Shown in pieces: positions 1-64,000 of a stretch of 64,000 nucleotides of DNA (positions within the stretch are counted from its first letter, which is position 1; the number at the start of each line of letters is the position of its first letter). A program made the translations under genes and the position numbers. The stretch comes from Girardia tigrina (lineage: Eukaryota), in assembly GCA_001938485.1 (NCBI GenBank), contig MQRK01235601.1:1-64000 (forward strand), in the 5' to 3' direction. The notes under the pieces were generated by a model that saw nothing but the letters and a program-made list of their open reading frames with translations, was not told the origin of the DNA and made no database searches.

Positions 1-120
1 ACGTTAAAACAACGTTCACAACTTTATAATTATATATATAATTTTTTTTTTATATTAAATTTTAACAATAATTAAATATATATACATATATATATATTTT
101 TTTTTATCAATTCTTAACAG

Positions 121-541
121 TCAGCGTTTGTCTGAGTCACTCAGAAGTTGACTTATTGATTGATTATTGTTTCGCACCAATGAGCTCATCACTACTCAGG
201 AACCGTGCTGGTTATCTGCTGATTTTTCAATTTCAGTGTTGACTCATGTAAGTTTTTAATTTAACCTTTATAATTAATTTAATTTCTGGTATCTCTTTTA
301 GAGGATCATAACTTCTCACCCAAAGGTCCGATGGTAAAATGGTTCGCCGTCACCAATGGCCTTTATCAAGATCTACTTGGGGAGGTTTTGTAACTCAATT
401 TCGGTCGCTGGGAACTCGGTATGTTTCTTAAATGACTTTTAGTGAATTCTATTTAATTTTGTTGCTAAGAAAGGCATCAAAACGGACCGATGAGACGATC
501 AGGTGCTACGGAATCATTCGGACATTTCTCAGTGACTGACA
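121..541 (+). mobile_element. GC-richer LTR-like fragment containing two short intron-like segments, ending ...TGACA
   Basis: GTAAGT(248)...TTTTAG(301) and GTATGT(419)...CTAAG(469), ~50-nt AT-rich segments between GC-richer blocks; ends in CA at 541; no coherent ORF. Confidence 0.35.
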
Positions 542-1029
542 ATGATTTTCTTTTGCGTTTAAATATATGTATTATACTGCTACATGTCTTCTTTCTTTCT
601 CAGTATTATATCTCGTATATGTTAATTAATTTTCGACCGCAACACATTACTAAAATGTTATCTTTTGCAATACAATTCGTATTCTTATAGCATTTAATTT
701 TGTATTTAGTTATTAATTTTGACATTGTTTAATAATAAAATAAGTAATTGAAAGCAGTGTTTAATTTATTATTAATTCATTTTTTTTGGTTTGCGGAATT
801 TTTAAATGAAGAAGCGTACATCTGAGTATCGTAAAATTGATGTTTTTTAAAAAGCCAAAGTAATCAATTGATGAAGAACCAGTTGAACTCATTGAAACAA
901 TTAATAGCACTTCAAGCTCAAGTTTTATAATTCCTAGTACAAGTGACTGCCAGAGAAATAGAAACTTTATATTCACCATCAGAAGCGTGCATAAGGGGGA
1001 CAGGGTTGTTCACGACATTCAAAATATTA

Positions 1030-1111
1030 ATCTGGGTGGGTGAAACACAATCCTAAAAACAACATACCGAACACAACACACAATAAACACCATTCGAAAA
1101 TATTCATCACA
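1030..1111. repeat. Dispersed ~85-bp repeat, copy 1 (probable LTR terminus fragment)
   Basis: ATCTGGGTGGG-GAAACACAATCCTAAAA...AAAATATTCATCAC also found at ~36658-36734 and ~59058-59137. Confidence 0.8.
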
Positions 1112-4100
1112 CTTATATTATATTTTATATTTTGTTAACTTTAGCATTAATGTGATATTTGTACACTAATTTTTATTCAAATATGAGTAAATTAAATTCA
1201 AATTTTATTATATTAAAATAAATTAACTGTCATTATATAAAATGAAAAATGATAAAATTAATATTGACAAATAATTGTTTTTAATGCTATAATCTCAATA
1301 TTTGAATTTCTAAATCTGATTTAAACCATTTTCAATTACATAATTAGAAAATACTTTTAGTATATTAACAATGGGAACAATACAGAGTAAAAAAATAAAT
1401 ATATATATATATATATACATGTCTTTATATATAATAAAAAAATAATGTAACTTTAATTTACCCTGATAAATTATTTTTTAAATTGAAGTTTTTAATATCA
1501 AGAAGTGAATTGATAAAATTGTTGGGATTTGAACTGCATCACCTTTTTGCAGTGGTCAAAGAAGGTTTGAATTATGGGGCAGCTTTATATTTTAACTGGA
1601 GCCAAGATTGGTACCAATACAATTATACCTCATATTTTCTATTAAAATCATGCTAGTAAAGGATGAGTATTTCTTTATTTTATTTCAATTTGGAAATAAT
1701 AAAAAATATTTTTACATTTTACAAAAGAGACACTTTTATTTATGTTGATTTTCATTAAAAATCACGTAAATTTAAAAGCTTTTGATAAAAAGTAATCATT
1801 GCAAATGGTTTTCAAAAACAGTAAATGAGTTCCTAGTTTTACTATGTTTTTGTATTTTTTTGGGAATCATTCAATTATAAGAATGACTTCTACAATTTAC
1901 TTGAAATTAACACACACCGCCGTAAACGATTTAATAAAACAAATTGTGATTAAACCTAAATCACAATCTCCTTGCCTTCATCCTAACAAAATTGGGTTGA
2001 TTTTCATCGATCAAGGTGCAGCTCATCTATGGCTCATTGATCTACTTTAGACGTAGCAGATATTAAGAACGTCAATTTCTACATTCACTCTCAACGTCCC
2101 CATGTCTCAGTCTACGTTCTCATTCGTCATGTATTCAGTCCTCTTGATCTGCCTTAATGAATATTGTATAAGACTTTTGTAACCCCTATATTATTTATTA
2201 AACCCAGTATATTATAACTACTATCTTTAGTTATAATAATTGTGAGGGATATTGGAATGATGTTTGAATGATGTTGAGTGATTGTTGAATGAATTTTATA
2301 GAATGTTTGAGACTGGTTGGTGTTTGAAGCATGATATCTCTCTCTAGACAATTGAAGTCAATTATTGTCGAATTTAAAAATTTATATTACTAATTGTATA
2401 ATAAATTAATTGTTATTTAACAATTAATTAAAAATACAATTGTTTTAATCATTGCAGATTTTGGCAAATTTTTGAAAAATCAATTGAAGAAATAAGTCAT
2501 GCCCCAGACGATGATTAGAGACCATTTTAGTCGTAATAAATCTTGTAATACGACTTCGGCTGTTAATATCCTTAATAATAATTATTGCGTTACTTTTAAA
2601 AACATTATCTTTAATTATTATGCATATTATAAATTAAAATAATCAATTGAGCTCTAGGCGATCAGAAATATTAAAAGAAATAATAAAGATCAGAAAAAAA
2701 GAACCATGTTTTAAAATACAAAAATTTAATCGACTCATATTTAAATAATAATAACTCCCGGTATTTTTTACTAATAATCTATATTAAATTTAGTTCATTG
2801 CGTACATTTATGTTATAATTTTTATTAAGTGTCCAAATCCATTTGAATTAGAGAAAATTTTTTAAATACGAATCAAATTTTTATTATTAAAATATTTATT
2901 TGATTTCTTGTATTTAGATTATCAAAAAATATCAAAATTAATTCATCTATAATATCAATAAGTATTTATAATTTATAGTTTAAAATTTTTAACGAAAAGT
3001 CTTTTACGTGTCCGAATACATATCAATTTGGGTAGTAGAAACAAGTGTGACACTGAAATAAATATTTGAAATTAACCCACACCACGGTAAACGACTTAGT
3101 AAAACAAATAGTGATTAAACAAATAGTGATCACAAATACTCCTTAAGAGCCTCATTTCTAACTCCCTTTTACATAAATATATTGAAATGCTAATTTTAGC
3201 GACAATAATTTATCTGTTTGGAAGGATCTATCATGAATTTAATTTGTTGATTACAAAATAATCAATTTAATATAAATCTTTTTTGTTTTGATTTATTTTT
3301 TGATTTATTATCAAGATTAATTACATCAATGTTTTCATGGTTTATTTACTAAATTAAATTTAATTATTCAAGAAAAAATTTATTTATTTATTTATTTTTG
3401 TAAACAGAAACAAATAATTTTTAAAAAAAATATTTAATAAATTATTTTATTGAAAAATATTTTTTTCAATTGTTTCTTATCAATCAAAAGTTTTATTTGA
3501 CATCATAAAACTATAAATATTTTTAATTTTTTTGCATTAAAATCGAAAAAAAATATTTTTTGACATTAATAAATGTCATTGTTCTTGATCACAAAAAAGC
3601 AATTTAGACATTTCCTTGATTCATTAAAACCAAAACGGAAATGAATTGAAACAGAAATACTTTTACACCATCTCTATGATGACGGCTGCTTGCCGTAGAA
3701 ACACGCTACAATAAAATATATAAATTTGTAATGAAATATTTATCAAGTGTTAATTAAATCAGTTAATTAATTTTTTTCTTTTGTTTTCTCTCGACATATT
3801 AAATGAAGTTCATACTATTTTTTTTAAATAAAAATCAATATCATAAAATTATATTTAATATTAAATAAAGAAAAATTATTCATAATCATAGTTTTAAATT
3901 TAGTGAAATAAAATAATGTTTTTGAAATATAATATGATGCAATTAAAAATCCAAACTTTTAATTAAATTTTCTATGAACCTAAAAACAGTGTTATGAAAT
4001 TTGAGAATTGAAAATTTTAAAAAATATAAAATATTATTTTAAAGGGTCGATAAGATTTTTATCATTAAAGTATGTCTAATCCACGTACCTTATATTCAAC

Positions 4101-6319
4101 CATTTCAAAAAAGTCCAAATAATTTATAATTAAATAAAATGTAAAAATTCAGATTTATCATTGTTTATTTTGATGATAATTAATGTCAGATACTGCTCAC
4201 CAAAATTATCCACTGGAAACTTGATATCCATTTCAAACTATGTTCGATAAATTGATCGTCGTTTTGGTCGTATCGAAAAACTCTATTCTATCTTACAAGA
4301 TGATAGGGGCGTGTTTCATCGAATATAATTTTGTACAGTGATTGAACAGAAATCTAAAGATGATCCAGCTTTTTATATGAAAGCTAATTGTAGTGTCATT
4401 AAATCCACAAAAAAAATAAAAAAAGTTTTTTTGACACCATTTGGTCCCAAACAAATAAATAATAAAAAAATTAAAAATATTAAGAATTGATAATAAATAT
4501 TGATTATCAATTTATAAAAATATTAAAACAGATTAGTATTTTATGTAAATTTGCCTGTAATAACTTACTTGTTGTTGGAATTTTTATTCGTGAGAATTAC
4601 TTGACTTGAAGGACGAGTGTTACTATTCTATCAAACAATGTCTATTTCTACCGCTATCCATAAAAATTTCGTCGTGACTAATTCACTCCAGAATGCAAAA
4701 ATCTAGATTATCAGAAATTGCCATTGATATCTAGTGAAGAAAACTAAAATATCCCAAAACCGTCATCAATCTCTCAGCAAGTTTCATTCTTTCAGTTTTA
4801 ATTCTCAAACAATTACTCTGAGTAAACATTGTTTATTTCCCTTATCAGCCACTTTCTTTTTGTCGTGAATTTGTTCAATCTTCTTTTTCATCTTTCTGTT
4901 GTTTGTTAAAAATAAAATAAGTTGAAACAATTAATTTTTTATTTATTGGTTGAAGGTAATTCTAACATAAGAACCATTATTCCGTTAGAATTACTTTTAC
5001 ACTAATATTGTAAGACGAGTGTGCTATGACGTTGAGTAGAAATATCTACAAGCACTACTTTCATTTCCGGACAGCGACAAAATCTTAGAATCAGAATGAG
5101 CAATCAGAGAATATGCTCATTCTCCATGTTTGGGCATGTATCAGCTATTTTAGACTTCTTGTTCGGAATTTGAATTTGAATTATTATATTGTTATTTATA
5201 ATCAACTTCCCGACCCTCTCCTGCCAAGATATAAATTCAAAGTGACATTTAGTATTTTAAATGACAATTTCTGATCTTTTTATTGCTTGGTGATGTATTT
5301 GTATTTTCATATGTTTAAATAATTAAAAGATGTGAATTAAATATTAAATCTGAATTAATTAAATTAAAATAATAATAAATAAAAAAGAAATTAAAAAAAT
5401 CAAAATTAGTTTTGAAATTTTTTCATACGAACAAAAACTTTTTTCCATTCTTTTTATTAGCTTACTTTATATATATTTATGTATCCATGAAGTTTAAAAA
5501 CCTATTTTTAAAAGTTTTTTACTCAATAAATTTTTCTAAATTTTGCACACTTACTCACTTATGATGACAATACATGATAATGTGGAAATTTGATCAAAAA
5601 AACTTTTTAAGGTCCCAAAAAAGGCCACAACGGTGTTCCTGAACAATATTAGTAAGAAAATATCTACTTCTAAATTATAAGTAGTTTATGTGACGCAAAA
5701 AAGTAAATTTAATAGTGATTTTCCCTTCTACAAAAGCTAAAAAATTCTCTTGGTCAAGTAGAGTTCTGTCAGCACAAAGAATGGATATAAAAAACTTTTT
5801 TGATTTACCAGTTTAACTATTGACTTCTTGAGGCATTTTGATTATTAATTGACCGTTGTTGATTGTGTTATAACGAGAAAGAAACTGTCGAATGGTTATT
5901 AAAAGGAAAATTTAAAACTTTTGCTAAAACGACAGTTGTGTTCCGTTTGATTTTCTCATTAAAACGATCTTTATAAATTAATTTATTGTGAGCAACTGAT
6001 TTGTTAAACCAATTGATTTCTCTGAAGATAATAAAAGTTTGATTCTGTACAAACGATTGAAATTTAGTGATAAAAGACGATATTTTTATTTGAATTTGAA
6101 AATTTATGATGAAATGATTTTATCAAATTTTTCAGAAAATCGATAATTCTTTAATAACCGCAATTGACAATCTCAACACGCGCAAATTGTCTAATCTGAT
6201 AGAATCTGAGCTCTTTCTGCACTCCTCCGGTCTTCGAGGAAACCTAGGGATCGGTCGGAAAACTTCTTTTGTTCGATATCATGGCCAAAATCATTAATGA
6301 AATTATGAAATGTTTTTAA

Positions 6320-6620
6320 TCATGTCGCAGCCTATTTCTTTCTGCGCTTCCTATTCTTGAAACGCATTTGACAAACCATTGGATAGGAAGAATAGGTATA
6401 ATCGGCTGGCTTGCAAGTTCCCCAGATCTAACTCAATGTAGCTTTTTTTGGAGGTATCTTCGTCAAACGGTGTAACTGCCAGGATTTATTTATCCCAAGA
6501 GTTTATTAAAGAGCTGCAGCAAGAGTTTGAACAACAAATGAAGAATAACAAATTGAGTTATTACCGTGATTTTTGAAGAATGTTTGAGAAACATGTTTAG
6601 CTTTGCATTTATTAGAATTT
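6320..6620 (+). pseudogene. Tc1/mariner transposase C-terminal remnant
   Basis: Translates ...HWIGRIGIIGWLASSPDLTQCSFFWRYLRQTV, matching the WIGRGG..WP.RSPDLTP.DFFLWGYLK..VY motif. Confidence 0.75.
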
Positions 6621-7475
6621 TGAGGTACGTGTACATTTTAAATAAATTTTTATTGTTTGGATTCGTATTTTCAATAAAACATTTAAGATGAGTTTATTAC
6701 ATAGAGAAATAATCCATAAAGACCTGTATTATACTATTTAATTGACTGAAATATTACAGAATAAATTTAATATAATATAGTAACAGAGCAAATAGAGAGG
6801 CAAAGAGTCCAGGACTCTAAAATGTAATTTTTGAACCCCATCCGTGTAGCTTTATCCTAGTTGAGTGGAGCCTGATGTGTCACGTAATCTTTGAGCATGG
6901 TGGTTCAATGTACACAGGGCTTCAATAATGTTTTCAACTACATTAAAGATTTTCCATTTAATCTACATATATAATATTAGATTCAACAATTCTGTAAAGG
7001 AACATAAATTGAAACTTTGTTTAACCAAAATTCTGAATCTGTCAGTTTTCATTACAGGTTAATGCAAATATAAATAAAATTCCGAAATCTATAGAAGCGA
7101 CTGTTATTATTTAAATTAATTTCGAATTTCTATAAATTTCTGCTAGGAAAATTTGTTTTCATAACTTTGTTCTTGAGATTTTATAACAACATTTTATTTA
7201 AAATAATGAATATAAAAAGTAATAGCATTACTACTTATAGAAATAAAGTATTTTCAAATAATAAAATTTGCCGTTTTTTATATTTGATAAATTAAAAATA
7301 TATTAATAAAATCAATCATGTATAAAGGTTTCTTGCTTCATTGATACAAATTTAATTAAATAATTAAGAAAGTAAATTATTGCAAATTTTATGCATTTTA
7401 TCATTTACGCATTATGGTTCAATAAAAGTTTTATAAATTGGATATGTATTCAATAATGTAATTTATATAATTAAG

Positions 7476-7477
<2 letters not shown>

Positions 7478-7526
<49 letters not shown>

Positions 7527-7603
7527 NNNNNNNNNNNNNNNNNNNNNNNNNNNNNNNNNNNNNNNNNNNNNNNNNNATATATATATATATATATATATAT
7601 ATA
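7478..7603. repeat. (AT)n microsatellite spanning an assembly gap
   Basis: AT dinucleotide runs on both sides of Ns. Confidence 0.95.
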
Positions 7604-8224
7604 CGAAGAGGTGAAATTATTGAAAAATATTTTAATATTTATTACGAATTAATGATATTTTATTTTTGAATTACACATTTTGTATAATTAAAATATTCTT
7701 ACTATTAATTATAAATTTATTAATTATAAATGTGTTACCTAAAACAACAGTGAAAGCAATAAACCATAAATATTTAAAACAATGTAACAAAACAAAAAAT
7801 GTTTTAATAATAAAGAATATTTATTGTGAAGTCCCTGTTCATTTATACAAAATAGTATATTTCTTTTATTTTTAAATCATTAATATTTAATATTAACTTT
7901 TATCAAATTCGTGTTTTAAGAATGTGATATTTAAGAGTGGGAAAATATTTTGTTTTGTTATTTTATTCATGATTAAAATAAATGATAATGGATTATTAAA
8001 ATTAAATATTTTCGGGATTTTAACTTTATTTAAGCTCAGTAGTTTTTTTCTCTATTGGAAAAAAAGAAAGAAAAATTGTAAATATTTGGGTTACGTTTCT
8101 ATACCTTCGTCAAACGGTGTACCTACCAGGGTTAAAAGAGTTTGATTTCCATTACATATTATTAATATAAAATGTATTAAGAAGTTTAATTAAAAAAGAT
8201 TAACATAAAGTTTCTTTACCGATT

Positions 8225-8325
8225 AAAAGTTTAAAATTTTAAATACTACTGTTAAGAGCATTAGACGAATATTATCTGAACATTTATTAATATCACATTT
8301 AGAGTCCTCATAACTCTCAGAAGAT
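8225..8325 (+). pseudogene. Penelope-like GIY-YIG endonuclease C-terminal remnant
   Basis: KFKILNTTVKSIRRILSEHLLISHLESS resembles the F.IL......R...E.L.I....P.LN tail of PLE endonucleases. Confidence 0.4.
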
Positions 8326-9406
8326 CGTTCATATTTGGCATCATTCTAATTCTAAAATGATTGACCGTAAATTTTGCAGAGATAACATAAATAAATTAAA
8401 TAGCTTTAAATAAATAAATAATTACGCAAGTAAATTTAAATAAAGTAATTAAAGTAAAGTAAAAAAATAATTAAAATAAGTACTTAAATAATTTTTAAAT
8501 AAATAAGTCTGTTTGTTTTATTTGAGTTAAAGCATATCTTCAACCAGATGAATATGCTCTAAATTATTAGAATAGATGATACATCTCTTACTATTCGATT
8601 CTAGAAAAAAAATTTGTACGGGACATTTAGCTGTTCTAAATACTGAACACTTATAATAGATCTTAATACCTTCATTGGTGCTTCTTGACCATTTAGATCC
8701 GTTTTATGTCCGGGTGAAATTCTCTGCAGATATTTTATCATCTAATTGGCGGATTTCATCGTATAAAAAGTTACCCCTCTTGTTCTTCTTTCTATTGTTC
8801 TTTCTTTCACTTGTAAAGCTTCTTCTAATTTTACACTATCATCTATATTGTCGGGAATTTAAAAGTTATTCATTTTTACGGTAAAAAAGTTATCTGAATT
8901 GATTATTCATTATTTTGCTAGCAATTTTTTACCGTTTTCTATAAATTTATATGTATTATATATGATATTTGAATTATATCTTTATAAGATTTCATAAAAT
9001 AACGATTTTCGATAATTAAAAAATTATCATTGGAAAATTTAATCATTGAAAATTAATCATTGGAAAATGAGTTAATAAACTTTCATGATATATTAGTTTA
9101 TTAACTCGCTTTAACAATTAAAAAATAAATAAAAATATAAAGTAAATTTTAATTTAACTATGTAATAAAATAATATAACACCAATCAACTATACATATAT
9201 TAAGAATACAAATATCACGAGAAAAGTCAAAAAATCCCATGTTGATAGTTTTGATAATTGAATGTAACGAGACAAGAAAGACAGAAATTTGATAATTCCA
9301 ATTTGGTTTCTTATATTTCTCGCATAATAATTTTTTAAATTATTTAATCGATTTTTTATTGATCTTTATTTTCTATATAATTATATAATTTATTTGGATA
9401 ATTTAA

Positions 9407-9465
9407 TATATATATNNNNNNNNNNNNNNNNNNNNNNNNNNNNNNNNNNNNNNNNNNNNNNNNNN

Positions 9466-9525
<60 letters not shown>
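9407..9525. repeat. (AT)n microsatellite spanning an assembly gap
   Basis: AT runs flanking Ns. Confidence 0.95.
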
Positions 9526-9529
<4 letters not shown>

Positions 9530-11918
9530 AGTGACTTGGTCACTACAATCATTAATCAAGGTTATAAGTAACTGGATTTATTTTATTAGTTGCTGATTTA
9601 TTTTTTTTGTCACAAATTTTATTTATTTTGTCGTCCTTTATTTTCGGTAGCCTTTTTGAATTATCCAATGGGAAATAGGTTTGTGTTTTTTTATAGAATG
9701 ATTATTTTGTAAATTCTGAAATGTGTGTACGATGTGTGGTATGTGTGAAATAAAGAAAATGATTGGTTGATAGGTGTGTTGGATTTATACCAATTTTTTA
9801 TTATCTAATTGATTTAATTGAATTTTTTATTTATTACTGCCAATACATTATTTTGATATGAACCTTATCAGGAGATTCCTCCTGATGCTGGTGAGTGGTT
9901 CATATCGTACCAAATTAAGTTCATTTGGTCCTGTAACCTTACCAGTGAACAAAATCCAATACCTTCCAGGTTTTTCAAAACTGCTTTTACTATATCTTGA
10001 AGTAACTGTTATCGAATGGTTGATTTAGTTCTATAATATGTTTTATAAGTTTTTATGATCATGAAAAGATTTACATTTCGTGAAAAGGGTTTTATGTTTT
10101 GATATATTTTGTCTATATGTTTATTAAATTTATTATTTAGTTGTACTATTTTCATTTTCATTTTTCAGTCATAGTCAAGAAAAAGAAAGGAATAAAACTA
10201 AACAAAAATTTATTTACTCACTGTAAACAAAAGAAAAAGTTTATCACTTATCGGAATTCAATAAGACAATAAATTCTTCCTCCTGATTGGTGGTGATATG
10301 TCGATACTTGAGCCAATCTTTCTTTTCTTTCCATGCCTGGAATTTCTAATCGAGAACCAGTCGCTTTTGCCTCTCCAAAATTTCATCGAAGCTGTTTCTA
10401 GATTGCGACAGAGCAACATAATCATGTTTGCTGCATGGTGACGTCGTTCACGACTGTTCGGTGTTGTGGATGTTCACAATCCTTGTCTCCGCGACTGGTT
10501 TCTTTAAGAGATGACTTTTCTACAGCTTGTCCTTAGCCTGATGATTTAATTGCGCCCTCGTTTCCTTCGTTCCCGACAATTTAGAGCTCGGTTGATAGTG
10601 CTGGGGGAGAACAACATCATGTCTTCTTTTAAATCGACCCATAAATCGATGCACTTGAAGTGGGGTTCTAATAACCCCATTCTCAGGTATTTTCTTTTAT
10701 ATCTCATTATATGCTTCGATGAGGATCTTAGGGTGCTCCTGACAAACACCATAGACAATTTTTCGTCGGTAATTATGGATGTTTTGCTGGATGCGAATAT
10801 CTTTAATCTCTATTTGAAGAGATCTGATCTTCCGCTGGGCCTCTAAACACCTCTCTACGGTGGGTCTATGCACACACAAAGGAACTGAATTTCTTCTGTA
10901 TTCCTCCAATTCTAATACAGCATCCGTTAGATCGACCTTTACCTTTCCGTATTTTTTCTTCTATTCTCTGAGCTCCTGAAAAAGGTTTTGTTTCTTTTTC
11001 ATTGTTTAATTTTGATTTTCTGGAATGATAAGATAATGACGATGGATAAAAAAAGAAAACACAAACACTGAGCTGAATGGAGGTTGGATATTCGGTTTAA
11101 TATTTAATTTTTGACCAACGTTCGGGGCTTTTTAACGAAGCGTCACCTTCTCTTCTGCTGCCAGATTGTCAACAGTCACGGCATGTACTATGAGCACCTG
11201 TCGCTATCCGTCCACAGATCAGCGGCCACGTTTTCGCCAAGTAAATCCTTATTGGCGTCGTTTGTATGTTTATGGAGTGCTACCTTCTCTTCTGCTACCA
11301 GATCATCAACAGTCACGCCAGATACTATGAACACCTGCCGCTATGCACCAACAGATCGGTGGCCACCATTTTCTCCAAGTCAGTTTTCCAACATACATCC
11401 ATTCCAAGGAAAATGAAGGAAAACTTTATTTTTACCAAAATAAATAATAACTACCAATTTGTAAAAGAATTTATTAATCTACTTTTCTAATACCAAATCG
11501 TCAATTTATACAAAACTGGCGAAGAAAATAAATGACATTGAACAAAAGACCACATACAAAGGACTTCCATCAAAACATAAACCGATACACTCTTAATCTC
11601 GTCATGATGAAAGTCTCAAAGAAAAACAATAAACCTCACACAGGGAGGTTTCCATCAAAACACGAAGCGATACACGAGATATTAACACCATAATGAAAGT
11701 CCCGAGACAACCCACAGAAAAACAAATCAATCAAACTTTGACTAATCGGTTTTGTCAATTAATGAATTTTTTGACAAATTAATTAATTAATAATTGTACT
11801 TTATTTTTTAGACTCCAGATGATTTCCGACCACCCCAACGCGAACCCAGGAAGGTCTTCAACCGCCTCCACCCTGTGCTATGAACGGACGCTAGTTCGAA
11901 AGGAGACCGATCCCGACA
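9526..11918. mobile_element. ~2.4-kb TG...CA LTR-like element, divergent relative of 15098-17199
   Basis: Starts TGTTAG at the edge of the AT run and ends ...TCCCGACA. Colinear with 15098-17199 in ORF2 region, ORF1, doubled hairpin motif and terminal splice acceptor. No TSD seen (TATA vs TGTG), so the left boundary is uncertain. Confidence 0.65.
10244..11002 (-). pseudogene. Disrupted copy of the uncharacterised coiled-coil/basic ORF1 of the LTR-like element
   Basis: MKKKQNLFQELRE*KKKYGKVKVDLTDAVLELEEYRRNSVPLCVHRPTVERCL...IRIQQNIHNY...KEKKDWLKYRHITTNQEEEFIVL aligns end to end with the 15579-16390 protein; in-frame stops. Confidence 0.8.
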
Positions 11919-12474
11919 TGTGCATGCGTGTGCTCTTGTTTTATTGATCAAAACTTTTGTCTAACTTCTGTTCAATTTGGTGTAAAAGAAGATATTCAGA
12001 TTTGTCAATTCAATTTCATTGAACCAGCTTAATTTGAAGTTAAAAGTATACTCTTGTGCAAATTAATCTGAACACTGTTATTTTTTTCTCATCTATTTAA
12101 TTGAATGTCTGTTGATACCCATACTTGGTTTAAAATTTCAGAATAAGTATGTTATACAAGTACTTGTTATGTTTAACATAACACAGGGCAACAAAAAAAA
12201 TGTTTAATTTAAATTTTTAGTGTTTTTTATAAAATTTTGACATGCTGATTCTAGTGGAAACGGTGGTTTGGATGAAAAAGCCATTTTTTTGAAAAATTCA
12301 TTAGTATGACTACGCTAACCATTATTTTGTTATATCTTTAACGATTTTCATATTATTATTGATTTTATTATTTGTTTGTAGATAAAAATACCATCTAGAC
12401 ACTGTAAATTATCATCTGACTGTTTTTGCTATTGGGAGATATTATAAAATTAAATTTAAATTAATTAAATAAAA

Positions 12475-12648
12475 TGTTACACAATCAACAAATTTAGAAT
12501 AATTCAAAATTTGTATTATATAACTATAACGGGGTGGAGAGCCGAGTTAACCTTTGACTCTCCTTTTATTCTGTATATAAATAATGTTAGTGTGTTTGTG
12601 ATTTAGTTTTATTAAATATGTTTAGTGCAGATCTTTTATCTTCTAACA
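12475..12648 (+). repeat. Putative short 5' LTR of Gypsy element 1
   Basis: TGTTA...TAACA termini, TATA-like and ATTAAA motifs inside, followed directly by TGG (PBS-like) and the gag reading frame. Confidence 0.5.
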
Positions 12649-14299
12649 TGGTAAACTACGCAAATTTTATCAATCATATGATTCCGGAAGTGTTCAATGG
12701 ACAACAAGACATCAACGAATTTATTACGGATTGCAATAGATTCTTTGCAACTTCCAAAATTGAAGGAGACGTCCAAAATGTATTCGTCAAAGGACTGTTG
12801 GCCAAGGATCTAATTCCAATTTATGAAGCTGTGGATCCGAAGATAACCAAATTTGATAAACGGTTGAAATGAGCTTTTGAGAAACCATCTTCATTAATTC
12901 ATGATTTTATGAATTTAGATTTAACAACTTCAGACAAAGAAGAAATGACAATGTGACTGCAATCAATTCAGAAGTGAGGCTCGTAGAACGTGGAGAAGAT
13001 GATGACGAAATTGATGATGATTATTCAAAAGATTGGGCTCCGTCTTCAGGAGAGGTGATTGGAGTCATCCACTAAATGGAGGTAATTTTGTTCTCGATCC
13101 ATATGTAAATAGTTTATTTTATAAAAATTGTAATATTTTAAATTTTAATAAATCTAGTAATTTTGATTATCTTAGTAAAAATAGTGATAATAAAAATAGT
13201 AAATGTAAAAATGTATGTATTGAAAATAAACGAAATAAAATTACTAAAAATAAAAATGTTAAAAGTAATTCTATTTTGAATGAGTGTTAAATTTTTTATG
13301 ATGATAATTTTTATTTAAATAATGATTTTAAAATTTATTCGTTAGATGAAATTAAAAATGTAAATAATAATATCTCATGCCCCAACGATAAGGTAAAAAT
13401 CACGTATAAGATTATGAATGGTAGACCTAGTATTAAGATTAGGATTAACGAATTTTTTGCATATTGTCTTTTAGATACAGGGGCCCGTATAAGTGTGATA
13501 GATAGAAGTTTGATTGATAGATTAAAGAACGTGAATGTAACGGGTTCAGAAGATAAAATATATTGTGCGAATGATAGTTCGTTGTAGTTATAAATGTTAT
13601 AATGTTAAAATTGTTATAGTTATTAATGTTAATGATAGTTATATTAATGATATTTATTAATGTTAAAATTGATTATTATAATGAAGACAGAATTTTATAT
13701 TGCTGATAAAGTTACGCGAAAAATAATTGCAGAAATGAATTTCTTAAATAAATTTAACTTCAAATTAATTTTAGAAGAGAATTTAAATAATTGTAAAGAT
13801 AATGACTTCTAAAATATTCAAAATATAATATAAAAATATAAAATATTCAAACTATATTGCAACATAGATGCGAAATTTGAGAAACAAGTTACTGAACTTG
13901 AAAGGTTCGATAAGGCAATAAAACATTTTAATATTGGTTCAAAATCGGGGTTATTTAAAGTAATGCAGCAGCACAAAAATGTTTTCATGGAACATCAATG
14001 GGATATAGGATGCACAAATATTATGAAACACAGGATATTAACTTATGGAGGACCTATAAATATCAAACCGAGACGTCAGCCCATAAATTTAGAGGATAAA
14101 ATTGATGAAGCCACAATAAATTTAGAGAGGAATGGAATAATTCGGAAATGCAACTCTCCATTGAACACACTAATGGTTTGTGTCTGGAAAAAGGAAAAGA
14201 AAGACATAAGATTATGTTTAGATTTTAGGCAACTTAATAAGATAACGAAATGACCGGCCTTTCCAATGCCTCATATAGAAGGTGTTGGATATTCTAATT
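12648..14299 (+). mobile_element. Ty3/Gypsy element 1, left part (degraded gag, protease, RT N-terminus)
   Basis: gag-like IPEVFNGQQDINEFITDCNRFF; protease LLDTGARISVI (~13468); RT WDIGCT..KHRILT..PINIKP..GIIRKCNSP..IRLCLDFRQLNK..FPMPHIE. Confidence 0.9.
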
Positions 14300-14479
14300 C
14301 AGGGGTCCCCAACCTTTTTAACTCGTCGACCCCTTTATGACCTAATTATCTTATCCTCGACCCCTACTTAAGTTTAATGAAAACATTAACTATTTTTGAA
14401 ATAATTTAATATACTTTTCGATTTAAATAATCAAAAAACTTTACTGATATGTAAATATTTATTTTTTATAATAATTACA

Positions 14480-15097
14480 TTAATGAGATGGTTGTGGTTG
14501 ATGAGCAGCGGCAAGACTATTGATATTAGATTGAAAATTAGTGAGCTTAAGTCTTAAATCACCACGGTTTTCCAGGTTTAATCTATTCCTCTGTTTTGTC
14601 GAAATTGTGTTAGCATGGCTAAAACCAGCTTCAACTATATACGACGTTGGGAATGAAAGTAAGAAAGGCTCAGCTGCAGTCCTGAGCTTGGGATACTTTA
14701 TAGCAATATTGATGTTCCTCCAATATCCACTGATGTCTCCTCCTTTAAATAAGACTTTAGCTTCGAGATCTACACTCATTTCAATAAGTTCATCTTCCAG
14801 GTCACATTCATTACATTCATCATTTATTTTNNNNNNNNNNNNNNNNNNNNNNNNNNNNNNNNNNNNNNNNTTCTCCAAATCTTCGAAACGCTTTTTGAAA
14901 TCTTCTAATAACTGATCAAGATGTTTAATAAATATCTCCAACTCACAGTCTGCAATGTTTTCTGATTCTTTCAGTATTTGCAAGTTTGGAAATTATTTTG
15001 AAATCATTACGTGTTAATGATGACTTGAATAGTTCCAATTTTACTTGAAAGCTCATTATCATTGTACGGGCTTGAATAATTGTAATATTTTTTCCTT
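14480..15097 (-). pseudogene. hAT transposase C-terminal part (dimerisation region)
   Basis: GKNITIIQART..F..KLELF; YPKLRTAAEPFLLSFPTSYIVEAGFS...KQRNRLNLENRGDLRLKLT...QPSH. Confidence 0.9.
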
Positions 15098-17199
15098 TGT
15101 TGGGGGGTGATATTATTGGTGTTGTATTTTATATGATTATTCTAATTTTATTAGTTTAAATTCATGTTTTTCATGTTATGCTTTAGCATCTTAGTTTATT
15201 TTGACCCAACATATTATTTAGATATGTCTCTCCTCTAAGTGTCCCTAACTCACACTTATTAGAGATTCATATCGTACCCCATCAACTCCATCTTGCCCTT
15301 TCATCTCGCCAGTGAAGCTGATGAAGTACCTACTGGGTTCTACATTATATTTAAATATATTAAGTCTATGAAAGTCGGCTTATGCTACTTCTATTTAATT
15401 AATGATCATCTTATTTTTTTTAACATGTTTTTTTTGATTACTATATTTCTTATTATAAGTTTATCATTTTTACATCAGAGATTTAAGTTAAAAGAACATG
15501 AACAAATTATATGTTTACATTGCTTTATTAAAATATAACAAAAGAAAAGACTAATCAAAGGCAATCCACCCATCGTCCCTAATCATCTAAATCTGCTAGA
15601 TTGATAAATTCTTCACCCTGACCAGTTGTGATAGATCGGAACTGTAAACGGTCACGAATCTCCTTCTGAATTTCAAGTTTTGACTTAAAGTTCAGCCATT
15701 CTTGTTGTTCAATAGTCTCTTGAAATTTATTTGTTGGAAGAAGCAGCGAAATTTGATGCGAGNNNNNNNNNNNNNNNNNNNNNNNNNNNNNNNNNNNNNN
15801 NNNNNNNNNCGTCTTTCCATCTTGGACGTCAGCCTCAATACGACTGGTTTTAAAAATAGCTTGCAGCTCATTCTTGGCCTGTTGAAACATTTGAGCCTTT
15901 CGCTTCCTCTGCTCCCGCCGCTTCTGAGATCTGTTGAACACCCCAGAGGAAGATGATGCCATATCCTCTTTCATAATTGACCCATAAATGTTCGGGTTCG
16001 TCACCAGAGGCTTCTTCTCTGTATTTGATCCAATTTTGTTTGCCGTTTCTATAATTATTTCCGGTTGCTCTTCTGAAACCTTTTCGATCACTTTCTTGTA
16101 GTAGTTGGACATATTTTGTTGAATTCTTATCTCGGTGACCTCGTTTTGCAANNNNNNNNNNNNNNNNNNNNNNNNNNNNNNNNNNNNNNNNNNNNNNNNN
16201 NTTGTCCTAGCAAATATTTGTCCACAACCGGTTTGTGAATTGATAGAGGAACGGAATTCTTTCTGTAGTCCTCAAATTCGGTTGTCCTCTTCGTTAATTC
16301 ATCATTCAGCTTGTCACATTTGCCTTTCCACTTCTGCAACTCAAGCAGCAGTTCTCTTTGTTGTTTTTTGGTTTCATATTTTCTATCCATGCTGAATAAG
16401 GACGATGAGTGAATAAAAAAAATTAAAAAAAAATAAAAGAACAAAAAGAATAATTGATGGAGGCTGAGAGAAACGAATTCTCTTCTAGAAATGAAATTTG
16501 GCAAGGACTTTCTCAAACTTCCAGATCGTCAATAGTCTTGGCAGGTACTATAAGCACCTGCCGTTAATCTATTAACAGATCGGCAGTTATCAAATTACCT
16601 CGCAACCTGTTCATATTCCTTACCTGATCATCAATAGTCTCGGCAGGAACTATAAGCCCCTACCGTTATCTATCGACAGATCGGCAGCCTTGATGTGCTT
16701 CCAAACTTCCATCAACTTTCAAAAAAAAATAAAAAAAATAAAAATTACCTAAGAACAAAACAAATCTTTTCAAATAAAATTTATTCAAAGAAAAAATTCT
16801 GAATAAGTGCACAAATTCGGATGAATTTATACCAATCTTTCGTCACAAAAACTCACAGAACCAGCAAGCAGACAATTCTCACAGTCAACCTTCAATCATC
16901 CATCACTAAGTCAATAGTCCTCAGGNNNNNNNNNNNNNNNNNNNNNNNNNNNNNNNNNNNNNNNNNNNNNNNNNNNNNNNNNNNNNNNNNNNNNNNNNNN
17001 NNNNNNNNNNNNNNNNNNNNNNNNNNNNNNNNNNNNNNNNNNNNNNNNNNNNTTTTTTAATTAATTAATTATAAATTATCATTATAATGTTTTATTTTTT
17101 GTTTTTTATATTTAGGGAGTTTTTCCTTTGCCTGCCTCGGTGCCGGTGCAATGAATAGGCCCGGGGCTGACGCGAAGGAAAAACTCACGGGTCCCAACA
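15098..17199. mobile_element. 2.1-kb solo-LTR-like element carrying ORFs, inserted in the hAT transposase
   Basis: Termini TGTTGGG...CCCAACA; 4-bp TSD CCTT (15094-15097, 17200-17203); removing it restores transposase KRLQG|KNIT. Confidence 0.9.
15579..16390 (-). CDS. Uncharacterised ~260-270 aa coiled-coil protein with a basic NLS-like patch (ORF1 of the LTR-like element)
   Basis: MDRKYETKKQQRELLLELQKW...NSVPLSIHKPVV (gap) QNEVTEIRIQQN...NRSQKRREQRKRK...RSITTGQGEEFINLADLDD. No stops in the visible parts; the frame across the N gaps is unverified; conserved in the 10244-11002 copy. Confidence 0.7.
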
Positions 17200-18549
17200 C
17201 CTTGCAAACGCTTCTGTACTTCATTGAATTTTGAATAAATGTCTGCTAAGTAGAACAAGTGATGTTTGTATAGTTTTAACTCGTTACATAATGATCGATC
17301 CAAATTCCATAGAAATTCTTCAGATGAATTGTACAAGTTAACAAGCCTTTGCAAACTATCGCCCCTTGACAACCATCTTNNNNNNNNNNNNNNNNNNNNN
17401 NNNTTGAAAGTTTCATCGTTTTCCTCACATAAATTTGCAAACAGTCGTGAATTGAGAGGAGAAGTTTTGATTTTATTAATTGATCTGATACACACTTTTA
17501 GAGCTTCATGTAGTTCTCCACTCATTTTTTTAGCTACAAGATGTTGCCTGTGTAAGACACAGTGAACAGTGCGTACTGTAGGAACCTTTTCCTTGAGAAA
17601 GACAGAAAATCCCCTATAGCGGCCCACCATAGCCGGTGCACCATCAGTAGCTACTGCAGTAATATTTTCAAGAGGAACATTGTGCTTGTTCAGATAATCT
17701 TTTAAGCATAAAAAAATTGTCTCACCTTTTGAATCTNNNNNNNNNNNNNNNNNNNNNNNNNNNNNNNNNNNNNNNNNNNNNNNNNNNNNNNNNNNNNNNN
17801 NNNNNNNNNNNNNNNNNNNNNNNNNNNNNNNNNNNNNNNNNNNNTCAAGTTGAATAGCAAACTTACAATGCTGGAGCTCAGAAATTAAAGTTCTTTCTAC
17901 ATCATTAGCCATTTCCTCAATACGTCGTTGTACAGTATTTCCACTTAATGGTATACATTTCAGAACTGGATCTGTTTTCATAACATTCTCAATTACATCT
18001 TTTATAGCTGGTAATATAATCTCTTCACCAATGATATACGGCTTCCCTTTTTTTGCAATATTAAAAGAGATGCTGTATGATGCTTNNNNNNNNNNNNNNN
18101 NNNNNNNNNNNNNNNNNNNNNNNNNNNNNNNNNNNGGATCTGTTTTCATAACATTCTCAATTACATCTTTTATAGCTGGTAATATAATCTCTTCACCAAT
18201 GATATACGGCTTCCCTTTTTTTGCAATATTAAAAGAGATGCTGTATGATGCTTTCAATTCTCCTTCACTTTTAGCACTGGTAGACGATTTTATAAATGTA
18301 GTCAAATTCGGTCGAGTTATAAACCTCTCTTTAAGCATTTTAAAGTACTCGATACCTTTGTTTTTCTTATCAAAATGCATTCTTTCTAAATGGTCCATCA
18401 TCTTAGCTGGTTTCATGGCATCATTGCTGAGTCTTTTCGCATAACAGGCACATAAGAATGGTTTTATTATTTATCGAAGGTAAAAAACCATATTTCAAAT
18501 ACTCGTCAGAGTATTGTCTGCATTTCTTCTTAGCATTAAAAGTCGACAT
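17200..18549 (-). pseudogene. hAT transposase N-terminal and catalytic part (Charlie/ZBED5-SCAND3-like)
   Basis: KKKCRQYSDEYLKYGF; MKPAKMMDHL; PLSGNTVQRRI; ATDGAPAMVG; HCVLHRQHL; RWLSRG. Confidence 0.95.
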
Positions 18550-18817
18550 GGGGTAGATTAAAATTGGATTCTAANNNNNNNNNNNNNNNNNNNNNNNNNN
18601 NNNNNNNNNNNNNNNNNNNNNNNNNNNNNNNNNNNNNNNNNNNNNNNNNNNNNNNNNNNNNNNNNNNNNNNNNNNNNNNNNNNNNNNNNNNNNNNNNAAA
18701 GATAAAATTTATGAAATCAATTAAAGTTTTCTAGCTATTTTCCATCTACTTCAATCGACCCCCAAGGAACTCTAATCGACCCCTGGGGGTCTATATCGAC
18801 CCCGTTGGAGACCCTTG

Positions 18818-19030
18818 TTCTAATTGGATCTCGATATTTCAGTACCATTGATTTAGGTAATGCTTATTATCAAGTGAAATTGGATGAAAAATCACAAGAA
18901 AAGGCAGCATTCTCGACAAAAACCGGAAAATTCCGCTTCAATAGGATGCCTTTTGAAATAGCAGCAGCACCCGCGGCGTTCCAGAAACCGATGACAATAG
19001 TTCTTGGTGATATGCATTGGAAAGAGAAAG
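18818..19030 (+). mobile_element. Ty3/Gypsy element 1, right part (RT continuation, truncated)
   Basis: LIGSRYFSTIDLGNAYYQV..KAAFST..FRFNRMPF..AAAPAAFQ continues the RT interrupted at 14299. Confidence 0.9.
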
Positions 19031-19164
19031 AAAGTGAAAGCAATACTTTTGATCATCATAAAGATGATAAGAATTGTGAATGTAATAAATGTTCTGTCAA
19101 ATGTGAGAGTTCTCTTAACATTAGTGTTTAGCATAAACGTGATTGCTTTATAGTTGGTACGCAA

Positions 19165-21620
19165 GGTAAACGTTTACCATACAGAAAATGTTTAAAATTG
19201 TTACAAAAATAATACATGGCAATCAATTCTTTTCTTGTAACACAATAGCCCTTCTAATGAATATTCATTAATCACGATCCATAAGCTACTACTCTTTCCT
19301 TTCCTTGATCATTTTTCTGTGTTAACACGGCTCCAATCGTATCGAAACTAGCATTGGTATCTTGAAGAAAATCACTTTTCATGTCTGAAAAACACAATAC
19401 CGGACTTTTCATTAATGCATTCTTCATCTCTTCGAATGCTAACTCTACCGCGCTTGTCCAATTCAGTTTTTTATTGTTGTTCAGCCCGCATAATTGTTCT
19501 AATACTTTAGCTTTCTTTGCATACTATTTTATAAATCGTCGCAAATAGTTACAAATGCCTAAAAAGATACGTAGATTTTTCATACATTTTGCTTCTCAAA
19601 CGTTCTTCTTGCTTTAATCTTTGATGGGTTCATTTTTACAACGTCTTCGTTACTATATATCCTAGGAATTTTATTTCCCGTTTCAACATTGAAATTTTTC
19701 AGGGTTCACCCCAATCCTGCTTTCCTAAAATTATCTAAAACTTGATTCAAAACAATATAGTGTGGCTCCCGATCTTTTGTGTATACCAAGATATCATCTA
19801 AGTATACAGTTGCACTCTTGATTCCCCCGACTACCTTTGTCATCATCTTTTGGAAAGTTCCCGGTGCAGCAGCTATACCAAACGGCATACGAGTAAAACA
19901 ATACTGTCCTTGCTTTGTAGAAAATGCCGCCTTTTCCTGAGTTTCTTTGTCCAGCTCAACCTGATAATAAGCATTTCAAAGGTCAGTTGAGCTAAAATAC
20001 TTTGCACCTCCTAAAGCATCCAACATCTCATCAACATTGGGCATCGGAGAAACTTGTTTCTCCGTTAATGCATTTTACACCCAAAATCCAAACAGATACG
20101 AATATCCTTCTTCTCTTTTTTTCCACACACAAATTAATGTTCCAAGGTGAATTACACTTCTGAATGATATTATTATCACACAAATTTTTTATAGTTTCCA
20201 TATTATTTTCTTCGAGATGTTTTGGTTAACGAAAAGGTTTTTAATTAATTGGCTCCGCAGTCGTCTTAATATGATGTTTTGCTAAACTGGTACATCCGAT
20301 ATCCCATTTGTCAGTCATGAATACTTCTGCCTGTTTCTGAATGACTTCTAACAGTTTTGAATCTACTTTACATATGCAATCTAACGCTCTTTTTAATCTC
20401 TCTCCTGGTCTTATCACTCTACCCAATTTCGCCTCAATGTTACACACACTTCCATGTGCTTCCCTTGATACATTATTGCCTTGCGACTTGTTCTTTTTTA
20501 TGGAATAACCGAAAATTTTCATGAATACTAAACCTCTAATTAGTTCAGGAACCACACTTTCCACAACAATAAATGGTACTACTTTTCTTATTATTTTTCT
20601 TATATCTACTTCTACCTCTATTTTACCCATTACTTTCAATTTTCCGTCGTTGGCACCTCTCAAATTGATATGGCATTTTTCTAACACCAAATTATTCAAA
20701 TCCTGATAATACTTTTTACTCATAAAATTAACACCTGCTCCTGTATCCAACAAACACTCCCACTGTTTCTACTAAATTTCCACTGTAACACTCGAACGTC
20801 CCTGCATTTTACTATAACATATCTCCGATTTCTGATCATCAATCAACACATTAACATAGAATACTTGCTCAAAATTCTTTTTTAAAAAATCCATAGACCT
20901 TATTCATTGTTCGCACATCCAACGTGCATTCAACTCCATAGGAATTATCTTCTAAGATCAATGGCATCCGGCTCCCACCAACTCCCCAATTGGTGGAGCC
21001 CAGTCGTTTGCGTACGGCTTAACGTTTTTTTTCATTGTCATCAAATGTGCATTCTTCATCCTCGTTCATTGTGTTGATTTTAAATTTCCGATCCTTGTTC
21101 TGCATTCTCGATCTACCATTGTCGTAACCATTATTCTGTCTGATAGAGTTCACTAAACATGCCACTGCTAGATGCCAAATTCCGGCCACATTTTTCATAG
21201 CGTATCTCTGGACATTGAGTTCGCCTATGTCCCTTTTTCCTGCACAAGAAAAAAACCAATGGCTGTCTGTTAGGATAGTTTCGACTGATTTGCCCAGTCT
21301 CTTGATAATTCCAACACTGCACATGTCTTTTTTGTTGGCAATTCATGCTGAAATATCCTGTTTGATGACAATTGTAGCATTTGGGTTCGGTTGATTCCGC
21401 CCTTAAAAGTTGTTTTCTCGGCTGAGTCTGATTTACCCATTTTGTAGTTACCTCAGGAGCCCTGCTGTTTTATACAAAATCTTGATAACTTTGGATAGCA
21501 TTGATCCTGCTCTTTTTTTCGTGGTTTATTTCGTCTACGAGTGCAAAGAATTCATATATTTCCTTGACACTCTTTCATTTTAGTAATTTGATTTGACGAA
21601 CAACATCTTCATCATCATAT
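19165..21620 (-). mobile_element. Ty3/Gypsy element 2 (degraded gag with several zinc knuckles, protease, RT, RNase H)
   Basis: CYNCHQTG, CWN..ETG, FLCRKKGHRRTQC knuckles; LLDTGAG; WDIGCT; MPFGIAAAPGTFQ; YLDD; FLGICNYLRRFI; RNase H DTNASFDTIGAVL. Confidence 0.95.
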
Positions 21621-22149
21621 ACAATGAATTAACATTTGAAGATTTAGCTCTTCTTTGTCGAGTCTATACGACAATGCATTTTTTACCGGCCAGTCTACTT
21701 TTTTGAAAAAAGTCTTTGCGTTATCAAAATTACCAAATTCCTATTTCCGAAAATTAAAAAATTAACAACAGACTCCTACAAATTTAATTACTAATTTCAA
21801 AAATTTAAACTATTTCAGATTATTATTATTTCGTTGTTATTATTTTAATTATGTTCGAAAAGCCCGTATCTCAACAATACAAATGAGGTTGTAAAAATAC
21901 TATATAGGAATCTTTTTGAATGAATCAAGACACAATTTTGAATTTATCTAGGCTTTATAATTGCTGTACTCGTATGTTATTTCACAATTAGTTTTTTAAA
22001 TTCTAATTTATCATTAAGAAAAGCTTCTTAACTATTTCTTAATTTTGATAAGCGTGAAATACCAAAGACAAATCAAGAATCCTATACAAACTATACAATT
22101 GAAAAATAAATTGTTAATTAATTCAATAATAATGCATATAATACAATTG

Positions 22150-22890
22150 AATATATTAAGTAAAATGTAACAAGGAAGGCAAATTTGTTACAGTTTGCTT
22201 CTGCTGAAGAACGTCGAGAACTAAATTTCAATTGATTTATGTTACATCCATCTGACATTCACTGATGCCTAAAGTTTTGTATTCACATAGGAGTTAATTC
22301 TGAAGTAGTCGAATTTCTAGTGACTTACTGAAAACCTACAGCACTTTATATTCCTTCTGTATTATTTTCAATGGCAAGATTTAAGCTTAAAATTGCTTAC
22401 TTTATTCACAAGGAAAACATTGAATTTAAGTCATGGTAGGAATTAAAATGTGTAAAGAAAACGAACAATTTCAATTTAATCCTTAGTGAATGTTAAACTT
22501 CCTTAACGCTATACAAATATGAAATAAATGAATAGTTTATTTGGCAGGAAATGTTTTGTTGTTATAACAATATAACACAGAGAAATAGAAAATATTTGAA
22601 CAGGATTGTAGTACTTGCTTTATAAAGGAAAATTAGATCAAATGGAGCAGCTAAAATAATAAATGTTTACTTTCATCTTCAAAATCAGAGATTAAGTAGT
22701 CAATTCGAGAGATCTTCGAAGATCGGAACAAAAATGATTTTCAAACTTTTTTTATGTAACATGACCTTCTTTTATTCTTCCGAGACTAGGAATATAACTT
22801 TTTTATTAGTCAAAAAATGAATAATACGAACTTCCAATTAATTTCTCAAGTTGCGGTTACTACTAGGATATTTGTTTGAGCATTAAACTT
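22150..22890 (+). pseudogene. Possible very degraded hAT (Charlie-like) transposase remnant
   Basis: Fragmentary motifs (EVVEFL, FKLKIAYF, YELP..S..A) across frameshifts. Confidence 0.3.
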
Positions 22891-23199
22891 TTAATTTTTT
22901 TGACTATCAACTATTTTAATATTTTATCGATTTTTTAAACATAATAATAATCATAATATTATAATATTATCTTTTGATGAATAGTAAAATAAAATCAGTC
23001 TCATTCCTTCTGCTTCTCTTAAGAAAATCTTCTTCTTGACTTTGATCTTTAATAATCACTTGTTTTAGTTAATTTATCAGAGGAAAATTAAAAACAATAT
23101 GTTTTACTATGGTTTAGTATTTTCTAGTGTTCATTCGTTCAATTAACGATTCTTGAGGCAGCAAAAGCAATAACAAAAGCAAGATGCAGAAGCAACTTA

Positions 23200-24411
23200 C
23201 TAGGGTGATTCAAAAGTTATTTCGTTTTCCCCTCATAATTTCAAGATAACAAAGCATGTAATCAGAACACATATATTCTTTGAAATACAAGCCTTTATTT
23301 TCAGGGCTCCTCAACCATCTTTCAGCCAGTTGCTCGATTCCGTAAGTATACCACTCTGTTGTTTTCTTCTACTGAATCGAAACGTCGCCCTTTGAGAAAA
23401 TGCTCCATTGCCCGAAAGAGGTGGTAGTCCCAAGGGCAGATTCAGGGCTGTATGCAGGGCGTGGCAAATATTTGTTCCCTGCAGCTTTTGCACTTTACCA
23501 CTAGTCAAACGTGCAGTATGTGCCGGAGTGTTGTCTTGTTGTAGAAGAACTTGATTGTGATTGACCAATGCCGAGTAACGATCACAGAGAATGGCTTAGA
23601 CTCTTTCCAGCTGCAGGAATGTAGAAGTTGGCATTCACAGTACGTTCCTCTGGAACGAGCTCAAAGTGGATCATTTCCTCAAAATTCCACTATATACAGA
23701 GCATAACTTTGTAATCGAAGCGTCCTTATTTAACCACGGGTTGCGTGGGCATACCAGGTACAGCCACTGATTCTCCTTGTTGGGATTATGGAAAAATATC
23801 TACGTCATTATATTTAAATATCCATGTTATTATATTTCTGAAATATCATGGGATTTAGTAAGCAATTCTTTGCAGAGATCAAGTCGTTGTTGTGCTTGAG
23901 AGGCGGTCACTTTTTGAGAAATTTGTGGACACTGTATATTGACAAGGTCAAGCTGATGAAGATGACGTTGAATAGGGAGTTATGAAGAACTAAGATCTGT
24001 TTATAATCTCCGCTTGCTGGTGCAGGACTACTCTTCTACAACTTGACATAGAGTGTCACCATCAACAAAAAATCGTCGCTCAGAACAAGATTGGTCTTCC
24101 AAATTGACGTCGCCACTTGAGAAACGCTTGAACCACAATTGTGACACACGAACACTGACCGTATCATTATTGTCTTTTACTTCAAATATTTCTTGGGCTG
24201 CAGCAGCTAATTTAAAGCCTATTTTCCAGAAATGTCACAAAATTTCTCGAATTCCGTATTTTTCGATCTCCATAATCTGATAAGAATAAACAAACCAACG
24301 TTTAATGAATAAATAATATAAAAGTCAATAATGCCAAAATAGAATATCCATATAAAATAACTGTCACAATGTAAGGCATAGAAAAACGAAAAAACATTTG
24401 AATCATCCTAA
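23200..24411 (-). mobile_element. Mariner transposon, full-length degraded copy A
   Basis: TIRs TAGGGTGATTCAAAAG / TTTGAATCATCCTA, TA on both flanks; transposase motifs LLQQDNTPAHTA and SQLWFKRF; homologous to 56802-58080. Confidence 0.92.
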
Positions 24412-25379
24412 TAATAAACTTGTAGCAACGAGTGGATACTAGGTTGTTCTTTTGATATGGATAAATACTTGATAGATGATGAGGCTGGTATTAAGTTATA
24501 AGTTTAATACAAATATAAGTTTAAGACAATATTATCGACAAAGAAATTTGTAATATTTAAATATAAATATATAAATATACATACCTACAACAAATTTTTA
24601 TGGTTAAAAATTACACCTACAGCTCTTATGCATAGTTACGACTATTTCATGTCATAATATACTTGATGTTAAATAAGACAATTCTGTGATGATGTTATGC
24701 ATGCATTTATACAAATATAATTTTATATGAATAAATTTAGCTATGAAATTACATGAAATTTGAAAAAAAGCAAATATGAAAATTTAAAATTAACTGTCGA
24801 TTTGAATAAAATTTTGTACGAATTAAAAAAAATGATTAACCCTTAATCTGCTGGCAATATTTATAAGTACCAATAATTTAAAAACTTTATAGCCAAACTG
24901 TGATCATTTATATTCTAATCGTTCTTACGTTTCTACGCTTTAGAAACAATCTTTTAACTCTACTTTTTCATAATAGACTGCAATAGTTGTTTTAAGCTGA
25001 TTAATTTTCAGAGGAAAAAAGCTATTTTATTTAGTAGTTCATAATGCAGGAGATAAAGCATTAAGACTTAAAAGTTTATCGAAAAAAATCAAAAATATTT
25101 AAAATTTTTATTAATATTAATAAGTGATAGATAATATAACATTTTTTAATCATAAGAATAAATTTTAAAAATGATAAGCAATTTCTTTACAAATGAAAAA
25201 GAGCTGTTCTAAAATATATATATATATATATTATGATAATTACCGTTTAACCGTCATTATGAGATCAAATCATATACATTTTTAAACATGTTTTTACTTA
25301 AGTATGCTAAGTACCACTAAAATTCTTATGTAAAAGTAAAATTGTAAGAAAAAATTAAACAAAATATTAATATAATTGA

Positions 25380-25880
25380 AGTTTACCTGCGTCTCTAAAT
25401 AAAGGAGGAAAGGAAACACGGGCAATTATTAACTTGATCTTTAATGTGGCATGCCACCGTGGACTCGGTCTTTATAGAGGTGGTCACTATCTCTGTCGAT
25501 TTGGGTTCATGATTCTCGATGACTTGCTCATACGACCAAAATGATGGTCGATTTGGTCGCTGATTGTTGGGATTGAATTAAGTGATTGATTAATCCAGTG
25601 CGGCTGTTGAGTGCAGTGACGCGACCTCCGTATTTGGCCAATCAGAACGGTGAAAGCTCCACAATTTAGTAGGAATCGCTCGAGCAGCAGTAATCTCGTC
25701 TTGTCGTGCTGAACTGTGGAAAGCTGTGTCGGCGCGTTGTTGATAAGTTTACGTGTGAAACCATTACAGAAAGTGTGAAAACTCAACGGATAATTGCGGA
25801 GTTTAATTTCATTGAAAACAATAGAAAATAGTCATTTGAAAAAGGATTTATTTACGGATTTACAGTGACCCCGATTACAT
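25380..25880. mobile_element. GC-richer LTR-like fragment
   Basis: GC-rich non-coding island ending ...CCCCGATTACA; no recognisable ORF or TSD. Confidence 0.3.
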
Positions 25881-26507
25881 AATAACATTTAAACAAAATA
25901 TGCTTTTTCACACATTATAATTAGTTTTTTTCGACAATGTTTTCTTTATTATGAATAATTAATATGGTGATTATAATATTTCAGTTATATGTATGAATAA
26001 TTATATAGAAATTAATTTTCTAAATTAATTCTATAAAAGTGACCATTACAGTAATATTAAAACATTAAATTAAGTAGTTTTAAAAAATATAATTGTGGAT
26101 TTTTATGTGCTTTTTGATTTGGTAAAGATTATACCATTTTCTTGTGTACTTCATTCAATGCATAATTGATCTTATCTTTTTAATAAGAAATCCAACATGA
26201 GCAAAATCAAAATCAAGCATTCTATTTATGTTTTTCAACTACTTCTAAACAGCGCACGAGAATTCCGTACTGATATAATACATTTTAAACGTTCATAAAA
26301 CTTATAGATCACTTCGGATTACCAACCGATGATTTTTGTTCTCGTGCTGAATTTTACGAGGATCCATTATACCGATAGCGAAAATCGGTTTAGTGAATCT
26401 GTGGTAGCTGTACAAAAATAACTATATTATGAGACCTTTAGAATGAGTCCCGAAAAGCTTGACTCAAAAAATAGTATCAAAGTGTGATTTCTTTCTAGTT
26501 TCTATCG

Positions 26508-26648
26508 CTATTACTTACTTTTTATTTCGATATCAATGTGATGTTGATATGTGTATGTGTATATATATTTTGCTGGTGTTGTGGTGCATGTGTTGTTTGT
26601 TCTTCTTTGCAATATGTGATTTGTTGGGGAAATTCTTTTTTTGGTTTT
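26508..26648 (+). repeat. ~140-bp repeat, inverted relative to 28209-28345
   Basis: TCAATGTGATGTTGATATGTGTATGTGTATATATATTTTGCTGGTGTTGTGGTGCATGTG closely matches the reverse complement of 28263-28325. Confidence 0.9.
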
Positions 26649-26772
26649 TTTTCAGGTTTGAGGATTCTAAATAAATATATAACGATAGTGATCCTCAAAA
26701 GTGTTTATCACTATAGAATATGGTAATAACTCCAAAAAAATAATAAAATATATAATTATCTTTTTTATATAT

Positions 26773-27920
26773 TGTTAACGGAAAGAGAAAATTAATTAAC
26801 AAGGGATCACTATTAACAGGTAAAACAAGTTTATAGAGAAGAAGTCACAGAATAAATTACTTTACGACAGTCAATATTGTTTCAATGGAAAACTCAGGAA
26901 CTGGTCAGATAATCTTTGTAGTCGCCATATAAAATTGTTCAAATCTGGGATTACTTCTCTGAATAGATAAAAGAGTCAGGAATAAAGTGTCGGAAAATAT
27001 TCAGTTAGTTTGATGAGATTCCAATATAAATCCAGTGATGTTTGGCATAGTTCATGTTGTTACGGTCCACTGTTGCTTAAGTCATAGTCAAAAAAAGGAA
27101 AAACACCTTATAAATACCATAAAACAAAAATAACCAAAGAGAAAAAGAAGAAAATATTATTATAAAACACATTTATTCAATAAAAGCCATATTATTGCCC
27201 CGAACCCCTCACGGTTTGAGTGGAAGTCGCAGACACCGCGATAGAGCTGTAGGTATAGTATGAAGGGAAATCAGACAACATCAAATAAAAACTTACCCGT
27301 TGAAAGGGATCAAACAATCGACCGTCCACGTATAGCCCGTTGTAAGGCCAACTCTTGAAGAAAATTCACCAGGTCGTCAGGTATTCTCCTGAAAAGTTAC
27401 CTACCCTAAAAGAAAAATAATCAATTAAAAAAAAAATTAAAAATAATGTTACATCAATAATTTAAATACAATGAAAGATTTTCTTGATAGATTGACTATA
27501 ATTAAGCGAACTAAATAACATTGACACGCAATATCTAGTAGGAATATAATCGATATAATACGAACGTCTTAAACGAGATTTTGTAACGATCGTCGACCAC
27601 TCCATTTCCTTTTAGTAACCGTTCAAACTTTAATAACAGAAACAAAATACAGGAATAATAATAACTTTATCATCCCCGAACGACACTCTGCTAGGTGGGG
27701 GGCCCATAGCCCATCCCATCTTTATTAGGACCCGAAGGCCCTTCAGACTCGGCACTGTTAGACAGATGTCGAGCGAGAAGAGGTGCCTGTCCCCTATATA
27801 GATAGTTACTAAAATGAATAGTGAGCAAGACATAGTTTAAGATAGGGTTGTGGCTGACCCCTAATAGCCACTGGGGGCACAGCGTTTAAAATTGGTATAA
27901 ATAAAACTAGGGGCGTGACA
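26773..27920 (-). mobile_element. Putative solo LTR (~1.15 kb)
   Basis: Minus strand begins TGTCACGCCC and ends CGTTAACA; GC-rich blocks; minus-strand splice-like donor (27291-27296) and acceptor (27406). Flanks do not form a TSD. Confidence 0.45.
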
Positions 27921-28208
27921 CTGTTCTTTGGATGGAATTAAAAATTATTCGTAATTATTCAATCACTAAATATATTGATTTATTTAAATTCATATTTTAT
28001 CCATATTATAATTATTATGCAAGATATTTTCTTTGTCTATCCAGCGAACCACTCTTCTTTAACAATTTTTGCAAGTATTGAAATTGCTGTCGTACAATTA
28101 ATCATTTTTTTCTACTGTTTCAAATTTCCTATTTCCCCATTGCAAACGGTTATTATTATATAAAAATAATTCTCACCACTATAAAACCAAATACATGACA
28201 ATGGTAAT

Positions 28209-28345
28209 AAAACCAAAAAAAGAATGTCCCCATCAAATCACACACTGCAAAAGAACAAACAGCACATGCACAACAACACCAGCAAAATATATATACATAC
28301 ACACATACCAACATCACATTGATGTCAAAATAAAAAGTAGTCATT
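28209..28345 (-). repeat. ~140-bp repeat, inverted partner of 26508-26648
   Basis: Reverse-complement similarity; mirrored ORFs 26538..26726(+) and 28156..28344(-). Confidence 0.9.
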
Positions 28346-28507
28346 ACACTTACGTTTATAGTGATATCTTGAGTACATGTTGTTGTGTACCACAGTAATG
28401 TATATTAAAAACAATTGTATAAAAAATATTTTTTATTTTAAAATTTAATATTTTATCATGGTAAGAATTGATAAGAATTGTAGTGGAGAATCTTTGAACC
28501 TCCTAGA

Positions 28508-28735
28508 AGCAAACTAGACATTATTAAAAAAGTTTTAATGGTTCTCTGCGGTTCCAAGACAAAAAAAGATCTCCCCGAGTCCAAAGAAGCATTTGAAAGA
28601 AAAGTATGAATTGATGGAACTCTCAGTTCATGAAATTTCGTGTAGATGATGATAGAGCTGTTACTATAAGATTTTTTGACTTGATAATTTCTTTCGGGAA
28701 GTAACTGGTACATCCAAAAGTTCTGGCAGTCTTCT
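28508..28735 (+). repeat. ~230-bp repeat, inverted relative to 32962-33175
   Basis: AGAAAAGTATGAATTGATGG..TTCATGAAATTTCGTG.AGATGA.GATAGA.CTGTTA matches the reverse complement of 33020-33090. Confidence 0.9.
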
Positions 28736-29039
28736 TTTACAAAATTGAAAAGGAAATACAAAGTTCATGGTACTCTAACCTCATAAAATTTTAAGAATAT
28801 GACTTTTTAGCATTTTTGTGAACTTTGAAAATCTTTATTTTTTACTACTTTTAACAACAATTTATAAAAGTATTAAGTTATGTATGTATTGATTTAAAAT
28901 GACGAAATTAAGTTTTGGTGGAGTTTTGATTCTAAACATGACATTGCATATGAAATTGAGGGAGGAAATTAGAATTATTTATGTAATTAACGATTTTGTA
29001 CTTTTTGTTGAAATTTGTGTGATGACTTTCGTTTTCATT

Positions 29040-29490
29040 GTTTTTTGAAAATTGTAGGTCAGGAAATTCGAGTAGTTGGTAAGTTTTACGATTTTTAAAT
29101 GAAATTTTTTTTAATTAATTTAAGTAACCGAATTGAATATGAACCGAGGTGCTGGTCTCTGGATCAAGCTGTGGAGACTAGCACTTCTTCAATGTGCTGG
29201 AAATTGCCGCTCGGCGGGACGGATCAGCTGGTCTAGTGCCGAACAGAATTCGATTGGACCTAACCGGTACCGGTCGAAGTACCGATAAGAAACTGTCTCT
29301 TGCCCGAATCGCCGCGGCTTGCCGTCTCTGTGAATGCCGATGTAACTCAAAAAGGTGGACAGTTCGCTCTGTTTGTCGGAATTCAGCCCAAGTGCGCGAT
29401 CGGTTAGCTTATGGGGATCCACCATACGTTGTCAAATTGTGTGAGGCAATGTCACATTTGATTTGGCCAAATTGAGGCCGCGGTCGCACA
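29040..29490 (+). mobile_element. GC-rich LTR-like 3' fragment with an intron-like segment
   Basis: GTAAGT(29079)...TTTAAG(29124), then a GC-rich block ending GGTCGCACA. Confidence 0.4.
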
Positions 29491-30451
29491 GTGCGGTTCG
29501 ATATATTATCCATTATAATTTCAAAAAAACACAATAATAACGATTTATCACATACATTTCGCCGTAAACTACAATTTGAATTTTTCATGCATATTTTTAT
29601 TTAATAAGTTTGATTAAACAAACGTATTTTTAAAAAAATTTCACGAGCCCCACAAATATGAACAGGAAGACGATGATTTAAAAATAATTGCGGATTCATT
29701 TAGAAATTTTGAAGTCGTTGCAGTGAGATGCGATAAAGAAGGTCGCTAAATCATAACATTTCACTCGTCTTCGATCTTGATACAATCAGATTTTTTAGAG
29801 ATTTTCAAATTGGTCATTTATTTCATTAATTTTCATCTCTCAGTAAAAATCCAGAAAAAGGTCATCGATTCTCTACAATGAATTCGTTAAGATTATGCTT
29901 AAAAGCTCCTAGTAATTTGACAAAAGTTCTAATGCAAAGAAATTTATTTTCAAAGAAATCACGTTCACATTTTTCATCATAACAAAATCTACCTTCAAGG
30001 CCAACAAGAATTAATTGTTTCAGTCAAACAAAAACCAATTTATAGAAGAATATTTTTATTTAACAGTATATATATATATAGAGAGAGAGTAATATATATA
30101 TATATATATATATNNNNNNNNNNNNNNNNNNNNNNNNNNNNNNNNNNNNNNNNNNNNNNNNNNNNNNNNNNNNNNNNNNNNNNNNNNNNNNATATATATA
30201 TATATATATATATATGTATTATTTGATAATTTAAATATTTTTTATTTAAATTATTTTTTCAACTTTATATAATTGTTTTTTTAAATTTCTTTACTATAAT
30301 TGTTATGCTATCATTTATGATAATATATTTTAAAAATTAAAAAAAACTAAAAATATATAAAAACAATTTATAATTGTTTAATAATATAATAAATATGTAT
30401 CTTGTTCGACTTTTATTAATTCTATAATTATTCATATATATATATACAACA

Positions 30452-31400
30452 TGGTGTCAAGAGTAAACGTTACAGCTCAGAAGTACTTTGAAGAGCTGAT
30501 GTATAAGAAGGAAGAAGAAAAGCTATTCATCTTCGAGAGACATTGCAAGGAGATCAATAACCGAACACAAAAACAAAGTGAAAGAGTTTACCAGTCTCTT
30601 TGATCAATCGGCGTCAGAGGATTCTTCAAAGATGATTATTTTTTGTCCTATTTTGAAAACAGCTTAATTGCTAAGATCCAATATGAGTCGATAGCTGATG
30701 TTACATCGATAAATATCAACACAAAGTCATCAAAATAGATTAGCAAATTTGATTTAAAGAAATCAAAACTTGGACAGTTACTTCCCTTGATATGAATGAA
30801 ACAGGAGGAGGGAGAAACGTGATTAGACTTTGCAAATAGAATAAATGTGGAAACTTTTCATTTACCAGTAAAGTCGGATAATATTCTTGTAAAGATATTT
30901 CGACATGGTATAGGAGACAAAAATGTGGCAAAAGTATTGAAAATATTAAATCCGTCTGCGTTAACAGATGATTTAACAATAGTTAGAGAATAAGAGCGCG
31001 AAAAAGTTGATAATAATAATCATAAATTCTATAAAATGAACAAAGATATAGAGGTATTAGAGTTATTGCAGGAAATTAAGAAGTTAATACATAAAAATAA
31101 GCAACTACGATACGAGATATCAAAACTGAAAGACCGACATTTTCCGCAAACTAACAATTTTCAAAGAAATACAAATACGAAAACGTTAAATGCTGCAAAT
31201 GCAATAAAACTGGTCATATTAAGATATTTTGCAGAACAGAGATTGATTTTGTCGAAATTCAAAACGTTATTGTTCCATTCGTGTCAGCCACCAAATCTGC
31301 GGTGACTTTAAATTAATCCCTATCGTATTTAAGGGTTCGGATGCGGATGAAGAGGAAAAAAGAGCTCAGAAGTTTCTAATTAAGCGCTTAATTATATGTA
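30452..31400 (+). mobile_element. Degraded LTR retrotransposon gag with PBS-like motif
   Basis: ...CAACA followed by TGGTGTCAAGAGT; zinc knuckle CCKCNKTGHIKIFC at ~31190-31232. Confidence 0.7.
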
Positions 31401-31499
31401 ATAATGTAGAATTATCCGGATCTCGAGAATTCTTAAAGAATAGAAATAATATGTTAGATATTAAATACTAATAATAATATGTTATAATTAATTATACAA

Positions 31500-32800
31500 T
31501 TAGTGAGATATGGCCAAAAGGGTGAAAATCGAAGTCACAGTACGACGAGCTTCAACCTTCTCTTTCGATACTTAAAATCCCATTTTTACTGTACACAGTT
31601 CTAATGTGCACACCCAAATGACTACGGTTGGGAATTTTTTCGATTTCTTCGTATGGACTCTGTATTTCTTTTTGTAATCTTACATTCTACCGGTTTGGAA
31701 AGTGCGTTAACCTGTCAGTTTTTTTATGTGGGTTTTTACCAAGCATTATGTGTTTAGTTATAATATAAAGTCCTAGAATCATTCGACCCCTTATGAAGGT
31801 ACATTCATTATAAATACTTTTACATTACTCATCTGTAGACCTCAATCAAAACTAAACTTACCAGGCTCACATAAATATCACTTTTTATTGCCTGACCGTT
31901 GATCCGTCTGAATTCAGCTGACTCTTTTCTTACCATCAATCCGACCACACAATGACGTCCAATTAGTGATATATTGCAGCCGGTATCAATCACTGCATCT
32001 CTCCTAATATTAGCAACCGAGACTGAGGTCGACATCAAAGAAACTGCACGGAGACTATAATCTAATTCTGTGAATCGACATCCTCTTTCTTTCTTTTTCC
32101 CGAAAGATAAAAGCATTCAAACTTACGATGGCCATTTTCTTTCTCAGTAGAAACACCTTATTGTACACTTATTTCGAAGATGACCCAATTTATGACAGTC
32201 ATAGCAAAGTATCCTTGTTAAGGTTCACTCATAATTTGGTCCGTTGTCCTGCTTTTCGTTATCAAATTCCACCTTAACTCCTGCCATAGCATTGTTTGGA
32301 GACCCATTTGCTTTGGACAGAGCGCTTTTGGTTGCTTTGATTATTTTGTTTTTTATCATGTCCTCGAAGTGTAGCACTAGCACTTGATTTTTCACATTAA
32401 AGGAATATAGTTTAGACCAAACAAGGAAATAATCTCTTCACAAACTGGCATCATTGCTCAGTCTATTGCCAACAGCGTGGATATTTTTTCTGCTATTTCG
32501 TCATTGACTCACCCAGCATTAATGACAAGTTCTTCAATTCCGCCCATGCTTGCGCTTTCGATTTTTCATACACTCTCCTCAAGGCGCTTTTTATTTTGCA
32601 AATATCTTGTTTTGTGTTTTCATCTAGTAACTTTCAGATGGAATATGCGTTACCGGTCTGGAACAGCGAAATGAATGAGGCTAATTTCGACTAATTCCCG
32701 AATATTTTTGAAATGGTTTCCAACCGTTCGATCCAGGTTTTGACATCTTCTTGTCTATTGAACTTTGTAACCACGTTGGTGCTTTTTAAACTTTACATCT
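31500..32800 (-). mobile_element. Degraded LTR retrotransposon gag-protease
   Basis: Zinc knuckle CYDCHKLGHLRNKC (~32165-32206); aspartic protease AVIDTGCNISLIG. Confidence 0.8.
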
Positions 32801-32961
32801 TCTCCTATGCAGTGATAGTTTTTTATATAACAATAAATAAGACAATAAAAAGACTCTCGCTGATCACGCTTTATTGAATTCACACTAATAATTTCTGAAT
32901 ATTTAACCTTATTTTCACGATTATTTTAATAATATTGTCACAAAATTTGAAACTCTGAAAA

Positions 32962-33175
32962 AAGACTGCCAGCACGTTTGTTACTTCCCGAAAAAAAACT
33001 TAACAAGTCAAAAATCTTATCATAACAGTTCTATCGTCATCTGCACGAAATTTCATGAAGTTAGAGTACCATCAATTCATACTTTTCTATAAAATGCTTT
33101 TATGGACTGGAGTAGATCTATTTTTTCCTGGAACCATCGAGATCCATTAAACATTTTAATGATGTCTAGTTTGTG
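32962..33175 (-). repeat. Inverted partner of 28508-28735
   Basis: Reverse-complement similarity over ~210 bp. Confidence 0.9.
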
Positions 33176-33381
33176 TCTTGGGGCTTCATATACACTATCG
33201 GTTTTTACGATGATAAAACATAAAATTTAGTCATGTAATATTTTTCTAATTACTAATAAAGCCTAAATACTGAACTTTACTGCCCTGGGGTTAGCCCCCA
33301 GCGAGCTATCAGTAAATAATTTATACCGATTATTTTTCAATAAGCAATATAAAAAATAGTGGCGGTCGGATTTGCATGCGG

Positions 33382-33807
33382 CAGCGGCGTACCCAGGATT
33401 GCAGAGGGGGGGTGGAAAAAAATTCCTGAAAGATCTAGCAATCTTAAATATAATTGGGGTGGCTAATTATGTTTTAATTTTTTCAGGGGTGGGGGTGTCT
33501 CCCGATTTTAACCCTCTAAACTTAAANNNNNNNNNNNNNNCTTAAACGTTCCTCGGACCTCCTTTTTTCTCCCCGATTAAAATCCAATCAAGGGTTTCTA
33601 TATTAATCTTTGTTTTCAGCCTCGCCAGTAGGGCCGAAAACGTGGATTAAAATGGGAACGCCGCATTGGATTTTAATTGGGGGAAAAACAAGAGGTCCCG
33701 TTCCTCTAAGTTTTGTTTTTCGTAATAATTTTTTTAAATAATTTTTAGGGCATTTTATCAGGTGGGGGTGGAAATCCACCCAATCATCCCCCTTGGCTAC
33801 GCGCCTG
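33382..33807. mobile_element. Non-autonomous hAT-type MITE
   Basis: TIRs CAGCGGCGTACCCA / TGGCTACGCGCCTG; perfect 8-bp TSD GCATGCGG (33374-33381, 33808-33815). Confidence 0.9.
33555..33698. repeat. Internal palindrome (possible nested MITE)
   Basis: GGACCTCCTTTTTTCTCCCCGATTAAAATCCAAT ... ATTGGATTTTAATTGGGGGAAAAACAAGAGGTCC inverted arms. Confidence 0.75.
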
Positions 33808-34459
33808 GCATGCGGTACTTGGAGACCTTCCTTTGTAAGAGTAAATTTGTTTCAACGTGAATGTCTCAGCATCCTCCTTCTGCATGTAAATAAATAACCG
33901 TCTGAATTAAATTTTTATTATTCATTTATTAGGACCATTAAAATAGACATTAATCATTTTTATATTATCTTTATACATTAAATATAAAATTGTTTACTCA
34001 TTAAATAGAAATTTTATGCATTAAAGATTGTTATCTTATTACAAATTCATGAGAAAGATATTTTATTTCATCGAAAATATTGTGAGACTCGTAAGAATTT
34101 CTTCAAACTGTAAAAAATTTCAATAAATTGAATTATTAAATATTAATGCAAAGGACAATTTTATAATTTTTCATTTATTTTTTTATCAGAGAAAATTGTT
34201 GACAAAAATTCTTATTTGAACAAATATCATTTTCCCTTTGTTATTTCCTCATTCTTTTGTATGCATTTAGTCAAGAAAAAGAATATTTTATTCTTAAAAA
34301 TAAATATACATGTTTATATAGAGCTATAAAAATATATGTATAAAAAAACTAATTCAAGTAAATATATATAAATAGACAATAAAGAACGAGTGAAAATCGA
34401 GCTCGTTATTTCAAATATCACCGGCAAAGCGTACGCAGCATCAACAAAAATCCTCCCCG

Positions 34460-35990
34460 TCGATACAAAGAATGGGGTATGTTTCGATTGTGAATTTGTA
34501 GATCTTTTTTACGGTCAATACCCACACCGCATTCGGGATATGACAAAAGAGTCGTAGATCCTAACCGCTGAGCAGGTGGGGCTCTGCGAGGCTTTAAGTG
34601 CATCTACCAGTTGTCGAAATTCTAATTGGGGGTAAATTGTGAAGACACTGGTGGACAACTCGAGCTCAGCCACGATGATTGAGTGGCAGTTTGTGCAATC
34701 GGATCACGTTGAGTATATATTCAGTAGATTGCATACAGCTCTTGATCCGACATTAGTATAACATGGTGCTTAGATAAACTTTGAGGTAACGGGGCACCAG
34801 GTAAGGTCTTGGGTCCTGCTGACTCGGAATTTGACAGAGATAGATATGGAGATGTTCTTGGGGATTGAAGTGATATGTACATTGAGTGGTGTGACATCGG
34901 TTTCAGCGGAGCAGAACCCACGTCTTGTGCAACTGGGATCAATGAGTCCGTCCAAGAGGAGGCTGCAATGAGAAATAACTAGTGAAAACCGACAAAAGCA
35001 GCAATAAGATCGCCGATAAGATCTTCAATGAATCAATCAAAATGAGGGTCAAATACAGCAAAGAGCAGGGCACAGGCAGTACCGACGCGCATCGTAAACC
35101 TTGATTTTACAACCAAATATGACCGGACCTCTTAGTCCGCGTTTATCACTGAAAGGAAGGCCAGGCATTACTGATGTACAACAGCGTGGTAAAATATGCA
35201 TCAGTCATAGTGCATGAAGCCAAAAAAAATTCTAACCGGTTCTCAACTACGGGAAACTCAATGGGTGATTGTAGCCTTACCAGGTGGTGAAGAAATAAGG
35301 TTAATCATGGTATTTTACCTGACTAGGATTTGGCTTGAGCGTTGCGCTGAAAATTATGCAGAAAGAACTGTGAATCTTGCTGGTGTCGGTTCCTATGGTT
35401 CCTATGATGCGTACTACTATAATATAATTGTAAACATGACCAATACATCGGTGAAGCGTCTGAAGGCGGTGCGGAAGAGCTTCGGTCTAGAAGCAAAGTC
35501 AGACGTTGTTACAGATGGTAACCGAGTCTTTGGACTTGCTGTAAAAACTGGAGCGGACTGTCGGCTCCAATGGCGGCGAGATGGAAGCGTTCCAGAATTG
35601 CCAGAATGCCTAAACCTTCGCATTTTCTTTGCGTAGACCAGCCAACTATTGGGGCACTACTCTGTGTGTGGATGGTTGTGACAGGAGTGTGGCATTATCA
35701 AGCGACTATCTATCGATGGTAACTTGGACACCGGGGTTAATGTCAAGCAGCCAAAATCAAATTTCAGTTATCTGAGCGCAATAAAACAGTAGATCTAACC
35801 TGGGGTGTATGGGAAGTGCTACAAATCTTGAGGGGACGGGTATGGTTCGACGTCAGCTCAATTGCAATTGGTGTTAGCGTCAAAATAGTGGTTGAAAATG
35901 CCTGTTAGCTTTGTTTATCAGACGATAATGACGACATAAACTTAGCAGAACTGGAGGCAGAAATTAGGCACTTAAAAAAGTAGGAAGGGG
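34460..35990 (+). mobile_element. Degraded gag-pol remnant (protease, RT, RNase H) of an LTR-type retroelement
   Basis: Protease-like KTLVDNSSS...MFLGIEVICTLSGV; RT YLTR..., FGLEAK..RVFGL..LQWRR; LLGHYSVCGWL; RNase H VWFDVSSIAIGV...DDINLAELEA. Confidence 0.8.
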
Positions 35991-36657
35991 ATACCACTAT
36001 ATTATTTTCTTTGCTATTTTATCAAACTCATTCATTTTATATTTTTATTTCATTAATGATTAACTTTTCTTTATCCCAGTGAGACAAACAGCTTTAAGAA
36101 ACAATAAAATACAATTCGTTTTGATTTATATCAATATCCAAATCTTGTTATCTACTCTTCTTATACATCCTTCATGTTGCTTAAATCTTGTTCCTTTCCC
36201 TCTGCCATTGCTTTAATAATTTATCTAATCTCCTTACTTGTATATGTCTTGTTGTTACAGGACTAAAAGAGTATCTTCATCTATTTTTAACATTTGAGAC
36301 TTCAATTTACCCGTTTTAGCTTGGTCATTATTAAGAACATTAATTGAGTTTCCTTTACATTTATTATTATCACAATTTAAATTGTCACTACAACAATTCT
36401 CCGTAAAACTTGCGTAGCTCGTCATTGTTCTTGATTGATAATCTTTAATAATATTCTTTAACGTCTTATTATTCAAACAAATTTAAAATACAATTTAATT
36501 ATTACAAAAATTATTTATAATTGAAATTTAAAATAATTTTTATTTATTTTAAGAATATTATTTATGAAATATTAGTTTAATTTTAAAGTGATTATTTAAA
36601 TTTTAATACTTGATTAAAGAACCCGACGTTTTAAAATATTTAACATATCAATCTTCC

Positions 36658-36734
36658 ATCTGGGTGGGAGAAACACAATCCTAAAACAACATTCCAAACA
36701 ACACACAATAAACACCATTCAAAAATATTCCTCA
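36658..36734. repeat. Dispersed ~85-bp repeat, copy 2
   Basis: Near-identical to 1030-1111. Confidence 0.8.
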
Positions 36735-36779
36735 AATGACCTTCTTCGTGGCATGCTCGACAATAAATTTTTCTCGTTT

Positions 36780-37010
36780 TGAAATATCTCTTTCTTTCTT
36801 CTATTAGTCTTTAAGAAATTTTCTGTTATAGTTTGTTAAACCTAAAAAAGTTCTTAAGTGCTTAACACATGAAGGGTTCTGAAACTTTCTAATCGCATCG
36901 ATCTTTGTCTGATCTATGCCATTTTTGCTGATCACGTATCCTACAAAACTTTGTCCTTTCAACCAAGAAGTGGCATTTCTCAGGGTTTATTCTTAGACAT
37001 CATCCTTCTA
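36780..37010 (-). pseudogene. Gypsy RT thumb/connection fragment
   Basis: FVGYVISKNGIDQTKIDAIRKFQNPSCVKHLRTFLGLTNYNRKFLK. Confidence 0.85.
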
Positions 37011-39049
37011 GTATATAATTATATATGTTTACATTTTTAATAAAGAAATTCACATTTTTCTATTATTTTAATTTAAAAAATGTGGAAATAAATATAAGAC
37101 AATTCTAGACATTTCCTGGTCAAATTCATCTTGCCTCTTTTTCGACTCCTGTTTTTAGAATACAAAAATTATTTTCTAATTTTTTAAATGATTATGTCGT
37201 TTTTAGTCAAGTCTCAATCCAAATCAAAACGAAAATATATTTTTAAAAAATTCTAAAAAATTCTAAATATTCATTTCCCGTAAAATTGATTTTGACAATG
37301 ACCATTTTCCATTGTGTTAAAGATCAATTTATTTCTTGAAAATATCAAAATTTATCATTTGTGAAATGTTCTTCCTTTTCTAATTAAAAACAAACATTTC
37401 AAATTAATATAATTTCCCATGATAATTGTGTTTAATATAGCAACAAAAAAACGTTCAAAAAATCAATTGTTTTTTGACTCTAAATAACAAAAGAATTTTT
37501 TAAAAATTATTTATGTAACATTTTATTTTATTTCTAAAGGCTGATATTGTTCTACATCCTTCAGTCGCCATTGGATACCAACAACACCAATCAACTTCAG
37601 GAAGCTGGAATAATTTTCATTGATCCAATTTCTAAGTTATTAAAAATATCATTTTTATTATTCCAAAAATGGCTTTGAATGGAAAGCCAAAAGTTCTCAT
37701 CAGTGTCGTCTTAAGGTACGCTTTTGATAACATTTATTTTTCGATTAATTAAAACAAGCGCTAAACTGGATAAATTATATTTTTTTTCATTTTTAAACAA
37801 ATATTTTTTTATTATTTTGCTATACTGAATAAATGTTAAATTACTAAATAAAAATAATAGAATATTAATCAAGAAAATTAAAGAAAAATAATTAATATAA
37901 ATATTTGTTTTCAAACGAAAAAAACTAAAATTATTTATTTATTTATATTTTTTAAATATATCGATATTATAAATAGAAGTGTTAGGTAATTTATTTATTT
38001 AATATATTTATTTTGCAATTAGAATTTATTTAAATAAGAATAAGAAAAATAAATAAAATATTAAGAATAATTTAAAATTTTTAAAAAAAATTTTAAAATG
38101 TTTTAATTTTTCTGTTTAATTAAAAAAAACGCGTCGACAAATAAATCTTAATTATATTTTTTTATGACTTTAAATTACTTCTTATAGCAAATAATATATT
38201 AGTCTAATAGATTTACTATTTTTTACTTTTAATAATTTTTACTAATTTACTTTTTTTTATTAAGAAATATAATTTTTCATTTACTTCAATACATTTTTTA
38301 TTTAATTTTACATAAATTTTCCATTTACAAGAATTTAATCACATTCATTTTTATATATTAAGCTTTTTTAAAATTTCAATTTGAAAAAGAAATAAAAATT
38401 TATTTTAGTAATAATAAAAAGTTTTTTTGGATTCATTAAAAATATTTTCTTTTTTTATTTAATTAACCATTTTAATTATCTTTAGTTATTATTAAAAACA
38501 TTTTGATTTTAAAATGTAAACATAATTTATTAAGAGAAAAATTATATATATTTTTTATAACAGATATTTTTATTAATATTATATTTTGTATTGGTGTTTT
38601 AATTCAAAAAATGTTCAAATTAAAATGATCTGATTAAATTATCTTCTTCAAAGTAATTTTTAGGTCCTATTGAGTCTGTTTGAGTCTGTATAACATGGTT
38701 ATCTCCAAATTAGAAGAAACTTTATCGAAAATTTGTTAATTAAAATAGCAAATTAAATTGTAGTAAATTAGAAAACTTTAAGTCGAAAAATTGGGTTCAA
38801 TGGTTTTCATTACCACCGGACAAATTAAAATAAATTTAAATTAAATTACTGTAATATTTTTAATATAAACCCAAGAACTTTAAATTTAGATAATTTAAAT
38901 TCCATCTTCCTATGAAATAAGAAGTTATGTAAAATTGTTAAAGTCATTATAGATCAGTATTAATAGATCACTTGTATTTTTAATTATTTTACAAATGTTC
39001 TTGACAATGTTTTCTATGCTAAGCAATATTACTTCCACTTTTATTAAGA

Positions 39050-39290
39050 TGAATTTGTCAAGAGGAAATCAATACCCAACACTATAAAATTATGTGCACT
39101 CAATTTAAGAACTAATGGGATAGAGTTACGCATGAGACGTTATATACATAATACCTCTTTGGGTCCTAAAATTAATGTTCAAATTGCTTTATTAAGAGTT
39201 TTGAAATGCTGTAAAGATGACTTAATGATTACGCATCATGTAATGACTAAAAGTCGGTTTCTATGAAAATGCCGGTTAAACTGTCGAAAT
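39050..39290 (+). mobile_element. Penelope-like 3' remnant (endonuclease tail plus degenerate hammerhead-like motif)
   Basis: HYKIMCTQFKN*WDRVTHETLY...GPKINVQ; followed by ATGAAAATGCCGGTTAAACTGTCGAAAT. Confidence 0.55.
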
Positions 39291-39293
39291 TAA

Positions 39294-39497
39294 CCCATTA
39301 ACGCCGAACGGGAACATTCGTGCCCAGCTAATAAAAATGGCTGTAAAAGTAAAGACATTGCATTTAGCTATGCTTCGTTGATAAGGTGTGTACTCTGAAG
39401 GTTCAAAACAAATAGGGAACATGTTTTGTTTCTCTGTCACCAGGCATTATGAAAAATTATGAAAAATTCATTTTACATAATTCTCGGCATTATTGGG
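39294..39497. mobile_element. piggyBac-type MITE
   Basis: TTAA on both sides (39290-39293, 39498-39501); TIRs CCCATTAACGCCGA / TCGGCATTATTGGG. Confidence 0.85.
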
Positions 39498-39662
39498 TTA
39501 ATATACAAAAAAATATAAATGGCTTGTCAACTTTGATTTTATGCTAAAAATATTCTAAAATTAATAGGAGGATGTTTGATTTAATTTATCTCTAGAAAGG
39601 CATTTTATTTCGCGGAAATTCATGTTTACGTTTTAACACTGTCTATTCTCATTTATTTTCAG

Positions 39663-40710
39663 GTGAATAAAATCTCGACACGACGCCCTCTTAAGGAAAG
39701 AATTAAAATGGTACTCAAATACGCAAAATTCCAGAATTATGAAGAGGTACGAAGACAGTGGCATTTTCATTTTGCTACCTCATCTTTTAAGTTTACGACG
39801 ATTAAGGTAGTGTTTGAGCAATTTCAGCAGACAGGGAGCGTTGAAGATCTTCCGCGGTAAGGGCGCCCAGCCACATCTACAACGCCTGAACAGCTCGAAC
39901 AAGTTCAAAAGTTGGTTGCCGCCAAACCTTCAACGTCTGTGTCTCGTGAGGCAGCCGTTCTTCACTTGCCACGATCGAGCTACCACCACCTGCTTGTGAA
40001 ACTTGATCTTAAGGCCAACCGTCCGCAACACGTGCCAATGCTCAGCAAATGCAACTTTGAAAGGCAAGAAAAGTTTTCAAAAACGATTGATTCAACTCCA
40101 ACCCTCACTTAATTGACCACATAATGTGTACAGACGAATCTTTGTTTCACCTATCTGGATCAGTGTCACGACAAAACAATGTTCGGTGGGTTTCCAAGAA
40201 TCCATACCCTCAGGAACAGATTCTAAACTCTCTCCAGGGAATTATGGTGTGGTATAGAGTAACTTTGGCGGGCGTCTTGGGACCTTACTTCATTGATCAT
40301 CCAGTCAATGCTTATATCTATCTACACCTTCTACAAACAACTGTTTGACCTTATGAGAAAAACAAGAAGCTTATCTTCCAGCATGATGGGGCTCCTGCTC
40401 ATTACACAGCTTAAGTACGCAGCTGACTCGACAAAAAGTTTTCTCAGTGGGAGATCGGTAGAGGTTGTTTATTTGAGTGGCACATTCGTTCGCCTGACTT
40501 AACTGTGTGTGATATCTTCATCTGGGTCTACCTGAAGGAGCCAATGTAGCACACAATGCCTGCTACCATAGCTGAGCTCCAAGACAGGATCGAGTGCAGA
40601 AATAAAGAAATACCACATGACATGATCAAAAGAGCATGTAATGTAGCGTATGAGCGGTTTCAGCATTATACCACCTTGCAGTGAAAACAACTGCAAATGT
40701 GAACCCATTC
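39663..40710 (+). pseudogene. Tc1/mariner transposase pseudogene (DUF4817-type HTH N-terminus)
   Basis: EVRRQW..F..TIK..EQFQQTGSVEDLPR*GRP; TDESLFHLSGSV; IFQHDGAPAHY; RSPDLTVCDIFIWVYLK; stops and frameshifts. Confidence 0.92.
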
Positions 40711-40999
40711 AGAACATTCTCTGTGTGTGGGCAGATACGCCTCTACCATTAACTTTGCATTTTCTTTTATTTTGTCAGATATGCATTCAAAATAATTTCC
40801 TCACATTACTTTTGGAACACAAATAATTAATCAATTAAAAAAATGATTAATGATTTAAATAATTATTTTGGTTGTGATTTGAATTCGAATCCTGACAGAG
40901 TTCTTTGTCTGGTTTTGAGGAAGGATTGAGTGTGCCAGAATGATCAAATTGTTCGAAGATATCAAATGTCAGTGATTTCCGTTTTTAATTGATCATTGA

Positions 41000-41122
41000 G
41001 TTGAAATTTTGCTACTGATTGTCGTTTCGAAAAGTTGAAAATGTTTAGCTACTGATTATTTGTTTCAGAAAACTGTAATATTTAGCACCTAATTATTGTT
41101 TTGATGAGGGTTGAAAATTTTG
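41000..41122 (+). repeat. Degenerate ~36-bp tandem repeat (3-4 units)
   Basis: GTTGAAA-TTT-GCTACTGATT-TT-GTTTC-GAAAA units. Confidence 0.6.
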
Positions 41123-42774
41123 ATTTCGTAATTTTGTCCTGATTTATTGAGTTTTTTTACGATTAACTGATTTGCAACGGAAAAACATTTTTCACGATTT
41201 CATTGTTTTGTGTGACGAATATTATTCAAATGTCCAAATAATTAAATTACGAAATTTCTTTTTCTTTATTATTTTTTGATATCTAAATATCAAATAAAAA
41301 AGTGAGAAAGAATTTTGTGCGAATTGAAATAAGTTAAACATCATGAACTCAGAATTAGTACAAAAAGGGGCACAGCTACCACCTGGAAGTCTTCAGACAA
41401 CCTAGAGGCTGTCTGAACAATTATTAGTTTTATTATTATTTTATTTCATTATTCTTCTTCTTAAAATAATTATTGTTATTATTATTATTAATTTGCTCTT
41501 TAATAACATAATATGTTTTAAAATATATTTTTATTCATAATAAAATATAAAATTTTGGCTGAAATATATTATTTTTTTCTAGTAATTTGCAAATATTTTC
41601 TTGCTCTTTTATATATACCTTAAAAAAAATTTTTGGTATATAAAATCATTTATATTGTACAAAAAGTCACAGTTAATACGGGATTATTAATATTTTGTTT
41701 TAAGATGCGTTTTATCAAAGAATATTATAATAAGAAAATCTTATTATTCAGAAAATTAATAATGTCGAGAAATAATATTTTTATTTTTTATAAAAATATT
41801 ATTTTTGAACAAACTTGATACATTACTTTTGACATTTAGAATTGAATTTTGTTTATTTAATTAAAATCATTTAAGTAATATTTTTTTTACATTTTATTAT
41901 TATAAGTAGATTTTGCTGACTGAGTCATATTAAGAGTAGCTTTATGTCCGAGAACCCACAAATAAAGATATTCTTTACCCTTGCGTTCATCAGGAGCATT
42001 TAAAATGAAAGTCAAATATATAATAATATTAGGTCTTTCAAATCATAATACTTATAATTGACTGAGACATTTTTGTTTTTAACTTTAAATTCTTTGCTAC
42101 AAACTATAAAATAATCTAAATAATTAAAAATGAATTTTGTGTAATTATGTTAAGGTTTTTTTGACAAACATTATGATAGACAAAAAATTAATAATATTAG
42201 ATGAAATATCGAAATTTGATATCAAAGAGAAAGAAGAAGTCAGGGAAAATACAAATAAAAACTGCAATTTTATATTCTGAAGAATTTAGTTTATCGTTTT
42301 TTAAAGGTATTATGCGAACCTTCAGGCATCAGTACCAACTGGTAAGGGTTCAATGTCTACTTATAAGTAATAAGAAGCTAAACTAAAAATTGTTTAATTT
42401 TCTTAATTATCTTGACACAGTATTCTTCAGTATTTTCTTCCTTTAATATTTTCTTAACTCGTGTATTTGTATATAATTTGTCTAATTATACCCTAATGTT
42501 GAGTTCTTTTGTTTGTTTGTATACATATTGTCCCTCAAGTGCCTCTAAGAATATATAAACCCTGATTTGCAATTTTAAAATTGGACGACAAATCCCTTTT
42601 ATCATACCCTCTCTATATTTTTTTCTAATATTGAAATATTCAAATACTAAATTTCCAAAAATCGATGATGATGATGTATGCAACATCGAAACATGTTCAA
42701 TAATTATATAAAAGAAGCTTTAATCAAATTATATTTTCGAAATATTAAACTTGCGTTCACAAGACTTTATATTC

Positions 42775-42860
42775 CCAAACATCGGAGACACTTGTCGTCA
42801 TCTCTGTAAACGGATTTAAGAACATAATCGAAGGGAAAGTGATAGTAAAATTGCTCCACT
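42775..42860 (+). pseudogene. Penelope-like GIY-YIG fragment
   Basis: NIGDTCRHLCKRI*EHNRRESDSKIA matches YIG.T.R.L..R..EH. Confidence 0.75.
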
Positions 42861-43049
42861 CTCAAAATAAAACTTATATTATCATAATTAATATAATCTA
42901 TCTGAATTTTTTGTTGCTATTTATTGTATTAAATGTTTCATTTTCATTTTCCGATTTAATTAATTTATCGACAGTTTCACGAGTCAATTTTTCAACTATC
43001 GATTTGGATTATCCATTTTTATAAAGCTTATTTTTATTTACTTATCAAT

Positions 43050-43735
43050 ACTTTCATTACATTTAGCGTAATGATCTTAGACACTTTCGTTTACATACGC
43101 TAAATACAATGCTTACTTGTAAAGATTAATTTAATAATGTAAAGATTAGTTTTTGCTTTAAAGATACATTTCTGTAAATATTTGAATCCTTCAGAATAAG
43201 GTAAGCACAATATATAACCCGGTCTAAAAGAATTTTCAATCTTAAGACCATTCTCGACTTTGTTCTTCACTTTTTGTTAAACTGAGCACTCTCAATCATT
43301 TCTCTTTCAAGTATTTTGTTTCAAGTCTCACGAATGAGTTTCTCAATAAAATACTTAGAATATCCATTGTTATTCAACAATTTACTCGATGTTTCAATGC
43401 TTTAGTTAGATTTAATAAAAGTAGAAAAAAAGAGACCAAGAACGATAAAGAAAACCTTTGATCATATTCCTCTTATAAATAGACTCAAAAACTATTTGGT
43501 GATGTGTATAAACGAGTATCCGTTTTCTTAAGATAACTTTCTGTCTCAGAATAATCGTATTTTCTATCAATTAATAAATCTAGAAAAGGTAATTTTCAAT
43601 TATTTTCCTCGTACACTGTAAATACACTATTTTGATGAAATGAATTTATGTAATGAAGAAACGGAGATACACGTTCCTAAGATTTAGAGACCACAAAAAC
43701 GTCATCAACAAATCTTTTATATAAAAATTTTCTTA
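43050..43735 (-). mobile_element. Penelope-like element remnant (RT core, thumb, linker)
   Basis: YKRFVDDVFV; INSFHQN; LPFLDLLI; LNNNGYSKYFIEK; YIVLPY. Confidence 0.85.
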
Positions 43736-44899
43736 AAAGATGAGATGAAAATTTATTTTACTTTCATTTTATAAATTATTTAAAAATATAATATATACTT
43801 TAGGATGTTAGTATTAAAATTCGTGCTATATTTATGTTATTTGTGTTTAGGAAATCATAGGATTTTATCTTTCAAAATCAAAAATGTACGATTTCTTTAC
43901 CCGTTGATCCTTGAGGTTGATGTTTTATTTGATAAGAAGGAAAATAATTTTTATAATAAAAACAAAATAAATCATTAGTATAACAGAAATTTTCATTATT
44001 TAAAAATGATACATTTTTAATACGTATTGCATATTTTTAAAAATTTTATGAATTTTCATAAAATATATATTTATTTTTAAAAGTGAAATAACAAATTTAT
44101 TTTTTATTTTAAAAAATAAATATGTAGGTATATATTACTTTTAAAATTATAATAATTATAATACAACTCTTTTTAATTTATATGTTTTAAACTTTATAAT
44201 TTTCTTTGATGAAGAAGGAAAAAAAATTTATTTAAATTAAAATAATTTTGATTAAAATAAAATAAATTAACTTAAAAAATATTTTTTGTCGATTTTTGTG
44301 ATATTTTTTTTAAATTTAGGAAATTTAATTCTGTGCAAAATTTATTATTAAAGGAATTTGAATAATAATTTTATATTATTAAATTGATAAAATTTAGAAA
44401 AGAAATTTTTAAGGTAATCAGTTTGATATTAAAAATGAATCGATTTTAGATTTTATAATTTTATATATTTTTTTTGTATTTTCAAAAAGAAACTTAATTC
44501 AAAAATTAAAGATTGAATTGAATGAACTTTATTGAGCAAATTATTTAATCATATAAGATGAAAGTTAGTAAATTTTATAAGTTTCCTTGACTACTTTAAA
44601 ATTAATTATAATTATTGTAATAATATATAATCCATTGTAAAGAAAATTTAAAAATAAAGGAAATGTTTTTTAAAACAATACTAATTCCATTTAATGATAA
44701 TAAACTTCGACAGTTTTACCGTCACCTTCAAATCATGTATTGTGAAATCATATACTGTTTTTATATGGGGAGTGGACGAATATGTAATCAAATACGTTTT
44801 ATTTATCGAAAACTCTTTAAAAACTTATTGATTGTGCTGTTTGAACATTGACTTTGAGATCAAAAGATCTTATTTGCTATGCTTCACATGACACTCTGC

Positions 44900-46279
44900 C
44901 AATTATCCATAAAATGTTTAGAACCATTTGCATTGTCGAATTTCATTTCCTAATTGACACTGGATTTCGTGCGCAAACATTTGTAGAATCTCATTTTGAC
45001 ATGTGTCTGACATCCAGTTGTTTTTCCATTCAATCCATTGTTCAAGTGTTGGTATGTACGCCGTGTGCATTTTCAGCAGTTGCATAAAATTGCCATCGTC
45101 GTGCAAATGACCTCGCACAGCAATTTATTGTCTTGCTAAAAAGCGTAGAGAGGTAAAAATTGCATGTAGAGCGATTCTGGCATCATCTTGCTTTTTACGA
45201 CATTCTGCGTTGAGTTGTTCCATTGCAGATGTCTTAGTCTGCATTGACAAGTTCATAGTTGCTTCCTTGTGCTGTTCGCAGCTTTCATGATCAGCAAACA
45301 TTTGGGTGGCTTTCTTCCAATTGCAGAAGCCGTCATGTAGGAAAGCAAGCTTCTTGTGTTTTGAAAACGTTAACAAATGTTTATTTTCCGCTTGAACACA
45401 AAAATAACATTTCAATGTATCCGCGCTTTGTTAATCCAGCCACTTCCAAGTGTGTAAGCAGGACGATTGTTCATATCGCTTCCCACAACCAGTAAAATCA
45501 CGTTTAGGAAAGATAAAGTCCTTTGGCTGATTGTGTCAATCAGAACTAACTGTCTTACATGTTTGTTGAGAACTGAGATTAGATACAGCATCCAATGCAT
45601 CTTCAGCAATTACTACACAATTTACATCAGATGTAGAGTCTTCGTTAACCTCAACACTACAGTCTTGAGATAAGTCGGACTCAAACTTCTTTCGCTTTAA
45701 GTTAGAAGCAACCCATAAATCTATCCGCCTTTTCTGTTTACTCATGCAATATGTTGTAATTTCGTGCAACTGATTTAGCAAATTACGTGATACGAGAAGT
45801 TCAAAAATACAAAATATTTTCTAGTGTGCATAAGAATGGATGTGAAGGGGAGAGTATGTGTTTACTATTTACATGAGAGTGTGTGTGAATGGTGTATGTG
45901 ACATGGAGTTATTTGGATATGTGACTCACATAAGGTGAGTTACAATGGAGAGAGAAAAGAAAATGTTCTAGAATATTTATCGACGTGTTGGGTCTATTAG
46001 AAAATGAAGAGCTGAATATCGTTTTGAGAGTGACTGAGTGGATCTCTAAATATTAGTGTGTAAATGAGAAGAGATGACATAGAGGGGGTAGGTATTTACT
46101 GTGTGTAGATTTTACATGTGAATAAGTATATGTTGTTTACTGTTTGAGAGAGAAAGGAGATAGATAAGAATGATATTGTAGTTACTTACATGCTTGTGAA
46201 ACAACTGGAACTTAATGGGGCCAAACATATAATTCGCCGCCTGTCACATAAAGTTACTGGGGTGGCCGCCCTTTCGCCC
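44900..46279 (-). mobile_element. hAT element 5' half with ZMYM/TTF-type transposase N-terminus (DUF4371-like)
   Basis: CYFCVQAE..DGFCNWKKA..F.DHESCEQH; LRFLARQ..VRGH..DGNFMQLL; SDTCQNEIL; terminus CAGTGGCACTGG at 46279 on the minus strand. Confidence 0.88.
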
Positions 46280-46495
46280 CCCTACTTCCAGTGCCACTGG
46301 TGCCAGCAACTTCAGCAACATCGGAGCGTTCATTTAGCGAATTACAGCGATTAAAAACATGGACACGCTCTAAAATGACCCAGAAGTGACTTACTCATAT
46401 TCCTATAGCTCACTGTCATCAGGACAAATTAGACAGTTTGTATATTTCAATGTTGTGTAAAGCATTTGGTAGTAAAACCCGAGAAAGGGAAAAAC
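46280..46495 (+). pseudogene. hAT dimerisation-domain fragment
   Basis: VPATSATSERSFSELQRLKTWTRSKMTQK*LTHI..AHCHQDKLD. Confidence 0.88.
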
Positions 46496-47259
46496 ATTTG
46501 AGTGCTAATATAATGTGTACATTGGCTTCCATGCTAACATTTTATGTCTTGTTTTTCTTTCTTCCACCCGCATATTAATGGAAAAGTTTATGCTAAACTA
46601 CACTTCTCGATTATATCATTTTCTTTAAATTTTCTAATTGTGAATATAAAATAAGTAAAATTATAAACTATTTAAAACAAACAATATTCAATTTTTACAT
46701 AAGGAGCATTTTTTTAATCTATAAAAAATAATTAAAAGTAATAAATGAATCTATGTATTTTTGAAAAACTTTTAAAGAATCAGGATAAATTAACGAAAAA
46801 ATATAAAAAAGGTTTTTGTCTCTGCACTTATACCGATATCACGCAAAGGTTTATCAAGCATATATGACGAAGTATGATGCTTGAAAATCATTTTGCTTTT
46901 CCTTTCTAATTTTTATTTTGTCACGCATTTATATTAATAAAAATAATCTCATCAAAATACTTTCTTTAATAAATCGTTAACATTTTTCAATTGAAGGAAT
47001 ATAAACAATAACATTGTCTACGATATTTTATATAAACATATACATACTAAAATTGAAATTTTTGTCTATAATATTATTTTCGATTTAATTTATAATAAAA
47101 ATATTAGATGTTATTTTAGGGCATTTTTATACATGAAATAGATTTTTTATATTCTATACTATTTTCGACAATACATCAATTAATTTCTTAATTTCTAAGT
47201 TTTCCAGTCAAGTAAGTAAGCCATGTAGCCTTTTTTATACTTGTTTTTTACTATCTCAA

Positions 47260-47740
47260 CATGTCGCTTTTGGAAAGACAAACTCAGTACAAAAGCTATA
47301 GTTGATGAAATATGACAAGTGAAAGTCAAAGAACTGACAATAAGATTACACGAGTAGAAAAGTTCAAGTACTTAAAGAGAGGGAACACATGTTTCAAAAA
47401 TAAGCCAAGTTCCAAACGCCCAACAACTGTAGACAATGAAAAAAAGCAATTAAAAGTCAGCCTGCAACTAGTAGAAAAATAATATCAGCAGAAAATTGCC
47501 ATCATTATTCCACCACTGATCAACATCATGTGAACATCTGTCAAGATCGTCTTGCCAATCCTCAGGATGCCAAATATATTTATACATTTTCTGTTATGGT
47601 AATTAATGACTGATGTCATATCTATCAAGATTCTTGATTCCTAGAAAGGGTCAATTTGAAAAACATGATGACAAAATACTGCTCTATGAACTCGTTCAGA
47701 GGATCGTGCGATAAAGGCAAATGTATTTTCTGAAACCAGC
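47260..47740 (+). pseudogene. Internally deleted mariner remnant
   Basis: FKYLKRGNTCFKNKPSSKRPTTVDNE...ISAE resembles the mariner HTH region (F..G...L.D.PRSGRP). Confidence 0.55.
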
Positions 47741-48014
47741 ACTTTTTTTTCTTCACGATAAAAAATAATTTTGTTTTTTACTATAAAAGTTCTTGTGTTT
47801 TTAAAGTTTCCAACATTTTAATATTGATTTAATAAAGATTTGTTTAACTTTGATTGATGCGTTTTCTAAGAAATACTTTTACCTAATTTTAAATTTTAAT
47901 CTCCAATAAAAACTTGCAATGAAAAAAATGATTATACTTAAAGAAGAACATCCAATCTGTAATTTTACATAGTTTTAATTGGTTATAAAAACAAAATTAA
48001 TATATGTAAAATAT

Positions 48015-48070
48015 ATTTAGAGACAATTTGTTTCGACGGATCAACAGTCATCTTTACGTAACTGATTAGT
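48015..48070 (-). ncRNA. Degenerate minimal hammerhead ribozyme motif (Penelope-associated)
   Basis: Minus strand GTAAAGA-T-GAC TGTTGATCC GTC-GAAA-CAAATTGTC; stem II and GAAA intact, CUGA box mutated. Confidence 0.5.
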
Positions 48071-48800
48071 TACTTAATTCACCTGTAAATAAACGCAAAA
48101 AAGTGATTATGTAATCGATGGCATGAAATCCCGATAATCAAAAATTCTAAAAAGTCTGTTGAACATTGATTCTGAACATTAATTTTTGAACGTTTAAAGT
48201 GAACAAATTAATAATGATTAACACGACTCTCACTTCTCATTACTATCAAAATGGTTACACAGAATTTTGAAATTATCAATATTAACATCATATTTATATT
48301 TTTTCCATGTTCTGCAATATTGCTCTTACTTTCTTTTCGACCATGTTCTTGAATTCGTTTACAGAGATGACGGGCAGTCCCTTCAATGTATGTGGCATCG
48401 CACCATTACATTTATATTCATAAACAATATCAGAACAAAGTGTTAAAAGTAAAATAGATTTATAACTGAACATATTTTGAATTTTATCAAATCTTGATAC
48501 GATTTTCAAATTTAATTCATTGATAACAATGCATTTTTAAAGTTTTTAAATTCTTCAGAATAAAGTACAATTAAGCAATACTTAAGAAAATTATTAATAC
48601 CTAATGTAACTTTAATTTCTTTCTTAGAACCATCAGGAGGATCTAAACTCTGATTTTTCGAAATATCTTACAACAGTTTCTTATCCCCTGTTTCCTTTAT
48701 TAATTTTTCAAGAAAATATTTAGAATAACCATTCTGATTTAGCATTAATTAAGTTTATTAACATTTTCTAGATATTTAAGAGAATTTGAAGACAACGATT
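48015..48800 (-). mobile_element. Penelope-like element 3' part (thumb, GIY-YIG endonuclease, terminal repeat)
   Basis: NQNGYSKYFLEK; DIVYEYKCNG-CDATYIEGTARHLCKRIQEH; terminal repeat at ~48015-48110. Confidence 0.85.
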
Positions 48801-48969
48801 AATAGCGATAAATTAAGCCTCTAATCATGTTTGATAGTTAGAGAGAGAGTTTCGTCGAAGAATTATTAATTAGCTAACGTTTCATTAAAATCAATGTTCA
48901 ATCGGCAGTCTCAACCAGCTTATTGAGAATTTTCGATTAGCTTTTTAAGGCAATCGATTAAATAAATCG

Positions 48970-49060
48970 TTAATTTTGCACTTATATACAGGTGAATTGA
49001 TTATTAATTAGTGACCTGAAGATGACACCTGATCCATCAAAAATATTGTCTCTAAATATT
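48970..49060 (+). ncRNA. Inverted copy of the Penelope terminal repeat with degenerate hammerhead motif
   Basis: ACAGGTGAATT...TAGTGAC-CTGAAGA-T-GAC ACCTGATCC ATC-AAAA-ATATTGTCTCTAAATAT; reverse-complement homolog of 48015-48100; CUGAAGA intact, GAAA mutated. Confidence 0.55.
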
Positions 49061-50448
49061 ATTTTTAAATGGATAAATTTATTTTTTATTGATTGTGTTT
49101 TATTTGTTTGTCATTTATTTCCCATTTCTGAAAAATATTCAGATTTATTTTTTTCTTGAATTAGTTCCGAATATAAATTACTATAATTCCGGTTGATGCG
49201 AATCGAGAATGAAAAATAGGATCGATCTTTGTAATCGCTCTTTAAAAGATATATTTTTTAAACACTTGTTCTGAAAATTATGAGGTTCAACCTTAATTAT
49301 CTTACTCATCCAATCTGATGCAAGAAACACCTTCGAGTAATCAAAAGATCATCCAAAATAGCGTTATATAACTCAATGATTTTTAATCTCCTAAATTTAA
49401 AATTAATTAAATAAATAAATTTACTTAAGAAAACGGCATTTCACAATGAAAATTATTTTTTTATTATTATTTTTTAATTTCTTAAAATGATAAAAAAATT
49501 TATTAAAACTTTCTTATCATATTAATAAATAGAAAATACTATAAAAATGTTTCATTATTATTTCAAAATATATAATTTATTTTATAATTATAAAATTTAA
49601 TTTTAAAATAGTCTTATTTATCACATAATATTTGTCATTTTTATGAAAAGAAAATCGATTTGTATGACAATATTTTCAATCCAAGTTATCCCCGAAAGTT
49701 TCGTGTTACACTAATCTGAATTGAATATAATTTTTGTCTTGTTTTATTGAAAAAATTGTATTTCCAAACAAAAATTACTTTTAAATGATGTTAATGTATT
49801 AATATTTTATGATAATTATTATAATAAATAATTTTTGTCTAAGATTGAAAATTAATTAATATGAAAAATTTATGATTAATTTTTATATAAATATTATATA
49901 ATTATTTATTATAATATTTCAAAAAGTAAAATCTATATACAAATTTAAACACAATGGATAAAAAAGACAACGACCCGTTTCAAAATAACAATCACATATT
50001 AAGATAAATTTACACGAAATAATAAACTAACACAGATCTACGGAACTTTACAATAATTACAAAAACATTTAACCAATAAATCATATTATTAAAATGAATT
50101 TACTTCATTATTCTTAAGAATTTTGTAAAAATACACGAAATGAGATCAACTTCAATCTTGCAAACCGACCATTAGCAACTATCGATTGCCGTTTGAGAAA
50201 ACGATATGTTTACTCAATCTTTCTGTACTTTAAAAGGTAACGGAGAAATATGATAAAGATAACAATTGACAGCCAACCAAAAGCTAATCTTTGAGATGAA
50301 ACTTTACACTCACTGCAATACATCCATTCTTAGTTTTTACAACAAACCCAAAACAATCGAAAATCTCATCGTTGCTATTTGATTGAAATGTCTGTCCGAA
50401 TGGAAATCTGAGAGAACGTTGTGTTGTCTCAACGGTACCAGGTTTGAG

Positions 50449-50924
50449 CAGTGCTCGAAGTGGAAAAAAATAAGTGCCGGTATGCGAAAACCGGCCATAC
50501 AGTGATTTTGCTCCTCCGCTGCCCAACGCCAACACCCTGGCGTCAACTCCCACGCCCCCTCCCGATTTTTTAATATATTTAAAAAAAACAGTGGTTTCTT
50601 TTCATTTCCGCTCACCCAAAATTGTATACAACCCCCACATATTAAGTAGCAGACTGCATTGCTCTATCTACAGTGCACACACTCGTGTGTGAGGTTTGTG
50701 TATATACAGCAGTTGAGGTGAGTCGGAAGCGTAGCCCTATAATTCATTCCTTAATAAATGCTTTCCAATTTTTAAGCCTTAGGAAAAACAAGTGCCGGTA
50801 TGAGCCGGTATTCCCCTTAAAAATCATACTGCCTTAAAATCAAATAAGTGCCGGTATATCATACCGCCTCGAAAACAAGTGGCGGTATGGAATACCGGCA
50901 CATCCCGGCTCACTTCGAGTCCTG
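50449..50924. mobile_element. Non-autonomous hAT element
   Basis: TIRs CAGTGCTCGAAGTG / CACTTCGAGTCCTG; perfect 8-bp TSD GGTTTGAG (50441-50448, 50925-50932); subterminal AAGTGCCGGTAT repeats. Confidence 0.95.
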
Positions 50925-51715
50925 GGTTTGAGACTGGTAACATTTAGTATAATAACACAGTGTAAGACAACTACAAAACAATAAAATACATTTTGTTTTT
51001 AATTTTTTCGTTATAATATTAGTTTTAGAATATTGTTTTTATTAGTAAAAAAATAAATGAAAATACAAAAACTGATGTATTTTTATTATAAATATTATAA
51101 TTTATTTTCATCAATTAGAAGTTACAGAAAGAAAATGATTATATTAAGGATTATGAAGAAAACATTAAAAAGAAAATTATAAAAATTACAATTTCCTGAA
51201 ACTGTTTTAAATAAAACAAGAGATAATTTTAAAATTAAAATTTTATTTAAGTATTTTAATTTTGAAAATATAAACAGTCCAGACAAAAATGGGAAGATAA
51301 ACAAACGAATAATTTTGTTTTGTAAACACTTTCTTATTTTATTAATAGAATTTCTTATTTTAACAAAATTATTAGTTTATATAAAACGTGCTCAGAAATT
51401 ATAATTTAGAAAAAAATAAAGTTTTTATGATCAAAAGAATGATCGGACCAAGAAACAAATAAACGTCTAGACTAAAAGCTAGGACGATCTCTGGAAATGA
51501 TCTTTTGATGAGTTTGGGTATTATAATAGGGTTTTCTTTAAGGGTTTTTCGAGCTATTTCATAATTTTTGTAATCAATTTAATAAAAAATTTAAGCACAA
51601 ATTGTTTTATACATAAAATATATAAATGCAAAATTATTGCTGAAAACATTGTGTAAAAATAAAGTGACGACTTTTTAAATATATTTTTTACATATAATCA
51701 CTTTGATAAATAAAC

Positions 51716-52510
51716 TTAATCTTTTATCACTTGTCCCATCTCAGCCTTTTGAAGATAACCAAGCATTTTTCGGTAGAATGCACAGCAATTTTAGGTTGAT
51801 ATTTCATTGAACTTTTCAACTACAAATCTTGGAAGTTCTACATTATTTCGAGCACAATCTCAAATAAAGTTATTCTTCCATACAGAAAATGTGTTCTCAA
51901 TAGAGTAGCAGATCCGTGTGATAATGATAAATTAAAGTATAATCCATGATAAATTTTGGGTTTTCAATACATTTGATAATGCTGCACTCTTTATTTTCTT
52001 TAATACATTGTTTAAAGTTTTTGCCATTATCGGTTCTTTCAAATATGAGATTATAAATCATGTCATATTTATTCACTACCGTGAGGACAGAAATAATACG
52101 ACTTCTAGCCGCCGAAAATGTCCAATAGGTGGGTTCATCTCGTCGACTTCTACCTCGATTTGGACGAGTAACACCAGTAAAGCCAACTTAGTCCAAAAAT
52201 ATAAAGTTTTTATCATCATTAGTAACTCGAAGTTTATCAGCATACTGTTTTGAGCCTTGTTCTGTTCACTATACCATTGAAGGTTTGATTATTCATCGAA
52301 GATATTTCTAACCGAAAATCCTTCTAGCAAATTGGCGACTTTGAGTTCTCTGTCTATTTCTGAGACCCCATGACTTTCAGTGTGTTGAAAGATTTTGATA
52401 ACTTTGATTTTTTGTGTTTTGGTTTTCAATTTCCTTTCTAAAATTGAATTTTCTTCACCAACTTCAACAAGAGTTATGTTCTGTATCCCTCTTAAGCTCA
52501 TAATCTTCAT
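51716..52510 (-). pseudogene. IS630/Tc1-like DDE transposase pseudogene
   Basis: NFIFLD*VGFTGVTRPNRGRS...ARSRIISV...NGKNF; KFIMD; IENTFSVWKN; many lesions. Confidence 0.8.
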
Positions 52511-54663
52511 TTGTTAGGTTTATTTAATTGATTTATTTACATTTACTTATTAATTATTAATTTTATATTTTATAACAAAATATAAATAAAATTTTATTAT
52601 AAAATTTTTTTTTCATTTTTCAAAATTAAATCAATAATTTTATTCATATGAAAATATAATTTTAATTTAGGATTTTTAAGAATCCCTATATATTAACCTT
52701 TTTTTCAAATTATATAATACATTTTATTCATACACGTAAAACTGTGATAATTGTAACAATCATTTTAAAAATATAAATTTAATAAGAAAAGCAATTTAAA
52801 ATAAATATTTTAAATCAGAGTAAAAATATGAATTATGAGACTTTGTTTTGTGAAAACTTTTATTTCTTTAACATTTTAATGTCATACAATTAAAAACTTA
52901 TAAAATATGAAGAACAGCTTTGTGAATGTAAAAATTGGTTAACAAACGAATAACCTTAAGATAAATAAATAAAATTCAAGAATTTTTAACTGATTATTAA
53001 AATTGAAAATCTAAAAAAATAATTGAAAAACATAACTTTTTCATTCTTTATCAATATTATTTCCAAAGCAAACTAGCCTGAAACTATCATATTGAAAGGG
53101 GTTAACATGCTTCTTGAACATTTTAATAACTTGGAAATGTTACATATAAGACTAAATATTTACCAACCATCATAAAAACTGGATCAAAATTTTAAATTAA
53201 GTTATCCTGAGAGGAAAAGAAATTAAATGTTTATTTAAGAGATGACAATATTCAACTTAAAAATACAAGGGAGATCTTTCAATCGAAGTCTGCAGCAGTT
53301 TGACATCACAGGGAAGGAGGTTTCGTCTTTATCCTTCCATTTCAATAGCAAAAATATATAATTGGGATGATTTGTGTGACCCATATTCTAAGAAAGGATT
53401 AATAATAAATATGATTAAGCTTGGTACGCCCAGAAAGACACAAAAAACTGTTTATCAATTCAACTTTATAAAATAAAATATATAAATTCTTAATTATTTG
53501 AAGAAATTATAAGATTTTATTTTACTTTTTCTCAATAAATAATAATTATTTATATTATATTATGAGAACTTAGTTAAGATTTTCATTTTACCTGATAATT
53601 TAGGATTTTTTAGTTCGAAAATTTTTAAAAAATTTTAAAAAAAATTTTAAAAAATTTTTAATGCTTAAAAAAAGTTAAAAAGGATTTTTTGAAAACAATC
53701 AAAAATTAAATTATTATATAAAACTAAAAAAATGTTTATATAAAGGACAATTGATATATTTTAATAGTAAAATAATTATTAAAAGTTTAAAATAAAAATT
53801 ATAAAATAAATAATGAACGGATTAAAATTTATAATATTTTTTTTAAATAAGTGCTTTTTTATAAATTAAAATTTAATAGTTTTAAGATTAAAAATTTATA
53901 AATACTATTTAAAAATAAATTTTATAATTAAAAGGTAAATTTTACAAATTAAAATGAAAAAAAAATCGATAAATGGAATTTTTAGGAAATGATTAAATTT
54001 ACGATAAATTTGTTTATATGTTTATTATATTTGTATATTATTGTCATTAATAATTTTTAATGGTGAATATGAATTGAAACTTGCTGAGGATGAAAGTGGC
54101 TTAAACGCTACTGATACATAACTCTGTTTCTTATTTAAATGTGAAATCTTTAATATCATTTATTTCATATCATTAATCTTTTATTACCTTAAGTAAACGA
54201 ATTACTCCGAAAAGGAAATATTTTTTAAAGTACAAAAATAAATTTTTTATCATTTAATACTCAGTAAATTTTCTTTTAGCACGATGCGATACCAAATGAA
54301 TAATATTATAATAACATATTGAAGCATCAATGATCATTTTGCTTGATTTTGCATGACATTGTCCACTAAGAACTAAATATGTTCAATAAGCGTAATGTCT
54401 AAAGATTAGACAGTCCATAAGGAACAAAAAATTTCCGTTTAGGCGTTGGCAAATTGGGTAAGATAATGAGAAATGCTTGCTTGGATGATGTAAAGGAAAG
54501 GCTGCTAAAGTAGAAATCCTTAACATAGCTGCGGCTGGTATCTTACGAAGAATCAAATTGCTAATTTTACATAAAGCAAGATTTTTCTTTTTTTCTGGTG
54601 AATGTCCCACCCCTAAGAACAAATCCAATTTAATTGCTAAAGAAAAAGTGTGTCAATAAGTAC

Positions 54664-55151
54664 CTTGGATAGTACAAGACCGCTGGTTTCATAAGGATTC
54701 ATATTCAGATGAATCATCATGAAACTCCAACATCCAACGCCCAGAGAGAAGAAAACTTGGAAGAAGAGAACGAGGAAGAGCCGACATCAAACCAATCCAA
54801 TCCTCAGTTTCCGGACGCAACTGTGAGTATGCCAAGGATACAGCCGAACGACGATGCCGAAGAGACGCACCTACAATACCGACTACCAGCCGATTACAAG
54901 ACTGCAAGAGGACAATTCAAGTGCCCATTTCGAGGTTGTTACGCGTTCACCGTAACAGCCAACCGTACGACTATGATACCAAGTTCCATGGTTGGTCGTT
55001 CGTTACTGGCAAGACGACTGCTCAGAGGCGGAAGGCCACTGACCCGTAGGAGGCCTATCGGGGGGCCCTTAAGGACTTTAGTTTGGGTGGATCCTCTAAA
55101 GAGCCTTAGGCTCAATACCATTACAGAGATGGGAGGCCCATCTTGGATAGT
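54664..55151 (+). mobile_element. GC-rich island with acidic N-terminus and partial zinc finger; possible fragment of a non-LTR retrotransposon
   Basis: ORF 54709-55161 with FKCPFRGC; hairpin-rich distal part; bounded by the direct repeat CTTGGATAGT. Confidence 0.4.
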
Positions 55152-56801
55152 TGTCAAATGAACCAATATCAGAAGAAAATGAGGGGATTTATTTCTAAAG
55201 AAACAGCTGGTCAAACATGGTACGCCATTGTAAATTATAGATTTTAAAACTTATCAACTAAGCAATGGCTGAAGATCAGAAAATGTTAATTTACTCACTA
55301 TCTGATTCTTCCATCATTGTTAGGTAGTTTTTCTTTCATTTTTTATGAGTGTTCATTTACTTACTTCACTTACTTAAATTGTACTTTATTGTATGAGGAT
55401 ATCAGTAGCAAAATGAGGGATATACTATATGCTTTTTTATAGTTTCCAACATGTTTTTACGTTTCCGATGTATTCTAAAAACAGAGATGTAGAATTTAAA
55501 CATTACATTTACGTAAACAATTTTTTAAAGATGTTTATAAATTTTATATTTCTACTAAATAAAAGAAATTGAAAACATAAAAGTGTTTTTCCTGTAAAAA
55601 TAATTTTTAGAAGCTACACGTTTTGCTACTGAGCATTTTTATAAATATATAATATATTAATAGAAAATGAGAGAGAAAATTTGATTAAAATATTTTTAAA
55701 ATATAATTTATTTTTCTAGCAACCTCAGAGGCGCCGAAAACAGTTTGTTATGGGCGAATATCAGTGTTGAAACCGGCGGATACATTCACAATAGAGACGT
55801 AAGATTATATTGCCTCAATAATTTATAACAACATTTGTATTATGTTTTGTCATATATTTATTATTTATTTTAAAATATTATTTGATCAAAAAGCAAGTGA
55901 CAATAAATAAATTAAACATTTATATATTCGATAAAGTAAAAAATTATAAAATAATTATGACACTTTTTATTTATTGTTTTATTATTACAAAAGCCTTTTG
56001 TAATCAAACAATTCTCAATAGAATAAATAACATAAATATATTTTTTAATTAATTTGCATTTCTTTTTTAAAGACTATTTACAAAAATACTTCAGTATACA
56101 AATGGCTTTTAAAATATTATGTGGTATTTTAAATAAATTATAGACAAAATATTATTTTATATATATATATATATATTATACATAAATAAAAATATTTATT
56201 TTAAAAATTTTTTTTTAATTTATTGTTTTTTATTAATATTGTGTTTATTTTATAAATTCATTCTTTGATTTGCAATAATACATTACTACAATATCTGCCT
56301 TACATTAATAGACAATAAATTTTATATGATTATTACTACGATAGGAAGTAAAATGTAATTGAACTCTATTTGTTACGGAAATAAATTTATTACTTTAAAT
56401 ATACTGATCATTTCTTTTGCATTGAACGAAATGTGTACACTTTATTGACACTTAATAAATTAGTTTATTGTTATATCATACATTATATGACATCAATATA
56501 ACAATATTAATAAAATGTGTTAATAAAATTATAAAGTTCCATAAGTAATTATAAGTTATATACAAGTAGTCCTAGGTTACAGCCGGAATTCTGTTGTTAC
56601 AAAAGCCGGCACAAATCAAACTAACGTTCAATTTATTGAAATTTTATTTGAGGTAAATGTTATCAGAATATCCGTAAAGTCTTACGGTCCAATACTCTCG
56701 TCCCAAAGCTGAATTAATATGATTTCGTACAATGTTTGGGTTCACGTTTTTGCATCTAACTGAAGCAGGACATATAAATGTTGTAACATCAGCTCGTTCT
56801 A

Positions 56802-58080
56802 ATAGGGTAATTCAAAAGTTTTTTTCTGTTTTCTATGCCTTAAATTGTGACAGTTATTTTATATGGATATTCTATTTTGGAATTATTGATTTTTATATTA
56901 TTTATTATGGTATTACATGACAAATCTCCCGGTATAGTGTTGGTTTATTCATTATACGTTTGTTTGTTTATTTTAATCAGGTTATGGAGAGCAAAAAAAT
57001 ACGGAATACGAGTCATTTTGCGACATTACTGGAAAAGAGGCTTCAAAGCAGCTGCTGCAGCGCGGGAAATATGTGAAATAGAAGGCAAAAGTACGATCAG
57101 TGTTCGTGTGTCACAATTGTGGTTCAAGCGTTTCTCAAGTAGTGACGTCAATTCGGAAGATTAACCTCCTCTGGGCGACCATCTGTTGTTGATGATGACA
57201 CTCTACGTCAAGCTTTGGAGAAGAGGTCCGTGTCAGGACGCGGAGATTATCAGCAGAGCTTGGTCATTCACAACCAACTATTCAACGTCATCTTCAGCAG
57301 CTTGGCCTTGTCAGTAGACGGTCTCGACTAATTCCTCCCGAATCGACAGCCTCTAAAGCACAGCAACGACTTTATCTTTGCAAAGAATTGCTTGCTCACC
57401 CCATGACTTGCGCTCCTTCAGAATGATCGTGACGTGAGATGAAAAGTGGATATTTTTCTTTAATACCAATAAGGAGAATCAATTTCTCTACCCTGGTATG
57501 CTCGCCCAACCCGTGATTAAACAAGGAAGCTTCGATTGCAAAGTTATGCTCTGTTTATAGTGGAATTTCAAGGAGGTGATCCACTTTGAGCTGGTTCCGG
57601 AGGGAGTACTGTGAATGCTAATCTCTATACTAAGCAACTGGATAGAGTCTATACCATTTTCTGTGAGCGTTACCCAGCATTGGTCAATTGCAACCGAGTT
57701 TTTCTACAACAAGACAACACTCCGGCACCCACTGCACGTTTGACTCGTGGTAAAGTACAAGTGCTGCAGGGGAAAAAAGTTTTGCCACACACTGCCTACA
57801 GCACTAACCTTGCCCTCAGCGACTACTAATTCTTTCGGACAATAGTGCATTTTCTCAAGGGGCGGCAGTTTAATTTAGTAGAAGAGGTTTAAACAAGGAT
57901 GCCACGATTTCTTTGCTTCCGAAACGACAGGGTGGTATATCCATGGAATCCAGAAAATGGCTAAAAGATGGTTGAAGACCATCGAAAATAAAGGCCTGTG
58001 TTTCGAAGTTCTGTACTTCGTATTCTGTTTACATGCCTTATCATCTTGAAAATATGAAAAAAAACTTTTGAATCACCAAA
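56802..58080 (+). mobile_element. Mariner transposon, degraded copy B (same family as 23200-24411)
   Basis: TIRs TAGGGTAATTCAAAAG / CTTTTGAATCACC; AAAAREICEIEG..SQLWFKRF; IVT*DEKWIFF; LQQDNTPAPTA; HTAYSTNLALSDY. Confidence 0.92.
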
Positions 58081-59057
58081 GAATCAATTACTTTCAACAT
58101 TCGATCATCAGCTAATTTATACTTCTTTCAATTTTAACAGTAATGAACTTCCTCAAGAAATTTATCATTTCAGTAATTCTTCTCATTTTTGAACCCTGCT
58201 CAATCCCTTTATAATCTTCAGGATTCCGTACCCATTTTTCTGTTAGAAGCTATTGCAAAGCTATTTCATTTCACGAAATAATTTATTTAGAAAATTTACA
58301 TTTTAAGTAAAAATTTAAAGTGCAACTGAAAATAAAAAATAACAAAAAAAAATAATAAATTAATTTTTTTATTTGATATTTTTAAAATTAGATATCGAAA
58401 TTTAAAAAAGGTAATTTAAAACCACACAACAATGTAAGCTAGTTTTGATCACCATGAATTCAGACAATATTATAAGATCCATTATAAAGAATATGACCAA
58501 ATTTGAAAAGCAAGTTTAATAATCAACCCAGAAATATTCGACATCCTAAAAACATAACTTAAAATCTTGGGCCATCTAATCAAAAAGGTATGCAAGAAAG
58601 TTTTAAAAAAGTCCACTAATAAATAATTATTGTTTAGCTTTTCTAAACACTAATATGTTCTTATCTTTCCACAAAAACTCACAATATTCAAGATCACTAT
58701 TAAGAACACCAATTTGACTTTTTATATTTTTATTTAAACAACAATTTTGATTGTCCTCAAGACAATCTTTGTCAAAACTTTCGTACATTTGCATTCTAAA
58801 CTAAATTGATTAATGAATTAATTCTTATTATTTTTTTAGTAAATGGAGAAATATATATTTTATTAAAATATTTATTCAAAACTTATTGGATAATAATTAA
58901 AATAATTATTTATTATTTAAAAAATATTAATTTGATTTATTTATTAAATAATATAAAAATTAATTAACTTATTTAAAATTTTAAAATTATTTGAAATTAA
59001 AAATAAATTTAAACATAACATATTTTCAGATAATAAGAATTAAAATATTAATCATCC

Positions 59058-59137
59058 ATCTGGGTAGGAGAGACATGTTTCCAAATCAGCATACACCTTC
59101 AAACAACAAAACATCAAACATTAAAAATATTCATCAC
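59058..59137. repeat. Dispersed ~85-bp repeat, copy 3 (more diverged)
   Basis: ATCTGGGTAGGAGAGACA...AAAAATATTCATCAC. Confidence 0.7.
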
Positions 59138-59339
59138 TGTCACATAAACGTTTAAAGGGAATATTATTTTGGTTTTTTACAAATGATTTCTTTATTTATT
59201 CATTTTAGTGTCATAACAATATTTTTTTAATTTCAACCTACTTATTTTGTCTCTCAAAAGGTTTTCTAACAAAATAATTAATCAACTGTTTTCATATGTT
59301 TTGTAAGGTACTTTAAAGAATAGCTTCACTAGAACAGCA

Positions 59340-59810
59340 AAAATAGGCATAGTCCCATACTTCCTCAGCAACATTTAGCTCAACATATCTTCTTTTCTTA
59401 ATATCTTATCGACATGCACCAACATGGACAAGTGTCAGTCGATGATAAACAATATCCTTTTGCAGGCCATCAAACAGGAACCATAAAATTGGATAGCTAA
59501 AGTTGAAGATAGCATTAGGAACATTGTAAAAGCCCTCACAGCAGTTTTTGGTTTTTGTTGAACCGGAGAAGCATTTCTTCTGCATATACAAAATGCAATA
59601 TTTAATGAAGGATTTCTTCAACCTGAACCTTTAAAGTAAGGGGTATAAGTAGCTGAAGATGCACTGTAACCATGTTCATTATGAAACTTTAGCATAAGTT
59701 GTCTGTAGATATTGACAACATCATTTGTTGGAACAAATATAAGAGCAGTTAGTGATTTGATTTTGACTTTCACATCATGGCCAGAATTAAACTCAGTCTT
59801 CATTCCAACG
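59340..59810 (-). pseudogene. MULE (Mutator-like) transposase C-terminal remnant
   Basis: IKSLTALIFVPTNDV (L.AL.F.P..DV) and KTKNCCEGFYN...SYPILWFL..GLQKD (RTNN..EG.HN...HP..W). Confidence 0.7.
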
Positions 59811-60670
59811 GATCCAATAATCCTAAAAGGCTTTAGCCCAATTTACCCAGTTAGTTACCATTTTACTGGATCATTTTTATTTATTAGTTCAAAACAATAA
59901 TTTAAAATTTAATATATGAAAAATAACCTCAAGATGATGTGCACATTGAAATATTTATTATTCATTCACACAGAAAAATTCTAAACCCCAGGAACATGGT
60001 AAAAGATTTTTTATTGTCATGGGAGTCATCCGAGAATATTCAACCCCATATACTTTGTTCAGAGATGTTCTCCTTCTTCATGAAAAAAATATATTTTAAT
60101 ATATAAAGAATATTAAAAAAACTAACAATGAAAATCAGTTATTATTAATTTTATTTATTTTCCAATATAATTATATTGTAGTCAAAAAAAACTATATTTT
60201 TTTCTGGAATTTATTTATAACAATTTATATCAATTTATTTATATCCAAATGTATCGAATTTGCTTAAACAGCCAAGTAGTTCTTCGTTTATAGAATATTA
60301 GAAAATTATATAAAAATACTTCTGATATTTTTTCTAATTATCAAACATTTTTTTTGGTTTTAAGACAAAAAATTCTATTTGAGAACAAATATATTTTTGT
60401 AATTTCTATCTTATTAATAATTTATAAAAAAATATGGGGAAAATTGTTTTTTATTCTTATTTTGTTAATTTTTTTATGATAATATGAATAATATTTTCCT
60501 AATAAAATATTTCTTTGAAATAAATTTAGAAACAAATTTTTTCTTATTTATAAAATACAAATTTCTTCATAACAAATGTTAAACATACGGAAGCATGAGA
60601 GTATAACTTATAAATGTTTCCAACATCGGAAAATTAAATCTGGTTTTCCTATTCTCAAATCCTTTTTTGA

Positions 60671-60693
60671 GAACCCTAACCCTAACCCTAACC
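60671..60693 (+). repeat. Short interstitial (CCCTAA)3 telomere-type repeat
   Basis: AACCCTAACCCTAACCCTAACC. Confidence 0.8.
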
Positions 60694-61095
60694 ATTCTTT
60701 CAATTAAGTAAAAGCCTGTGTTTGAGAATGTAAAAGGTAAAATTAAAAAATTTTTAAAGTTTTTTTGTGAATGTGAATTGTAAAATTTTGAAAAATGAAA
60801 ATTAATTGAATTAAAAAAGTTTGAGTTTAGAAAATTTGTATTTTTGTTGATTTAGTTTTTTTTGTAATTAAAAAGAAAATGTAATTAAATTGAAAAATTA
60901 GAGTTTGGAAAATTTTTCTATTGGTTGAATTCATGTTTGTGAAAAACAAAAGTTATTATTATTATAATTATGTGAAAAAAATGTAAATTTGTGCATTGTT
61001 TGAATGCATTATTATAGATAGAGATTTTGATAACGAATAAAAAATTTACATAGAAATATCGATTTCTTTTCATTAGAATTATTAACTGAAATTTA

Positions 61096-61450
61096 ATGTC
61101 TAATTTAAAAGAACAGATAACTTTGCCATTTGACTATATTTTTAATGTGGATTATTTTATGAAGATATTCGAAGATAATCATGTAAGAATTCCCGATCAG
61201 AGATTGTGTATCAAAGAAATTGACAAAATTTCAGTACCTATTAAAAATTGTGAAGACGTTCATGATCAATGGAATGAATTAATGAGAATATTTCAAAATT
61301 GTGGAAAATCATCAACTGATAGAGATTTTTTTATTGGGGATTATGTTGACTGCGGTTCTTGTTCATTGGAAACAATATGTGTGTTGTTTGCTTATAAAAT
61401 TAAATATCGAAATAGAATATATTTATCCTGCAGAAGTCACGAATCTAAAA
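61096..61450 (+). pseudogene. Truncated, catalytically degenerate PPP-family (PP1-like) Ser/Thr phosphatase
   Basis: PIKNCEDVHDQWNELMRIF, FIGDYVDCG, SLETICVLFAYKIKY, CRSHE correspond to PP1 PLKICGDIHGQ, GDYVDRG, SLETICLLLAYKIKY, RGNHE. Confidence 0.85.
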
Positions 61451-63199
61451 CGAGAACAAGATACGACCGGTTGAGCTCTGGGCGAGCCTGCCGCACTCAA
61501 ACTGCCGCTCTGCGATCAGCCTAATCTCATCTGAATTAAAAAATGTCATAAAACTTACATTGTTAACCATTCCTTGATTTTAAGATTGAAAGAAGAAAGA
61601 TTTATTCTTATTAAAAAAATTATTTTTTTACCATTTACCAAAGTTTTTAATGGTATTTAAATAAATGGAAATTTGAACTTATAATATCAGGTATATGTCG
61701 AATATATATATTGAAACTTTCCAATTAAACTCCATCAATTTTTATGGAACGTACATAGACACATGTGGTCTCACCATAATGGAAGATCACATACTTTCCA
61801 TTACATAGCTTTAGTAGCTTTAGTTAATAATTTGAAAAGTGTTTGTAAAGGATTCCAGCACCCTAATCTTCGAAGCATTAACCTCGTTGGATCCCCATCA
61901 GCCTTTGATTTTTAAGTGAGTCTTTTTATTGTTCCATAAGTTAAGATTTTATAAACATATTACAATTTTCTTAAAAAATGGTTAGTTATTATTCCACTTT
62001 TTCTCGCCGCTCACTTGAAAGACCTTTAATTGTTGAGTAATTTCCCTATCCAGAATTACTTACTTCGATAAAACCCCTTTTTAAATCGTGTGCATTAAAC
62101 ATAATTCACATTTTATTTGGATTTATACTTCGTCTAAATTCAGAAAAAGTAGATTTCAAAATTTTCAGGGATCATCAGCATACACTAATCATTTGATTTG
62201 ATGTACAAATATATAAAGGTTCGTCAGCTCAAGAGCACCCTCAAATCATTATTATTTATCATTTTATCAAAGACAATGTTAAATAAACCAGATTCCATTA
62301 CACGATCTTATCTGAAATTTCCATTCATTTGGTGTTCACTATCGTTAATAGAGGTTGTGAAATACTCATAAAGGTGCTTTATCAAACTGAGTATCCTTTC
62401 CTAAAATCAATTCTTTTAGAAATTGCCAAAGAATGTATTTTTGAATTGATCCAACAGAATATTTATTCTCTTTCTTCTGATTTTTTGTTTCACTATATTA
62501 TTCCTATTTTAAATTATTTAGCCATTTAGCTTAAAAATAGAAATATCATCTGTCAATACTCTAAAATATATATTGTTTTATTCTAAATCTCTCCTGAGGT
62601 CCTGCTAGAATTTATGGGTACTAATTCTGGCAAGGCTTTTAATTATTAGTTTTATATCTCCATTTTAATTATCAGAGAGAAATAAGGAATTTACATAAAA
62701 AATAATAATCTGAACTAATATTTCAAGAATTTCATTCTGAAAGAAATGATATTTAATTATTCATAATTTCCCTTTATCTGTTTTTTTATCGTTTTATGAT
62801 TTATTTTTCCTCATCTCCGGTTAATTAAGCCCCAGATCAACATTCATAATGATCCATTAATAATTTATTATGAAATCAATTGTTTGTCAATTAATTTTTA
62901 TTAAATTAAAATTAATTTTTGATAAAAATAAAAATTGACTATTTTTTTTGAAAAATGAAAAACCTATTTTATAAAATTTCCACAAATATTTTTAATTCCC
63001 TCTATTATTGTTTTTCAATACTTATTTGTCCAAAAAAGCTTGCTTCAACCGATCTCCAGTTTGCCCCAAAGACCGGACATTGGTAGTGGTAAAGTGGTAG
63101 TGGTGGATTTGAAGCTCCGGCATTTCATTTTCCTTCTGAGTCTATTTTATTGTAGAGAGTAAATGTTTGTTCAGTGAATAAATAATTTTTCGTCTGAAA

Positions 63200-64000
63200 T
63201 TGTTAATTAAATAGTAATAGTAAATTCAGTAGATTTGCTTTACTGGATAATGGCTTTGAACTTCCAATAGATGAATCAATGATAATGGCACTGGTTCATC
63301 ATCAAAGTGATATCTTTAAAGAAGAAATTTGACAGGAGCTTGTGCAGAAGAGAAAAAAACTTGATGAATTTACTTCTTCGAAGAGCCGGAGATACATGAA
63401 TGTAGATGTTCATGAAAAGAACAATCATTATATTCTTGGAATGATAAGAATGTCAGGCTCCTTTCCAGCTGAAAAATGTCTTTCTATTCTTGAACATCGT
63501 TCGGTTGATTTTGGTCTTGACATTGAATCTTCCATTGTCTGTGCAGTATCTGATGGGGCATCAGTAATGAAAAAGCTAGGCCGCATAACATCATTTGAAC
63601 ATCAAATGTGCTATCCTCATGGCATTCATCTTGCAGTCTGTGATGTTTTTTATTCTCATGTAGCTCTCAGTCAAATGAAAGAGCACACAGATGATGAATC
63701 TGAGGACAATAAAGAGTTAAACTATAATGATAGCTTTAACATTGATGAGAATGATGTTGAAACTCCAAGCTTAGCTTATGAGCTTGACAGTGTTATAAAA
63801 AAGTTTGTTCACTAGTCAACTAATTCAGAAAAGTCCAGTAAAAAGCGGAATTCTTATGAAATATGTCAAACATGAGCTTGGAAAAGAATTTGCACTTTTA
63901 AAATATTGCAAGACAAAATAGAGCTCCATATTGACAATGGTCGAGTGATTTCTTTTCTTGCGAAAAGCAATTATCAAAGCTCTGGTTGACATATCAGTTG
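63200..64000 (+). pseudogene. hAT (Ac-like) transposase remnant running off the window end
   Basis: LDEFTS..RRYMNV..LGMIRM.GS.PAE; VSDGASVMKK; CYPHGIHLAVCDV; KSPVK; stops present. Confidence 0.88.

Follow-up and report, generated by a model that had tools for sequence, protein, structure and literature searches.

A solo-LTR-like element that carries a conserved coding region and predicted RNA hairpins

Solo LTRs are usually taken to be inert or cis-regulatory debris, and the programs that find LTRs presume that such ends are non-coding. A locus in the stretch of DNA analysed here (64,000 nucleotides, called the window below) raises the question of whether that picture always holds. The locus, termed E1, is a 2.1-kb unit at positions 15098..17199, assigned to the minus strand, the sense taken being that of its ORF and hairpins. 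A first-pass annotation had described it as a solo-LTR-like insertion, and had ascribed it to a Ty3/Gypsy family with long LTRs that encode accessory genes. What kind of unit E1 is, whether the protein read from it is real, and what that protein might act upon are the questions that we address.

Ends and insertion site

E1 is delimited by its ends and by a target-site duplication (TSD), and a second copy, E2, is co-linear with it. On the plus strand it opens with TGTTGGG (15098..15104) and closes with CCCAACA (17193..17199), between two copies of CCTT at 15094..15097 and 17200..17203; these boundaries and this duplication are exactly those that the first-pass annotation had claimed. According to the description of animal Metaviridae and retroviral LTR termini in PMC3601003, such ends follow the pattern TGTTRNR...YNYAACA, are conserved for ~7 bp inward and share only short complementarity, and the two short inverted repeats of E1 fit this consensus. 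The inverted match in E1 ends at base 7, and beyond it 9 of 33 positions agree. The window contains 818 pairs of LTR-consensus ends at a spacing of 0.3-6 kb; a 4-bp duplication flanks 7 of these pairs, and E1 alone joins such a duplication to a perfect 7-bp inverted repeat. The integrase-type footprint proposed earlier is thus borne out by TG...CA consensus ends and a 4-bp TSD.

Inside these boundaries, six-frame translation and Pfam searches of the ORF1 pieces found no gag, pol, integrase or transposase, in agreement with the enzyme-free interior first described. Neither a PBS nor a PPT was found beside E1 or E2 in either orientation, which is the expected outcome for these two copies if they are solo. 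TRIM and LARD elements have two terminal direct repeats with a PBS and a PPT inside; both E1 and E2 are without terminal direct repeats, and this identity was rejected.

The insertion itself can be read from the surrounding DNA. A transposase-like frame is broken by E1 and reads on when E1 and 4 (or 1) duplicated bases are removed. The element that hosts E1 is a DNA transposon outside E1's own family (14300..18817, minus strand), bounded by an 8-bp TSD, TTCTAATT, and by a 15-bp TIR with 3 mismatches (12/15). We take it to be hAT-like from the TSD, the TIR and a general likeness, and it has no Pfam match. This host is itself placed within a decayed Gypsy RT region (Pfam RVT_1, E 1.7e-9, 18715-19128), in a window of ~28% GC whose placeable long ORFs are transposon fragments.

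The second copy, E2 (9526..11918, minus strand), is decayed. It had been put forward as a divergent relative that keeps the order of parts, and this stands insofar as E2 is gap-free, co-linear with E1 and closed by TG...CA ends. However, its flanks (TATA vs TGTG) carry no matching 4-bp TSD, its ends match only weakly as an inverted repeat (5 bases among the first 10), and its ORF1 (about 10245-11005, minus strand) is broken by several stops and frameshifts. E2 departs from TGTTRNR...YNYAACA by one base at each end, its termini have little in common with those of E1 past the first bases, and the two copies are only about 55% identical. We rejected the idea that E1 and E2 are the paired LTRs of one element, because E1 lies within a later DNA transposon and is flanked there by a TSD of its own.

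E1 is present in part in 20 of the 24 listed sequencing runs (12 studies), a count that says nothing on expression, habitat or host range. Two of those listed runs, from one study that may be the source of the window, contain at least half of E1, and the two recorded as RNA hold shares of 0.31 and 0.24; neither figure has any bearing on expression.

The ORF1 gene and its predicted product

ORF1 (15579..16390, minus strand) would encode about 258 aa, with two N gaps inside. It is readable as three stop-free pieces of 63, 114 and 60 codons (237 in all), and these align to an intact metagenomic relative of 258 aa, over its residues 1-63 (60/63 identical), 69-182 (103/114) and 199-258 (53/60), an identity of 88-95%. 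Because the three pieces map onto an intact protein, the apparent frame change across a 50-N gap is likely to be an artefact of gap size, the true bases being hidden by the Ns.

Substitutions between the two copies were compared over 120 codons in four ungapped blocks picked by eye. The differences fall 46/35/82 on the three codon positions (p = 6e-6), with pN of 0.24-0.36 and pS of 0.78-1.37. By this pattern ORF1 is a real gene under purifying selection, and the ~260-aa coiled-coil and basic ORF of the first-pass annotation is upheld by the readable codons, the intact relative, the selection against E2 and a predicted coiled coil.

Searches for relatives of ORF1 recovered 5 of 57 candidates, 13 of 7507, and 7 of 1.84 billion representatives of any length. 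The longest of the last group is 289 aa, so that these 1.84 billion include no recorded fusion of the protein to gag or pol. Relatives include 22 members grouped in five clusters; intact relatives run from 256 to 337 aa, and the six intact relatives examined represent four subfamilies that are 41-53% identical. A scan for further loci with the ORF1 alignment confirmed none of 114 metagenome, 9 viral and 63 prokaryote contig pattern matches. One relative, P0001, bears the JGI label 'sucrose-6-phosphate hydrolase SacC', which we rejected, the protein having no GH32 match.

Further searches bear on whether the protein belongs to a known family and on whether it is an ordinary gag or another known TE domain. 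Pfam assigned ORF1 to no family, its best matches (E about 0.005-0.1) being coiled-coil families, and no gag domain or CCHC zinc knuckle was found at E<=1 in two ORF1 pieces and 8 relatives; the relatives contain 0-2 Cys. Ten members queried against PHROGs gave only 2 weak single-member matches, and the best of the PDB sequences was the occludin coiled coil (E 0.07). The AlphaFold model of the monomer has long helices at residues 9-45, 53-110, 142-169 and 211-243 (pTM 0.22), and the Foldseek comparison proposed at the outset, run against viral and PDB structures, returned nothing at E<=0.001. VIA structure comparison found unrelated generic coiled coils only (best Z 6.0, rmsd 5-10), and the Atlas contained no ORF1 family (top 0.82-0.83). 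As to a capsid helical bundle, the model, low in pTM (0.22), consists of long helices, and the structure matches are coiled coils only. By Pfam, fold and zinc-knuckle comparison, ORF1 is not recognisable as an ordinary gag or as a known TE domain.

A homodimer model of ORF1 scored 0.54, the best of 3 controls scoring 0.00; the dimer runs have at least 53% of contacts in common, and the pLDDT of the partner is 49-51. In calibration sets, the dimer mark was reached by 21/30 pairs and 0/23 single chains from microbes, and by 17/29 pairs (animals 7/16; 1/7 without a solved relative) and 0/30 single chains from eukaryotes. The modelling favours a parallel coiled-coil dimer over residues 7-90 but falls short of showing it. 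After the coiled coil a near-invariant Lys/Arg-rich helix is predicted near residue 146, where all six intact relatives have 8-9 K/R per 15 residues, and the acidic tail is likewise kept in 6/6.

Predicted RNA structures and transcript signals

The RNA hairpins are an addition to what the first-pass annotation had observed. Upstream of ORF1, both E1 and E2 carry two ~70-nt repeats that fold on the ORF strand into one long stem. In E1 these twin hairpins, each predicted on the minus strand, occupy 16609..16701 (copy 1, a long stem with a small loop) and 16507..16600 (copy 2); in E2 the two copies lie at 11147-11239 and 11284-11376 (minus strand). Fold z-scores are -6.3 (copy 2) and -4.3 in E1, and -1.05 and +0.38 in E2, the latter no better than shuffles. 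The structure shared by the four sequences has 27 pairs on the minus strand vs 19 on the plus, and 92.6% of its 108 cells are paired, compared with 18-52% in slid controls. Two-sided changes occur at 4 pairs, against a shuffle mean of 1.5, a number matched in 8 of 500 shuffles. A peptide can be read across the twin hairpins, and two relatives, P0015 and P0025, were called with it in frame; we rejected it as coding, given that substitutions fall 7/9/6 on the codon positions and show no coding pattern. A model of the hairpin run over the window recovered the 4 training copies only, the next match being the opposite strand of one of them, and the motif was found in none of the viral and metagenome contigs.

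In the block 3' of ORF1 the identity of E1 to E2 is about 70%. It contains a conserved double hairpin of two abutting stem-loops (15221..15329, minus strand, ~109 nt), and the same two-stem layout and junction were predicted separately for E1 (z -6.6) and for E2 (9855-9962, minus strand, z -3.0); among background 100-nt windows, 1 of 59 reaches z <= -3. Two-sided changes are present at 6 of 25 consensus pairs, and 0 are broken. The pair counts come from 4 related sequences for the twin hairpins and 2 for the double hairpin, and the structures were derived from those same sequences, so that the covariation in both is suggestive, not proof.

A second protein, 'ORF2', can be read after ORF1, and it is unsupported. 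Its differences fall 11/7/15 on the codon positions (p = 0.10), pN/pS is much the same in the other frames, and neither proteins of 24-102 aa nor Pfam yielded a homologue. This block is more likely a structured RNA element than a protein, judging from the substitutions and folds. The accessory genes claimed earlier thus reduce to one demonstrated gene, ORF1, and the block after it behaves more as structured RNA than as a second gene.

A further GC-rich hairpin near the right end (17117..17186) has z-scores from -3 to -4 whichever strand is folded and is not clearly kept in E2. A search of 9400-17400 against 4227 Rfam families, including the hammerhead that would mark a retrozyme, gave 2 weak matches (E 0.92 and 0.94), neither credible for the hairpins. 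The nearest T4 runs after the twin hairpins are 69 and 95 nt away, and none lies in the 11-15 nt past the double hairpin.

Motifs that resemble transcript signals are found on the same strand. At 16745..16785 (minus strand) an AATAAA (16785) is followed by a donor-like GGTAA (16749), and both align in E2, at 11475 and 11436. An acceptor-like AG (16392..16393, minus strand) stands one base 5' of the ORF1 ATG; the acceptor before ORF1 is top-scoring in both copies, the similar E2 site (11020) being 5 alignment columns off. A second AATAAA (15195..15200, minus strand), ~20 nt past the double hairpin and aligned in E2 (9835), is a candidate poly(A) signal. E1 and E2 have no AATAAA, donor or TATA motif in common on the plus strand, and a pyrimidine-rich AG lies near the right end of that strand in both. 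DNA of ~70% AT abounds in splice and poly(A) motifs (the minus strand has 6 AATAAA in E1 and 15 in E2), and the shared motifs are weak evidence for signals. The U5 of an LTR is usually GT-rich; the stretch past the distal AATAAA (15200) is A/C-rich, and a T-rich stretch is found only past the AATAAA at 16785.

If these motifs do function, ORF1 would be made from a spliced RNA via the acceptor just 5' of its ATG, and two layouts may be drawn. In layout A, a long coding U3 would precede a double hairpin that opens R, the poly(A) site would be the AATAAA near 15200, and ORF1 would be expressed from the 3' LTR, so that a solo copy would for the most part be silent. Layout B would place the promoter within the first ~400 nt and the twin hairpins inside an intron, so that a solo copy would be a complete small gene.

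Nature of the unit and comparison with known systems

Judged by its termini alone, E1 is probably a solo LTR of a Ty3/Gypsy family whose LTR is both coding and structured; when the collapsed-assembly variant is counted in, a coding LTR is slightly more probable still, and, beside the alternatives below, the remaining probability belongs to options not considered. E1 would have been left behind by LTR-LTR recombination, the process described for solo LTRs (PMC6839031), from an LTR of ~2.1-2.4 kb that holds an accessory gene and same-strand predicted hairpins. A solo LTR is immobile, and hence the selection on ORF1 would have acted in the full-length parent. There, ORF1 may act as a dimeric regulator on the element's own RNA, or on chromatin, with the basic helix binding the hairpins or serving as a nuclear signal.

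We hold the functional part of this proposal more loosely. A Rev/Tat-like role for ORF1 is rather unlikely, and even granted an LTR, Rev/Tat-like binding of ORF1 to the hairpins stays doubtful. ORF1 is no less likely to have a structural, DNA-binding or anti-silencing role than to bind them in this way, and the basic helix could equally be a plain nuclear localisation signal or a DNA-binding region. It is unlikely, too, that an invertebrate Ty3/Gypsy LTR has here the full control layer of a complex retrovirus, with a spliced gene, a dimer, a helix-hairpin switch and solo LTRs that act in trans; on that account the LTR would hold the promoter, the intron, the gene and the poly(A) site together, and each solo LTR would therefore be a regulator gene for full-length copies.

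The alternative that survives best concerns mechanism only, and its view of the unit's identity overlaps with ours. ORF1 may be a structural or chromatin protein (a gag-like RNA packaging helper, a DNA-binding dimer or a silencing antagonist), with hairpins that ORF1 does not read and that serve as packaging, dimerisation or small-RNA signals. We consider this possible, if short of probable. A basic helix beside a long coiled coil is a generic combination, as the unrelated structure matches illustrate, and the double hairpin is like the dumbbell of 111-128 nt, a pri-miRNA, that follows bet/bel2 in the U3 of bovine foamy virus (PMC6950176) in size (~109 nt) and in its place after an accessory ORF. 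However, no gag, capsid or zinc-knuckle signature was recognised in ORF1, and E1, unlike the foamy-virus Pol III dumbbell, has no T-run terminator directly after its structures, as a Pol III cassette needs.

A second alternative is that E1 is a stand-alone, non-autonomous DNA unit, mobilised in trans by a Gypsy-like integrase or a Ginger-type transposase and equipped with a promoter-intron-ORF-poly(A) gene of its own; the gene product would aid the spread of the unit by anti-silencing, packaging or addiction. The minus-strand anatomy does read as a self-contained gene; many relatives have ORF1 intact or nearly so; the listed relatives sit on contigs of 531-2116 nt, none exceeding the unit's length; and Ginger1 and Ginger2 likewise have TGT...ACA ends with a 4-bp TSD (PMC2836005). 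Metagenome contigs are short in any case, however, and the inverted repeat of 7 bp in E1 compares poorly with TIRs of 40-270 bp in Ginger1 and about 50-180 bp in Ginger2 (same source) and of 100-150 bp in GingerRoot, whose TSD is 6 bp (PMC6839031). The duplication CCTT is neither the CCGG nor the CCGT/ACGG of Ginger1, Ginger2 has specific targets (RTATAY is the target pattern given for Ginger2/TDD), and E1 has none of the integrase-like transposases of these groups. The ends of E1 and E2, alike only at the first bases, are also unlike ends served by one transposase. The Ginger-like unit that the first-pass annotation had offered as its alternative therefore fails on TIR and TSD, and the wider stand-alone reading receives little of our credence.

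It is highly improbable that short-read assembly merged the two near-identical LTRs of a full-length element, so that E1 only looks solo, and the LTR would in that case still be coding. The assembly is indeed fragmented: the window contains 12 N runs that look like short-read assembly gaps, one of them (18086-18135) with a duplicated stretch that spans both sides, and three N gaps lie in E1, two of them within ORF1. Against collapse, the 47-N gap fits 16 residues of the relatives, the 127-N gap fits the length in E2, and E2 shows this layout with no gaps at all. The continuity of E1 depends on scaffolding and on co-linearity with that gap-free copy. The chance that ORF1 is a host gene or fragment captured by an ordinary LTR, with no role for the element, is slighter still: capture of ORFs by LTR elements is known (PMC6431247), but the 1.84 billion representatives hold no cellular homologue beyond the 7 family members, selection extends across subfamilies 41-53% identical, and ORF1 is placed alike in the two copies.

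If the reading of E1 as a coding solo LTR is correct, the retroviral design of an accessory gene in the LTR arose in Metaviridae too, and solo copies, of which this window has two within 8 kb, could in many cases be trans-acting regulator genes. ORF1 and the hairpins would then offer a compact protein-RNA pair open to experiment. Were the unit to move by itself, we would be dealing with a gene cassette mobilised by an integrase, with ends of only 7 bp and outside all of the Ginger groups checked.

Animal Ty3/Gypsy (Metaviridae) solo LTRs are the closest known counterparts. They share with E1 the TGTTRNR...YNYAACA ends, the ~7-bp complementarity, AATAAA and stem-loops (PMC3601003), along with a 4-bp TSD (the class criterion is 4-6 bp). 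E1 and E2 differ from them in a length of 2.1-2.4 kb, a selected gene of ~258 aa and three conserved predicted RNA structures, and no parent element was observed. Planarian Burro/GYPSM1 is likewise Gypsy-like, from AT-rich flatworm genomes, and equipped with accessory ORFs; its extra ORFs are placed within, or 5' of, a polyprotein of ~5000 aa, and ORF1 contains no domain of those named for it (PMC6431247). We found no report of an ORF within a Gypsy LTR, in a literature search that covered largely open-access papers. The novelty of the family is provisional. Expanded planarian Gypsy families have been left unidentified (PMC11410931), and GLT2, a PIWI-silenced planarian transposon with a Repbase-based name (PMC8532177; PMC10954484), is a candidate for prior annotation.

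The other comparison is with complex retroviruses. MMTV makes spliced Sag and Rem, and Rem binds its RNA element RmRE, while the 5' poly(A) site of HIV-1 and of foamy viruses is kept suppressed by a splice donor (PMC12789967); LTR-driven antisense genes also exist (PMC10186651). ORF1 has no sequence or fold similarity to the proteins of these viruses, and the host of E1 is likely an invertebrate, perhaps an AT-rich one such as a planarian. The genes sag and nef are located in U3, Rev, Tat and Rex use arginine-rich motifs, and regulators of that type oligomerise. ORF1 is like Rev, Rex, Rem and Tat in its K/R-rich helical motif and its predicted dimer, a likeness of composition only and not of homology. 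It is in layout alone that the LTRs of complex retroviruses (foamy bet/bel2, MMTV Sag/Rem, HIV Nef/TAR, HTLV Rex) resemble E1.

Possible plus-strand signals and the ends of the two units

On the plus strand, both the solo-LTR-like unit E1 (15098-17199) and its decayed co-linear relative E2 (9526-11918) carry a pyrimidine-rich tract ending in AG approximately 90-110 nt from the right end (17090-17115 in E1, 11796-11812 in E2). Judged from sequence, these tracts could be a mark of plus-strand splicing if the LTR sense were opposite to that of ORF1, the minus-strand gene of E1 (16390-15579).

A short palindrome lies immediately inside the end where E2 begins (9526-9545). This start adjoins a (TA)n run of ~60 nt beside a gap, and the left target duplication of E2 may have been erased there. 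Within E2, an imperfect tandem duplication of ~85 nt occupies 11541-11701; the corresponding region of E1 contains a 127-N gap.

Gene calls and names among ORF1 relatives

Two protein relatives of ORF1, P0015 and P0025, are called with an N-terminal extension that runs through the second of the predicted twin RNA hairpins and a T-rich tract into ORF1. Because most members begin at the ATG used for ORF1, this extension is likely to be a start-calling effect. A third relative, P0001, bears the JGI name 'sucrose-6-phosphate hydrolase SacC (GH32)', but no Pfam match backs this name, which is likely a misannotation.

Nested and neighboring elements

Three levels of nesting are evident, wherein E1 resides within a hAT-like transposon (14300-18817; 8-bp target-site duplication TTCTAATT) that itself interrupts the decayed RT region of a Gypsy element, whose two parts lie at 13834-14253 and 18826-19131. 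At 12630-12670, a ...TAACA end directly followed by TGG resembles an LTR end and primer-binding site, and lies ahead of decayed gag/protease/RT remnants (12650-14290). E1 and E2 have no sequence relationship to this LTR-like end. A second decayed Gypsy-like element (19550-21470, minus strand) retains a zinc-knuckle-like stretch together with remnants of RT and of an aspartyl protease, the latter matching Pfam at E 7e-5.

Elsewhere, a relatively GC-rich open frame of 162 codons (54673-55161, plus strand) includes a possible small zinc-finger-like stretch, and putative mariner-like transposase fragments lie at 23300-24270 and 56844-57164.
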